Position numbers and translations under genes: made by a program
In this document: positions 1 through 64,000 of the stretch, piece after piece
Position numbering within the stretch: the first letter of the stretch is position 1
How the letters are laid out: every line of letters starts with the position of its first letter
The notes under the pieces: generated by a model
What the model was told of the DNA's origin: nothing
Databases searched by the model: none
Seen by the model: only the letters and a program-made list of their open reading frames with translations
Source of the DNA: Cirrosporium novae-zelandiae
Taxonomy: Eukaryota
Assembly (NCBI GenBank): GCA_026023565.1
Contig: JAPETS010000018.1
Location: 1-64,000 of the forward strand
Length of the DNA: 64,000 nucleotides
Direction of reading: 5' to 3'

Positions 1-1942
1 CCCCCCCCCCCCCCCCCCCCCGAAACACCTCCCACCCATTTCTAGCACCATATGAATAACATTAACGCTAGCCTCTAGATATGAGATCGCGAACGGTGAT
101 GCCGCCTGGGAAGCTGCAGAAAAGCAAGTCCAAAAGGGGGCCAACAGCACCATGGTTAGTGTCAAGAGCTCAAAACCAGCAGCGAAGCGGAAGTTCGGGG
201 AAACTGCAGCCGAGATCTATGAGAAGGAGGTCGGTGGGGGAAAGAGTGAACGGAAGGCTAAGAAGATGAAGAAGGGGAAAAGGTGACAATGGATGGCCAA
301 TGGGTGATGGTGATGATGACGACGAACGAGGTAGTGGTGAGGCGGTAAGCGAGCGAGTGGGCATGGGGGCGTGAGTTACGGAGTAATGTTATTAGGATTC
401 TTTTTAAAAACAAAAAATGGGTAGAGAGAGCTCCTTTGGGGTGTATGGCATGCATGTATCAAGTTACACATCTAATTTATTATTATGATTGGAACAGAAC
501 GAACAGATCCGGATTTAGACCGACCGATCAACAGAAGGCTTTGTCTGTCTGTCTTGTCTGTCGAAGGCTCCTCAGATGCCGAGCTGGACCTGACTTATTT
601 ATGCACGCATGCACAATTTATAATTAATTATGCATTTTTTCAAGCCGAAGCACACATTATTAGATACCTGTTTAACACAAATCCAATCCAATCTACTGCG
701 GAAGAAATATCTAATAATGCAAAAAGTACCTACTCACATACATACATATACATACATATAACTCCCATCCGAAGTATCCGTCCGACAGACACACTCCGAT
801 GCCCGATTCGAAGTTTCCCATGTTTTCCATATGGAAAGCCTCCTACACACCCATATACACGTAGGCCTATCTGTCACCTGGACTGCAAAGTAATTAATTC
901 TTACTTTTCTATTGTCTTCTTTTTTTTCTTTTTTTGGGGGGGGGGGGGTTGTGTTTACTTATCCCGTGCTTTTCCGCTGGGGCATAGCACGTGAGGTGAG
1001 TGAGTGAATGATAATAACATACATACATATATACATAGTATGGTATTCCCCAAAAAAATGAAGTTCGATATTTCTATAAGGTTTAACATTGACTTTCAAA
1101 TAAAACTTGAACATGAAACAAATTTAAGTATGATTTTTTAATATTAGATAACAGGGACGTGGACGTGGTATTAATTAATTAAAAACAGGACAGGGATTCG
1201 ATTTGAAAATATGTTCATGGAATTAACTGGTAGAACGAGGTGGGGAATATGGATGGTTGGATGGATGGTTGGATGGATGAAGGAAGGGAGGAAGGAAGGG
1301 GTAGTCATGTTAAAGGTGATGATGATGGGGAGGAGGGATGGTCGGTCCCCCTTAAAGGTCTTATCGTTCCATTCATACCGACTTCGTATTATTATGACAG
1401 GGGCCTGGCCTGGTGAACATGTAGATTAGATGGTAAGGCACAAAAGTTGTCTTTAATCACAGAATTTTGCAAATGGTAGGTTAGGTAATTACCTAGGTAC
1501 CTTAGGTAGCTTAGTCTATAAGTAGTGCTTGATATTAAACATTAAAAATATAGTCCAATGTCTCTTCTTCCTATTCCCGGCATCTCAAGAAGAGAGCAAT
1601 ATGAGTGGAAACCACGTTTCTTTCCTAAGTCTATATTGGTCAAATCAAACAGTCATGTCCATACTTTTGCTGTTCCTGGTTCATGTGTCCCGTCACGTAA
1701 GTTATTTGTTTTTTTAAAATATGTAGCTTGAAAGCGCAAACGCACGCAAAAACTGATCCAGAGCCTGCTTTTGGAATCCCAAAGTGGAAGAGGCGTTTTT
1801 TTGGTTGCATCCTGCTTAGAAATTGTGTCGAAACAACTTTTTCTCGTCTCCACCTTGTTGTGGTTCTCTTGCACCTTAGGGCCTGGACATTCTTGTAGAA
1901 ACGAAAACTGCCCACCACTCTTCTACACATGCCACCCTCCAT

Positions 1943-3445
1943 CTAGTCATGCTTAGAGTACCCGTTCGACAATGGGCTATCCAACAGCCCATCTACCTCC
2001 CCATTTGCGCTCCTTGGTCTTGAAGGCTCGGGAATTGTGAGGCAGTTGATACCAAGGTAGTCGCATATACTGTTGATGACCAAGAATGCCCAGCGGAAAT
2101 AAACAATAATGGCAAAGACGAGGTATGCGTACATGTACCATAATTCGACAGTCGCATTTACGGGCGGGAGGCCTAGGAGAGGAAGATTGCCGAGAGCGGC
2201 GCCGCCGATCAGGGGTGCGAGCATGACAGTCCAGTAGGGGAAGGGTTGGCGGGTTAAGTGCGCGAGGATAATCTTTGTCGTCATGCGACCAAACACGAAG
2301 GACATGATGACGCAGAAGAGGACAAGTCTGTTTTCCTTTATGATATGGGAGAAGGGGGAGAAGAGCCATGCACCTATTGAAAATGTGAACACGACCATGG
2401 GCGTCCATTCGAGAAAGACGGGAAGGACGGGCAACTTCTTCTTTTGCCGCGCGATCATGACATTATAGACGCAAGCGGGGAGATGGAAGACCAAAAAGGC
2501 GCCGATGAGAATAGGGACCCAAAGATCTTTGAGTTTTAAATCACCCAAGAGGCTATCTAAGCCTACTAAGTCCGCAACGCGGTGAGCCCAGATTTGAGGG
2601 CCATAGTAGCCAGACGCTGCCATCATGAGACATGCGATAATCAAGCCTTCTGTTGGCCCGTTGAAATAGCCGAGGTAAAGCGTATGCGTGTGGTATGTCT
2701 CCCAGGTCGAGAAAAACATTGGCAGGCAGGGGACTAGGGCAGTGAAGACACCTGGTCCTGTGCATCCAAGACCCATGGCGGCAGTCTCCAGAAGACTAGC
2801 CAGCGTACAGTTAAGGGAATCAATTCCGTGGCTGTGACAAAAGTTAGTTCCGGGGGGGAAGGACAATTAATGGGCAAATGTACTCGAAAAGCTCTCCAAG
2901 GCCGCTGGAAGTACCAGTCCTTCGCGCTTGTTTGCCATCTAAGTTATCCATTGTAGAATACAACCAAAGACCTAATGCAAAACTATAGTACAGCCATGTT
3001 GGTCCCTATTCAATATACACAATTAATATTCATCGTCGTATCTAGGGATTTAATTCTATAGAATTGGGGTATTTACGTACCGGTCCAACCATATCTGGCA
3101 TAAATATCTCCAAGAAAACCACATTAATTAATATGCAGAAAAACCCGAGCAGGGTGACCATATTCGGCGCCAACCATAGTGGCAGCAATTTGACACCAGC
3201 CTCCCACTGTTATATATTGTCAGGAATATTCAGGTAAGATTGGCTATTTGAAGTGTGTCATACGTAGTGTTTTAAAATGTATCTCGATATCAAAGAACGG
3301 TCAACACTCGAGTATTTATAGGTCTTCAGGTTTGACAAGGCAGCTTCAGACACACATTCTATGTGAGCTATATATTTCACAACTGTCAGCGAAAACTGGA
3401 TACAGATAATATGTTGGATAAGGTACATGCTCTCAATATTTCCAT
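1943..3445 (-). CDS. EPT1: Choline/ethanolamine phosphotransferase (CDP-alcohol phosphatidyltransferase), multi-exon
   Basis: Spliced N-terminus MEILRASHIECVSEAALSNLKTYKYSSVDRSLISRYILKH; APNMVTLLGF; DNLDGKQARRTGTSSGLGELF..HGIDSLNC CDP-alcohol motif; STWETYHTHTLYLG; several short GT-AG introns. Start codon inferred. Confidence 0.9.
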
Positions 3446-4495
3446 GTATTTCACATCCTAACAAGCCACAATTATCGGGAGGCAGCAATCCAGTGAGAGA
3501 GATGGAGGAGGTCTTTTATTTTTCACGAAAGGCGTTCAACTGTCTTTTCACTTGCTGAACTTGGGGAGTAGCTGTGGCTTGCGAGGTGTGTGAAATACGG
3601 TGAGAGTAACTGAATGGGATGGGGGATTAGGCGCACCTTTATCCATCTTGAATGTGTGGTTGAGTCGGGGGACAGGGATAGGTGAAATGTAAATAAGGTG
3701 AGTTGAATGTTTATATCATCCTCCGGGGGGGCGTTTTCTCATGAAAAAATGGTTTAGGAAACTCCAAAGAAGAGATGGGAGAACATTGTAATGACAAGAA
3801 AAGAAGGGTCTATGATAATTTGAAGGCAGCAAGTACAAGTACTACTCGGAAAGCCATGACACGGAGTTGCATTTCAGGAGTCTTTCGATTTGACATTAAA
3901 CCCTGCTAACCTAATTTCAAGCCAATCACCAGTTAAGTTTGGAATGAATTTTGGGGTTAACTTGGTTCCCATTCAGGGTTTCCTCTGGGTCTTGGGTCTG
4001 GGCGTCTTTTTTTTTACCTCCGAGATCCGGTTAACAGGCACTGCACTATTACCAAGTATAGGCGCTGACAGGCTAGTGCCAATCTGGTTATCACCTTCAT
4101 ACTGGGCTTAGGCTGCTCTAACCAACATTCACCACTAGGTCTATCACGCATATCAATCAACTACTTTCAAGTCATCACCTCTTACCACATTAATAAAAAC
4201 ATCCGCCTTCTACACAACTTCTACTGAGACGTCCACTCCTACCATTGTACTATCGAAATCTCAAATCGCTCTCCGTTCTACTTTCGCCATTGATCTGAAA
4301 CCCTGACCATTCGCGACTCGAGATACCCGCGTTACTCGTCGAAAGATTTAATCCTTATTTTGGCTCAGGTGCTGGAGGATGTTTAGTTGCGCATGGTGAT
4401 CAGCTCATCTCCGAGCTCAGCTCCTCTGCCTTTCAAGGTATGAGCAGGGGTTTTCCTCTTTGCGACAACTTAAAAGAACCTGATAATACGTCAAT

Positions 4496-7400
4496 ATGGT
4501 GGGACTAGCTGAGCTTCCACTTCCACCTCTACCACCTCCACCTGCACCGCCTGCTGCAACCCCACAGCCACCAATCGAACGTGGGTTTTCAGTTGGACAT
4601 CAAAGGGTTGAGCTCGACATTGACTTTGCGACGCGCAGCTTAAGAGGGTCAACTGACATTACCATCCTCCCTCACTCTAAGGATCTAAAGCATGTGCGGC
4701 TCAACTGCAGACAATGCAAATTGACTCGGCTTACAGTCAATAATAAAGCTCAGAATTCCGAGTACAAGGAACCCTATAGGAATCTGAAGCTACATTTTCA
4801 AAGCAGCATTCACCAATACCACATTTTGGCAAAGAAGGCTGAGAATTTCAAGCAACCACCGGAAGGAGAGTTAGTGATAAATCTTTCCAAGAACGTGCGC
4901 ATAGATGAACTTGACCCGGAAGTATTACCAGATGCTCCAGGCTTGGTAAACGGCGTGACGAGGAAGAATTCGGATGATGCAAACGCAGGAGATGGCTTGC
5001 AAACACCAAGGCCGGTAGAGCAGGTCGCAAGGTTTTCACCAGTTGAGGTCCATATCGAGTTTTCAATCACCGATATTCGTGATGGGCTTCACTTCGTCGG
5101 TCTTGAAGACGGCGATTCTCGATATCCACATGCTTATTCGCGGCATTCACCCTCCGGTTCTGCTTGTTCTATCTTTCCTTGCGTGGATGATTTCGCTTCC
5201 CGACATACTTGGGAGTTTCAGATACGATGTGCTCGAACACTGGGTGATGCCTTCAGTCATCGAAGGGAACATGGAACTAGTAGTAATGCTATTCATAGCA
5301 CCTCGAATAGTGTCCATGGACCTCTTACTAATGGAAACCACGCTCATGGTAGGGGACACACTTCTCATGGAAAGCATATCATACACAAGAATTTTAGTCC
5401 AGAAGATGCTGCACTAGAGATGATGGTGATATGCTCCGGGGACATGACGGATGAGGTAATTCTTTATCAGGTCCTAAGCTAGGAATAATAGGCTAACTGT
5501 CACTGCTATAGATTGTGGACGAAACTGATCCATCGAAAGTCAAGGCCTCTTTTCAGTGCACTACACCGGTCGCACCTCAACATATTGGGTTTGCCGTTGG
5601 TCCATTCGAGCATGTCAACCTCTCCGAGTTTCGTGAAAGCGATGAAGACGACCATCTTGGACAAAATGCAATACCCGTTCATGGCTACTGTCTCCCCGGT
5701 CGAGCCGAGGAAGTTAGGAATACGTGTATTCCTATGGCAAAGGCCATTGACTTCATTACCATTGAATACGGGTCTTATCCGTTTTCGAGCTACAAAATGT
5801 GCTTTGTAGATGATTTGACGACTGATGTATTCAATACGGCTGCTTTATCGATATTCAGCAATCATCTCCTCTTCCCGGAAGAGATAATTGACCCTATCGA
5901 CAACGTTACCTGGGTTTTAGTCTGCGCACTAGCTACACAATGGATCGGTGTCAACATTCCCCCTGACGAAGCTCGAGATTTTTGGTTAGTCATGGGCCTT
6001 CCAGGTTTCATAGCAGGCTCATTCATCAAGAAGCTGTGTGGCAATAACGAGTATCGATATCGCCAGAAAAAAGTTGCAGATGAAGTGTGTGAGCTCGATG
6101 TAAATCGCCCGTCACTACATGAACTAGGTCCGATTTTGTCAATAGACCCGTCGGAGGCACGATTTATGGCTATAAAAGCGCCTTTGGTTCTTTTCATCCT
6201 GGATCGCCGCCTTGTCAAAGCTAGCGGACATGCTGGGCTAAATCGCATTATCACAAGGCTGTTTCTCAATGCCAAAGTTGGAAAGGACCTTCCCAATGGC
6301 GCGATATCAACGGCATATTTTCAGAGACTATGCGAACGTTTTGGTCATGCTAAGCTTGATACTTTCTTCCAGCAATGGGTTTATGGAGCTGGCTGTCCTC
6401 GGTTTGAAGTCACCCAAAGATTCAATAAAAAGAAACTGGTTGTGGAAATGCTCATAGTCCAGAAGCAAGGCGTCTCCGCTGATCCAAAGGATCTTGAGAA
6501 GGATAATTTTATACGTGACGTTAAGGAGGAATTGAATACAGTTTATGCAGGGCCAGTACAACCAGTATTCGCTGGGCCGATGACAATTCGGATTCATGAA
6601 GCAGATGGAACACCCTATGAGCATATCGTTGAGATACGAGAAGCTACCACCAAATTTGAAATACCTTATAATACTAAATATAAGCGTTTAAAACGAAGCA
6701 GGCGACAGAAGGAACGCGCAGCAGCAGCGTCCGGGGTAGATTTCTCAACAGAGGGTCATGATGATGTGCTACTATACTCCCTTGGTGATGTTCTGCAGTC
6801 TGAGGATGAGATCGCTGCATGGCAATTAAGTGACTGGAGCAAAGAAGACGAAGAACGGATGTCCCAAGAATCATATGAATGGATTCGTATGGATGCTGAC
6901 TTCGAATGGATTTGTCGAATGGCTTTCGGTATGCCCGGTTACATGTATGCATCGCAGCTACAACAGGATCGAGATGTCGTCGCCCAGCTTGAGTCCGTAC
7001 ATTACATTGGTCGCCAAAGAAAGCAACCTCCAATCATACCCACACTACTAGTTCGCACACTCATGGATAGAAGGTACTTTCATGGGATCAGGACTACTGC
7101 TGCAGAACTCCTAGCCAATTCAGCTAGAGAGGAGCTCAATTGGATGGGATTGAACCTTCTCGAGAAGGCTTTTCAAGAGCTTTTCTGTTTTACTGACTCC
7201 CCAATGACCCGCTCAAACGACTTTTCCGATAGGTCTTCCTACCGCATTCAGTGCGCAATTATCAAGGCTATTTCTAAAGTACGTGACAACAGCGGTAGAG
7301 CTCCATTGCGTGTCAAACGATTTCTACTTGATAAGTTGAAGTTCAATGACAATTCAGATAACGAGTTTTCGGACTGCTACTATGTCACGACAATCTTAAA

Positions 7401-8455
7401 TGCTCTGACGGACAGTTTCCTCTCAAAAACGGAGAACACGGGGTATGATTTTAATTACGACGAAGAAGAAGAAAGCGATGGTGCATTGTTGAGATCCTGT
7501 TTGGAAGAATTGGAACGATATAGACGAATGGATGAATGGCTTCCGTCATTCCAAAATATCTATGCACGAACAGCATTAGGCTGCAAGAAGCGTCTTGCCC
7601 AAGCAGGGCGTATCAAGGTGACTGCCGCTGACTTCCTTCAATACACAAGGGAAGGCACTTTTGATTTGCTACGCTTGGACGCATTTAGGGAGCTTACTGA
7701 CATGGGATCATTGAAGCATGGAAATATTATGCAGTGGTTTCTCTGGGTGTTATCGCATGATCCATCTCCTTTCGTTCGTCAGGTCATGCACAGACTCTTA
7801 GGGCTTGGACTGGCATCTATAGCATTCGGAGAAGGGATGCAATCAGATGAAGCACCACCCCAAAGCGGATTAATTATTGAACAAGAGAGCACAACCACTG
7901 CGCGGCAGGAACAGCTGTCTAGAAAACAGACAATAACGGGTGCCATGGCCGCTCTTAAGGTTGAATTGAGTAATAATCTAACTATGAAAAAGTCTTTTTG
8001 GGAAGCTACGACTTCTCCAGCGATTGGTATCGAGGAGGTACGAGATTTATTGGTCATCTGTCGTGTCCTTTATGATACGGTAGATCGCATGATGATTACC
8101 ATGAATCTTCCTCGTTACTGGAAAGTGGAGAGTCTCGGACGCGTAAGTTCTATTTTTCTATCTCGATACTTTAAACAAATTTGCTGAGCCTATATAGGGA
8201 AAGCTTAAATTTTCTCGATCCGATCACATCCGGACTAAGCTTATACCCAAGTTCGAGAGGAAGCAACTTCTTCCGTCCCTAAGTAGACGCGATAGTGGTA
8301 GTGGAGGTGCAACTGGCCCACGTCTTACGCTGAAGCCTCCAAAAACAAAAATGCCAACCTCATCCACGCCAGGACCAGGCCCTTCTGTTCGTATACCTTC
8401 TGAGGGCAAGCCGCTGAAATTAAAGTTAAAGGTCGGATCACGGCCATTGCACTAG
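4496..8455 (+). CDS. TAF2: Transcription initiation factor TFIID subunit 2 (M1-aminopeptidase-like fold)
   Basis: ORFs 4496-5482 and 5515-8187 joined by introns 5456-5511 and 8143-8197; motifs HQRVELDIDF, FPCVDD, QRFNKKKLVVE, GPMTIRIHEADGTPYEH, YEWIRMDADFEW, KFNDNSDNEFSD; stop TAG 8453-8455. Confidence 0.95.
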
Positions 8456-8820
8456 GAAAGCGATCCAGGTAAAATTCATGAAAGAAATTTGGTAAACCGA
8501 GCGAGGCGTTGTGGAGTTATACATTGCAGGCGCTGAGAGGAAAGGAAAAACTCGAGGGGTTTAGCATGGCAATTGGTGTTGAATTTTTTTTTGCGGAGGA
8601 TATTCTCTGGACTGGATAGCCCAGGTTCATCTCGCCAGTTCTCAAGACTTGCACAAAGCATGTATCAATAATTGGCAGGCAGAAACTTGCTTGCATAAAT
8701 GAAACCTAGTCCGACCATGAGGCCTACTTCTAATACCATATATTTGTTTTCATACGGCTTTAGCCCGAGGTAAATTGTCGTATCGTAACGAGAAGACTTC
8801 GTATATTCATCCATACCCCA

Positions 8821-9317
8821 TTATTTATCTCGATCACCGCCAATTCTTTCCAATGCCTATAATTCATGTTATTAGTACCAATTATCATAGAGTCCTAAGA
8901 GACATGTAGGAAATTCAACAACGGATCGTGTATGTACCTCGAGCATAACCACCGAATTCCCTCTAATAACCTGTCATAATAGATGAGTATATACTATTCA
9001 GAAACGATGATAAATCTGAGACTAACCACCATGCCTAGTCGAATCTTCTCACCGCCAGCCTTCTCCTCCACAGCATCGTCTAGCACAATATTGAGGAATA
9101 CCTGCGGGCTTTGTGAATTCGGTCCTTGTTTTAAAGGAGGAAAAACTTACATCGTAACCACGTAGCACGCCAATGACCTTGCGACTACCGTTCAACTGAA
9201 CGAAGAGGCGTTTGTCCAAGTACTGCCGTCGTTAGTTAAAAAAGTCTATTAAGAGCTGCGTGAGACACTAGAAGTATTGTGACTTACCTTCTTCAGTTCT
9301 GGTTGCGCTTGAGGCAT
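8821..9317 (-). CDS. SMX2: Small nuclear ribonucleoprotein SmG (multi-exon, missed by the ORF track)
   Basis: Spliced translation MPQAQPELKK|YLDKRLFVQLNGSRKVIGVLRGYD|VFLNIVLDDAVEEKAGGEKIRLGMV|VIRGNSVVMLE|ALERIGGDRDK*, with Sm1/Sm2 motifs and GT-AG introns. Confidence 0.95.
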
Positions 9318-9536
9318 CGTAAATGTTGCTAGTTGAACTGAGGTGATGTGCTTGAAGGTCGTGTTGCAGAAGTAGAGAGCTGCTTTGCGATGGAGGAACG
9401 TTTTACCGAAACTAACACCCACCACCTTAAATCACGTGCATCTTAAGTAACTACCTAGGTACCTAGCTATTTACATCTAGAATTTAAGACTGTGCAACTG
9501 ATTGATAGCTTGGCCCACCATCAAATATTTATTAAG

Positions 9537-10775
9537 ATGTCGTTTTCTACACGGAGGAAAGCCCGCAAGATTGGGCAAGATGATGATGAGTCAGAACCAG
9601 GTCCCCAGGTTCTCTCTACCGAAGCTACAGGTTCACCTATATCAAAAAAATCAACCTCCCATAAACCCAAGAAACGATCGTCCTTACGTCTATCCTTTGG
9701 ACCTGGACAAACATCGATGATAGAAGATATTAGCGAAGCCTCCGAAGTTTTCACACCAAAAAAATCTAGTCTAGCCCGACATGCTCTCGAGAAGAGCGCC
9801 CAAAAAAGAAGTTTGGGTGGATCGCATTTGGCAGACCTTCCTTTGAGAGCTAGCCAAGCTGAAGATCGCCCTACTTATAGCAAGGACTATCTTGATCAGC
9901 TAAAGAGCTCAACTCCATCCACACCCAAGAGTCTGCGCGCTTCAGAAACAGAACAGAAAGGTACTAATAGAGAAATCGACATAGCCAGCAAGTTTGGTCC
10001 TTCTATGGATGATACTAGTGCTTCAATTATCCCAAGTGAAGCTGAGATCAGAGAGAAAAAGGAGCGAAGAGCCCGACTAGCTAGAGAACAAGATTTCATA
10101 TCACTTGATGACGGAGAGCCTCAAGAAATATCCCTATTTCATAGGAAAAAAACTGAAACACGACTGGTTCGAGATGATGAAGACTTTGCTGAAGGGTTTG
10201 GGGAGTTTGTTGACGATGGAAAGATATCTTTGTCGAGAAAAGCAAAACGTGAACAGAGACGACGGCACAAGGAGGAAATGCGACAGATGATAGATGATGC
10301 TGAAGGATCCTCTGATGAAGATTCTGATGACTCCGACTTTCAGCGAAAAGCTGCCTTCGAAGCTGCCCAGACACGATCCGGTATGGATGGGCTTCAGAGA
10401 GATGATGATCAAGCGACAAAGAGACCTAGAACTCCACCAAAACTCACACCTCTACCTACCCTTTCTACGTGTCTAGAGCGGCTTCAGTCCACATTGACAC
10501 AAATTGAATATACTAAAATGCAAAGGTTGAAGAAGTTAGCGGATTTGCAGAAGCAGAAAGCGGATGTTGCCGTAAGGGAGATCGAAATACAGAGGCTACT
10601 TCAAGAAGCTGGAGAAAACTATGAAAAATTGCGGGCAGAAGCTGGCTTAGGCAATAAATCTGATCCCATCCTATCTGGAACCCCCTTGAATGTTTCTGCG
10701 GATCAACTTTCAATGAATCGGGGTCTGGAAAGTTTTGGAAATACTCCTATTGCCTCAGCGAGGAGCGACGAGTGA
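9537..10775 (+). CDS. NTR2: NineTeen-complex-related protein 2 (spliceosome disassembly factor) family
   Basis: Intronless ORF; RRKARKIG N-terminus, RPTYSKDYLDQLKSSTPSTPK, IPSEAEIREKKERRARLA, ETRLVRDDED and a C-terminal coiled coil, as recalled for fungal NTR2 proteins. Confidence 0.8.
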   Translation: MSFSTRRKARKIGQDDDESEPGPQVLSTEATGSPISKKSTSHKPKKRSSLRLSFGPGQTSMIEDISEASEVFTPKKSSLARHALEKSAQKRSLGGSHLADLPLRASQAEDRPTYSKDYLDQLKSSTPSTPKSLRASETEQKGTNREIDIASKFGPSMDDTSASIIPSEAEIREKKERRARLAREQDFISLDDGEPQEISLFHRKKTETRLVRDDEDFAEGFGEFVDDGKISLSRKAKREQRRRHKEEMRQMIDDAEGSSDEDSDDSDFQRKAAFEAAQTRSGMDGLQRDDDQATKRPRTPPKLTPLPTLSTCLERLQSTLTQIEYTKMQRLKKLADLQKQKADVAVREIEIQRLLQEAGENYEKLRAEAGLGNKSDPILSGTPLNVSADQLSMNRGLESFGNTPIASARSDE

Positions 10776-13700
10776 CTGAGGCGGTTAGATGGAATACTTT
10801 AGGATGACAAAGACACCCAATGGTCCAATGTGCAAAACCACATACTGCCATCGACCATCTGCACCCAAGCGGAATCCTAGGAATAGGTTTACGATCCCAA
10901 CAATATCACTCATTGGCTCTGATTCGAATACCAATAGTCCGACGGCAGTACAATTTTCTCTCTGGATAGGTCCAGAGTGCAGTAACTTGCCACATTCGAA
11001 TCTAAATGCATGTCATATTTGTTTTGGAAGTGTAAGCCTTTACAAAATAGTCTCTATCCGTTGAAGTATACTGAATTTAGCACAAGTCTTAACTGTGGGA
11101 AAAAATCTTGGGAATTTTCCAACCCATCGTGATCGACCCAAGATAGCAAATTAGCATTAGTATTACCCAGGTTTGTGAATGGAATTGGATTGCAAGATTG
11201 CGTGGCAGCTTAGACTTCCATATGTGAGACGTCATGCATGGCTGCAATCACATCTCCGAATTTTTATGTGTTTGCCGCAAGACACCAAGAACAGTCGGTG
11301 TTGATGAAGTTGACCAAGAAGCGGACTACATTTGTCAGACAAGCGGCCGAGGAACAGTGGTTCTAGACCACCCGAGATAATGATTCTTTAGTATATGTGA
11401 TCGAATGCGCTATTGGTCCTTAGATTGAAAGAGGTTGCAAGGCTGCTCAATGCTGACATTAACCACGCGGTGTGAAGTCATTCTATGGAGAGCTGATAAA
11501 AGCTTGTTCTCCTTCCAGCTGTCATGTGCACAATTCTCCTAACAAGTCGATTGACATTGTGCTACAACATATAGGCATACTGCATAGGGATTGTGGCAAA
11601 AATAATATCTTTATACATATCTGACTGGGGGGATTTAAGAGAACAGGTAGACATGCATCGTTTGTGGCATATCCGCCGCATGATGTACTTTCAAGGATTA
11701 TCAACAAGGTCAAGGAGACCTCCTGAAGCTCCGGTTCATCAGTTCCTGCCTAAGTTTCAAAATCATGCAAGTATCCAAAACTTTATTCGTGCTGCTGCGC
11801 CCTCATTTCCTTTTTCCATCCTCCACTTCAATCTCATGGACTATTTTGACCTATACCACCACATTGTGGCAACAAATGGCCGGCGGTTTAAGGAGAGGTA
11901 GGTGGGAATGGAGATCAACGCTACGAGAAGCATTACCTTTGCACAGAGATTCTACAGTTGACTTGAGCCATTGCCATTGCATATTCATGGATCAATGCGT
12001 TAACTCGCATGTCGATAGGGGGTGAGGCATTTGCTCCGACCCCGGATGTAGTTTTCCGAAATCGAAGATCTTGTTAAAGTTTTTTTTTTTTGGAGAATTT
12101 GAATGCCGCTCATATTCCGCGATACCTCCTTCTCCCTTTATCATTTAATTCGCAACAAGTTTCCCGTATCCAATAAACCAAAGCTTCCAATAATAGCTAA
12201 CCGGAAATTCGCCTACTTCCCATGACCTGCTTGCTTCTTAGTTCAGATTTCTTTTTATTAATCTTGTAGATCGTGAAGGATGCCTCCTAACTCCTTGTTC
12301 TGTTGATGGCTTTGCACTCCACCCCTATATCCTTAAACAACCCTAGTGCAACTTTCTCATGCCTGTGCTCTTCATGAAGGTACTGTTCAAGCTGATGGGA
12401 TGCTTTTGAGGATGTATTGATTGCTCGATTATTTGATTCATTGCTGAGTGAGAGTCAGTCTAGAGTATCTCGACAAAGTGTGAACAAGAAGGGCAACCGA
12501 CGAAGCCAGAGAGCTAACAGCTCCAGTAGAAGATATATCTCCCATGCTGACCATGGTTAGTCTCTGCGTTCGTATGTAAGGGAGATATCAGGCAGTGTTT
12601 AGATATCACAATCTGAAGGTTCTCCTGATGGGACGGAAGATGCAACTTATACTCCCAATCATAACTGAGATGGCTTGACCAAAGAAAGATATGATCTCGG
12701 ATCTTCCATGGTCTTAGCCATTAGAGAAATATCAACACGCGCACAACAAGCTTAGGAGTATTCTGTCGAACAGAAACCCGCACTGTCTCTCCACAACCCC
12801 TACAAACTCATTGTGTTCGGGGTCCCCACAGCGATCTGCAATGCACTGCAGCGATGTATTATCTATCTCCAAAGGTCTCATCTACTGCTCGCGCCCCGAG
12901 ATTGCGGGGTAAAGTAGTATGTATAAATTCATTAAAACAAGTCTCTTAGGGTTACGGGCAGTTCGGAGTTGTTCTCCTTTCGTTCAGATACCCCAAATAA
13001 GGGAAAACGTCGGTTAGAATATTGATGACTTACCCTCAGGTCTACTTATTAATCATTCATTTGCTGCAGCTGAAATTAAGCATACTTGGCGGCGCCAATT
13101 CCACATATCTAATCAGAGGATATACATGAGTCTACTACGTTGGAATGCCTGTTCAATCCGATCCATTCTTGATATGCATATTATAACAATAATTCTTAGT
13201 CGAGTGTTTGCTTGTTCATCTCGAAAATAAATTGAGGTTCCACTGTGGCTGGCTTAACCAGCACAACGCTGACTGCGAAGTAGCAAACAAGTCACAGCAT
13301 AGATATCGATGCTCTGCAGTTCTTGAGTATCAAACAACCTGATTTGGGTAGAAATTCGAACGGCCTGAAGACTGCGTGCCAGAAGTATCGATTTAAATGA
13401 GAGGGGAATAGTCCGTAGCAGTTGTGGTCATGTATGAATAAGGAAAGAAAATCTCGAGTTGGTAGCAGAGTTTGCTAACGGTAGAGAGAAATGGTTTTTG
13501 TAAATAATCAGGCACTCGGGTAACGGTCAAAGTAGCCGATAGCAAGGGTATTCAGTCAATTTATGACAGGTATCACGATAACGATTGAACACCCAAAAAG
13601 TCTTTTTGGTTTGTTTTTTAAGGAGATGCTCGAGGCATTTGGACATTGCAGAAAGGAAGCCGGCATACCACAGTGCGTGATATTAGACTATTGAGTTGCG

Positions 13701-14333
13701 AGTGACAGTCATCAAATTTGATAGCTGTGGCTTACGTAAATCTACTCGTTTAAAGTTTGCCAGCCTTCGAAGGCATCGAATGCATTATGAACTAATCCCT
13801 AACTTTGGACATGGACACATAAATCCAGATGTACAACATCTAGCATATTACCCTATGCGAAATTTTATCCATGAAATACATTGCTCCCATTAATCGCCAA
13901 GTCCCGAAATAGGAAGTAGCTTTGGTACAAAAAGAGAAGGTCGTTTGGAACTCGCTATTAGATGTAAGAGAATCACTACATAATGAATACATCCATCTCT
14001 AATCTACTTTTCAGGTGTACCAACACTCGAATAGGCTCTTGTTCGTCTAGTCACGGCATATTGTTCATGACTCGGTAACAGATCATTGGGATGACGATCC
14101 TTTAAACTGAAATCGTGGTCCCTAGGACCTTAGACTTGAATTGCAATACTTTATGATATCGAGGCCAAGTGTCTCTGTTAGCTACCGCTATAGTGGGAAT
14201 GGGACTTGAAGGGTGTTCCTCAGAACATTCATCATTCTTTTTTTTTTCAGTCATCTCAGACAGTTTCCGGCGTGTGGCAGAATATTTACAATTCCCTTGT
14301 CCTTGAAAAGTGGTGTTGTTGAAAGATCTCGGT

Positions 14334-17300
14334 ATGAAGATGACCCAACATCTTCCTTCCAGGGATTTGCCTCAAAACGAAGTCGAGATGTCAGATATTG
14401 AGGAACTTTCTGTTGGCGATGGAAATGCATCATGTTTAGGAGTCAGCGGCAATAAGTCTCAATTTAAGCCTAATACTTCTATGCATACATCTGTTCCGTT
14501 GGAATATCCGACGCATTACTTCCAAACCCCAGATAATGATGGGATTTCCGAACCCACAAATAACGATACTAAGTCCGAATATGAAACTGATAGGGATAGC
14601 AATGGGAATTTACGAAATAGTTTACGAACATCCTTATCCATGTCCTCACGAACATCGACACTAAAATCATCTACTCCACAGTTGCAAGATAATGCAGCTA
14701 AACAAGATACCGAGCATTTCCACAGAAGGACGGGTACTAGAAAATCCCTAAACAAGGCAACAAATCATCGACCCAGAGCTTTAATTCCTGGTGGAGTAGT
14801 TACAGCGGAATATGCACGAGAAAGCGTACGTGCTGCATATGCTTCGCGACTAAATCCTTATGCCTTACATCCGGAAGAATATCAGCTTCTCCGTTCCACC
14901 TTACCACATCGTCATGTCACAACCTATCTTAATATTAGGAATGGTATATTACGCCTCTGGATAAGAAATCCTCTCGTTATCGTTACACAAGAAGAGGCTA
15001 CAGGTTGCGCAAAAGAATATCGTTTCCTCCAGCTAGCAGAGATAGCTTACGAATGGCTACTACGAAGAGGTTACATCAATTTTGGCTGTGTCGAAATACC
15101 AAACCCTCCTAGGCGGCTCCGTCGAAGGCTTGATAAACAGAAGACAATTGTGGTTATTGGAGCTGGAGCTGCCGGGTTGGGTACTGCCCGACAGATTCAA
15201 AGCGTACTCATGCAGCGTTACGAAAAATCATCTGCTGGAGAGATGATTCCAAAGATAATTATTCTAGAAGGCAGGAATAGAATTGGAGGTCGAATATATT
15301 CATATCCTTTGAACAAAACGATTTCAAATTCTTTACCACAAACTATGAGAGCTACAGCAGAAATGGGAGCGCAGATAATAACAGGCTTTGAACAAGGCAA
15401 CCCACTCCATGTATTGGTTCGGGGTCAACTTGCATTGCCCTATCATAGCCTCAGGGATGTTTCTACCTTGTATGATGTGGACGGCTCAGCTGTGGACCAT
15501 GTCCGAGATGAAATGGTTGAAAAGGTTTATGATTATATTTTAGAAAAGGCTAGCGAATACCGATCTAAACCTCACGAGGAGAAGACATTTGAAGGGAACA
15601 AAGACCTAGTTGATGGTGGCCGTGACGTCTCAGGGGAGGACGGCATTACAATAGCCGAACTGGAGCAGGGGAATATTCCAGACGCTACTTTTAAAACCAA
15701 ATCGCAGCGAAAACGTGTTACCGGGGTGGACAAATTGACCAGGAAAATCCATTTATCTGAGAGCACTCCCGATACAAAAACAGTTGCAGAGACGATGCAA
15801 AAAGCTGGCTGGAACTTGAAGCCGGGAAATACTTCAGAAAATAACATCAATCTGGAGGAAATCACGTCCGGAACCCGTTATCCCCGTTTAGGTGATGCCA
15901 TGGATGAAGGGGTTAGGCAATTCCAACAGATAGTTAACCTTACGCCACAGGATATCAGATTAATTAACTGGCATTTCGCTAATTTGGAGTATGCAAATGC
16001 TGTAAATGTCAACGAGCTCAGTCTGGGTAGTTGGGACCAAGACGTGGGACACGAGTTTGAAGGCGAACATTCTGAAGTTATTGGTGGCTATCAGCAAGTT
16101 CCTCGGGGACTCTGGCGTTTCCCAACAGAACTTGATATCCGGAAGGAGAAAGTTGCTATTCATATACAGTATGATGCCGTGTCATCCAATAGTTCAGGAA
16201 AGATTATATGTGAGGATGGTGATACCTTTGAAGCAGATCGTATTGTCCTTACTGCCCCTCTTGGTGTTCTCAAAGATCAGAGCATTCAGTTCAGCCCTCA
16301 ATTACCGGGCTGGAAAACGGACGCTATTAGTAGACTAGGGTTTGGTCTTTTAAACAAGGTCATCCTTCGTTACGAAAAAGCATTCTGGGATACTGATAGA
16401 GATATGTTTGGCCTCCTTCGAGACGCAAAAATCCCAAGCAGCCTGAATCATAAAGACTATGCATCACAACGTGGTCGGTTTTATCTTTTCTGGAACTGCA
16501 TCAAAACAAGCGGGTGCCCAACACTTATTGCCTTGATGGCAGGGAAATCGGCTGAGCAGTGTGAATCCACAGACGATGATGATTTAATCCAAGAAGTCAC
16601 TGGGCAGCTACGCAACATGTTTGGTGTAGACAATGTACCTGAACCAGAAGAAACCATCATAACTCGCTGGCGCAAAGACCGTTTCGCTCGGGGCACATAT
16701 TCATACGTTGGAACAGAAGCTGTAGCAGAAGACTACGACGCCATGGCTCGTCCAATCGGAAATCTCTACTTCGCGGGCGAAGCTACATGTCGTACTCATC
16801 CTGCCACCGTCCATGGTGCCTACATTTCTGGTCTCCGCGCAGCGTCAGAGGTTGTGGATTCCCTCATCGGACCTATCGAAATCCCAACCCCACTAATCCC
16901 TCCTCGAATTAAAGCTTCTAGCTCTACCACTACCCCCATTACCGGAACTAAGCGCTCTTCTGACAACAACTCAATTTCTAATACCATTACTAGCGCTAAG
17001 CCTCTCACCCCCGCTCAAATATACGAAGAGGGTATTTTGGATGCTATTTACACTCAAATTGGCTTCCGACCGCTGAAACCCTCAAAGACGGGTGTAAACC
17101 CCTTTCTACTCTTTCAGAAAGATCACTGGTTTGATTGTAAGGCCATGCTCGATACTAAGGCGGGAAGCCATGAGATTCGAACGACGTTGGGAGCCATGTG
17201 GAGGAGTGCAAACGAAGAGGAGAGGAGACCATATATAGAGAGTGCGGCGAAGCAGCGGGAGGTCAATGGGGACATAGAAACAAAGTGGAAGAAGATGGTT

Positions 17301-17378
17301 GTGGAGTGGGATTCTAAGGCTTCGGAAATTAAGACGAAGTATATAGAAAGGAATCCCTTGGTAGAGGATCCTAAGTAG
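14334..17378 (+). CDS. LSD1: Lysine-specific histone demethylase 1-like (SWIRM + FAD amine oxidase + HMG box)
   Basis: SWIRM segment (YLNIRNGILRLW..NP, RRGYINFG), Rossmann VIGAGAAGL, EGRNRIGGR, WHFANLEYANA, FAGEATCRTHPATVHGAYISGLRAA and C-terminal HMG-like NPFLLFQKDHW. True start uncertain. Confidence 0.93.
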   Translation: MKMTQHLPSRDLPQNEVEMSDIEELSVGDGNASCLGVSGNKSQFKPNTSMHTSVPLEYPTHYFQTPDNDGISEPTNNDTKSEYETDRDSNGNLRNSLRTSLSMSSRTSTLKSSTPQLQDNAAKQDTEHFHRRTGTRKSLNKATNHRPRALIPGGVVTAEYARESVRAAYASRLNPYALHPEEYQLLRSTLPHRHVTTYLNIRNGILRLWIRNPLVIVTQEEATGCAKEYRFLQLAEIAYEWLLRRGYINFGCVEIPNPPRRLRRRLDKQKTIVVIGAGAAGLGTARQIQSVLMQRYEKSSAGEMIPKIIILEGRNRIGGRIYSYPLNKTISNSLPQTMRATAEMGAQIITGFEQGNPLHVLVRGQLALPYHSLRDVSTLYDVDGSAVDHVRDEMVEKVYDYILEKASEYRSKPHEEKTFEGNKDLVDGGRDVSGEDGITIAELEQGNIPDATFKTKSQRKRVTGVDKLTRKIHLSESTPDTKTVAETMQKAGWNLKPGNTSENNINLEEITSGTRYPRLGDAMDEGVRQFQQIVNLTPQDIRLINWHFANLEYANAVNVNELSLGSWDQDVGHEFEGEHSEVIGGYQQVPRGLWRFPTELDIRKEKVAIHIQYDAVSSNSSGKIICEDGDTFEADRIVLTAPLGVLKDQSIQFSPQLPGWKTDAISRLGFGLLNKVILRYEKAFWDTDRDMFGLLRDAKIPSSLNHKDYASQRGRFYLFWNCIKTSGCPTLIALMAGKSAEQCESTDDDDLIQEVTGQLRNMFGVDNVPEPEETIITRWRKDRFARGTYSYVGTEAVAEDYDAMARPIGNLYFAGEATCRTHPATVHGAYISGLRAASEVVDSLIGPIEIPTPLIPPRIKASSSTTTPITGTKRSSDNNSISNTITSAKPLTPAQIYEEGILDAIYTQIGFRPLKPSKTGVNPFLLFQKDHWFDCKAMLDTKAGSHEIRTTLGAMWRSANEEERRPYIESAAKQREVNGDIETKWKKMVVEWDSKASEIKTKYIERNPLVEDPK

Positions 17379-17762
17379 GTGGTTGTTGGTAAAGTGGCAT
17401 GTATGGTATCGGGAGGCGCACTGTTGGGGCGCCAAGCGATCTTGTATTTATTGTCTGTGGGTAGGAAAATGGTTTGCATTTGTGGCAAAGGTTACGGAGA
17501 GCTGGTCTAGGGTTCTAATATTAAATGATTCATTATAACTTTATATTATACGATCAAGACTACTAATGTCATTAATGCTTGCTATTGGGCACCAGAGTGG
17601 ATTGAAGGAAGTAAAATATCGACTTTTTGACCAAACACGACTTTGGGTTAAAAAAGGATTGGGAACTTTCCAAGTAGGTAGGGGGAGTTTCGTATGCTTG
17701 TAATCCCAAGGAGTTTGTCCTCAAACCTACAATATTGAATAGCTCATGGTGTCAATCGTAAC

Positions 17763-18366
17763 TCATCTTCCAATATTACCCATTTGCCCATCATCAGATT
17801 GTTGATTCAGTTTCTCCACAATATCCCTAGCTTTAGCCCAAAGTTCCGCATCCATTGCTTTGCCCACAGCATCATTTCGACTATTAAGCCACCCAACATC
17901 CAGATTTCCTAGACCACCTGTCGTGCCAGTCTTCTCCGCGCCCTGTTGGGCCATAGTCGCTGTAGAAAGCGTGGTAGTGCCTCCAGAAGCAGCCTGTTGT
18001 TCCTTGAGAGCCTTTTCAGTGGGTATGATATCAGCTTCTTCTAGAGCGTAAATCTGACGCCGTAAACGGACATCTATAGAAGAAAGTAAGGCAAAATATT
18101 GGGAGGTGGCGGTTCCGAAGTCTGTTTTGTGCTTCTCTAATGTATCTGGGTCCTCAGTAGTGGGATCGGGACGGGCATCTGTGAGGGCTTTGACAGCGTG
18201 ACCGGCAGATTCGAGTAGTTGAGCAACATCCTGGATTTGGTGTTAGTAAATAGTGAATTAGAAAGGCAGGTGATGAGGAATTGACCTTATCGATGTCATT
18301 AAGTTGTTTGATTCTATCAGCTGGAGTGAAGATTTGGCTATTTTCTTCTGAGTTATCAGAAGCCAT
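17763..18366 (-). CDS. MED11: Mediator subunit Med11
   Basis: FTPADRIKQLNDIDK|DVAQLLESAGHAVKALT, YFALLSSIDVRLRRQIYALEEADII, LGNLDVGWLNSRNDAVGKAMDAELW; one intron at about 18231-18285. Confidence 0.88.
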
Positions 18367-18902
18367 ATTGCAGATTTGAGCTCAACCTGTATCGGAGTTA
18401 AGAAAATATGCAAATGTCAAAGTGCACGATGTTAAATTGTAGATATTCGTTCTGAGAAATATGAAGGACGGAGAAGGGGTGAACCTTGCTTATGCCTCAT
18501 TGAGTAAGATTATATGATGTTGAAAGTAGTAGTTTACATACAACATTTGCGACTTCGGTATTTACTAAAAGTAAATCTACAAAGTATTTACTACATTTGC
18601 TTAAGGAGATTAAAGAATGACGTTGATGGAGTGTATGTTTGGCGCTTATATAGACGAATTGTTGGAAGTCGCGCTTAGAAGGCGTGGGAGGAAACGCGTT
18701 ACTTTATAAGCTTTTGGGACCCAATATCAACATATTAAGAATGGGATCTGCTCTAGAGGCTCAATCTTCATGAAAGAAAATCTGTCTGCTTGATAGTAGA
18801 ATACCAGAGATGCTGCCACTATTTCGAGACAGGACTTGATATTTTTTCTTCATTAGAGTTCTTTTTCTGACCTATGATTCCCATCCTCCATTCGACATAG
18901 TA

Positions 18903-21900
18903 ATGTCGGGACCGCCTCCTAACCATGCGGGGACTCCAGCACCGCCAACACCTGGTACTGGAACACCCACAGGAATGGCAGTGCCTCCTCAGCAGCCCCC
19001 CTCATCGGCTCCCAGTAATGCAGCTGGTCAGGCACAACCTCCTACCATGTCTCAGCAGAATTTGAATAGCATTGTAAGTAGATTTTTCTCGTTGAGCTGC
19101 TGTAAAGTCCCAGTTTGAATCATGTCTTTCCTGTTCTTTGTCGTCCACATGCACGTTTCATTTTTCTTAAATTTCCTTATGTATGATACCGAATCCGTTT
19201 GCAAGTAGATTATCCATGCAGTATCTTTGAGGGACGAATCCGTGGTTCTGGGGGACTTTATGTCGGGATAGAAGGAATTTGAAGGTTGAGGTATTCGCGG
19301 TGCCTAGGCATCTCTAAGCCTCTGAAATGAATCAATGGAAACAATAAGTTCATACGACGCATCATCAGCATACCCTTCTTATCCACCCTATCAATAAAAC
19401 CAGCGGTCTTTTTCTAGCATACAAGATGGGATACGAATTCATGGCTATTTTTTCGAATAGTTCAAGATCTAAAGATTTTTTAACAAAGCATAAAACTCGA
19501 GTTAGATGAAGCTGGAAGGCGCAATACTTTCACGTCTTGTTTCCCTTTTAAAGATGTCGAGTTCAGGTCACCGGTTGGTTTTGCACCTCGCATTACTGTG
19601 ACATGTTTCTGTACACTGAATGAGGTAACGGCTGCATTCACTTTGTCAACGACCTTTGCTACATAATTTCAACTAATACAGTATTGCTCGTTTTTCCTAA
19701 CGCTCAAGTGAGGATGTGCTACACGGTAACTGAGATTTTCACAACGTCTTTTCTATTAGTTTGATTGCTGCGTTGGCTTTATAAATCGTTTATTCCGCGG
19801 ATTTAATTGTCATTCTTCTAGTTTGCAAGCATGGAAACAAAAAAAACTAAAGTGGTTCTCCAGGTCCTCGAATATCTCAATAAGAAGGGATACACGCGTA
19901 CCGAAGCCACACTCCGCAAGGAGTCTGCGAATATCGATGCGGAGGGTAGACCTATTCCTGACCCCGAAGATAACAACGGGACAAAGTATACAAGAGCATT
20001 TGGTTGGTGATGCCGTAGTAATTGTTCACTCTTTTTTTTTTTGCTGACATACTCTATTCCAGATATGACCAGGCGATGGATAGAGGACAATATTGATATT
20101 TATAAGGTTTGATTCTTTCACATCAAACTTAGTTTTCTCTCACCACTCATGATTTCATAGCCGGAGCTGCGCAAAATATTATGGCCCTTATTTGTGTATT
20201 CATTTCTGACCCTTGTCATCACTTTCTACCCTGATGATAGTAAAAACTTCTTTACTACATTCAAAGATCTTTTCGGTCAGGAACACGAAAGCGACTTGTT
20301 GAAGCTACAGCATATCGCCCTCCCTGACCATGTAGACACCAATGCCGTTGCACAGCTTTACCAAAAGAACAAATACCGCCTTCGATTCACCAAAACGGCC
20401 TTCAATACTCTGATCCAGTTTCTAGAGAGCAAAGAATCCGAAGGAGGGAAACTTATTATTAGCATCATACAAAATCGCTGTGATGTTAGAACAGTCGATC
20501 GGACTGCTGATGATCGGTATAGCTTGAAGAATATGCTAGAACAGGCTCAAGGATCTACGGACATGGTAATCGAAGATGAGGGTATTCCTGGTCATCATGC
20601 CGGTTCTGCAAATACTGATCGGAATGCACCTGTTGGAGTGTTACCACGTTTGAAACTCGGCGCTCTTCCCATGGAACAAGAGTTGATGGAAGACGTTCAA
20701 GCAGAGCTCGCCAATGAAGATGGAAGACATCCACCAGAACCTGGCCAAAACTCTCTGATCCAGGAATTTGAGCAACACATCAAGCGTGAAGAAAGCGAAG
20801 ATGCCCCTAATAGAACTGACGTCCCTCTTCCTCCATCGCTTGCTCGGGATGTTAAAATGGAAGTTCAGAAGGTCAAGGAGAATCGCGATCGGTATAGAAT
20901 CACTTCTCGTACTGGTGGCGTTGGCCCAGCAGTCAGCGTTGTCATGTACACCTTCCACAATACATATGACGGGTATACCTCTTTCAGTTCAGTTTTCCAC
21001 TAAAGCTGACTATGCGTAGAATAAACTGCATTGAATTTTCAGATGACAATCTCCTCATCGCAGCCGGTATGGCAGAATCCTATATCCGCGTGTGGACCCT
21101 TGACGGCAAAGCAATTCGTTCTGCTATGCCATCAAGCCCTAATGACCCACCCCTATCAAACTCTCGCCGTCTTATCGGTCACTCCGGGCCTGTCTACGGT
21201 GTCTCCTTCTCGCCCTCCATCGCCAGCGATCCTAGTGACGGCCCAAGTACAGGCCCACAATACCTTCTTTCCTGCTCTGCAGACAAATCTATCCGACTCT
21301 GGTCCCTTGAAACCTGGACTTGTCTTGTCGTCTACAAAGGACACGACCAGCCGGTATGGGATGTCAAGTGGGGTCCCTACGGCCACTATTTCCTATCTGG
21401 CGGACTTGACAAGACCGCTCGGCTCTGGAGCACAGAACATATTTCGGCTCTCCGACTCTTTGCGGGCCACGATATGGACGTCGACACCGTAACCTTCCAC
21501 CCAAATTCGGCGTATGTCTTTACTGGAAGCTGCGACAGAACCGTTCGCATGTGGGCTATCACGAACGGGAATGCAGTACGCATGTTCACAGGGCATACGG
21601 GCAATATCACAGCCTTGGCCTGCAGTCCCAATGGCAAAATACTTGCATCAGCAGATGACAGTGGCGCGATTCTACTATGGGACCTCGCCCCAGGACGTCT
21701 CCTAAAAAAGCTCCGCGGACATGGAAAGGGAGGTATCTGGTCTTTGAGCTGGTGCGTCGAATCCACCATTCTCGTCTCCGGTGGCGCCGATGGGACTGTA
21801 CGTGTGTGGGATGTCGTTGGACCTGGCAGCGAGACCAATCCACAGGGCAAAATCGTCGGGGAGGGCGGAGCTGGGGTCAAGATTGATGGGGCAGCGAGCG

Positions 21901-22073
21901 GAACGCAGGCTACAGGACCCAGTGGTGTGAGTGGGACTGGAAAGAAGAAGGGCAAGGATGTGATAGTTAGTCCGGAGCAGATTAGCGCGTTTCCGACAAA
22001 GAAGAGTCCTGTCTACAAAGTCAGGTTTACGAGACAGAATTTGGTGGTTGCTGGAGGTGCTTTTTTACCTTAA
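18903..22073 (+). CDS. TAF5: Transcription initiation factor TFIID subunit 5 (LisH, NTD2, WD40 repeats)
   Basis: QQNLNSI|VLEYLNKKGYTRTEATLRKE (LisH), YKPELRKILWPLFVYSFL (NTD2), WD40 repeats (LIGHSGPVY, YKGHDQPVWDV, FHPNSAYVFTGS) and FPTKKSPVYKVRFTRQNL C-terminus; first intron 19074-19863. Confidence 0.96.
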
Positions 22074-22392
22074 GCTAGATGAAGCTCTATAATTATTTGG
22101 TTGTTGAAAGAAGTTGATCATTAGGGACTCAAGTTTGGCGTTTTAGTATTTAAGATGGGTTCAAAGGAATAAGGGCAGAACTGGGATTATACTTCTAGGT
22201 AGTATCTAGATATGATATATCTATCACCGCCCTAATGCTTATTCCTTCAGTTCGCTAAAGGCCAATTATATTACAGCTATGTGTGCACTACCAAGGTTGA
22301 TGACCCATAAAGGCAAAGATTGCATGGTAGAAATATAATTCTCATTTATTTTTACGACATCTTGACAAGACGGCCATCTTACACCCCACTTT

Positions 22393-23414
22393 TCAAGGCT
22401 GTTTCGATACCCCTTGCCTCTTCTCTAAAATCCGATCTACAATCCCCAACTCCAACGCCTCATTGGCCCCCATAAAATGATCTCTCTCCATCAACTTCTC
22501 AATTTCCTCCACGGTCATGTCTTTCCCCGCTACTTTCAAATGCCGTTCATAGATCTCGTTCAGCTGGTGGCGGACCCTCAGGATCTCTTTCGCGTGGATC
22601 GCGATGTCGGACGCTTGGCCGAAGTAGCCACCCGACGGTTGGTGCACCATTATGGAGGAATGTGGGAGGCAGTAGCGGAGGGAGGGGGCGCCGCCGCACA
22701 GAAGCAGGGAGCCCATTGAGGCGGCTTGGCCCACGCAGATGGTGGATACGGGGGAGGTGATGTAGGTCATTGTGTCGTAGATTGCGAGGCCTGTAGGAAA
22801 GGGAGAGTGGGGTTAATGAAGGTGAGGTGGGGGTGATTTGGCTTGGGGTGGTTATCACGGACCTGCTGTCACAGAACCGCCGGGGGAGTTTATGTAGAGT
22901 TGGATGGGCTTTTCTGGGTTGTCGGCTTCGAGAAAGAGGAGTTGGGCTACGATGGAGGCGGATACGGTTTCGTTGACCTCACCATTTAGACAGATTATGC
23001 GTTCCTAGGTGAATAATTAGTATCCCCCACTTAGTAATGTAGTGTGTATATGTAGTAAACATGCCTTCAAGAGACGCGAGAATATGTCATCTTGTTAAAG
23101 CTCTGATTAGCTCCCATGTATTCTGCCGATCGGAAAGAATGGTTGGTAAAGACGTCCCAAGGAGGATAGCAAGCTTACAGGTGTGCCAGGAACCTCCCTA
23201 TATAGTTAGTATCGCGATTGGGAAAGACTAAGCATAGAGGGGGGGGGTTTCTGAGGCTAGGCACAATACATACCACTGTCTCAGTAATAAAAGGTGTGGG
23301 CGTCCAAGCCTGCGAAGGCTTTGGGAGACCCGAGAATTGTCGCAAGCCTATTCTAGATGCATTTCTCACTATAGGAACATTAAATGCGCGAGGAAGCGCC
23401 CGTAATCTATTCAT
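22393..23414 (-). CDS. CLPP: Mitochondrial ATP-dependent Clp protease proteolytic subunit
   Basis: [62 protein letters not shown] (catalytic Ser), MVHQPSGG (His), ERDHFM; Arg-rich presequence [11 protein letters not shown]. Confidence 0.95.
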
Positions 23415-23590
23415 TTGGAGAAGTTGATGTTTTCGTCCCAAGCAACGCTCAGAGCTCTGGGCTTGCGGCCTTGGACGGCGGAGAAAGATATCGTTGGCCC
23501 GAGCGTCCCGCCCCGGCTTTGAAATGATGCAACAATTTCAACCGTCTTGAAGGCCCACCACCAATAACGTATGGATATTCAACATCAGAG

Positions 23591-25078
23591 ATGACCCTGG
23601 TGATGACTGGCCTGGCTAAGGAAATCAGGCTGGTAGTCCATCCAAACCTACTACTTTGTCGACCTTTTCTAGTGAACCCGAGATGCTTTTCAACGAGCCG
23701 GAAAGTCCTCTCCACGCCTACCAGAAAAGATACCGGCCCAGACACCGAATATAAAGACTTCCTAGGAGAGCTGGAGAAGGAGCTTGAAAATGACGAAAGA
23801 GACGTTGCCCGAGAGATCAGAGGTCCACCCTTGACCTCTAGCCAATGGGCGGCCCATAGAAATCATTACGAGAGACATTCGAAGGAGCAGAATCAAGGCC
23901 ATCTACAAGATGCCCTTCGGCCAGTCTCCCCCGAGGGGTTTAAAGTCAGGCGCTTTGTGGTCCGACTAGTACTCGAAGGAGGGAATCCAAAATCGCCCCA
24001 TCCACCTCCACCTCCCATAATTCCATTGCGCGTGCGTCCTCCCGCCCGACCAGTACCCTCGAGAGGGAATTCAGAATCGCCCAATTCACCTTCTCCCATA
24101 AACCCATTGCGCTTGAGTCCCGTCCAGCCAATACCCGCAGAAAGGGATTCAGAATTGCCCAATTCACCTCTCATAAATCCATCGTACTTGCGCCCCGTCC
24201 AACGCTATCGTCTCCCCAAGCGGAAACCGACAGCGGAAACCGTAAACGATTTTTCGCGCCAACTGAATCAGAATGTCTATGCCCATGCATTAGCGACCCC
24301 CGTGCGGCAATGTGTTTTCACCAGAGCCCGAATGCCCTCCTTCTTTCTCCAGGACTTTACATTGATAGACCACCCCGAAACCAAGAAACCCTGGCTCCTT
24401 CCGGTCGGCCTGGCTACCGAATTGCAAGATGGAGAGTATGAGAAACAGCCGGGACTGTCCAAGACACCGTTCAACCATGAACGCTTGATGATGCGACTCG
24501 TGCTCCGCAAGAGCGTTATAGAAACAGTATCAAAAATGGCCCTCAAAAAGCATGGTCTCACGAAACTGATTGCCCTGTCTCCCCACTTTGAGAGGGTGCC
24601 CGTAAATGACCTGTACTGGAGACCCGATATGGCGGATATGATACTGAGGCTCATGAGGCAGAATGTTACGCTACAATTGAAGTGGCTGGCACGGCTATTC
24701 AACGGGGGTCTAGTAGAAAGTGAGAATCATTGGGATGGCCTACAGGAGGTCATGGCAGGAGGAGAGGAGTGCTCCGCGGTGCTCTGGCTGGGCAACCCGC
24801 CTCCTCCTCCCACATCCCCGGAGCCCACGGACGAATCTGAACCCAAATCCAAATCAGAAGCCGTCGAGGGACCTTCGTACCTCACAACCATGGTCTACAA
24901 GCAGCAGGTCGTGCCATACTACAATTTACCACGCCTGCTTGGGCCAGATACTATTAAAGAATTGAGAACTTTCCATCCCATTTTTAATAACGAACTTGTG
25001 GTGGTCACGAGGAAATGGAGTACGTGGGATTTACTCACGTTCTTGTGGAAGCTGGAGGGTTATTTGGCTTATGATTAG
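23591..25078 (+). CDS. Uncharacterised fungal protein, probably mitochondrial
   Basis: 495-aa intronless ORF; presequence-like RCFSTSRK; conserved-looking NVYAHALATPVRQCVFTRARMPSFFL and LWKLEGYL; Pro-rich linker with an internal duplication. Confidence 0.65.
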   Translation: MTLVMTGLAKEIRLVVHPNLLLCRPFLVNPRCFSTSRKVLSTPTRKDTGPDTEYKDFLGELEKELENDERDVAREIRGPPLTSSQWAAHRNHYERHSKEQNQGHLQDALRPVSPEGFKVRRFVVRLVLEGGNPKSPHPPPPPIIPLRVRPPARPVPSRGNSESPNSPSPINPLRLSPVQPIPAERDSELPNSPLINPSYLRPVQRYRLPKRKPTAETVNDFSRQLNQNVYAHALATPVRQCVFTRARMPSFFLQDFTLIDHPETKKPWLLPVGLATELQDGEYEKQPGLSKTPFNHERLMMRLVLRKSVIETVSKMALKKHGLTKLIALSPHFERVPVNDLYWRPDMADMILRLMRQNVTLQLKWLARLFNGGLVESENHWDGLQEVMAGGEECSAVLWLGNPPPPPTSPEPTDESEPKSKSEAVEGPSYLTTMVYKQQVVPYYNLPRLLGPDTIKELRTFHPIFNNELVVVTRKWSTWDLLTFLWKLEGYLAYD

Positions 25079-25589
25079 ATTGCGGTGGTAGTAGAGCCCC
25101 TTGTTGGATCGGGATTCATGATAGACGGCCAATTTCAACATCATCATTATTGTATATGTACTGTACAAAATAGGTGTGGGATACAAAATCGGTATATGGA
25201 GGGGGTGTTTAGTTAAAAAGTCTCTGGTATGCTTGAACCAAAACTCAATTTTATTTTGTTAGAAGGTTCTCCCGTTATGCCCTGCAATATAAATTTCGCA
25301 ATTTAGGGGTCTTTATCGTATTCGTTGAGTGGGTGGTTAGCGCATCCAGCGAATTCATCATTATTTATGTATATCAAGACGCAGCATATTAAAAAAATGT
25401 AAATTACAGTACCGATAACGTATCAGACAACATGTAGCTCATACCTGAGACGAGATTATATTCACAACACCGTTTCAGACGAAGGATCCCAAAAAAAGCT
25501 TTCGTTTTCCCCCAACTTACTTATACCTCAACCTAGACCGAAAATTTACAACCAGATCAAATATTGAACATTCCGGCAGGCACACATCC

Positions 25590-27008
25590 CTATACCAACC
25601 TATCCACTTTCTCCCACTGTACACTTTCTGAGCCAGGCATGACATCATCGTCAGATTCAGCCTTGACTGTTACTGTTTTGATCCCCATCATCCACCCTAC
25701 AATCCCTCCAGGAACCCATCTTCCTATAAAGTCGTATGTTAAGCTTCCTCTGCCTACATGCCAGACCTTGCGAGGATGTTTCAGGGTCAGGGCATCGAAA
25801 ACGGCGTTGTTGAGCACACGCATCGAGCTTCCCTTGACCTTCGCACGGCCTTCCTGTGAGGCGTAGTTCTGAGCATACTGGTCCTTGATATTCGGGGACC
25901 ATGTGAGGAGCTCCGAGCGCTGGGGACGCCCCGCAGGTTTGTCGAACATGCCGAGCTTGAGATGGATGACCTGCACGCCTAGGGGCCCAACTTCTTTGCG
26001 CAGGCTCTCTGTGAAACCGACAAGACCCGATGTTATTGTAGTTTCAATACTGTGGAAGGGTAATGAAAGGGAAGGGGTTATGGAGGGAGTGAGTATGAGG
26101 AGGCGAGCATTAAACTCGACGATGGTTTGGAGGAAAGCTTGGGTGGTGAGAATGGGGGCGAGGAGTTTAGTGTTTAGATTGTCCGAGAAGCGATCTGGAG
26201 TAGTTGCCGAAACAGGGGCGCAAGGAAAATTAGAATCGGGGAGCATGATCACGCCGGTAAGGCGGAGGTTATGTGTTGGGGAGCCGGGGAAAGGTTGATG
26301 TGAAGATGCGAGAAGTTGGTTGAAGAGTTCGAGAGCAGATTGGACACCTAGGGGATCGGTGATGTCAAGGTGGAGGGGCCTGATGTCGACGCGAGATTCG
26401 TTATGGACGATGTTTTCTTCCTCTAAGGTGCTTACGACTATGAAGACAATGAAGCCGCGGCGTTCGAGATCCAAGGCAATAGATCGGACGAGAGGTTCAC
26501 TAGGAGAGCCAGATATGACTAAGTTGATAAGCAAGACATTATCTGAGATCTGACGAGATACGAAACCTACCGACTACCTCCCTCCTAGCGCCGTTGTTTG
26601 CTCTCCTTGCTCTTCTCTTTCGCACATAGTTTTTCCTCTGCTGGTATATCAAAAAAGTTCCCGTTCCAAGAAAAGCAACGACAGCTGCAGCCCATGCCCT
26701 ATGTCTAGATACCCAGTTTTGCAAATGCTCAAAAGGGCCCAAGGAAATAGGATCTGTCAGTGTAGGATGATGATGAATCCTTCGTGGAGGTTTGACAGAA
26801 GACGGTAGCCATGGTGAGTTCTGGATAGTTTCCCTAATGGTTATCGCTACAGATTCGACATGATCATTGATGGATTCTGCAATATCCGAAGAATACCTCT
26901 TCACATCATTCGGGATAGAGGAAAGCTATGTTCGAATCAGCGCATTGATAAGGTCGAATTGACAGAACTACCCACGACATCGAGGAAGTATTGGTCGTCA
27001 CTAGACAT
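25590..27008 (-). CDS. DUF1776-like fungal SDR/Rossmann-fold protein
   Basis: MSSDDQYFLDV start, TM segment, KRRARRANNGARREVV|VISGSPSEPLVRSIALDLERRGFIV, KGSSMRVLNNAVFDAL, VGRGSLTYDFIGRWVPGGIVGWMMG; two introns. Confidence 0.85.
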
Positions 27009-27379
27009 TGTGAGAAGCTTTATGTAGTATAATTATAAGAACAATAATATTGATAAGTGACGTTCAATGGTAACATGCTGTAGAAAGTACAGAGGGAGAA
27101 TGAGGAGTTCCCAGCTAACGAGGTTACCAGATGATGACGAGGGGAACATCGGAAGCCCCTCAGCGAAGCCAAGACCGATTTGATTATTTGGAGCTCGGGG
27201 CTTACCGGCAAGCTTAACCTTTATTTTGACCACCATATAAATTACCTTGTATTTCTAATTGACCCTCTCAAACATTTCACCATCATATCCCTCGTTACTC
27301 AAGGTCTTGTATTTATTAAATCTAAAGTCTCATAGAGTTTTGTTTGCTAGTATTTCTTTGTGACACACTTGTCCTACCA

Positions 27380-28050
27380 TTTACCTTCTACTTTATGCTG
27401 CAAGTGGAAGCAGTCCTACCTTGCTACTGGCCAAGTCCCGATGGAAACGGTACTAGGCAATAGACTATGAGGATAGCCTGTGCAATCCAGATGTTGAGGA
27501 AAGTACCTGTTGCGGAACCAATTAGCTCTATCGTTCTGATGAAGCATGCAAACTCTTTCACAAGGACGGAAGTGAATTTTACTAATTATCGGGGACCTTG
27601 TACTGATCCGACCTGGACTAGCTCTGCTTGTCTAATAAATTAGTGCATAGAGCAAAGTAAACATATTTACTAGATATCTGCTGGAATGATTTTTTACATG
27701 TTCCAGATCTTATCACTAATATTTTCTAACATAGCAACGGGACGGAGCGATTGAATAGACTAAGTGAAGTCCTACTAATAATGAAGACTAGTATTGCAGT
27801 GCTGGAAATAACTATTGCGACTGGTACGGGAACAAGTGTTATAAGTCTAGCAGAGAAACAGCCATAACTATCACCACGATGAAAACTGCCACTTCATCTA
27901 GTCTTCCTCTGCGAGTCTTCATCGACAGCAACACAGCAATCATATTCGACTTATCAGTACGGCCTTGCAATCAGTCTCGGAGTTAGACTCGTCAGCAGGA
28001 AAGAATTCAAAAGTAGGACACTCGTCGCTGATTAGTGGAGAGACACATGA
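27380..28050 (+). pseudogene. Decayed gene for a Cys-rich extracellular/cell-surface protein
   Basis: Fragments CYWPSPDGNGT (27422), CNPDVEESTCCG (27481), YRGPCTDPTWTSSACL (about 27586-27633), YCSAGNNYC, a Ser/Thr tract and a TM-like GLAISLGV, interrupted by stops and frameshifts. Confidence 0.6.
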
Positions 28051-29374
28051 ATTACCCAAGAGCCATTAAAATCGCACAACAACGATGTTGTGTGTACCTG
28101 CGTCCGTATACTACCACCTGCCGTTGGACACCCTGGTTAGAGACACAGGGAAACCTATCAATATCTACAACGGCCCAAATATTGGATGTATATTTACAAG
28201 AGGGAAATTTAGTTACGCATGAATTGGAGTTGCCTAAAGCTATGACCGTAGGTACAAATATACCTATTACTGGGTAGAATCATTCAACCTTAAACCGTAT
28301 TAGGGGTTTAGGGGTTTGTGCTGAATATTGATTTATTCGAGTTGGACTCGAAAGGTCATGCTAACTTCTAAAAGCTCGGGAGAACATTAAAAGCAAATTG
28401 CAATAAAGCCTCCTTTTCAATATCAAAATTGTATCTCCCCTTGGTACTACGCTGGATTGTTTGTGTTGCGTATAAAGAACCGGTTTTCCTTAGGTACCTC
28501 GAAGCTTCCGTCTCCACGACTCTACCTTATGTCTCGCGACACCCACAAATTCAAGAAGATAGGAGGGCATTTCAAGTTAGATATGAGCCACATGCTATTT
28601 GACCTGGTATAGTGTATCCATCCTCTACCAAAATACCTCAAAGATTTATCTTCTCTTTTCCGAATGGGTATTTACATTCGGGCTAACGGGTCTTGATGAT
28701 GCGGATTTGATCCAAGCTGATCTCAAAATATTTACTTACCCTTTATTGATATTCTTCCAACGAAACATATGCTGGATCCTGACAGTTACGATGTCTTTGT
28801 TGACTCATATTTTCAGCATGATTATCTGACTTTTCTTGTTTCTATACCCTCCCAAGTTTACTGCTGCACCATCGCATCTACGTGATGCTTCACAAACCGA
28901 GTAGTGATATTAATTGTGTGTTCCTGCTATTTGCTAAGGGGGTTTTGCCAAAACAACTCGGTCGTACACGTTACATGTTATCCCTGTCCGGTCCGACACT
29001 GTGCCTTTTTCCTCTTTCCTTTTTTTAAAACCATACCAAGCGGACTGTTTCCGTAGATCTACTATCCAATTCGCTCAAGCTCACCATCATCTTGATCAAT
29101 TGAGGAAACAACGACGGAACGGAAAGGCATAGCCTATTTGCTGATACCTGCTCCTAGATGCACCTTCCTCCCAACAATCAAGCCATTTGTGTCCAGTTCC
29201 CTCTACGTGCTCCAATGCTATTACTCGATCTGTGCAGCAGAAACAGTACAAATCAACTTCCTTTCCTAATCTATGAACTATGATGTCTCTTGGCTATGTG
29301 TCGTTCTTTAGCCATCCATCCATTCGCTCGAGGCTCTATTTGGTCTTATTCTCACCCATTCTAGGGTTCTAGCC

Positions 29375-30922
29375 ATGTCTACTGCACATAAACGACTTCT
29401 GACTTCTTTATTTATTTTTTTCTCCTCCTGTCTTGGATTCGTCTATTTTCGATATACCTTATCCCCTATTTACCGATCCCAATCGGTGGTTCATATGCCA
29501 GTGCCATTAAATACGTACTGTCCACAGCAACCCACACTACCACCAGAAATATTGCCATGCCCCAATACAACGTGCCCGGATACATCTTGCCCGAATACAT
29601 CTTGCCCGAATATAACTTGCCTTGAATGTCCAAACTTCCCCAAAAATCTACAAGACCCTAGATGCGAAGCGTTTCCAGATCCTGGGGATCTACTAATTGT
29701 GGTGAAAACTGGAGCTACTGAAGCGTACGCAAAACTCCCGGTGCAGCTTGTAACCAATCTTCAATGTGCCAAAAACTTTCTCATTTTCTCCGATTTGGAA
29801 CAAGATATTGGGAAATACCACCTTTATGATGCACTGGACAACGTGAGCGCAAATGTCAAGTATGAACATCCTGATTTTCAGCTATATTGGAAACAAAAGG
29901 AGTATTATGCAAATGGAGAGGATATCAGTTCCTTGAAGGTAAACAATGCTGGTTGGAATTTGGATAAATTCAAGTTCCTTCACATGATGGAGAAGACATG
30001 GAGTATGCAACCTCACTACAATTGGTACTTCTTCATGGAGGCCGATACCTATATTATATGGTCAAATCTCCTAACATGGCTAAAACAATTTGATCCAATA
30101 ATGCCTCTATACGTTGGCTCTCCAACGCAAATCAGTGACACTGCATTCGCCCATGGTGGAAGTGGCTATTTACTCTCGGGAGCTACTATGCAGCGATTAG
30201 CGGATGATCCAGGAATCGGACAAAGATATGACAGTCAGATGTTAGGAACATGCTGTGGAGATCACATGCTTGGAATCGCACTTCGGGAGAAGGGCGTTCA
30301 GCTTGGTTCAGCATGGCCAATGATAAATGGTGAGAAGGGCCGTACATTACCGTACGCAAGAGACCAATGGTGTCAACCTCTTATTACAATGCACCATGTA
30401 AATCCTGAAGAAATGAGTCAAATGTGGAAGTTTGAGCAGCGAAGGAAGAATTTTGAAGTCAGGACTCTTCCTAACCATACAACCCCCCTGAATTCTCGTG
30501 TAGCTAACACCTTGGCGAAGAATCCACTTCTTATCCACGAACTGTTCGAGTTCGCCATGGAACCTAAACTTTCCCCTTTACTAGATGACTGGGACAATCT
30601 TTCCGACGATATACGGTACCAATCTCCTCAAATAATGGATGACTCCAAGTCCAAGCTATGGAATGAGATGTCTGAAATCGAAAGAAAGGCTCACGAGTCT
30701 TTCGATGCCTGTAGGGTTGCCTGCAAGGCAGATATCAATTGCTTCCAGTGGTTGTATCACGGCAATACGTGCAAGTTCTCGAAATCTTTCAAGTTGGGCT
30801 ACAAAAAATATATCGACGACGGAGGAAGTTACCGATCCGGATGGGATGTGGATAAAATACAGAGATTTAAGGTAGAGCATTTACCTTGTCAGCAACCTGA
30901 TTGGGTTAATACTAAGTATTAA
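29375..30922 (+). CDS. Glycosyltransferase family 31 (Fringe-like) type II membrane protein
   Basis: N-terminal TM; VVKTGATEAY, FSDLEQDIG, GWNLDKFKFL, WYFFMEADTY (DxD-like), FAHGGSGYLLS, CCGDHMLG, WCQPLITMHH; probable in-frame intron at about 30458-30520. Confidence 0.88.
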   Translation: MSTAHKRLLTSLFIFFSSCLGFVYFRYTLSPIYRSQSVVHMPVPLNTYCPQQPTLPPEILPCPNTTCPDTSCPNTSCPNITCLECPNFPKNLQDPRCEAFPDPGDLLIVVKTGATEAYAKLPVQLVTNLQCAKNFLIFSDLEQDIGKYHLYDALDNVSANVKYEHPDFQLYWKQKEYYANGEDISSLKVNNAGWNLDKFKFLHMMEKTWSMQPHYNWYFFMEADTYIIWSNLLTWLKQFDPIMPLYVGSPTQISDTAFAHGGSGYLLSGATMQRLADDPGIGQRYDSQMLGTCCGDHMLGIALREKGVQLGSAWPMINGEKGRTLPYARDQWCQPLITMHHVNPEEMSQMWKFEQRRKNFEVRTLPNHTTPLNSRVANTLAKNPLLIHELFEFAMEPKLSPLLDDWDNLSDDIRYQSPQIMDDSKSKLWNEMSEIERKAHESFDACRVACKADINCFQWLYHGNTCKFSKSFKLGYKKYIDDGGSYRSGWDVDKIQRFKVEHLPCQQPDWVNTKY

Positions 30923-31417
30923 CTATGCCAAGTTAACTCATTATGAGAAGCTTTGTATCAGGGGATAAGGAATTGGGGGAAATGAGTTTTACTTGGTGTG
31001 TTCATGAAATGTGGTGTAGATAGGTCAGGAGCACGAAATCATAGCGCTAGTAAGAGGGTTAGCTGGTTCCGAGTACCGATGAGTAATTGTTTGCTATACT
31101 GAATGGTAGTGATGAGTTGACTATTGTTGGTGTGCAAGTTCAAGGGCACAAAAATCATAAAAAGGCAGTTAAATGAATTCTAGGAATAATAGTTGATGTC
31201 TCCATTAGTATATGCACTTTCAGAGGAACACTCAAATAGAATGAGCGTTCTTATAATTGCCATCTCAGGTATTTCATTGTCTAGCTTAGTAACTTATCAA
31301 CTTTTGAGGTAAACAGCGCCTGTGTTCCATCCGGGAACCAATTGCTATAGACGAAACGCCATTGCCATACTTTTTGAACTCACAAGAGGTATCGTAGACC
31401 AATGCACTAAGTAAAAT

Positions 31418-32503
31418 TCATGACGATACATCATCAGTTTTTGGTACACCAGTTCCTCCTTCCTCCCCGCCCTGGCCAGATTTATGCTTCCTCTTTCTTT
31501 TTCTCCGTTTCGTTTCCCCTTCTCCCTCTTCACGTGAGGGCGGCGTCCCATCGGTAGGTTGTTTCTCATGCACAGAGACTTCATCAGTCTTTACTAATTT
31601 CGCCTCTCCCTTGGTATTTTCTTGTTTCCTTGCTAACACTTCCAGTCCCTCATTCACCTTTTTCTTGGATTTCTTAACACTCAGTGGATTTGGTTCTTTG
31701 GGGCCCTTTTGCTTTCTCTTCTTCTTGATAGGCTCTTCTTCCTGTGTGTTTTGTGCCTCTGGCCCATCCTTCTCTTCGGCGGCCCCCTCGCCGTTTTCTC
31801 GCTTTCTCTTCACTCCACCAGCCCCCCTCCTCTTTCCCTTGATACCTTCCCTAAACTTTCCCCTCTCTAGCCCATCTCTGAACTTTTCTGTCGCGTCTGC
31901 CATTGGCTCCATGACCATCACGCTCTTCTTAATATACACAAGTGGCACTCCTGGTATCTCTCTCAGATCCCTCCGTAGTTCTTGTTCCTGTGTAGCAACC
32001 ACGAGTCGATGCTTGTTCACTCGATTGGATTTGGTATCGACGACAGAGGTGATGCAGTCAAGTTCTGAGAGCGGTTCGGGGAGCTCGTGGTGGTTACAAC
32101 GACGGCGTTCGTACGATTTTGCAATGTCGACGATGTGCGGGGAGGGAGGGTCAAGCTTGTAGAGGTGGCGCATGGAGCATTGTGTTATCACTGTGAAAAA
32201 TCTGGTCAGTGAGGTCTCGGGGAGGTTTGTAAAATAAATATTGAGAGCGTTTATATACTTGGCTTGACTTTTCCATGTAATGTTCTTTCTAGTCCTCCAA
32301 CGAGATCCATCTTGAAGCGCTCGGCATCCTGGATTATCTGTGCATCGACTATGATATCAATAGTATATGTTAGCTTCAGAAGATTATTGTAAAGGGCATG
32401 TTATCAAAATCATACGCAGGACTTGATATGGTTCTCGGAAGCCGAAGTGCAGCGCATATTGCTGCATCAGCTTCCGATATTGTTTCGATCGCTTTCCTCT
32501 CAT
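31418..32503 (-). CDS. UTP23: rRNA-processing protein Utp23 (PIN/Fcf1 family)
   Basis: MRGKRSKQYRKLMQQYALHFGFREPYQVL|VDAQII, LERTLHGKVKP, ITQCSMRHLY, ERRRCNH, LREIPGVPLVY, KGPKEPNPLSVKKSKKK; two introns. Confidence 0.95.
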
Positions 32504-34569
32504 AATGAACAGAGGAGAGGGTTAATCGTTGTTATGAAAGTGGGGTTCTCATTGATTGATATAAGGAAACGAGATTCAAGATTGTTGAATTGGCAGCTTG
32601 TAACTCATTGGAGCTTGGTTAATTAATTTTTTTGAAGATGGGGAAATGCGACGCTAACCGAGCTTTGCTATTTACCACCAACTTAGCATGATGATTCAAC
32701 TCTTAAGAATACTCATTATTATTTTCACAATACTTTGAGTCAGAAGCTAACTACCAAAGAAGTGATGGTTCTCTACTCTTCCCTATAATCATAAGTCTCA
32801 CTACATCTCTTATTCAAATTTGCTTCTCACCACTACAGCTAAGGACTTATAGCACTCTCTCAATCAGTTGAAATCATTTTTGAAGATAATCATTAATACA
32901 ATAACCATGGATTCGAAAATATTTTTTTCATTACTAACGTAGTTTCAAGTTAGCTAGCTAAAGCCACTACCAGTAGCCTCTCACAATAACTGAAGATGTG
33001 TTTAGGCGTAATAGTGATTGAGCATTTCCTTTTTTGGTATGACATGTCCTGGTATAAAACCTAGTTGGCCCCCTAACAATTTCTATCTTTCCTTGAATAT
33101 CCATAATTAACATTTGACTTTTGAATCTATTATCCAAGGACGCAATGAATATACAACTGGGGTTTCTTATAGCGCTTGCCGTTTGCATCGGAAACGCAAC
33201 ACCACTTAACCCCCGAGACACTGTGTTGCTGTCATGTACATGCCATTCCACCATTCGCGATTGTCTTGCAGCATGCAACACTGCTTCACGTTCTCCACTC
33301 TATCATTCTAGACCGAAGACCTAGTACACAGGCACTTATCGCATCTACCACAACAACAGTATACAAACCTACATACAAAACTATCAACAAAATAACGGCC
33401 ACTACTATAAAATTGTCAGCTAAACCGATTCCGAAAACAGCTTTCCCAGTAACTACCACAATGATCTTATAAATCTGCCCTATATAAGCATGTTTGGATA
33501 GAAAGTGATTATCATTTTCACAGTACACTGATAGCTGAGATTTACGAGAGCGCTAACAAAGGATCCGTAGAACTTATTGAGAATATGAGGTTTTTCTATG
33601 TGTTCACATATCTATGCTATTTAATACATATGCACCTTTACGATTGAAAGGGATTACAAACTGGCAAAGAGATCGCAGGTCTTAGGGGTCATTGCTACTG
33701 AAACCCCTAAGTCACTAAAAATAGTGTTAGGCTCTGTTTTCTCGCCGTGGAGCTAAACATGCATGTCCTAAGCATAGTTGAGCTATGCTGACTTGAAATT
33801 TGCTCCTTAGATATTTTTCCCCATTCGTGGCTCCTTAGATAGAGGACAGGAGTGACATGAGTTTTTATTCAGTTGCCGTGCATTAAATTTTATAACACCA
33901 AGGTGCTACGTCATATTCATTCTACCATCTTAGCTATCTTACCTAGGTATCTAGCATATTACTCTATTAACCACAGCATTTCACAGAACCTCATACCTTC
34001 TAAAGATCTCACACTAATCTAAGAACTCAGCTAAAGCAGTACACCCAAACCCCAATTGGAGTAGCATCTTCTCTCATTCAAAACTATTAGACTGAACATA
34101 CGACACTAGGAAATCTTATTCTAGATCAAAGCGCCCTGGTATCAGAGGGAGCTATAGTAACATTCATAACCATAATGACCTGTCTTGGAATAGGAGAAGT
34201 TTAAATAGTACATCTTGTTATAAAAAATTATCAACCACCTTTCATGGCTTATATAACTAGTCTAGTTACTAGGGGAAATGAAATTGGAAAGGTAATCCCT
34301 ATGTCTGTTAGCATACAGTTGGAGCTTTATTCCTGAAACAATCAATCAACTATGTAGGTAGGCCTACGACAATCACATCGTGAAGAGGCCCTAATTGAAA
34401 CAATGACCAGAATAGATAGACAAGGCAGCAAGGTCAACAGCCTTTGAATCTAATCTAACCAAGTCGATAAACCCCACCAATTTTCCACAAGTAAAAAAAC
34501 CAAAAAAATATGTTCAAGATCCTACACCTTTCTTACACAAAAACAAAAAAATTGTCTGAAGACAGGATT

Positions 34570-34707
34570 TGAACCCGACCCGATTTGAACGGATAACCTA
34601 TTAAAGTTGAATGTTAGCCAATTGTTGTACAGGTATTCGTTTTAACCTGTTGGGTGAATTTACCTTCTGATCTGGAGTCAACTGCGCTACCGTTGCGCCA
34701 CGGGTCC
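34570..34707 (-). tRNA. tRNA-Trp(CCA), copy 1, with a 66-nt insert (34598-34663) in the variable loop
   Basis: Exons GGACCCGTGGCGCAACGGTAGCGCAGTTGACTCCAGATCAGAAG + GTTATCCGTTCAAATCGGGTCGGGTTCA (44+28=72 nt) fold into a cloverleaf with A and B boxes; T-run terminator downstream. Confidence 0.92.
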
Positions 34708-34773
34708 CTTTACTTGTTGAAGTTGAAGAAGATTATTTCCTATTTTTAACCCCTTCTTCAAAATGCAATTTTT

Positions 34774-34796
34774 GGGGGGGGGGGGGGGGGGGGGGG
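34774..34796. repeat. Poly-G tract (23 nt)
   Basis: Read directly; similar tracts at 1-21 (poly-C) and about 935-948. Confidence 0.9.
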
Positions 34797-36152
34797 ATGG
34801 CATGATTTCTTGTTTTGTAATATATTAATTGAGGTTATTTACCTGTATTTTTGGGGATTAGCGCCCATGCGAGTGTGTGTTTTGTTTTGGAACCTTATTA
34901 GGTTTGGTTGGAAAGTCTTATCTTATCATCATGTGAACAACAAAGTTGTACGGATAATGATATTCCCCTTATCCTATCTATTTTTTATTTTGAATGTGGA
35001 ACTAACTGATACTATTTCAATTATCAAAAACACGTTGATGATGAAAAACCCACTAACCGCTTGAACACATGGCCTTGCTCTCTCTTTTAAAAAATACCCA
35101 AGCTCCAGAAGCTTCATATGAGCTTGGTGTTGTGTGCGCGCGTGCGTGTGTGTATGTGTGTGTGCTTCTTACAAGAGGAAAATCACACGACTGATTTTTT
35201 TTCATTAAGATGTTAGTTTTTTTTGTAGCTATTGTTGCAAAGGTACAGTAACAAACAAGAGAGAATTTGTTGTTGCTTTCTTACAATATATATACGCCTT
35301 CCTTTGTTTTACGAAATATTCACACTTTAAAGAATGGCCTATCTTTGTTATTATTGGATACTGCATGTCTTCGAGGGAACAAAGTGAAAAAGAGGGTGGA
35401 TATTACTATTATGATAAATATTGGTAAGTTACATAGATAGGAAATATGTATGCAGCCGACTCCTTCATGGTCTTTTGAGGACTAATAGGTTATAATCGGC
35501 TACTTACTTTTATCCTTTTCTTATATATGCTACTCGTTCTTTGTTAAACGATACGATATATGCTTTTGACTTCAATCTGCTACACTCTGGTCTGAGCATC
35601 GCTATCAACGATTGGTTCTCTCCAAGCCCATAAAAAATGCCCCAGCTAGAGTTAGGCGAGCTGAGTGAAGTCAATAATAGGTATACCGCTAGACTTACGA
35701 TGACCTATATCCTACGAGACTTGTTAGAGTGCCGAGTTGACTTATGCGACAGGATGGGCTGCCTTATCCTTACTAAATCTTAGCTACTATGATAACGTGT
35801 GTCTAGGCTAGCCCTTCTATGTAGGCTAGGACATAGAAATGCATAACAGAAAAAAATTGGGATATTCTATGGCGCAACAACGGGTGGAATAACTGAACCA
35901 AGGGTTTGAAAAAAGCGATAAAAAGATCAATGGTTCCCATGATAAATAATAATTCCTAACCATGCTTCTCTACTTCTTTGGCATGATGAAATCTAGGGAC
36001 AATTCAACCTACCAAGAGTCGCACAACACTACCAAAGTCCCACAGCAGAATATCCAATGCCCTGCAGAGTCTTTTCTAAAACTCATCGTATTCTAGACCG
36101 TTCCGATACCAAATATGAGACTAGACTTACCCATCCTTACGCCGCTCAAAAT

Positions 36153-39100
36153 TCAAAAGGTATCAGAAGTTAGATCCTCACGATCCCCTGACTCGACATC
36201 ATTCCCTCTCGAATTATTTTCTGGCTTTCTTCTCAGGGATAACATTGGCTGCATTGATTCTTTCATTCTTCGAGGAATATTTCCAAACCTAGACAATCTT
36301 TTAGTGTTTGGGATCCTTATAGAACGCATGCAAAATGAGATGGCTTTGAAATCTTTTACCCACAGCCAAATATTTTTAGATCCGAACGATCTTCCAGTAT
36401 CATGAACCCTTATATGAAGGACCGCATAAAGTATGATAGCTGTGATGGAAAGCGCAACTGCAGCAGTTATAACCATCGAGATGACAAGTTTGTGGTCCGG
36501 AACACTGCCCATACTGAAAATGCTTGTAGCAAGTCCTACAGGTAAGAAAAACACCGTTGTATATGTGAAAAGTTGAATGTTTTCAGCTTCTCGAAGAGAT
36601 GTGTCGGCGCGTAGGCCATCTTGGATGCTTTGGACCAAGGTGATAAGAAACTCAATCCGGCTTTTCTGAGTCTTGAGCTTGCTGATACTTCTTCCATTAA
36701 AGGCAAGTTGTCGATTGATAGTACGTCGGTACTTCGTTTCATCGCTCCGTGTCCACCTGGGTTGTTCGTAACCACGGACCTTTTCTCGATTCTCCCAAGA
36801 GTCTATATACTCTAAAATTGAGGCAAAGTTACTCTTCAAGGTAATCAACACTCGTAGAAGTTCTTGGAGATCTTCGATCTTGTAGGCATTGAGACTGAGT
36901 TTGCGGGAAGGGTTCTTTTTCCCGACTCCACATGTTTCCTCAGTCTCGTTGATGAATTTTTTGGCGTTCTCAGAGATCACTACCAAAATGCGATCGAAAA
37001 GGATGAGCTCCGATATCTTTCTTTGCTGCCAATGGTCGTGGTTGAGGCCTTTCTCCCAGAATCTCTCGTTCTCGCTAGGCGGGGGATTTAATTCTGATAA
37101 TTCACCATCCTCAATCTCACGATCTTCTGCTTTCAATGGTTCACTCTTCGCAATATTACGATTTGTGTTCTCAATAATATAAGAAGTCCAATATCGGTCG
37201 AAAAAATCCCCAACAATTCGAAAGCCCATAGTAGCTTCAGAAATATGAAAGCTTATACCATTAGGAAACGAAAATATCGTTCTTTTAGTGGAAAGTGTAT
37301 CTTGGTCACTTTGAACAAGTTCGGATTTTACGAACAGATAATAATTGAGATGAAGTTCTGTCTCCCAAGTATTCAAAGCAGCCGTTGCGTTGTCAATGAA
37401 GAATCCTCTAAGACTCATATGTCGGTCAAAGAATTGGGAAAGGTGTTCCCTTTCCACTTCTGGTGAAGTCAGATAACAGATTAAAGCGGTTTTGCGATCT
37501 GCTCCATCGAGATATATAACCCGTTTCTTGATAGTGTCTGCCGTACGCTTTTCATTTAACTTTTCCCAAATCTCCCTATGTGAAAAATAGGACTTTGCTG
37601 AAAAGGGCATGCTACTGCCTTCTCTCTTTCCTTTGTGTTGGTGCTTTGGGATATCGCATATCGCAACTCTCCCACTTTGAAAGGTTTCATTGTTAAAGTA
37701 ATTTCCAGTCACAATGCTGTTTGCTGTACAGTTCTTATCGGAGCAAATATTGGTAATGATCCCTCCACATCTATCCTTTAGTTCCTCTAAAGCCTTACCG
37801 ACATCCTTTAAGGTCTGTGGGGGTTTAAAATCTAGAAATCTGGGATAGTTGTACAACCATTCTTCAGAAATCTCGACGATGTTACTTGAATCTAGAAATT
37901 TAGAGGATAGCATACGTCGTTTGAAAGAAGAGGGTATAGAGACAACACTGCCATCGTTCCGAATGCCTAGATTCCTGTCTGTAGCTATCGACATTTTTTT
38001 TCCCTAGTCCGCTACTCTCTTCTTTATCAGATAACAGTGGATTATATTCGATATCATTTGGGTTGGGCGAGGAATGCATTAGAGGATTGGTTATTACCAG
38101 CTGGCGTTTTGACTGCCTATCCGGAGTTAGATGAGGCATAGGTCTATCTATTGTGATCTCAAAGTTCAGGCTGGGTTTTTTGTTGACTTCTTGTTTAGAT
38201 ACCAAGAGTAAGATATAAGGGATCTCGAACCCGGCGTGAAAGTAAAAATCCCGGTATATCTCGTGGTCAAAAACCCTTGGTTCTTTGGTCTCTTCGTCTA
38301 TCTGGCCTGGAAAGCATCCGTTTGCAGCAGCGGAGTCAAATAGGATTTGTCGAGCATGGCCAATAATTTTAGATGGGGTATACTGTCTGTCTAGCCTATG
38401 GCCCTTAATGCCCATTAAAATAGCTAGAGCATAACGTAATGGATTGTTCCACAACGATTCATCATTTTCATATTCATAAAGTTGTTGGTAATCGATAAGA
38501 TTGTGCCATAAATTGGAATGAGGTTCATCTGAAAAGAAACCTTGATCCATCCCGTAGTATAGTACGGTATCACGTGAGTGAAACAAAAATCGGGTCTCTT
38601 GAGCGGACCGAGTAACACTAAGCATTCTTTTTCTTGATACATCGTTCTCGGTAGTGAACCTCCTCAGAATCTGCTTCTTGGTTTCAGCCGGAGTATATGC
38701 CCATTGTTCATTATTGGAGATATCAACTTGACGGTTTCTTTTTCTTGTACCCCCGAGGTGACTTCTTAGTTTTACAAACTCTTCTAAGACGGGGTTCGGT
38801 GAGGAAATGGATAGTTTTTCAGCTCTTAAAATCAATTTCTCGATAGAATCTAGAGCCATCCAGATCCACACATGATCATCCAAGCGATATGTAGCGATTA
38901 CTGGATTGGTGTTGCGTGGCCATGTGAGAGCGAGACGATTTTTGGTCTTGTTTAATTGCTTGAACCAAGCCTTTACAAGCGAGCCAAGCCATCTCGTCAC
39001 ATATATAAAATCATTCTTTGTTTTGAATACTTCTAAGTATTCGAAAGCTTTTAGGATTTGCACCGGTGTGCTCACCGGCGTGTTAGCTGGCAAGGTTGTT

Positions 39101-40486
39101 TGAGACTCATCCTGGACGATGACTTTTCCATTGACCCAGTAGTTTGATCCGAAGCCATTATCTTCAATACTAGCTTGAGATATCCACTGGAGATGTCCCT
39201 TACAAGTTTTATGTATCCTGATGAGAAGGGATTCGGAGATCGGATACTTGCCTTGGGACTTGTCTAAGTGCTTGAACATTGACAGTAGAAATTTAAAAGC
39301 AAAACTGCGTCACTAAAATCAGATAGCTGTCCTAATTCAATATACCAGAGACTTACAAACTTCCTGACATACAAATTCGATGGTCACCAAAGTCTCCACA
39401 TGTCAATGCGACGGGAGCCACAGGACTGTTAGTATTTTTGACAAAACTGTCATTATCTTCCTTGAGAGGAATACTGCAAACAGACAAGATATGTTCAAGA
39501 TTGCGTCGAAGATACCAGCCTAACTTTTCATCATTCCGGGGAGCCCAGTTAGGAAGTCCAGTTTGGGAATCCTTGATTATTTTATCCACGTCCACATCTC
39601 TGCTTTGTAGTACCGAGTCTCTCCAAGGCAAACTAATGGGTGGTATATGTTGAAGTTTATATGCAACAGTAAGCTCCAGCGACTCAAATGCCTTAAGGCT
39701 ACATTCTTTCAAAATAGAAATGGACCCTTCGTCACCTGGGGATTCCAGCTTTAGAGAGTTGCCGTTCTTGAACACCCCTACGACTGCTCCCACGGGTGTT
39801 GAGTTGTCACCATCCTCCTTCGCTGCCGGGAATCCTATCACCAAAATACCATATCCATACCGCGCCATTGTATAGTAGATTTTGAGTCGGCTTTTCTAAG
39901 TCATATAATCTAGTTCTTGTATATCAAAGTTGATGTCAAGAATAATATCAAAATTGGCGCTTGAACTTGACCTGTTAGTCACTTTAAAGTCCTGTATGGT
40001 TATGCCGTTGTTGATAAGCATCTGAATTTCGATGCTAAGACCGTTGGCATCATATGTAATTCGTGGCCAGCGTTCACCAAGAAACTCTAATTCGGGTGTT
40101 CCGGGTTCTAGATGCTCGAGGGTCCGTATACGCAGTCCAAACCCTTTATTGGGATCTGAAACTGCCTCTTGGAAGCTTTGCGCCCGAGCGTCCACTGAAT
40201 ATGCTTCTTCAGCTTCCGCGAAGTCCAATGCGAATATACCTGGCTGGCTTTGCTTTCCGCCGAGATAGCTACTGGTTCTTAATATTTTCCCGTACGCGCT
40301 GACACTGGCCGTAGTGCCTTGGTCACCGAAGGAAGCATAGGCATCGGGGTTTTGCGTTGAGGACTCTTGCTTTAAGTCATGGGATTTGGGCTCTAGTACA
40401 TCTTAACTCTGAGAGTTAGCAGGAAGGACTTTGGAACTTTTCACCCAGGTACTCACGCGTGACCCATGACTTGAATTCTGGGTCAT
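36153..40486 (-). pseudogene. Large fungal protein with a C-terminal CorA-like two-TM region, apparently disrupted
   Basis: Collinear ORFs 39896-40228, 39353-39868, 37900-39279 and 36153-37994; N-terminal YASFGDQGTTASVSAYG, YRLDDHVWIW, CFPGQID, EEWLYNYPRFL; C-terminal ENIQLFTYTTVFFLPVGLATSIFSM. In-frame TAG at 39896-39898 and a frame change at the A8 run near 37994-38001. Confidence 0.7.
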
Positions 40487-42055
40487 CCTCCGAGGAGGGA
40501 AGATCCTCAAAGTTAATACTAACAGAGCTGTGAAAGATATCCATGCTTGTTCTTTAAAATTGTAGCACTCGAACACATCACGTTAAATTGAAGCATATCG
40601 TCTTGGGGATATCTATAACCAAACAACGTGAAAGCTAAGCGGGATCCCGGACTTGGAGCATCTGAAGCTATATACATGCAAAACTATATCTTAGACTCTT
40701 GGTATCAAGCATCGTAAAGATACTCAGGTGGCGTTAGTTAGATCAATCATGTTGCTAGGTGAAAGTGTGGTGAAGTCTCAACCTTTCACTACACCTCCTA
40801 AAATATTATCTTTCGTACACGTTCGGTCATGTTCCAGTCCAGCTGATAAGCCTTATGTCAGCGAGTAGATCTAGGATGGAAAAAAGAATTGATCTCCAAT
40901 GCAGATCGTTCCCCTCTAAACTACCACTCCGCTCGTATAACGGCCACCCTTGACCTGGTTGTGTTTGAGCTGTACGAAGTTAATTATCCGCCTTTTAGAG
41001 GTCGGAATCACGAAAATATAAAACATCAAGTAAACTAGCTGCAGGTCACCCAAGCCTATTTCCACTTCGGTATTCTAAGTACCTACCTAGGTAGGTATTG
41101 AGTCAAAATCGTTGAAGTGGCTTTAAAGTACCCCTCCGTCGGAATTTTTTCCTCCGATGTCGGGAGGGGGGATTGAGTCACTATGCTCCTTCGGATATAG
41201 AATCCTATAAGCTACCTGTTGTAGCCGCTCCAGATCTTCATGATCACAGCTTCTCTGGGTCTTCTAATAGAGAGCTCGGTCGCCGTCGGGAACAGAAATA
41301 GCATACCAGAAATATAGGTAAACGATAAGAAAAGGGAGCGATGTCTCACGATGTCTCACGATGTCGAAGAATAAGTCTGGAGGGAAAATATGGCCGGATG
41401 CAAGTTAGAAAAAAAAACAATTGACACCAAACGATAAGAATAATTGACATTTATATGTGAACTAGTAGCATTTTATGCAGATAGACCAGTCAGCGTTATT
41501 AACCTGAGCAGGGGAGCGAGTTGGTCAAGAAAAGGATTTTTGATTTCCTAAATAGATATATGATAATAGGACTGAGCGTAGCGAAATATGCGTCCTGCCA
41601 AATAGCAAAGTTAGACCTAGAGTAAGGGGGAACTAAGGAATACTAAATCCACCTGCCATCGTACAGTACAGTCACGGAAGATCGGAGCGGGATGGGAAAG
41701 CGCAAAACCGCCATAGTTCGGTAGGTATTCGGATGTCTACACTACCACCAGCGGAGCCGAAGCCGAGGCCTTGCCTTTTAGCAAACATCCAAAGAGATAT
41801 GTGAGCTCAGCGGTCCGAGGTTCAGGAAAACCCTGATTGTTTCTTATATGACCATCAAATCACATTTCTTACGAACTTCTGTTGTTTTCAATATTATAAA
41901 TTACCGTGCTGTATTTATCTTTACACATTCAATTCAGCCAAGCCCTATCAATTACCTCAATTAATCACGTGTGCGCACATATCCATCCACCCCACCTGCA
42001 ACGAACAATGGAAAAATTGATAAATAAAATAAATAGTGCTATTAATAACAATTCA

Positions 42056-42190
42056 GGACCCGTGGCGCAACGGTAGCGCAGTTGACTCCAGATCAGAAGG
42101 TAAATTCAACCAACAGATAACACAAATACTGTTCAATAATTGGCTAATAATCAACCTAATAGGTTATCCGTTCAAATCGGGTCGGGTTCA
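42056..42190 (+). tRNA. tRNA-Trp(CCA), copy 2, with a 63-nt insert (42100-42162) in the variable loop
   Basis: Exonic sequence identical to copy 1; anticodon CCA at 42088-42090; acceptor stem GGACCCG/CGGGTTC, T-stem ATCCG/CGGGT, T-loop TTCAAAT. Confidence 0.92.
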
Positions 42191-42217
42191 AATCCTTACT
42201 TGCTTCAAGATAAATTA

Positions 42218-42225
42218 TTTTTTTT
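42218..42225 (+). terminator. RNA polymerase III terminator (T8) of tRNA-Trp copy 2
   Basis: T-run about 27 nt downstream of the tRNA 3' end. Confidence 0.75.
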
Positions 42226-43855
42226 GAATAATTATGTCCCTAAATTTATTATTAAGGGATATTTCATATCGTGACGGAGGAAGTTCATCTTATTACTATT
42301 GGCGGATTTGGTATTGGGCTATGCTGTGCTATGTTATGGACTCCCTTGCTGTAAACTATAAGCACTATGTATAAATAGGACTGTATATATATCTATGTAT
42401 ATATATTATCTCATCGTGGAAGATATTATACCCAGGACGTAGAACGCCCCTCGAGACTACTATATTTGATTTCATTGAGTCCCAATTCAGTTTGACTCCC
42501 ATTGTAAAATTTATACAATATCTACTACTCTATCCATTTATCGACCCCGTCCCTGAGAGCATTTCATATACCCTTCTTAATATACCTATGTCATTCTATA
42601 ATGGACATCCACATTTCTCCATCGTCAACTTCATCGTACTCCTTCGAAGATCTCAGTCATATACACACACATCAATAGCCTTTTATGTCCCTTGTTCTCT
42701 TCGTCCCGTAAATGCACCCCGACCTAAAACCCCCTCTGCTCATTACTTGTACACATGACAATTTTAATCTGTACTACTGCTTATAGAAGGGTACGCAATC
42801 ACCCAATTGAAACATGATAGCTAGATTATATCAAAGTAATTGTAACGTCCGCCATAACTTAAAGGCGACATGCAGACAATAAAATGAATAATCACCATCA
42901 AAGTACTCGTGCTCTCTTCCAAAAACATAAGCGGCATTGAGTAGAAGCCAAGCCGGGATCTATATATATCCATCTATAGGTGAATGGATATAGCTCTAAG
43001 AAACGTAGAAGTATAGTTAGTGTAGCTAAAACACGAACCACATGAAATAGATGGTCATGCAATTTGCTACTAGCTCTACTCTATTAGGCACACATACGCG
43101 ATACTAGCTCTTGAGAAAATACGAAAGTATAAAATAAGAAGATATTCATGTCGTTTGCTCATTTCGACATAGGATCACTAACCACCAGCCCCTCATACCG
43201 TTGTCTTCGTCTTTGTCATGCCATACCATCCATGCAAAACGCCCCAACCAAAGATATAGGACCATCTAGGGAGAACCTTGAAAAGGCAGCAAACCCATTT
43301 GAAATATTTCCTAACCTCAACCATTGTAGTGTGGAGTGACGACCCACCAGCAGAAAGAACAGAGGGTCATGGGGTAAACTCTATGGAAAAGAAAAAGAAA
43401 AAGAAAATAGTGAATTTGATACGTTTCTGCACGATGCATATAACTTTGCATGCAGATAATGAGATGGACATGCCCATTTCCTTTCCTGACGCCGATTGTT
43501 ACCCGATATTTGATGAGATCCCTAGGAACCCCAGAAAGGTTGTTTGCGCGTGCATGTACGGTTTCCAGAAGAGACGATGGATTATCCGATGCAAGTAAGG
43601 CATGCATGCATATAAAATTCGATACCTTTAAGAAAAACCCACGGGCACTCCTCTATTATCCGATACCCGGTTTCGTTTCTGCCATTTACTTGCCCTCGTG
43701 AGCGTCATTGAAAATTATCATTATCCCACGCTTTTTAAAAAGGATACACCTAGACTCATACATGATGTTGATGATGCAAAAGGTGCTCCTTTCGTTTCGA
43801 ACAATGTTGATTGAAGCACTCCCCGAGAGCGTATCATTGTGGAGACAAATATAGT

Positions 43856-45262
43856 CTATTGAGATGCACACTGCATCCTTTCCGCACCAGGTGGTACGCC
43901 ATCTTCGTCTTCGTCATCACCGTTAGTGAGCCCTTGCGCTCTGGCTTGATTATGTGCGTCAACATCTTCGAGATCGAAATCCTCTACCATTGCATCTTCG
44001 GTGGGTTTAGCTTGCGGCATTCTGGGCGGCAGGATTTCCTCCAACTTTTCAATGTTTCTCATTTCACCCTTTTGAGGAAACTTGACGTCGAATTGGATAT
44101 AAAGGTTGCCGAAATCGTGATGGCGATAAGACGGCATACCTTGTCCCCGAATCATTTTGACTTGACCTAAAAAACCATATTAGAAAATTTGGTCTACAAA
44201 GCATATCCTTGGAAAGAAATTTACCTGGACTAATGACCTCGCCAGGAAGAATGTTGACTGTCAACCAGCGTTCATCTAAGTGCTCAATGTAGATTGCACC
44301 ACCGGCCAATGCAGTCAGAAGATCAATCTCCGAGTGGTAAAATAGATCGTCGTCCTTGCGCTGGAATCGGGCATGAGGCTTTTGTTCAATTTCAAATTGC
44401 ACATCGCCGGGTAGTAAGCCAGGTATTTGATCTCCTTCACCTTTAAAGTCGATCTTTGTTCCACTCTTAACACCCCTGTCGACATGTACATGAAGTACCT
44501 TCCGCTCGACAATTGTCTTCTTGCCTTGGCATTTCTTGCAGCGGTCTTTATCGCGAATAGTCTCCCCTTCACCTTGGCAATCTGGGCACACGGTCTGGAA
44601 CCGCTGGATCATAGGTCCCATTTGCCGCATCATAGTCTTCATACCCGCACCATTGCATCCAGGGCAAGTTTTGACAGCACCCTCTTTGCCGCCACGACCT
44701 TCGCAGGAACTGCAGATAACAGACTTCTGTAGAGCAAGTTTTGATACCTTTCCTCGATAGATGTCTTCAAGGGAGACTTTGTGAACATGGTGGATTGTGC
44801 GAGCTTTCTTTGGGCCTGTTTCTCTCATTCCGCCACCAAACATTCCGCCAAAGGCGCTGCCGCCCCCGAAGAATTGCGCGAAAAGATCCTCAGCAGCCAT
44901 GCCACCCCCAGCACCACCTTGCTCCAGACCCTCTTCACCATATTGATCGTACAGTTGGCGTTTCTGGGGATCAGAGAGGACTTCGTATGCATGCGAAAGT
45001 TCCTTGAATTTTTCTTGAGCGGCTTCATTGCCTTGATTTTTATCTGTGAAGGAATATTAGACACTAAATCCTAGTGACAATGTATCATGTGAATCAGTAC
45101 CTGGATGCCATTTTAGTGCTCCCTTTTTGTAAGCAGATCTTAATTGTGCTTCCGAGGCATCTGGTGGAACCTATAGATGAGGTTTGTTAGATTCGCACAT
45201 TCAGTAGGCAGGACAAAATCACATACTCCCAGAGTCTCATAAAATTTTGTTTCCTTAACCAT
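43856..45262 (-). CDS. YDJ1: Type I Hsp40 co-chaperone Ydj1/Mas5
   Basis: MVKETKFYETLG J-domain with spliced HPDK, G/F region, CxxCxGxG zinc-finger repeats and C-terminal CaaX box CASQ. Confidence 0.97.
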
Positions 45263-45771
45263 GATGATATTTGGACGAAACAGAGATTAAAAAGTGATGG
45301 ATATCCGGGATAGGTAAGGGCCCCAGGCCGCGCACGATGGGAGATAGGATTGAGAGCCTTTGTTTTATTACCTAGACAAGAAGCGATTAGTTGGTTGATT
45401 GATGAGGAGATAAGTGAGAAAGAAAATCAAAAAAGATGGAAGTTTTGGACAGATGACCGGGGTAAGAATGATGGTTGCGGGTACACACAGGATTGCTTGT
45501 TGAGTCGCTATCAGAGAGGGCCAAGGCTCAATATGAATGAGATGAAAGATTCACAGAATGTTGAGAACAAGGTGATCAGAGTAAACCCACAGCAGAATAA
45601 GGTATCTTCAGAGAGACAGATTTTTGTTAAAGTTGGTTTGGTGGGCTTCAGCAGTTATTTTGAGGCTGAGGATAGGCAAGTGCAGTTCAGAAGATAGCAT
45701 ACGAAATTTCGATCGGGGTTAGTATGTTCCCGTCCTTGGAGCCAAATTCGGACAAAGTTGGTCACTTTTGG

Positions 45772-45796
45772 CTTCCGTGGGTTTCTAGGCAATTCC
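45772..45796. promoter_or_regulatory. Step-type heat shock element upstream of YDJ1
   Basis: TTC at 45773, 45783 and 45793 (TTC-N7-TTC-N7-TTC), about 510 bp upstream of the YDJ1 ATG. Confidence 0.6.
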
Positions 45797-46171
45797 ACGA
45801 TTATCCATCACCCACAGCCATACAGAAATAATGTAATCAGCGAAACAATAGAACAGCAAAACAGTGAATAAAATTGAACGTGTTCTATAGTGAATATTTT
45901 GTTTTTATATAATTGTGATAAGAGAAGGCAGTAATTGGTGTTTGCACTGCTATTAGACAGATAGATATATGCTCTAGTGCCGATCTAGTTAAAAAGCATT
46001 CATGCTAAACGTAAAGACAGATCCACGAAAAACCCTGATCTATCTATCTTTCTTATCGATAGTCTATGCAATTTCTTTACTCACTATCCACTAAAAACAA
46101 GATGAATCAATTTTTACTAGAACCTTCGAGTTTTTCATTTTTACTAACCATATTTCATCTCATCCCACATC

Positions 46172-46737
46172 ATGGAAACTGACATTGGATTTCAGGCAAC
46201 TTTAGAAGAGGCTAAGGCAGGGGCAAAGGAGGGCGGTGTACCCATTGGGGCTTGTCTGGTATCGAAGGAAGGCAAGATACTAGGGAGGGGTCACAACATG
46301 CGTGTGCAAAAGGGCAGTGCTACACTTCATGTAAGCCTTGAACGTGACTGAACATGACTGAGCAGACCTCTCCATGCTGATAATTCTCGAGGCCGAAATG
46401 TCCGCACTTGAGAACTCGGGTAGACTCCCAGCATCTGCCTACAAAGGTGCTACCATGTATACCAGTCTTTCCCCTTGTGACATGTGCACCGGTGCTTGTG
46501 TTCTTTACAAGGTCAAGAGAGTCGTTATTGGAGAAAATAAGACCTTCGTGGGAGGAGAAGAGTATCTAAAATCCCGAGGTATTGAAGTGGTAGTTCTCCA
46601 GAATACCGAATGCCAGGGCTTGATGGAGAAATTCATCAAAGAGAAACCAGATCTTTGGTGAGAACTACGGCTCTTCGATTAGGGGATTTTCAGAATGACT
46701 AATATTTTACCTTAGGAATGAGGATATCGGCGAGTGA
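46172..46737 (+). CDS. FCY1: Cytosine deaminase
   Basis: EGGVPIGACLV, GHNMRVQKGSATLH|AEMSALENSG (HxE), SPCDMCTGAC (PCxxC), W|NEDIGE*; two introns. Confidence 0.96.
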
Positions 46738-47523
46738 CCGTATGGATTGAATCGAATAGAGGATTAGAAGCTCTATAAGTCTATGACTGATGTGACCTTA
46801 TCGTACCGTTTGATAGACTATCGCATACTCACATTCTTATGAGCAACTCATAGTACTAAAATTTCTACATTATTAGATGAAGACGGCCCGATACCAAGCC
46901 CAATCCTAGACTAAGTTACTGTGGACAGCGTATGATACTCTAATCCATAGTATATTTGCCCTGGAACTGCCGATATGAAGAATACAAGTACACAAGGTCC
47001 ATAAATTAGAAATATGGTGAAAGGTAGGTAGCCTAATAAGGCACTACATAGCAAGGACTAGTGATGGACTCGAGTTGACTATAAACACCTATCCAATTAA
47101 AATCAGAAAGTTATCGTAAAAGACTAGATATAAGATGAAAATAGTAAAAGTGAAGCATCATTAAAAAATTAGAATGTTTTGTTGTTGCGTTTTTAATCCT
47201 CATTGGTGGTCAGGGTTAAAAATGTATAATCATATGCAGTATAGGGGAAAATAAAAATTATTGGAAACATACCAGGACCACAGTTTAGGAAAACACCGTG
47301 CTGTCAGGTGTAAGCTTTGGCTCCTTATCAGCAATGGCAAAGTGTAGCTACAAATAATTTCTTAGCGTTGAATATATTTCATCCAGTCATTTGTTCATCA
47401 TCTATGGACGGGCATTCCTCAGGTAACGGCGCCAAGCGTAGCGTCGCTGATATGAAAACCATGAACCCACAATTAGCACTCAATGACCTGAGATACATCG
47501 ATCTCCCACGAGATTCTCCTAGT

Positions 47524-48649
47524 TTAGTCGAAAAGTCCGCCGAAACCTAGGAAGTTATTAGAAACAATTGCATACACACTTTACAGCTTTGCCAGGAAAA
47601 TTTCGTCTTACCTTCATCACCGCTCTCCTCCTCCTCCGATTCTTCTTTCTTCTCCTCCTCTGCTGGCTTGGCCTCTTCTGCTGCCGTACCTGCAGCAGGG
47701 GCAGCGGCCGCATATGCATCAGGATTAGCAATACGGTCCTTGAGCTCCTCGATACCTTCCCAACTGTACTCAGTGGCAACAGCAACTGCCAAAACGTCCT
47801 TGTATGAGTTGAGAAGTGAGTGGATGACGGATGGCAATGTAGGGTAGTTTATTGCCAAAGAGATTTGAGTGACAGTGGCGATAGCACTCTGCAGAGATTC
47901 AAAGAGCTCCTTCTCTTCAATATCCAAAACATTGGAGCCAAAGCATTGTCCGTTGTCATACACCTGAGCAATAGTCATGCCATAGGTGAAGGGAGAAATG
48001 TTCAACATGTTAAGGAGGGTAGCTTCGGAAGCTCCAACCTTATGTCCAGCTTCAACCAACTTCAAGTCGGCAGTAATTTCGATAGTACCACGGGCAATCT
48101 TGGTAGGAACACCGAGGGCTTGGAAGAAAGAGGTCTTTCCGGGTTCCATACCAGTGTTACCAGCGGGGACAAAAACATCGGCTGGGGCGACAGCACCAGC
48201 ACGAGCGGGAGCCGCAACACGATTAGAAAGAATCTTCTCTCGAATATCCTTGAGATCCCCATTGGTGAAAATAAAGCCTATAGATTCAATCAGTACCCAT
48301 AGTATAAGAACATATACACTTTAATTAACGAACCAACGTTGCCCTTAACATGGGGAAGGAGTCGCTCGTATTCAGGGAAATCGGAGAGAAAACCCTTAAT
48401 AGCACGGCGGACCTATCTAAGGGTTAGAAATACGAGATTAAAATTTCCTTAACACGAAATATAGTGAGAACTGACCATAGTGTTCTTTCCCATCAAGACG
48501 ACGGCCTCTCCACGAAGAGAGTGACGAATCTCGTGCATTTGCTGAGATGCGACATTGTCGACGGTGACGATGAAAATTGAATGGTACTCTTCGAGGAGCG
48601 TCTTCAACTTATCAAAGTATCCGGCCTTTGATTCTTTTTTGCCCCCCAT
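47524..48649 (-). CDS. RPP0: 60S acidic ribosomal protein P0 (uL10)
   Basis: [58 protein letters not shown] and acidic tail [14 protein letters not shown]. Confidence 0.98.
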
Positions 48650-48942
48650 TTCTCCTTATTTTGTTGAAGAAAGGTTACTGTCTTAGTATTTAAGGGACTT
48701 GATAGTAATGAATAAATTGTTGGGAGTTTTGGAATTGTGAACCTTCATTCTGAAAATTAATTTTGGATATGTGGGCAGTCGACTTTCTTCTCGCTTAATT
48801 TAGTGTCGATAAGCCGAATGTCCCCATCTACTGAGTACCTAACTACCTAGGTACTTAGGAGCAGTAGACTATGTTAAAGTATGACGGACACTGCATCAAT
48901 CTAGAAATTTTGAGAAGTTCAAGCAACAATAATACCAAAAAA

Positions 48943-50786
48943 ATGTTCCAACATCCATTTCAATGCTTGAAGAAGCTACCCAAATCTAGTTATCTCTGCA
49001 ATGATATCCTTGTTACCGCGACGGGTCCGATAATATTTTCATATGCGCTTGATGACGGAAGAGTGATTTCCAGTTGGCCTTCAGCATACTTTGAAGTTGT
49101 TGCAGAACCAGAAATTATCCACGAAGCTACCGAAAGAATCGAGGGCAATATAGAGCCACCAGCCAAGAAACTCAAGACTTCTGTACCAGATAATCTATCA
49201 GAAAACTCTTCAGCCGATATAGTTATAGAAAGTCCCCATGGAAAACGGAGAAAAAAGAGATCCGCAAAGGGAGCACCCCTTCCCTTGATCCTAAAGCTTG
49301 CTTCTACATCCGACGGGAAATATCTTGTGACGGTTACTAGCGAGGATAAGTGCATTCGGGTGTTTGAGGTGAGCCCTCAAGGTCAGTTACGGCTACTAAG
49401 CGAGAGGTAAGTATTAAATCTATCTAGAGCATACTATCATTTTTGACCATTGGCCCTAGGATCATGCCCAAGAGGCTATTCGCAGTAGACGTTACTCCAG
49501 ATGATTCTACAATCTTATGTGCCGATAAGTTTGGAGATGTTTACTCCCTGCCACTTCTCGTACCAGAAGCGGGAACCACTAATCTTGAGCCCGAAGGTGG
49601 TCAATTAGCTGCAAACGAGGACAAGAAGGAAATTTCTCCAAAGCCTTTTGTTCCTGCAGCGAGCACGCTTACTGTTCATACTAAGCGTAACCTTCAGGCT
49701 TTGCAAAATCAGCTTAAGGCGCAACCAAAGCCATCAGAAAAAAAGACTCTTGATTTCACACATGAATTGCTCCTTGGTCATGTATCAATGCTAATTGATG
49801 TTATATCTACAACCATTCCCCCGATGGATGATTGCCAGAAAAGTCGGACATACATTTTAACTTCGGATAGAGATGAGCACATTCGAGTTTCACGAGGTAT
49901 CCCCCAGACTCACGTTATTGAGAGATTTTGTTTTGGGCATAAAGAATTTGTTAGCAAGCTATGCGTACCATCTTTACTCCCTGAATGTTTGATCTCCGGC
50001 GGCGGCGATGATTCCTTGTTTGTATGGAAGTGGGTGGAGGGTCTGTTGACTCAAAAGGTTGATCTAAGGACCCACGTCGAGTGCCTGAAGAATTCTCTCC
50101 AACACGATTCAGACCAAGACGGAGGCCTAGAAACCACACATGACCAGTTAAGAAATCATGAAGAGGAGCCCATCATAGTGCAATTGGGCGGCCCCGGAAA
50201 TATCAACAACAGCCAGAAGGAGAAAAGACAAGGAACGGATTGGCAAGGCCACGAACCTTCGGCAGATAACTCTGAAGGAATTGCAGTTTCTGGTATCTGG
50301 GATTTCTCACTGCAATTGATACCTGGAGATGACACGGGTATCATCCTAGTGGCTTGTGAAGGGTAAGTCACCCACTCATAACCTGATATTCATGAACTAA
50401 TTAGACGTGTAAGAATACCCGCAATATTTTCTTTTCTCCTAAACGAGCAAAATCAACTCAAGTACCATCAGACAATTCCAGTGTCGGGTAATATTCTCGA
50501 TATTGCTGTCGTCGACCTCAATATCATTATATCTGTTGATAATGTTTATGTCCCAGGCTCAACCAAACAGTTTCGAAATATTTCAGCAGATCAAACTGTA
50601 TTACAAACATTCCAATATTCAAGCGAAAAAAGGATATTTATGGAAGGATCACAATATAGTACGGCTATCGATTCCATTAATCAGGAAGGGGGCTTCGAGA
50701 TGGATGACAGCTCACTAAAGGCCCTAGGGAGTGTATTGTATAATATAGAACGCCTCAGAAAAAGGGGGTTTGAAGATGAGGCATAG
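48943..50786 (+). CDS. TRM82: tRNA m7G46 methyltransferase non-catalytic WD40 subunit
   Basis: SEDKCIRVF, R|IMPKR, LCADKFGDVY, LLLGHVSMLID, YILTSDRDEHIRVSRG, FCFGHKEFVS, LISGGGD; two introns. Confidence 0.93.
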
Positions 50787-52107
50787 GCCTTCTAAGGAGA
50801 TTAACCTTTTTGGCACCAACTACTTCCTGATCTCACATTTTAGAAAGGCCATTCCCACCTTTCTTTTATTTTGACTTTGTTTAAAATGCCTTGGGGTCTC
50901 GTATGCTAATTTCACATATTCAACGTCCATTCTTGGAGACTTCCTCATAATATTTCTACATTTAGAAGCCTGCATCCTCAGGTGGCTTGAATTGGCTTGT
51001 CAATAACAGCATTGGTTACTTCTCCAAATATATTTACAGCTAGGAATGGTCCATCCCGTTGATAGTCCCTACTTATTACTCAAACATCGCCGCCCAGCAA
51101 CCCTCACTATCATCTTCCTCCTCTTTACCTCAGCTCTCTTTCAAAAACACTTCATCTACCCCTAGCCTCTCCAAATCACCCAACTTTCTATACAATTATA
51201 CATCACTATTAACCAATACCGTCCCGAAAGCCTTTTGCTGTACCTACGTATATAAATCCCGAAGAAGAAAGAAGAGAATTCCGAATTATCGAAGTTTATT
51301 ATGGCTAGGAGTTCTATTTTCTTCAAAACACCTATCTATTTCTTTCTTCCCACTACCAGTAATACATATGGTTATCAAAAGTCGTCCTGGGATAATGCCT
51401 GCATGTGGTTTTTGCTAAGCTTCTTCCTTATTGGCACCTGGACGTATTATCGTCTCTTCTGCCGGCAAAGATGATTTTATAGGAGTAGAACGCTCCTGAT
51501 CCGTTATTGGAGAAGGATGACTATCCCTTATCCCGCATCCGTCCCCGCCATGTCTCCCACGGCCTTCTTTACCACTTGCTTCAATGATCCCGTCAAGCGA
51601 GACAATGAATATTTGAATGTTCTTGTGGTTAGGGCACTTCTAGGGACTTTCATTCTCATCGCCTTAGCATTGTGAGTGATACGGAGAAATTTGCCGTTAG
51701 AAATAGAATGATGGAAATGGATCTTGCTATTTTGAAATGGGGTGGGCTTATATTTGAATGTTCCGTACGAGATTTTCTAGCTCTCGATGCCATACTATGG
51801 CTAGTTATCTGCCTTTATAATTAATTTATTGGTGCTCGACTCAAGGAGCATCCTCAAAATTGAAGAAAATTAAATATCAGGTTTCATTAAATACTAGTTT
51901 TGTTTTAAAGGTCTCCCCAAATTCTGTGGTTTTGGAAATCCGTCCTGTGTATACTGTAAGCGTCACTTTTGGTTCCACCCTTGTCCCGAGGGAGTCCGAA
52001 GGTGGTTATCGCATAAATTTATCAAGCGAAATTTGTATGACGTTGATCTCTTAAAGTAAAAAAAAATATTAGTTAGTAGCTTCATTCTTTGCAACCTTGC
52101 AGCAGCC

Positions 52108-53362
52108 ATGAGTCCTCAATTCGAACCATTGAAGAATGATCTTCTGCTTAGAACGGCGAAGGGTGAAACTGTCGAACGTCCTCCCATATGGGTGATGCGC
52201 CAAGGTGAGAGGGTCAGTCCAATCCTTAGATATCATAAATATTCTTTCTACACCTTAGCTAACCCATTGTATTTTCTCTCCTCATAGCTGGGAGGTATCT
52301 TCCTGAATACCATGAAGCCAAAGGAACGCATGACTTTTTCGAATGCTGTCGCTCGCCGGAAATAGCCTCGACATTGACGATTCAGCCCGTCGATCGATTC
52401 GACGGCCTGATCGATGCGGCTATTATATTTTCGGACATACTTGTGATCCCGCAAGCCATGGGGATGAAGGTAGAGATGGTGGACAAGAAGGGCCCCCACT
52501 TTCCGGAGCCGCTGCAGGCGCCTACCGATCTGCAATACAGGGAGATTATGGAACGGCAGGTGGATGTCAAGAAGGAGCTGGATTATGTATACAGGGCCAT
52601 CACTCTGACGAGACAAAAGCTCCGGGGCCGGGTACCGCTGATTGGATTCTGCGGGGCTCCTTGGACGCTGCTTTGCTACATGGTGGAAGGAGGTGGGACA
52701 AAACTATTTGTACAGTCTAAAACATGGGTGTTCAAATACCTAGACGAAAGCAAGGCATTACTCCAAAAAATCGCTGAACTGTGCGTCGAATACTTGGCCT
52801 TGCAGGTCAAGGCGGGCGCCCAGCTCGTGCAGGTCTTTGATTCGTGGGCCGGCGAGCTTTCCCCTTCTTCCTTCAAAGATGTTTCGCTGCCGTATCTCCG
52901 TTACATATCGAAACATCTCCCGGAACGTCTGAGAGAGCTTGGGCTGGAGGTTATTCCCATGACGGTGTTCGCTAAAGGTGCTTGGTATGCTCTGGAGGAG
53001 CTCTGCACCTCGGGGTACGACGTCGTCGGGCTGGATTGGTTGCATGACCCGGCTGAAGCCATGAAGGTAGCCAATGGAAGGGTTGTGCTCCAAGGAAATG
53101 CTGATCCAGGGGTCCTTTATGGGGGCAGGGGGGCCATTTCCAAGGTTGTCAAGGAGATGGTGGATGGATTTGGTGGCGGGAAGAAGGGGTGGATTGTTAA
53201 TTTGGGACATGGTTTGTTGACCTACGCTTTGAGGGTATTTTTTTTATGATAATGATGAGATTATGATTACTGATGAGATGGGAATTGATAGGCATTACGC
53301 CATTTGCGAAACCGGATGATTTGAGGCTTTTGTTTGAGGAGATTCACCGATTGACGAAGTGA
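52108..53362 (+). CDS. HEM12: Uroporphyrinogen decarboxylase
   Basis: [77 protein letters not shown]; two introns. Confidence 0.98.
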
Positions 53363-53585
53363 TTGGAACGTGGGGGGGAGAAAAAGGTCACAGGTTACTT
53401 ATGAATACGGTTCAATGGCAAGGGCTGAAAATGAGGGTCTATGAAGTTATCAACATGCATATGTAAGTGGTAAGGTATCATTACGGCCTAGATAGAGCTT
53501 AAAGGTCTTCAAGCTTATAAAAAGGGAGAATTCCCATATATTATCATAGCATTTCATAACATTTTGTTTCCATCGTTGATATTAA

Positions 53586-54513
53586 CTAAGAAGACGCATA
53601 CAAGTCCTGCGGTGTGCCATTGACATCACAGCTGGAAAACTTCCACCAGCCCCAGTGCCACGAACTCCCAGCTCTGGTTAACAACCACCTGATCGGACCA
53701 GGCATGGGGGGCCAAGTCGCCCACTTGCCTTCCTCGAACGACCTATCAAAGTTCAAGAACAAGAACGGAACAACGTCCGTCATGCCAGCTTTCATGATGG
53801 ATTGTTTGCCCCAGGTTGCAAAGATGGGACCGGCTTCGGGAAAATCGCCGTACGAGGACATGTTGGCGATGGTGGATATCTCTGAGTGGAAGTGATGGTT
53901 GAAGGGTTCTTGAAAGGTATCCATGATGGAGATGAGTTCTTTGCCAGAGAAATCCGAGGGCGACGGTAGGGTGCTAAGGTAGGTGTTGAATTTCCCAAGG
54001 CCTTCAAGGAAGGTTTCTATTGGAAAGAGTAGGTTGTTAGTTTGATAAATGAGGGTTTCAAATCGACGACCCTTAGGGTGTACGTACCATGCTCTTTGAG
54101 AGACTCTTCCCAAATATCTTTCTTCCCAATAACTTCCTCGACTTTCGGGAACAGGTTTTCTTCTTCATCGTCATGGTGTCCCTTTACGAACTTGAACCAT
54201 GCGAGGGAGTAGCCGATGAAGTCGGCATAATCGGCGGGTTGGACGTGCTCAGCTTGTAGGTAAATAGTGTTGTAGCCTCGCAGGATGGCATTATGGAGGA
54301 GGGCCATGTGCGAGGATCCCTTGGTGAAGATGTCCTCCTGAATTGGATTTGTTTTAGCCCCACGTGAATTTATATAAGTCGATTGCAAGAAGGCCGGAGA
54401 AGCCATAATCATCAATTAATTACCTTATTGGTCTCGTACATGGGCGTGTGCACCATTGGACAAGGTCCATCAGCCCATTGCTTTCCAGGAGTGGGGGGGT
54501 TGGTAGTTGCCAT
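53586..54513 (-). CDS. Hemerythrin/HHE cation-binding domain protein
   Basis: WADGP N-terminus, SHMALLHNAILRGYNTIY, HHDDEEENLFP, H..F..GL, HHFHSEI, W..WPPMP and WWKFSSCD; two introns. Confidence 0.88.
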
Positions 54514-55019
54514 GAGGGGAGATTGTGTATATAGAAAACCAATTGATATAGCAATGAGGGGTATCAAGATTGAGGACTTGATACCAAACATAATTGAAAG
54601 AGAGGAGAGGAGGAAAGAGGTCAGAAGGGAAAGGTAGATTCGAGAGAGCGGGGGGGGGAGCTTATACGAGTAGGACTGCTAAATTATGTACCGGGAATAC
54701 CATTGAATGGTCAGCATAAGGCTGCATCAAACTTTCAAAGCTATTCCTAATAGTCGTGGTACGAGTGGTGTAGATAATTTGAATGGATGGATGGAATCAG
54801 ACAGTCTGCTGATTATGAGGCATTGCGTGCTGATAAACGCATAATTCACCCCGAGTTGATTGGTTCGTCGGTATTTAGAAGTGGGAGGATCCGCTTAGAA
54901 ATCTTGTCAGAGGTATCGGCAACTTTATCTGAAGATCTACCACTATCCAACCTCACCTTATCGCACAATAAATATATAGGTCAGTGAGAAGAAATAATCC
55001 CTTCAACAATTATAATTCA

Positions 55020-55849
55020 ATCCTTTGGATATATGCACTCGATTTTCTGACTTACTCGATGTATGCCCTTTAAGTCACCAGTTCCTTAGCTGTCTCAAGT
55101 TCCACGGGTACTTATTTACTGTTTCCTTCCCCCCGTTGCTCAGTTTTGTAACCAACATATTGAATTTACTTATCGGTGGTTTACATATCTTTTTCTGCTC
55201 TTGTGTATTATTTCTAGAGCCGTAGTAGCAGTTCAGAGATATATATGTGCTTCTCGAATGCTGACTTTAGGAGCTTGATAGGCTCATCCTATGTCAACTT
55301 GACTTCGGATTTCGAAGCCGAGAGTAAAGATTGACAATTTGTCCCTGGGGTTCGTCGTTGAAGTGAGTGTGCTCCTTTAGCAGAAACTGTTAGAAGGGAA
55401 AGTTAAAGGAGAGCTTGGATCTCTGAATTGGGCTTCTAGCTGATGAAAGCTTAGATTTGGAGAGGACAACAACAATTTCAGGTTTATGATTTGGATCATC
55501 AAATTTGTCCAGGACTGGTTTGCCTATAAATTTCTCTTTGTTGCTGTTTAAAACGCCCTGGAGGAGCTTTTCCGATGAGAGAACGTATACAGGAGTTGTG
55601 TGATATGTTTCAATCCGCACATATACTACCTTGGCATATTATATCATCATTCCGCAGCCAGCTAGTATATCTCAGCATATTTCTCATTATATTCAAGCTT
55701 AATATCCGTTTCTAAGGTTTTCGGGTAGTAGACGGCGGCAAGAGAGCCTTTCCCCATCTTACCCCACGAGTAATTCTAGGAAGACGTTAGTCAACAATTT
55801 TCAATTGGATACAAGGGGATCCACCTGAGTTGAATTCGGATTCGGGCAT
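55020..55849 (-). pseudogene. Decayed type I mannose-6-phosphate isomerase paralog
   Basis: NYSWGKMGKGSLAA, ETYHTTPVYVLSSEKLLQ..L..N...IGKPVLDKF directly followed by DDPNHKPEI; the usual LPYLxKVLS..LSIQxHP zinc-ligand segment is missing; stops and frameshifts downstream. Confidence 0.72.
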
Positions 55850-56496
55850 GGTGAACATAAATAAGTAAAATATTTGATTGGAAGTGCTCCTAGAAACGAG
55901 GAGAGAATGGCTTTTATTATATACATGGAAGGCGCAATTGTATCAGCAATACCGTATAAAAAATATGGAAGACTTAGCTACATCTATGTTAGATCCTCGA
56001 GGTTGCTGCGTCGTCACTATTTCATATATTTTTCATTAGCCCTCACAGGTCCCCTTAGGGTTAGACCATCCGCTGCAGCCCTATCCAACCATTCGAACTC
56101 TGAGGTTGGTTTCCGCTGGTAGTTAACGTCGATAGCATTGAGTAAGATTTACAGAAAGAATCTCATGAGAAGTCTAGATCATAACCTCATAAACAAAAAA
56201 TCCTTAAGAATCCGGTAATTATAGAATATGTGAAACCCATAAAAACAGGCTCTGGCGCTAATTTCAAGTATTTATTTATGGTTGAATCCCTGAACTCATG
56301 CGGTTAAACCGCCTGGTGGAGAGATAGTTCCTATCAGTTGATAACCCGATTGCAGATTTAATCAAGTCATACAATCGGAGGGAACTAGAGTCTTAGATTT
56401 CACTTTTCGTTGTTAGTCAAGATTTTGTCTATAGTTATCTTGTTAGGATAAATTATATACCACTTGTTTAATTATTTACCAAAAAAAAAAAGAAAA

Positions 56497-56839
56497 ATGA
56501 AAGCCAATTCTTCTTGCGCACTAACAACGATTTACGAATGTTCGACCCCCAAAGAGACGGTACTACCGCTCCTCCGCTCACATCTTCCTCACACCCTCAG
56601 CGTCTATCGGCGCATCCAATCCCACCTCCACAACCCCTCCCCCACAGCCCGAATCCTCACCACCTTCCCGCCAGAAACATGCTCCCCGCCTCCTCCCCGC
56701 CCATGGCTCGTCGCCTGGGTCGATCGCACGCGAGCCCCGGAATCCGAAGTCTGGCTCTTCAGTACTTACGAGCTCCCCTTACCACCACCACTACCACCAA
56801 TCTCAGATGATTCTAATAACAATAATAATAACAATACCG

Positions 56840-56870
<31 letters not shown>

Positions 56871-57591
56871 CCCCCGCACCGACCTAGTCCGCTCCCACCT
56901 CCTAACCCTCATAAAGCACATCCACGCCGCCGGCGAGCCCCCAGGGTACACAAGCCCCACGCCGCAAACCCTCCTAATCAGCTCCCTGCACTCCAACCTC
57001 CTAGCCCTGCTCCCGCGCAACCTCCTCCACCGAGACCCCCCTCCATACATAAAATACATATTCGCAGCCTCGCGCCTCCCACCCCAACACGCCCTGCCCC
57101 AAGGCTTCCACTATGGCCGCGTCCACCCTTCCTCATTCCCGCTAGTTCTGTCCCGCACACCCATCCGGCGCACTGCGCGCACCCTGGCGCTCTTTCCCTC
57201 CGTGGCTATCTATGTCTCTGAATCTACCACCACCCCCACCACTACCACCACAACTACCAACCAAACACTCCCAATCGCATGGGCATTCCTAGGCCTCGAT
57301 GGCAGCCTAAGTACCTTGAATGTAGAGGAAGAGTACCGCGGCCGGGGCCTCGCAAAGCGGATTGTTCTGAAGCTGTTTCGGGAAGAGTTGAAGCCGAATT
57401 TTGGGGACGAGGTGGAGGAGGGGTGGGCGCATTCGGATGTGTTGGAGGGGAATTGGGCCAGTAGGGGGGTGGCGGAGGCTTTGGGGGGGAGGGTTGGGTG
57501 GGTTAATCATTGGGCATATGTTAATTTGGGGGAGGTGGGGAGGTTGGGATCTGGGGATGGGGAGATGGGGGGTTTGGAGTCTTGTGTGTAG
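56497..57591 (+). CDS. GNAT / FR47-like acetyltransferase
   Basis: LRSHLPHTLSVYRRIQ, DRTRAPESEVWLFS, LVLSRTPIRRTARTL, PIAWAFLGLDGSLSTLNVEEEYRGRGLAK (acetyl-CoA binding motif), N.ASRGVAEALGG; poly-Asn and poly-Thr tracts. Confidence 0.88.
56815..56871 (+). repeat. (AAT/AAC)n coding microsatellite (poly-Asn)
   Basis: Read directly inside the GNAT ORF. Confidence 0.85.
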
Positions 57592-59181
57592 GTGTAGTGT
57601 AGTGTATATACATGTACCCTTCCAACCCTCGAATACTTTCAAATCCAACCCCCCCCTTTCATCTCCACCACCCATTTCAGCTTTCCATAGTGTCCAACAA
57701 CAGAATAGAATAGAATATCCTCCCACATATCATCTAAGCTCTGTTTTTTTTCCTTCTTCCCTTCCTCCTTTCCATCCTCAATATACACCCCTTTCCATCC
57801 TCGCTACACCCCTTCCATATTCCTCCTTTCTTTTCTTTTCTTTATCATGTATGTAAAAATTAATACACACACACATACGTATAGATTACGTTTTGTACAT
57901 GTACATGTACCCCTTCATGTTGACGTTGATATTCTTTGCGATTTGCGATTTGCGATTTGTAATTTGGATATATATAGTGTAACTTGATTGTAGTAGTGGT
58001 GGTAGTAGTGGTAATGGGGATGGGGATAGGGAGAACTAGTGAAAAAAGAAAAGAGAAGAAGAGAAAGGGAAAGGGAAGGAAGGTATTACAAGCACTAGTG
58101 ATCCCAGCCTTCCCATTCATATCCACACCCAAACATCCAGACATCCAGACATCCAGACATTCATAATCCTTATTCCTATTCCCATTCCTAATAGCACTCA
58201 TTACCCCTCCCCCACCTCGCCCCATATTATACATGTATCAAGATCCAAAAAGTACCTACCTAACCTACCCTATACAGATATAATTAGTGATTAGTGATTA
58301 GTAATGTTTAAGAATTTTTGAGGGGTAAGGGGATGGGTGTTTGTAGGGCGGGTTTTGGAAGGTTAGAAGGTATGGGTGAGTGGTGGGATGGGATGAATGT
58401 TGTGGGTAGGGGTTATTATGGTGAGGGATCGATGGTTAGTTACCTGGGCAGTCAGTAGGTGTAAGAAAAAAGGGGTTTTATGATCTTTATACTCGGTCCA
58501 AAAGACCTCAATGTTAAAAAAAGCCACTTATTCATCCCTCATTAATTCTCATCATCTTAAAACATAAGTAACTATGCACAAAGGGGGATAGACATAACAT
58601 TTTGATTGCATAAACCATCACCTGTTGTTAATTGCGGAACGGGAATCCTTCTTCAAACTACCTACCTAGGTAGGAATTCAGATCACGGTGTTGTAAACAT
58701 GATGAGAATTCATTTTATTGTCCGCATGTCGCTTTTAGGTTATGACGGACATAATTGCGGTTAGACATAATTCATATTAATAAAAAAATGAATTACGGAC
58801 TCTTTTCCACAAAAGATACTTAGGAAAAAAAAGAGAAAAGGAAAAGGAAAAGAAAAAGAAACGGAACAGAATAGAGCAAAACATTGATGAAAAAATTTCT
58901 TCTCTCAGCCCCAGAAGAAGAGAGAGAAAAAAACCACGCCCCTAAAAATGCCAGCTGTATCCCTGCCCTAAATTCATGCTGAAGCCCCCTTAAACCCCAT
59001 TCTTCTATATTCATTGCTTCGTTTCCTCATGATACAACAACAACGATAGGATGATTTAGACAAGGAAACCCCCTGCCTCTTATCTGGTTTTGGTTATGAA
59101 CCCCATCCATCCATCCATCCAGACGTAGCAAAACTCACCCTTATATTATCTCATTATCTCATCCCATATATCATATCATAT

Positions 59182-60336
59182 TCATTCCGTCTTTATCAGA
59201 AGCCTATCCAAAAGGTCCAAAAATTCTTTCGTCGTGAACTCTGGGTCTTCGGCGTTGATAAAATGTCCGCATCCCTTAGCTACAACTGGACCCTTGGCAA
59301 GATCCTCATCCGTAAGTTTCAGTTGAGCTAGATAATATTGATGCCAGATTGGGCATGTGTAGGTCCTCGTCAGTATGGCTGGAATCCCTCTTGACTGTTG
59401 TGGATGTATGTGTTAGTAACTGCGGAATGGAATTCGGAGGAGGGTGTTAGGGATATATTGGAGTGGGTGTATAGGGGGAATGAGGTCTTTTCGAACGCTT
59501 ACCTTTTCAGCATGATAGGCAAGCATCTGCGGGTCATGGGCTGCGATGGTCAAAGCCGGTGTTCCCTTCCTTGGCCCAACCAACTTTGGACCATCGGAGT
59601 GTGGCAATAGTTTTATCTGTGTCCTCAAATTCGTCCCCTCTGGATTTTCTACAGTTGAATGCAATATATCCATCATGTTCCTCCGCTGTTCCCTCAACTC
59701 GTCAACGCCGAGCGCGGCTATATCGGCCGGGAGTTTATCGAGGTCGAAGCCCTCTGCGTCGGGATTGGGAAGGTAATCATAGTTCGAGTTCGCTATGAGG
59801 GGGTCCAGAAGAAGCAAGCCCGAGACAGTGCCGGGGTACTCATGCGCGTAGATGCGTGCGAGGGAGCAGCCAATGGACGCGGCAACTAGGACGATTTCGA
59901 GAGAATCGATATCGGATTCAGGGATTCCCATTTTCGTATCGGCAACTTGGATGATCAATTGTCGCATATCCCTCACCACATCCAACATATCGTGAAACTC
60001 CTCGGGATTCGTTTTCCCTTTATCGGCTGGATCCCTGTGGCGGGTAAGACCACAGAATTGGCCGTAGCGATCATAACTCAGCATGGCTGGATGTCCAGCG
60101 TCGCTATTTGCGGCGGATACCATTATAGGTCTCCATTGTGCTTGGGGTAAGAGGAGACCATTGATAAAAACGGCGAGACATTTCTGGATAGGATAGTCAC
60201 GGCCTTGAATAAAAAAGTAACTGAGGTTAGCGGATGGTTTTGTAGAAAGGGCAATCCAGTCGGGTTTGAGATCTTTCGGGGGAGTTTTCACTAGAACACG
60301 TTTGACATGCTCGACAAATCGAGGACCAGCTGCCAT
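59182..60336 (-). CDS. Alpha/beta hydrolase
   Basis: VFINGLLLP, LSYDRYGQ, LVAASIGCSLAR (nucleophile elbow), GLLLLDP, and a last exon with KGPVVAKGCGHFINAEDP (catalytic His); one intron near 59395-59500. Confidence 0.85.
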
Positions 60337-61432
60337 GATGATAATGATAATGATAGTGATAATGAGAAAAAAAGACTTTGACAATTGCAGGTTGATTAGG
60401 ATTGGATGAAGCGGTGGCACTGATTATTATATCTTGTGGGTTATGTACAGGGAGAAAAATAGATGATCAAAATTCGGAGAATTTTTTACAGGTGCATTCA
60501 TTCGTAGTGTACCTTAGCTATCTCAATAAGGCCAGGTTTGAAGAAGTGGGGAGGGTTTAAGTGTTATTTACTGTAATGGTGCAAAAGCTTGTCAGCTTCT
60601 CCATACCGGCACTTGTAAAGAACAGTAGATTCAAAAAGGACAATCTAACAACAAAATAGAAAAAAATAAATGAATGATAGCTAATAATGGACATCTGGGG
60701 AAAGGTGGACAGGTGATGGAAAGCTAGAAAACGCGTTGCTGGAACCTTATATGATGCTAATCGTGTGACGATAAGCTGGAAGGACGTTGTTCCCCGATGC
60801 CCTACCGGTAATCCTCACGATTTTGTATTAACAATTCTATTACATAGGATGACATTTCTTCACACAGGCCGATCTCTGCTTGATTGGTACCGAGGTACTT
60901 TAGAAGAGAAAATAGGCCCACACAAATTCAAGTACATAGAACCATGAACCTTGACAGTGAGGTTTGATAGACGAGTAGGAGACAGTCCGTCGTCGTGAGC
61001 GAACTTCGTCGGAAAATATCAACTCAATTCCGACAGTGGGGCCGCTACTAAAGGGTTTGAGGTTTGAGATGTAGTACTCGAGTAGCACCATGACCCTGGC
61101 CCTGCATGACCAGGTCGGCCTAGGAAATATTGCTCCTTCTGGAGTCTTTTGACGATTATTTCACCTGCTGGATTTTGCTGCAAACATCACAATTGCTTAG
61201 AGAGAGTAGAGGATTAAGTTATCGCTGTTTGGTTCTGCATGTCTTTGTTGTTCATTTCGTCTCTCCTTGGCCGTTCAACGACTTTGGGTATAGGGAGAAG
61301 AGAGACCAGTCGAAGATACGAAAATATCTAACCCCATATGCAAGTCCTGGTATCATCAGCATTATCCTTCCGACCAGCTCCAAGTTGAATTTTATATTCT
61401 TCCTCGCTCCATGTCAAAGTATCGTTTCCCCT

Positions 61433-62570
61433 TCATACCCTGTCCATCTCCATGTCCTGTATCACAGTACCACGTTCCCTTGACACCAACTTTCCACTCA
61501 TCCCTAGTTTATTTTCCGTAGCCCACTTCCTTATCCAGATAATCCCCCATACAATTAAGAAAACTACAACACATGCGACCAGAATACCAATGCAGTATGC
61601 GGCGACTGTGCCGCTGCCTTTTTTCTGGATATTCAAAAAACTGTATACGTAGAAACCTTCGGTGGCGTGAGTCAGGTATGCGAGGGCCAGATAAAATGCC
61701 AGAATGATTATCAGCCACCACAAATGTAGGAATGGCGGCGGATTGGTGCGAGTGCAGGAAATCTCAAAGAACGCGAACACCGAGTTCAAGCCGTGCCATG
61801 ATACCTAAAAGCCTTATTAGTATTTCTAATAAGCAATGGGCTGTCATAGACGGATGATAAAATTGGTTATTTGGAACACGATCTATTCTCCAGACAAGGG
61901 TATGATGATCCACTAAGAAATGTATTATCATTTGGCCAAGACTCAGTTTGCAACAACCATTCTATTAAGCCAACCTTAACAGGTCTTCGCCTACAAGATG
62001 ATATAGTCGCAGCAATCCATTTCAAAGCAGTTGATGGGGAGAGGGGCAGTTCTGAAAGGGTAAAGTGCCAATTGACTCAAATTTTGTCATCCGTCTTTTG
62101 AAGCTTGATATTTTATAGCATGTACATACATTTGACCACAAAGCAAAAGTACCAGAGAAGCCATCATAAATGATGGCCCAATATACTACTGTCACAATCC
62201 AGGGAAAGAATATGGCGGTGGAGTACAAGAGGCTATGAAGAGCCTGAAGCGACTTGGGCCATCGGTCAATCCAAGTTGCACCTGTACGGGCATATTGGAG
62301 GGTATGTATGCCAGAGAAGGCAAAATAAAAACCAAGACCCCAGTACGTAAGATGGGTGAAGTAACTAAAGGACTGTCTGGTCTCAATGGAATCGCCAGTG
62401 CTATCCCAAATGCCAAAGGCGACAAAGTGCACGAGAAAGACGTAGAGGGATATTAAGAATCGAATGAGACTAAGAGCAAGTGGTGGGATAATCCATGACG
62501 TCGTAAATCTCCTTTCGGGGTCAAAGGGAGTGTCGACACCCATCAGGCGGTAAAAGTTGAATTTTGCCAT
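61433..62570 (-). CDS. FAR-17a/AIG1-like multi-pass membrane protein
   Basis: FDPERRFTTSW, SFSYFTHLTYWGLGFYF, FPWIVTVVYW, WSN|VSWHGLNSVFAFFEI, YLTHATEGFYVYSFL; one 325-nt intron, 61805-62129. Confidence 0.82.
61848..62096. mobile_element. Putative MITE-like element (about 250 bp) inside the FAR-17a intron
   Basis: Inverted repeats AGACGGATGATAAAATT (61848-61864) and AATTTTGTCATCCGTCT (62080-62096), 16/17 match, with a further imperfect extension inwards. Confidence 0.55.
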
Positions 62571-63567
62571 TGGTAACACGGTACGACAACTGCAACCACT
62601 GACCAATTAGAGAACAATGCTTTCATGTAATATGTAATTGCTTTTAGAATAGGTAAGGTACATACCTCTGTGCATAATTTCTCGAGATTGAATAAAAAAG
62701 AAAAGAAAAAAGCAAGGTGTGAGATTGAGATAAAGAATGATAAATAAAATATTACTAAAGCTGAACCTATGTACTGTGGACAGTGTATTCTGAGAAGTAA
62801 CAACTAGATACTTTGACTCAGAACGCAGAGTTCAGAGCGCATTTGGCTGAAGCTGGTGGACGGAAGCGGCTATGCACAAGGGAAAATGGACTTTATTTGA
62901 TATAAGAATTACTATCCCCAACAACCGTGGCGGTGGGGAGGCTTGCGCAAGCCCAAATACTACGTAGAGGCGACTCCTCCCTCCTAGTGGGAAGTGGACA
63001 AAAACAGTAAACGAGGTAAACGAGACCAGATATACATACATACATACAGTACACACATCCGCAGTACCTTGGACTGTTTCGATTGAAATTGATATTACCG
63101 TGTAGTATATACTTTCATTTTATAAAAAATGAAAGCGAGAAAGCCAGGGCTGATGAGAACATATATATAAAATACTTTTTCGTAGACTATATTGGATCCT
63201 GAGTAGAGGCCCCCAAAGCCAAAATGACTTGGATAGTTTACTTAGGTACCGAGAATGAAATTTGCAAATTTCCAAAATTTCTAGTTTCGGAGCTTTGCCA
63301 AGTCTTTGCCCTTGGACCGGAATAGTAATTATCTGTAGCCGACAGCTCGGCAACCGGCAGTGCTGCTTAGTGTAGGAGCAATAAAGAAAAGAAAAAAAGT
63401 AAAAGAAAATATAACCAAGCTGAATAAAATATCTAATCGTTCATAAGGTATCCATAGCCATAAGCCAAACCGTGTATAAAAAAAAAACCCAAAAAATCCC
63501 CCCAAGAAAACCCAAAAAAAAACCAAAAAAAATAAAAAGCAGGTCACTTGACATGTTCGTCTTGTTG

Positions 63568-63602
<35 letters not shown>
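63568..63602. repeat. (ATA)n microsatellite
   Basis: About 11 uninterrupted units, read directly. Confidence 0.9.
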
Positions 63603-64000
63603 TGTTGGGATTAAAGAGTCCTGAATCAGAACCAGCGTTAGACCCTGGTGTCCGTTTCTAGGCTCTCTCTAGGCTCTTCTCTAGACGTAGACCCTCTTTT
63701 AAAGCCTCTTCATCTCTCTAGGATCTATTAACTTACACAACCACAAGAAACCCCTTTTAACTACCTGGGTACCTAGGTAGTTATCTGATCCGAAAATGGC
63801 CACTCACCCACATCCTAACCTCCCACCAATTAAATCAGATGAATTCAATGTGGGAGAGAGACAAGCCATGCCAAGTTCAAGAAACCCTGTACCATAACTG
63901 TGTGTAGTATTCCTTAACATTTTAGCATTCTTACTGTTTCAGCAATGGTTCGGGGACCATTTTAGAAATGATCAAACTCCACGAGTCAATTAGGAACCTT

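Follow-up and report, generated by a model that had tools for sequence, protein, structure and literature searches.

Tryptophan tRNA genes of the fungus Cirrosporium novae-zelandiae carry a variable-loop insert that may be a spliceosomal-type intron

In the part of the literature on ectopic spliceosomal introns available to us (PMC5855946), the non-coding hosts named are the Pol III-transcribed U6 RNA, the U1, U2 and U5 RNAs and the Pol I-transcribed rRNA of ascomycetes, and tRNA is not mentioned there. In fission yeast and other fungi, introns of mRNA type in the genes for U6 snRNA were described by Tani and Ohshima (1989, 1991, cited in PMC5855946), and the same source gives reverse splicing as their proposed origin. 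Spliceosomal introns are also present in nuclear rDNA, mostly of lichen-forming ascomycetes (Bhattacharya et al. 2000, cited in PMC8527467), and, according to the accessible portion of PMC8527467, yeast splices a spliceosomal intron of a lichen out of RNA made by Pol I. Reviews, in the portions at hand, place spliceosomal introns in Pol II transcripts and tRNA introns between positions 37 and 38, where they are cut by a protein endonuclease (PMC10275265 for tRNA). No other site for introns of eukaryotic tRNAs is given in the available part of that review, which describes the endonuclease substrate as having nucleotides 32–35 paired with the intron, cleavage sites in 3-nt bulges and an A-I pair. 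The eukaryotic intron types are still treated as unrelated in what is accessible of a recent preprint. Our literature search, judged mainly from abstracts, gave no description of a spliceosomal intron in a tRNA gene.

The DNA analysed here, referred to as the window, is a stretch of 64,000 nucleotides from Cirrosporium novae-zelandiae (class Xylobotryomycetes), the source genome being metagenome-assembled. The best named relatives of the LSD1-like and TAF2 proteins of the window are 48–54% identical and belong to lichen-forming and other classes of Pezizomycotina. A search with the Rfam tRNA family RF00005 (gathering score 29) gave two matches, both of them tRNA-Trp(CCA) and called copy A and copy B below, and no further tRNA in the 64-kb window at E up to 5. 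Their parts, with the insert placed in the variable loop, are as follows.

34570..34707, minus strand: tRNA-Trp(CCA) copy A including its insert (Rfam RF00005, 44.1 bits; ARAGORN)
34664..34707, minus strand: exon 1 of copy A, tRNA positions 1–45, 44 nt (identical to copy B)
34598..34663, minus strand: insert of copy A, 66 nt, GT...AG, in the variable loop (matched to a previously quoted string)
34658..34663, minus strand: donor-like GTAAAT of copy A, after the exon bases AAG (5/6 match to GTAAGT)
34618..34621, minus strand: TTGG of copy A, complementary to the anticodon CCA and G37 (kept in the metagenomic relative L008)
34613..34619, minus strand: branch-site-like GGCTAAC of copy A, whose branch A precedes the last insert base by 16 nt
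34606..34610, minus strand: intronic TCAAC of copy A, the perfect complement of positions 27–31, GTTGA (ARAGORN -i)
34598..34600, minus strand: acceptor-like TAG of copy A, followed by the exon G
34570..34597, minus strand: exon 2 of copy A, positions 46–73, 28 nt, running from GTT through the T arm and acceptor strand to the discriminator A (same bases in copy B)
34545..34551, minus strand: run of seven T, 19–25 nt downstream of copy A, a Pol III-type terminator (read from the sequence)
42056..42190, plus strand: tRNA-Trp(CCA) copy B (Rfam, 41.7 bits)
42056–42099, plus strand: exon 1 of copy B
42100–42162, plus strand: insert of copy B, 63 nt
42163–42190, plus strand: exon 2 of copy B
42218..42225, plus strand: run of eight T downstream of copy B (read from the sequence)

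A preliminary description of this DNA had taken copy A for a second tRNA-Trp copy with invariant exons and a diverged insert, and the comparison of the two genes agrees with it. All 72 exon bases, the first 44 nt and the last 28 nt, are identical, and the 66-nt insert that had been quoted equals positions 34663..34598 of the minus strand exactly. The many substitutions and indels said to separate the inserts amount to 9 substitutions and 3 one-base indels, leaving 54/66 positions identical. The flanks have nothing in common past about 6 nt after the discriminator and are otherwise unalignable, and a repeat search of the window indicated that the two loci have only the gene in common. The chance that all 12 differences would lie in the insert, with none in the 72 exon bases, is (66/138)^12 = 1.4e-4. 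The runs of T are located 19–28 nt downstream of copies A and B. These observations support the earlier claim that both genes are functional, as they appear to be, and point to constraint on the exons. The exon sequences TGGCGCAACGG and GTTCAAATCGG correspond to the usual consensus of the internal A and B boxes of Pol III genes. The remark that neither insert contains four consecutive T was accurate, the longest run being 3 in A and 2 in B; it is also uninformative, since 30255/42624 (71%) random 66-mers of the window likewise have no TTTT.

If the proximal TCAGA forms positions 39–43, the insert is situated in the variable loop after G45, in the context AAG^GT (the caret marking the junction), the sequence of a proto-splice site. 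So placed, it is not at the canonical position 37/38 and positions 38–45 precede it; exon 1 of copy A has a contiguous anticodon stem-loop, GTTGA CTCCAGA TCAGA, and then A44 and G45. Because AGGT is found at both junctions, the cuts can be placed in any of five registers (43/44 to 47/48) without changing the product, and one of the five is GT...AG. This insert-free product is 72 nt long, is recognised by ARAGORN as tRNA-Trp(cca), has a variable loop of the usual 5 nt, AGGUU, and contains all of the universal tRNA bases and 20/21 cloverleaf pairs, the exception being G27.A43. Over positions 30–48 it does not differ from the intronless tRNA-Trp genes at a metagenomic locus, L003. With default settings ARAGORN reported no tRNA in the window, and tRNA-Trp was called only if introns were allowed or the insert was removed.

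Both inserts contain sequences resembling the signals of an mRNA intron. In both copies the donor context reads AAG^GTAAAT and lacks G at +5. The branch motif is GGCTAAC in A, its branch A standing 16 nt before the insert end, and GGCTAAT in B, where this distance is 15 nt. Both inserts end in AATAG, the TAG being followed by G. The motifs GTAAATTCA, AATTGGCTAA(C/T) and TAATAG are common to the two inserts, as had been stated before. Only 25/127868 random 66-mers of the window combine a GT start, a YAG end and CTRAY 8–35 nt from the end, and this falls to 3/127868 if a match of at least 5/6 to GTAAGT is included. The window also contains a confirmed mRNA intron for comparison.

5456..5511, plus strand: TAF2 mRNA intron, 56 nt, GAG^GTAATT...GGCTAAC...TATAG (protein mapping)

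The deposited TAF2 protein, P0121, fits the sequence flanking this intron on either side with 100% identity, and its homologues P0122, P0124 and P0126 from other classes are continuous across the junction without a gap, as compared by eye and not aligned with a tool. In the TAF2 intron the donor is GTAATT, again with no G at +5, the branch A of the motif GGCTAAC precedes the end by 15 nt, and the last bases are ATAG. The donor, branch and acceptor look-alikes of the inserts closely match the signals of this intron. There are four other mRNA introns of 42–71 nt in the window (one annotated and three inferred by ORF bridging), and the inserts, at 63–66 nt and 29–33% GC, fall within the range of 42–71 nt and 29–41% GC of the five mRNA introns together (two annotated, three from ORF bridging).

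The preliminary description had also proposed that conservation breaks at the splice junctions and that the donor, branch and acceptor signals are under selection, and here the data do not follow it. The conserved margins run 9 nt (5') and 6 nt (3') into the insert, and 1/12 differences falls within the 14 signal positions when 2.5 would be expected (P = 0.21). As only two copies are compared, selection on the three signals is not demonstrable, and in the relative L008 the branch motif is degenerate (CTCAT). The minimum-free-energy folds of the precursors are no better than those of shuffled sequences (z = -1.4). A short candidate hairpin, ACAGGT/ACCTGT in A and AACAG/CTGTT in B, is kept in both inserts.

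Our best explanation, to which we give about an even chance, is that the insert is a spliceosomal-type intron in functional tRNA-Trp genes of Pol III type. Copies A and B would be nuclear tRNA-Trp(CCA) genes which, having internal A and B boxes and a T-run, are presumably transcribed by Pol III. The GT-AG intron, 66 nt in A and 63 nt in B, would lie between G45 and G46 of the variable loop, with AAG^GUAAAU recognised by U1 and U6, GGCUAAC (or GGCUAAU) by U2, and UAG^G serving as the acceptor. Excision would release the intron as a lariat, and ligation of the exons would yield the 72-nt tRNA with the variable loop AGGUU. As for its origin, the intron was probably gained by reverse splicing at the AAG^GU proto-splice site which the variable loop of tRNA-Trp chances to provide, with reverse transcription and recombination as the later steps, and the same course has been proposed for the U6 introns. 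The anatomy, the signals and their match to the organism's own mRNA intron, the lack of a bulge-helix-bulge, the exon constraint and the homologous insert of a relative are observed, whereas it is inferred that Pol III transcribes the genes, that the spliceosome removes the insert and that it arose in this way. Removal by the spliceosome is plausible because spliceosomal introns are known in the U6, the U1, U2 and U5, and the rRNA genes of ascomycetes.

As far as the U6 introns are described in the part of PMC5855946 at hand, they resemble the present case in being short GT-AG introns with a branch site inside a small conserved Pol III gene for a non-coding RNA, in having exons tens of nucleotides long and in the reverse-splicing origin proposed for them. 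They differ in their host, U6 being a component of the spliceosome at its catalytic centre whereas the host here is a tRNA and splicing is predicted. The ascomycete rDNA introns, within the accessible portion of PMC8527467, are similarly ectopic spliceosomal introns of genes not transcribed by Pol II, and occur in the same subphylum, Pezizomycotina; in yeast, the spliceosome has been shown able to remove such introns from a transcript not made by Pol II. Their hosts are Pol I-transcribed rRNA genes, whereas here the hosts are tRNA genes of Pol III type which may be the only tRNA-Trp genes of the organism.

A metagenome scan using exon 1, a free gap of 42–72 nt and exon 2 gave 0 matches, and scans of genome contigs and of viral contigs for relatives gave 0 matches each. 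A second metagenome scan gave eight tRNA-Trp-like loci, L001–L008. No variable-loop insert is present in L001, L002 and L004–L007, five of which are ordinary tRNA-Trp genes and one of which, L005, has no recognisable T arm. L008, from another organism, has a homologous insert of 52 nt at the same site, which starts with GTAAAC after AAG, keeps TTGGCT and ends with CAG followed by A. It is like copy A at 38/66 positions, compared with 31.8 ± 2.2 (maximum 39) in 500 shuffles. Relative to copy A, two pairs of the T stem have both bases exchanged in L008 in a compensatory way, 49-65 (A-T to G-C) and 52-62 (C-G to T-A), indicating that in each of the two lineages selection for a tRNA continued to act on a gene with an insert. 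The GT-AG register of L008 produces A46 instead of G46, and the register one base to the right produces the more usual loop AGGTC; its branch motif reads CTCAT in place of CTRAY. Because it also has A19, C55 and a C6.A67 mismatch, the L008 gene may be decaying.

Several observations speak against removal by the spliceosome: the weak anticodon stem and the fit of TCAAC to it, the retention of TTGG in L008, the missing G at +5, the degenerate branch motif and the A46 of L008, and the P of 0.21 for selection on the signals. With the insert in the variable loop, the anticodon stem has a G27.A43 mismatch and a U28.G42 wobble, and the hairpin has a predicted energy of +0.5 kcal/mol (4 bp) or +2.6 kcal/mol (forced 5 bp), versus -2.6 kcal/mol in L008, where the proximal stem TCTGA/TCAGA is perfect. 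GTTGA and the intronic TCAAC, which is kept in both copies, form a perfect stem of 5 bp at -1.8 kcal/mol. Positions 27–28 are GT in A and B versus TC in L008 and L003, the bases that weaken the stem being those that fit TCAAC.

Because of this weak stem, weight is gained by the main rival explanation, a canonical 37/38 intron removed by the tRNA splicing endonuclease and a ligase, which we nevertheless consider unlikely. Exon 1 would end with G37, an intron of 60 nt (A) or 58 nt (B) would start with ATCAGAAGGTAAAT, TCAAC would become positions 39–43 and the product would be a tRNA of 78 or 77 nt with a variable loop of 11 or 10 nt (TTTAATAGGTT or CTAATAGGTT). This is exactly what ARAGORN reports when introns are allowed: the call is i(36,60) in A and i(36,58) in B, with the 3' boundary one base before TCAAC. 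The pairs 27-43 and 28-42 would be compensatory with respect to the TCTGA/TCAGA of L008 and L003. The position is the sole one described for eukaryotes in the available part of PMC10275265, where pairing of the intron with the anticodon is also usual; the intronic TTGG can pair with CCA and G37 but is 4 nt out of register. TTGG arises by chance in shuffles with a probability of 0.05 (A), 0.03 (B) and 0.23 (L008), and it adjoins the branch motif.

Removal of such a 37/38 intron would leave a stemless variable loop of 10–11 nt whose length and sequence are not the same in A and B, although the genes are otherwise identical, and an N38 that is T in one copy and A in the other; every other tRNA-Trp examined has a variable loop of 5 nt. 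The first 8 nt of the intron would be identical to positions 38–45 of a standard tRNA-Trp. Its first 17 nt would contain 0 of its 9 differences (P ~0.04, hypergeometric, calculated by hand), and 13 of the 17 are identical in L008, with the rest of the insert only about half alike. Applied to L008 itself, this arrangement fails, leaving a variable loop of 2 nt, and ARAGORN -i finds nothing there. TCAAC arises in 12% of shuffles of the insert, which is rich in A and C, and in the minimum-free-energy fold GTTGA pairs with other A/C-rich parts of the insert as well. The GT, branch and AG set would have to be a coincidence of about 2e-4 unless it were a relic. Of the features of an endonuclease substrate, the A-I pair and the 3-nt bulges are absent from both of the 37/38 arrangements considered, and the central helix has 0–1 of 4 pairs (1/4 with TCAAC as positions 39–43). 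The second of these arrangements, in which the Rfam alignment of copy A, forced to a 37/38 intron, uses TTAAT as positions 39–43, was rejected: the energies are +1.7 (A) and +4.4 (B) kcal/mol, A31 and C39 are mismatched in B, and a central helix is lacking.

Set against the canonical tRNA introns as the available part of PMC10275265 describes them, the inserts are alike in being short, in occurring in all isoacceptor copies seen, in containing a TTGG complementary to the anticodon and in having no long run of T. Canonical introns are located between N37 and N38, have no terminal motifs and possess the anticodon-intron helix, the A-I pair and the 3-nt bulges. The inserts, unlike these, follow positions 38–45 when placed in the variable loop, carry the GT, branch and AG motifs and have neither the A-I pair nor the bulges.

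A second rival explanation, which we regard as improbable, is that A and B are disabled genes or mere binding sites for TFIIIC and Pol III, with a normal tRNA-Trp gene elsewhere in the genome. The metagenome-assembled origin of the sequence and the weak anticodon stem would fit this, and decayed-looking tRNA-Trp copies with inserts do exist, one of them at 240–347 of L003 between two intact genes and, in part, L008. It is opposed by the complete absence of the 12 differences from the 72 exon bases between unalignable flanks, by the universal tRNA bases and the 20/21 cloverleaf pairs, and by the terminator T-runs at both loci. The contigs of a DNA run, X1, were searched for further genes. X1 comprises 157048 records and 35.7 Mb, contains 98% of the sampled words of window positions 34000–43000 and may be the source of the window. 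Five pieces matched the gene at a likeness of at least 80%, all of them explained by copies A and B, and neither a joined, insert-less form nor any other tRNA-Trp-like contig was seen among the 157048 records, the filter dropping some of them. The same contig search was able to recover an exon-1 piece of 37 nt, 86% alike and ending inside the gene, from the DNA run of organism B; the run of organism C gave no piece matching the gene. This suggests that A and B are the only tRNA-Trp genes of the organism, which is short of proof because the genome is metagenome-assembled and the filter drops some records.

What defines the non-canonical tRNA introns found in archaea, red algae and nucleomorphs is a bulge-helix-bulge structure where exon and intron meet. 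Such a structure is absent from the inserts studied here in 15/15 tests, five registers for each of A, B and L008, the central helix having at most 3/4 pairs and the outer helix a length of 0 throughout. The inserts do resemble those introns, as the accessible part of PMC3978253 presents them, in lying outside the anticodon loop. The least probable of the rival explanations is that a protein endonuclease, either the tRNA splicing endonuclease acting off-site or some other nuclease, cuts at the variable-loop junctions and the halves are ligated, with GT, branch and AG being accidental: non-canonical positions do exist in nature (PMC3978253, in the part seen), GT-AG is just one of five equivalent registers and the register to its right gives L008 the more usual loop, but there is no bulge-helix-bulge or outer helix, the signal set would arise by chance at about 2e-4 and duplicates that of the organism's own mRNA intron, and our literature search found no non-canonical tRNA intron position reported for fungi.

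Other origins of the insert were considered and rejected. A self-splicing group I or group II intron has no covariance-model match, no Rfam family for such a ribozyme core being matched in the window at E up to 5, and 63–66 nt is far too short for one. Nor is the insert a repeat or an introner, as blastn against the window returned only the two inserts themselves and chance matches of at most 13 nt, and an origin by tandem duplication can be set aside, since the insert exceeds the length of the stretch of tRNA available for duplication.

Returning to a spliceosomal-type intron, a fuller statement can be made tentatively, and at a little less than even chance: the only tRNA-Trp genes of a fungus of the Pezizomycotina may depend on the spliceosome, their Pol III pre-tRNA carrying in the variable loop a lariat-forming intron that was gained by reverse splicing and has been passed on for so long that L008 shares it. 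If so, the intronic TCAAC and TTGG could form a precursor fold that keeps the donor accessible, or could mark a lineage between spliceosomal and endonuclease removal. Should the insert really be spliced as an mRNA-type intron, no earlier example from a tRNA gene would be known, and tRNA would join U6, U1, U2, U5 and rRNA among the few non-coding hosts. An essential tRNA that serves a single codon would then rely on the splicing machinery for its supply, and the genes would offer a clear natural example of an intron acquired at a proto-splice site. Given that ARAGORN misses these genes by default and that both ARAGORN -i and the Rfam alignment force a 37/38 intron upon them, similar cases may be hidden in fungal annotations.

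The decayed copy at 240–347 of L003 has an insert of its own at the very same AAG^GT site. This insert is 36 nt long (GTAGCA...TCTAAC...AAT) and unrelated to those of A and B, which hints that the AAG^GT site in the variable loop of tRNA-Trp is prone to insertion.

The insert site in the variable loop of the two tRNA-Trp(CCA) genes (AAG|GT; copy A, minus strand, and copy B, plus strand) was also found occupied in another eukaryote, at a metagenome locus (L003) with three clustered tRNA-Trp genes:

L003 146-217 (+), tRNA-Trp gene
L003 240-347 (-), tRNA-Trp gene, interrupted at this AAG|GT site by a 36-nt insert
L003 502-573 (+), tRNA-Trp gene

The insert of the middle gene starts with GTAGCA and contains TCTAAC, and its end is not AG. 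The gene also has defects in the T-stem and acceptor and therefore looks like a pseudogene.

A short hairpin is retained within the inserts of copies A and B, formed by different pairs in each:

34626-34647 (-), copy A hairpin, ACAGGT/ACCTGT
42115-42134 (+), copy B hairpin, AACAG/CTGTT

The protein-coding gene TAF2 contains two short introns. The donor of the first is GTAATT, lacking a G at +5, and the CTRAY branch motif is absent from the second.

5456-5511 (+), TAF2 intron 1, 56 nt
8143-8197 (+), TAF2 intron 2, 55 nt

Copies A and B each lie within a stretch of ∼3.6 kb (about 32400-36100 and 40400-44000) in which G+C is lowered to 0.39-0.42 and no open reading frame exceeds ∼127 codons. These stretches with their tRNA genes flank the genes at 36153-40402 in inverted orientation. 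Closer to the tRNA genes, the six bases AATCCT following the discriminator are common to copy A (34564-34569, -) and copy B (42191-42196, +), and the flanks otherwise differ. The gene end together with AATCCT, GGGTTCAAATCC, is similar to a second T-loop motif. A run of 23 G lies ∼70 nt upstream of copy A (34774-34796), and a Logan contig from X1, a sequencing run with DNA contigs containing the window sequence, terminates around it; this G stretch may not be biological but an artefact of sequencing or assembly.

Two further genes were located in the window:

14340-17375 (+), intronless LSD1-type histone demethylase gene
47156-47237 (-), C/D-box snoRNA

The LSD1-type protein has SWIRM, amine-oxidase and C-terminal HMG-box domains, and the snoRNA matches Rfam Afu_298 with 58.8 bits against a gathering score of 40.

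Follow-up and report, generated by a model that had tools for sequence, protein, structure and literature searches.

Can a nuclear tRNA gene be interrupted by an intron of the kind that the spliceosome removes from mRNA? The question is raised by a tRNA-Trp gene at 42056-42190 (+) of the window, that is, the whole stretch of 64,000 nucleotides analysed here (GC content 43.8%). Its source, as read from this DNA, is a filamentous ascomycete of the Pezizomycotina (Cirrosporium novae-zelandiae). An initial annotation had described this gene as carrying a GT-AG insert in its variable loop and had suggested that the spliceosome may mature the transcript.

Two tRNA-Trp(CCA) genes and their inserts

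When run in its default mode over the whole window, ARAGORN finds zero tRNA genes. The Rfam tRNA model RF00005, however, scores 41.7 bits on 42056-42190 (gathering score 29), and ARAGORN calls a 72-nt tRNA-Trp(cca) once positions 42100-42162 have been cut out by script. The features of this gene (copy B) are as follows.

42056..42099 (+): exon 1, tRNA-Trp positions 1-45 (RF00005 and ARAGORN cloverleaf of the script-spliced sequence), with the acceptor 5' strand, the D arm (A box TGGCGCAACGG), the CCA anticodon arm and bases 1-2 of the variable loop
42100..42162 (+): insert, 63 nt, with a GTAAAT 5' site and a TAG 3' end
42112-42116 / 42129-42133 (+): hairpin AACAG/CTGTT within the insert
42142-42148 (+): branch-like site GGCTAAT within the insert
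42151-42155 (+): TCAAC within the insert
42163..42190 (+): exon 2, positions 46-73 (RF00005 and ARAGORN cloverleaf), with GTT of the variable loop, the T arm (B box GTTCAAATC), the acceptor 3' strand and A73
42218..42225 (+): T8 run, 28 nt past A73, a likely Pol III terminator (read directly)
42150..42162 (+): segment that is exonic only if the intron is placed at 37/38 instead (ARAGORN -i, intron of 58 nt), where it would supply A38, a TCAAC forming the anticodon stem's 3' strand, and the start of a 10-nt variable loop

At these coordinates the insert reads as initially annotated (GTAAAT start, GGCTAAT, TAG end), and the 72-nt tRNA expected on its removal is the one that ARAGORN draws. The product had also been called the usual tRNA-Trp, which agrees with 20 consecutive positions of the spliced product being identical to an intron-less tRNA-Trp gene on a metagenome contig (L004). 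The anticodon and variable loops lie within this identity, as does the 3' strand of the anticodon stem, and positions 37-45 together with the first two bases of the insert are also an exact match to that gene. The expected RNA junction of the 72-nt product is ...CCAGAUCAGAAG|GUUAUCC... Two corrections apply. The insert does lie in the variable loop, but its position at 45/46 is only nominal, since the repeated AGGT allows five registers (43/44 to 47/48) that give an identical product, with just one of the five being GT...AG. The gene at 42056-42190 is also not the only one of its kind: a homologous second copy at 34570-34707 (-) had been missed.

This second tRNA-Trp(CCA) gene (copy A) scores 44.1 bits with RF00005 and has a homologous insert at the same site. 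With 34663-34598 cut out by script, ARAGORN again calls a 72-nt tRNA-Trp(cca). Its features are the following.

34664..34707 (-): exon 1, positions 1-45, identical to copy B (RF00005)
34598..34663 (-): insert, 66 nt, GTAAAT...TAG
34650-34646 / 34633-34629 (-): hairpin ACAGG/CCTGT within the insert
34619-34613 (-): branch-like site GGCTAAC within the insert
34610-34606 (-): TCAAC within the insert
34570..34597 (-): exon 2, positions 46-73, identical to copy B (RF00005)
34545..34551 (-): T7 run, 19 nt past A73, a likely Pol III terminator (read directly)

In pairwise alignment, the exons of copies A and B differ at 0/72 positions (0/44 in exon 1 and 0/28 in exon 2). The inserts, in contrast, differ in 12 of 66 aligned columns (18%, with three of the 12 being indels), and the flanks in 40/72 columns upstream and 33/64 downstream; for exon versus insert divergence, Fisher's exact test gives p = 8e-5. 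Comparison of the two copies thus shows that purifying selection acts on their exons. As the exons have remained unchanged while inserts and flanks diverged, both copies appear to be under selection, in which case the insert must be removed, and the conservation of the exons argues that these loci are not decaying pseudogenes. Within the diverged inserts, the hairpin is kept by a compensating indel (ACAG/CTGT versus ACAGG/CCTGT). A mobile element or repeat was also considered as the identity of the insert and rejected, as its only match in the rest of the window is copy A.

Both copies keep the A box TGGCGCAACGG and the B box GTTCAAATC, and both have an AACAA-like element 7-13 nt upstream. We take the boxes, the upstream AACAA and the T runs to be Pol III signals, with the T runs presumably serving as terminators. 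Given these boxes, T runs and upstream elements, copies A and B are probably transcribed by Pol III.

Insert signals and the mRNA introns of the window

The reference for mRNA introns comes from the same window, where the DnaJ gene (ORF 44064-45056, -) encodes a protein 100% identical to a 411-aa Hsp40 protein (P0001) listed at NCBI for a metagenome-assembled Cirrosporium novae-zelandiae. Next-best matches of this protein are from Chaetothyriales, Dothideomycetes and lichen fungi. Alignment with the identical protein placed three introns exactly.

DnaJ intron, 56 nt: GTATGT...TCTAAC, 16 nt, TAG
DnaJ intron, 57 nt: GTACTG...TCTAAT, 13 nt, CAG
DnaJ intron, 58 nt: GTAAAT...TCTAAT, 13 nt, TAG

Ten putative introns, hand-picked from scans for ORF-joining and intron-like segments, bring the set to 13. 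As these ten were picked partly by CTRAY, branch statistics from the set are circular, and only the 5' sites and lengths are independent.

The two inserts have the form AAG|GTAAAT ... GGCTAAT (B) or GGCTAAC (A) ... TAG|G, with 15 (B) or 16 (A) nt from the branch-like site to the end and zero AG between that site and the terminal TAG. Their branch motifs differ only by T or C at the Y of CTRAY. Signals of the same kind occur in the DnaJ intron at 44224-44167, 2 kb from copy B, which opens CAG|GTAAAT, and a putative ORF-joining intron (5456-5511) also has GGCTAAC as its branch-like site. The insert lengths of 63 and 66 nt fall inside the range of the 13 mRNA introns, ten of them putative (47-108 nt, median 57), and 12/13 introns of this partly putative set start with GTA or GTG (the remaining one with GTC). 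The distances of 15 and 16 nt likewise fall within the 10-25 nt from branch to end in the mRNA introns, a range subject to the circularity just described. The initial annotation's claim of mRNA-like signals and size therefore holds for the 5', branch-like and 3' sites and for length (63/66 versus 47-108 nt). By sequence, both inserts carry the features of a U2-type spliceosomal intron: the 5' site, the CTRAY spacing, a YAG that is the first AG, and the length. One usual feature is different, as spliceosomal introns usually lie in Pol II-transcribed genes and these inserts interrupt tRNA genes, in which A and B boxes are accompanied by a downstream T7 or T8.

How often such signals arise by chance was estimated with 400,000 random 63-mers of window composition, using a 5' site matching at least 3/4 of AAGT and a CTRAY lying 10-25 nt before the end without an intervening AG, thresholds that were chosen with the sequence already known. 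Under these after-the-fact thresholds, 0.15% of the 63-mers passed when the GT...AG ends were fixed, and 0/400,000 passed when GT and AG were required as well. A count with free boundaries gave 36 intron-like segments in the window versus a mean of 36.4 in 20 random windows, so the signal counts only because tRNA homology fixes the ends of the insert. In composition, the inserts are richer in A (0.46 and 0.41) than the 13 mRNA introns, ten putative (0.23-0.35). Their longest T run is at most 3 nt; as T4 or longer occurs in just 7/13 mRNA introns (again with ten putative), avoidance of T runs is a weak discriminator. Inserts that are A-rich and poor in T runs are compatible with Pol III read-through, though this is not decisive.

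Considering all of this, we see roughly an even chance that copies A and B are live Pol III-type tRNA-Trp(CCA) genes in which the variable loop (AAG|GTT, nominally 45/46) holds a U2-type GT-AG intron that the spliceosome removes.

Metagenome relatives and competing explanations

Sequence collections were scanned with the pattern GACTCCAGATCAGAAGGTR, which represents the end of exon 1 followed by GTR. Metagenome contigs yielded 8 loci, of which three are tRNA-Trp-like with an insert at the same site (L004, L006 and L008); the other five were judged by eye to be non-tRNA, the tRNA 5' half being missing upstream, and cmscan covered the three tRNA-like loci. Prokaryote genome contigs yielded 6 loci, with 0 tRNA-like by eye, and viral contigs yielded 0 loci. 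As the pattern demanded an intact proximal segment plus GTR, recurrence at this site is partly due to ascertainment. In all three tRNA-like matches the insert starts with GTA, and none is a mere point change.

Among these relatives, L008 has a 52-nt insert (GTAAAC...TTGGCTCAT...CAG) that is homologous to the window insert; the two loci align both here and in the upstream region. The tRNA part of L008 is degenerate, with one mismatch in the acceptor, AACGATA as its D loop and TCCAAAT as its T loop. L006 has a 55-nt insert (GTAAGC...TCTAAC...CAG|GTT) that does not align with the window insert and that contains an earlier AG, 8 nt past the branch A. It has a T13 run directly after the gene and is also degenerate: its T loop has 5 nt, and at 28 bits it falls short of the gathering score. 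At the end of their inserts, L008 and L006 read TCAG|A and TCAG|G, each complementary to positions 27-31 (TCTGA) of the same gene. The insert of L004 is 36 nt long, without an AG in register; this insert-bearing copy is degenerate too, scores 36.5 bits and adjoins three identical, intact, intron-less tRNA-Trp genes (67.7 bits). The ORFs flanking L006 and L008 held no clue to their hosts.

The 72-nt product itself offers a reason for doubt, as its anticodon stem is weak, with G27.A43 and U28.G42 in the ARAGORN drawing. Positions 27-31 (GTTGA) pair poorly with TCAGA of this product and perfectly with TCAAC of the insert, which would be explained if the insert were part of a canonical 37/38 tRNA intron cut by SEN/TSEN, with a mature tRNA-Trp of 77 or 78 nt. 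We regard this model, which the initial annotation had not worked out, as rather unlikely, though a good deal speaks for it. Copy B would have an intron of 58 nt (about 42093-42149) and copy A one of 60 nt, and exon 2 would open with A38 (or U38) followed by TCAAC, giving a perfect anticodon stem and a variable loop of 10/11 nt; ATCAGAAGGT after G37 would then be the fossil of an internal tandem duplication. The extra loop bases of these products sit where long variable arms are inserted. ARAGORN -i calls the 37/38 model for 2/2 window copies, as i(36,58) and i(36,60), and the resulting products score 117.9 and 121.6 versus 111.5 for the 72-nt product, the intron-less L004 tRNA-Trp scoring 119.6. 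The evaluated cloverleaf energy of the 72-nt product is -18.7 kcal/mol, a figure that includes the G.A pair, which the energy model treats poorly, versus -23.7 and -23.8 kcal/mol for the 77/78-nt products. In copy A, the cloverleaf with the longer variable loop is also the minimum-energy fold. GTTGA:TCAAC consists of five Watson-Crick pairs, TCAAC is common to both copies, and between the window and L008, positions 27-28 seem to have changed in step with the distal segment and not with the proximal TCAGA. In folding, a TTGG within the best-conserved block of the insert is able to pair with the anticodon-loop CCAG, in the manner of anticodon-intron helices. In addition, the 37/38 site agrees with the rule for eukaryotic tRNA introns as described in PMC10485636.

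However, a 37/38 intron would need the 5' site and branch signals to be present by chance, at the 0.15% obtained given GT..AG under thresholds set after the fact. It would turn the ten bases past G37 (38-47), which are identical to L004, into intron, while the rest of that intron has diverged in 9/59 columns (15%) between the copies. Conversely, the part that is exonic only under this model differs between A and B in 3/14 columns, against 0/62 in the exon parts shared by both models (p = 0.005), so the two copies would make different tRNAs, with A or U at position 38 and a loop of 10 or 11 nt. Such a product departs from a standard class I tRNA in having a 10/11-nt variable loop that differs between copies. 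To our knowledge, long variable loops do not occur in cytosolic tRNA-Trp. The proximal anticodon-intron pair, defined as 32:-3, would be absent, because the base at -3 from the 3' cut, opposite C32, is an A in both copies, and the central helix makes 1/4 pairs. This proximal pair is described as the one that is conserved and critical (PMC10485636). Finally, ARAGORN -i gives a canonical-intron model for 0/3 of L004, L006 and L008, and placing the intron at 37/38 by eye leaves L006 and L008 with a 2-nt variable loop.

Two further explanations were weighed. Copies A and B could be non-functional tRNA-Trp pseudogenes with an insertion, the tRNA being supplied by intron-less genes elsewhere, and according to a review, eukaryotic tRNA genes with insertions at sites other than 37/38 are usually regarded as pseudogenes (PMC4090602). 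The mismatch in the anticodon stem of the 72-nt product would fit such decay, as would the degenerate state of the three metagenome relatives and the position of L004 beside three intact intron-less copies. Nevertheless, we find this improbable. Exons that are identical at all 72 positions next to inserts 18% diverged and flanks about 50% diverged are not what decay would leave, and A and B boxes, T-run terminator and AACAA-like upstream element are kept in both copies; gene conversion by an intron-less copy would have wiped out the insert. Alternatively, the insert could be a non-canonical variable-loop intron cut by the splicing endonuclease at a bulge-helix-bulge (BHB) or relaxed BHB, as in archaea, Cyanidioschyzon merolae and nucleomorphs. 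In favor of this, 45/46 is among the archaeal non-canonical sites and ectopic introns occur in some eukaryotes, according to the same review (PMC4090602), and the insert hairpin is preserved through a compensating indel. The BHB was defined as a 4-bp helix flanked by two 3-nt bulges at the junctions, or its relaxed hBH/HBh' form, and all five insert-bearing sequences (A, B, L004, L006 and L008) were tested in all allowed registers. The outer helix had 0 bp and the central helix reached 3/4 at best, never 4/4. A BHB at the insert junction was therefore rejected (0/5 sequences in any allowed register), and with no outer-helix pair and no full central helix, the archaeal and red-algal mechanism is not supported. 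For fungal enzymes, moreover, PMC10485636 describes a dependence on the body of the mature tRNA, the introns lying at 37/38. The host fungus presumably has a splicing endonuclease of the heterotetrameric, ruler type. Cleavage at a BHB is, in our judgement, hardly credible here.

Returning to removal by the spliceosome, Pol III would make a precursor of ~135 nt plus trailer, in which U1 and U2 would recognise AAG|GUAAAU and GGCUAAY. The spliceosome would join G45 to G46, giving a standard 72-nt tRNA-Trp whose body would fold after splicing and then undergo end-processing. We liken this removal to the splicing of the Pol III transcript from intron-bearing fungal U6 genes. GUUGA:UCAAC may be a helix of the precursor only, which until splicing would hold open a loop that includes positions 32-45 and the 5' splice site; the pairing of TCAAC with 27-31 may also keep that splice site and the branch site unpaired in the precursor. 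Alternatively, as the window insert and those of L006 and L008 are similar in their 3' part to positions 38-43, the insert may have originated by tandem duplication around AGGT, in which case GUUGA:UCAAC may be a relic. A broader proposal, to which we give slightly less than an even chance, is that a Pezizomycotina lineage matures its tRNA-Trp by the spliceosome, that the intron was inherited and is shared in diverged form with L008, and that TCAAC acts as a decoy keeping the precursor unfolded.

Significance and relation to known introns

Spliceosomal introns have been listed in print for U6 (Pol III), U1, U2, U5 and rRNA genes, with tRNA absent from the list as given in that source (PMC5855946). 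In lichen fungi, the rDNA has ectopic spliceosomal introns, one of which yeast removed from Pol I rRNA (PMC8527467). The precedents named in the initial annotation, fungal U6 and rRNA genes, are accordingly documented in these two sources (PMC5855946, PMC8527467), and such introns show that a Pol II host is not an absolute feature of spliceosomal introns. A 2023 tRNA review names the spliceosome once, purely as a contrast (PMC10275265), and in a 2025 paper the three types of intron in eukaryotes are said to have apparently no relation to one another (PMC12530127). In line with the initial annotation, a description of a spliceosomal intron in a tRNA gene was not found in the full-text literature searched, which lies mostly outside subscription journals.

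If the spliceosome does remove these inserts, tRNA maturation would here follow a route not described so far, involving an mRNA-type intron in a non-Pol II gene. It would break the division that current texts make between tRNA introns and spliceosomal introns as unrelated classes, and it would add to the few non-Pol II genes (U6, rRNA) in which mRNA-type introns are on record. Translation capacity would be coupled to splicing capacity, with the supply of tRNA-Trp depending on the capacity of the spliceosome, comparable to the rDNA introns proposed to slow the growth of lichen fungi. The genes would also provide a natural substrate for how the spliceosome engages a fast-folding Pol III transcript. 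For annotation, as ARAGORN finds none of these genes by default and, with introns allowed, gives a 37/38 intron and a 77/78-nt tRNA, genes of this kind would be missed or silently mis-modelled. Even if the intron is at 37/38, a 10/11-nt variable loop with a fossil half-stem in the intron would be unusual for a cytosolic tRNA-Trp.

Among known systems, the U6 intron of Schizosaccharomyces pombe and other fungi (Tani and Ohshima 1989, 1991, via PMC5855946) is similar in being a short GT-AG intron with canonical sites, within a fungal gene that bears Pol III features and encodes a small, strongly structured non-coding RNA. It is different in that the host here is a tRNA gene, and as a tRNA is not part of the spliceosome, reverse splicing beside the active site fails to explain the origin of the insert. 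The spliceosomal introns of ascomycete rDNA (Bhattacharya et al. 2000, via PMC8527467 and PMC5855946) are likewise mRNA-type introns in a non-Pol II gene of Pezizomycotina, but those lie in Pol I rRNA, with spliceosomal removal shown in yeast, whereas the case here is a Pol III tRNA known from sequence. Canonical 37/38 introns, removed by SEN/TSEN and tRNA ligase, share with the inserts that they interrupt a nuclear tRNA gene, and a 37/38 model can be drawn for both copies; that model, however, comes with a 10/11-nt variable loop, lacks the proximal pair and makes intron of the ancestral positions 38-47. The BHB introns of archaea (including those at 45/46), Cyanidioschyzon merolae and nucleomorphs (as described in PMC4090602 and PMC3978253) likewise interrupt the tRNA away from the anticodon loop, at what is nominally the same site, but the inserts described here allow neither a BHB nor a relaxed BHB, and their host is a fungus.

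Repeats and a hairpin within the tRNA-Trp inserts

TCAAC occurs twice in the insert of copy B, the tRNA-Trp(CCA) gene on the forward strand, at 42106-42110 and 42151-42155 of the window. The first occurrence is part of AAATTCAACC, which lies approximately where the B box of an intron-less gene would be expected, and this region bears a loose likeness to a B box. In copy A, the second tRNA-Trp(CCA) gene, the first TCAAC is replaced by TCACC. The first TCAAC and AAATTCAACC of copy B could be what is left of a T-loop duplication, or else a pseudo-B box within the intron. Both inserts also contain a small hairpin:

42112-42133, copy B, ACAG/CTGT
34650-34629, copy A, ACAGG/CCTGT

The pairing is preserved by a compensating indel. 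On the + strand, 34774-34796 is an uninterrupted G23 tract (C23 on the copy A strand), located 67 nt upstream of where copy A begins.

Intron-less and interrupted copies in L004

In the metagenome locus L004 (1-819, 819 nt), three intron-less tRNA-Trp genes share one sequence and score 67.7 bits each, and one further, degenerate tRNA-Trp copy is interrupted after AAG by a 36-nt insert.

Other features of the window

47156-47237 (-), box C/D snoRNA (Rfam Afu_298, 58.8 bits)
62610-62831, 62835-63119, 63123-63440 and 63444-63668 (-), four successive ORFs in one shared frame

The snoRNA lies a short way downstream of a ribosomal protein P0-like ORF (47550-48320, -), and may be intron-encoded within a host transcript, as it overlaps an intron-like GT...AG segment (47272-47199). 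Each ORF of the 62610-63668 series is separated from the next by one stop codon, and point mutations seem to have degraded what was once a gene or mobile element.
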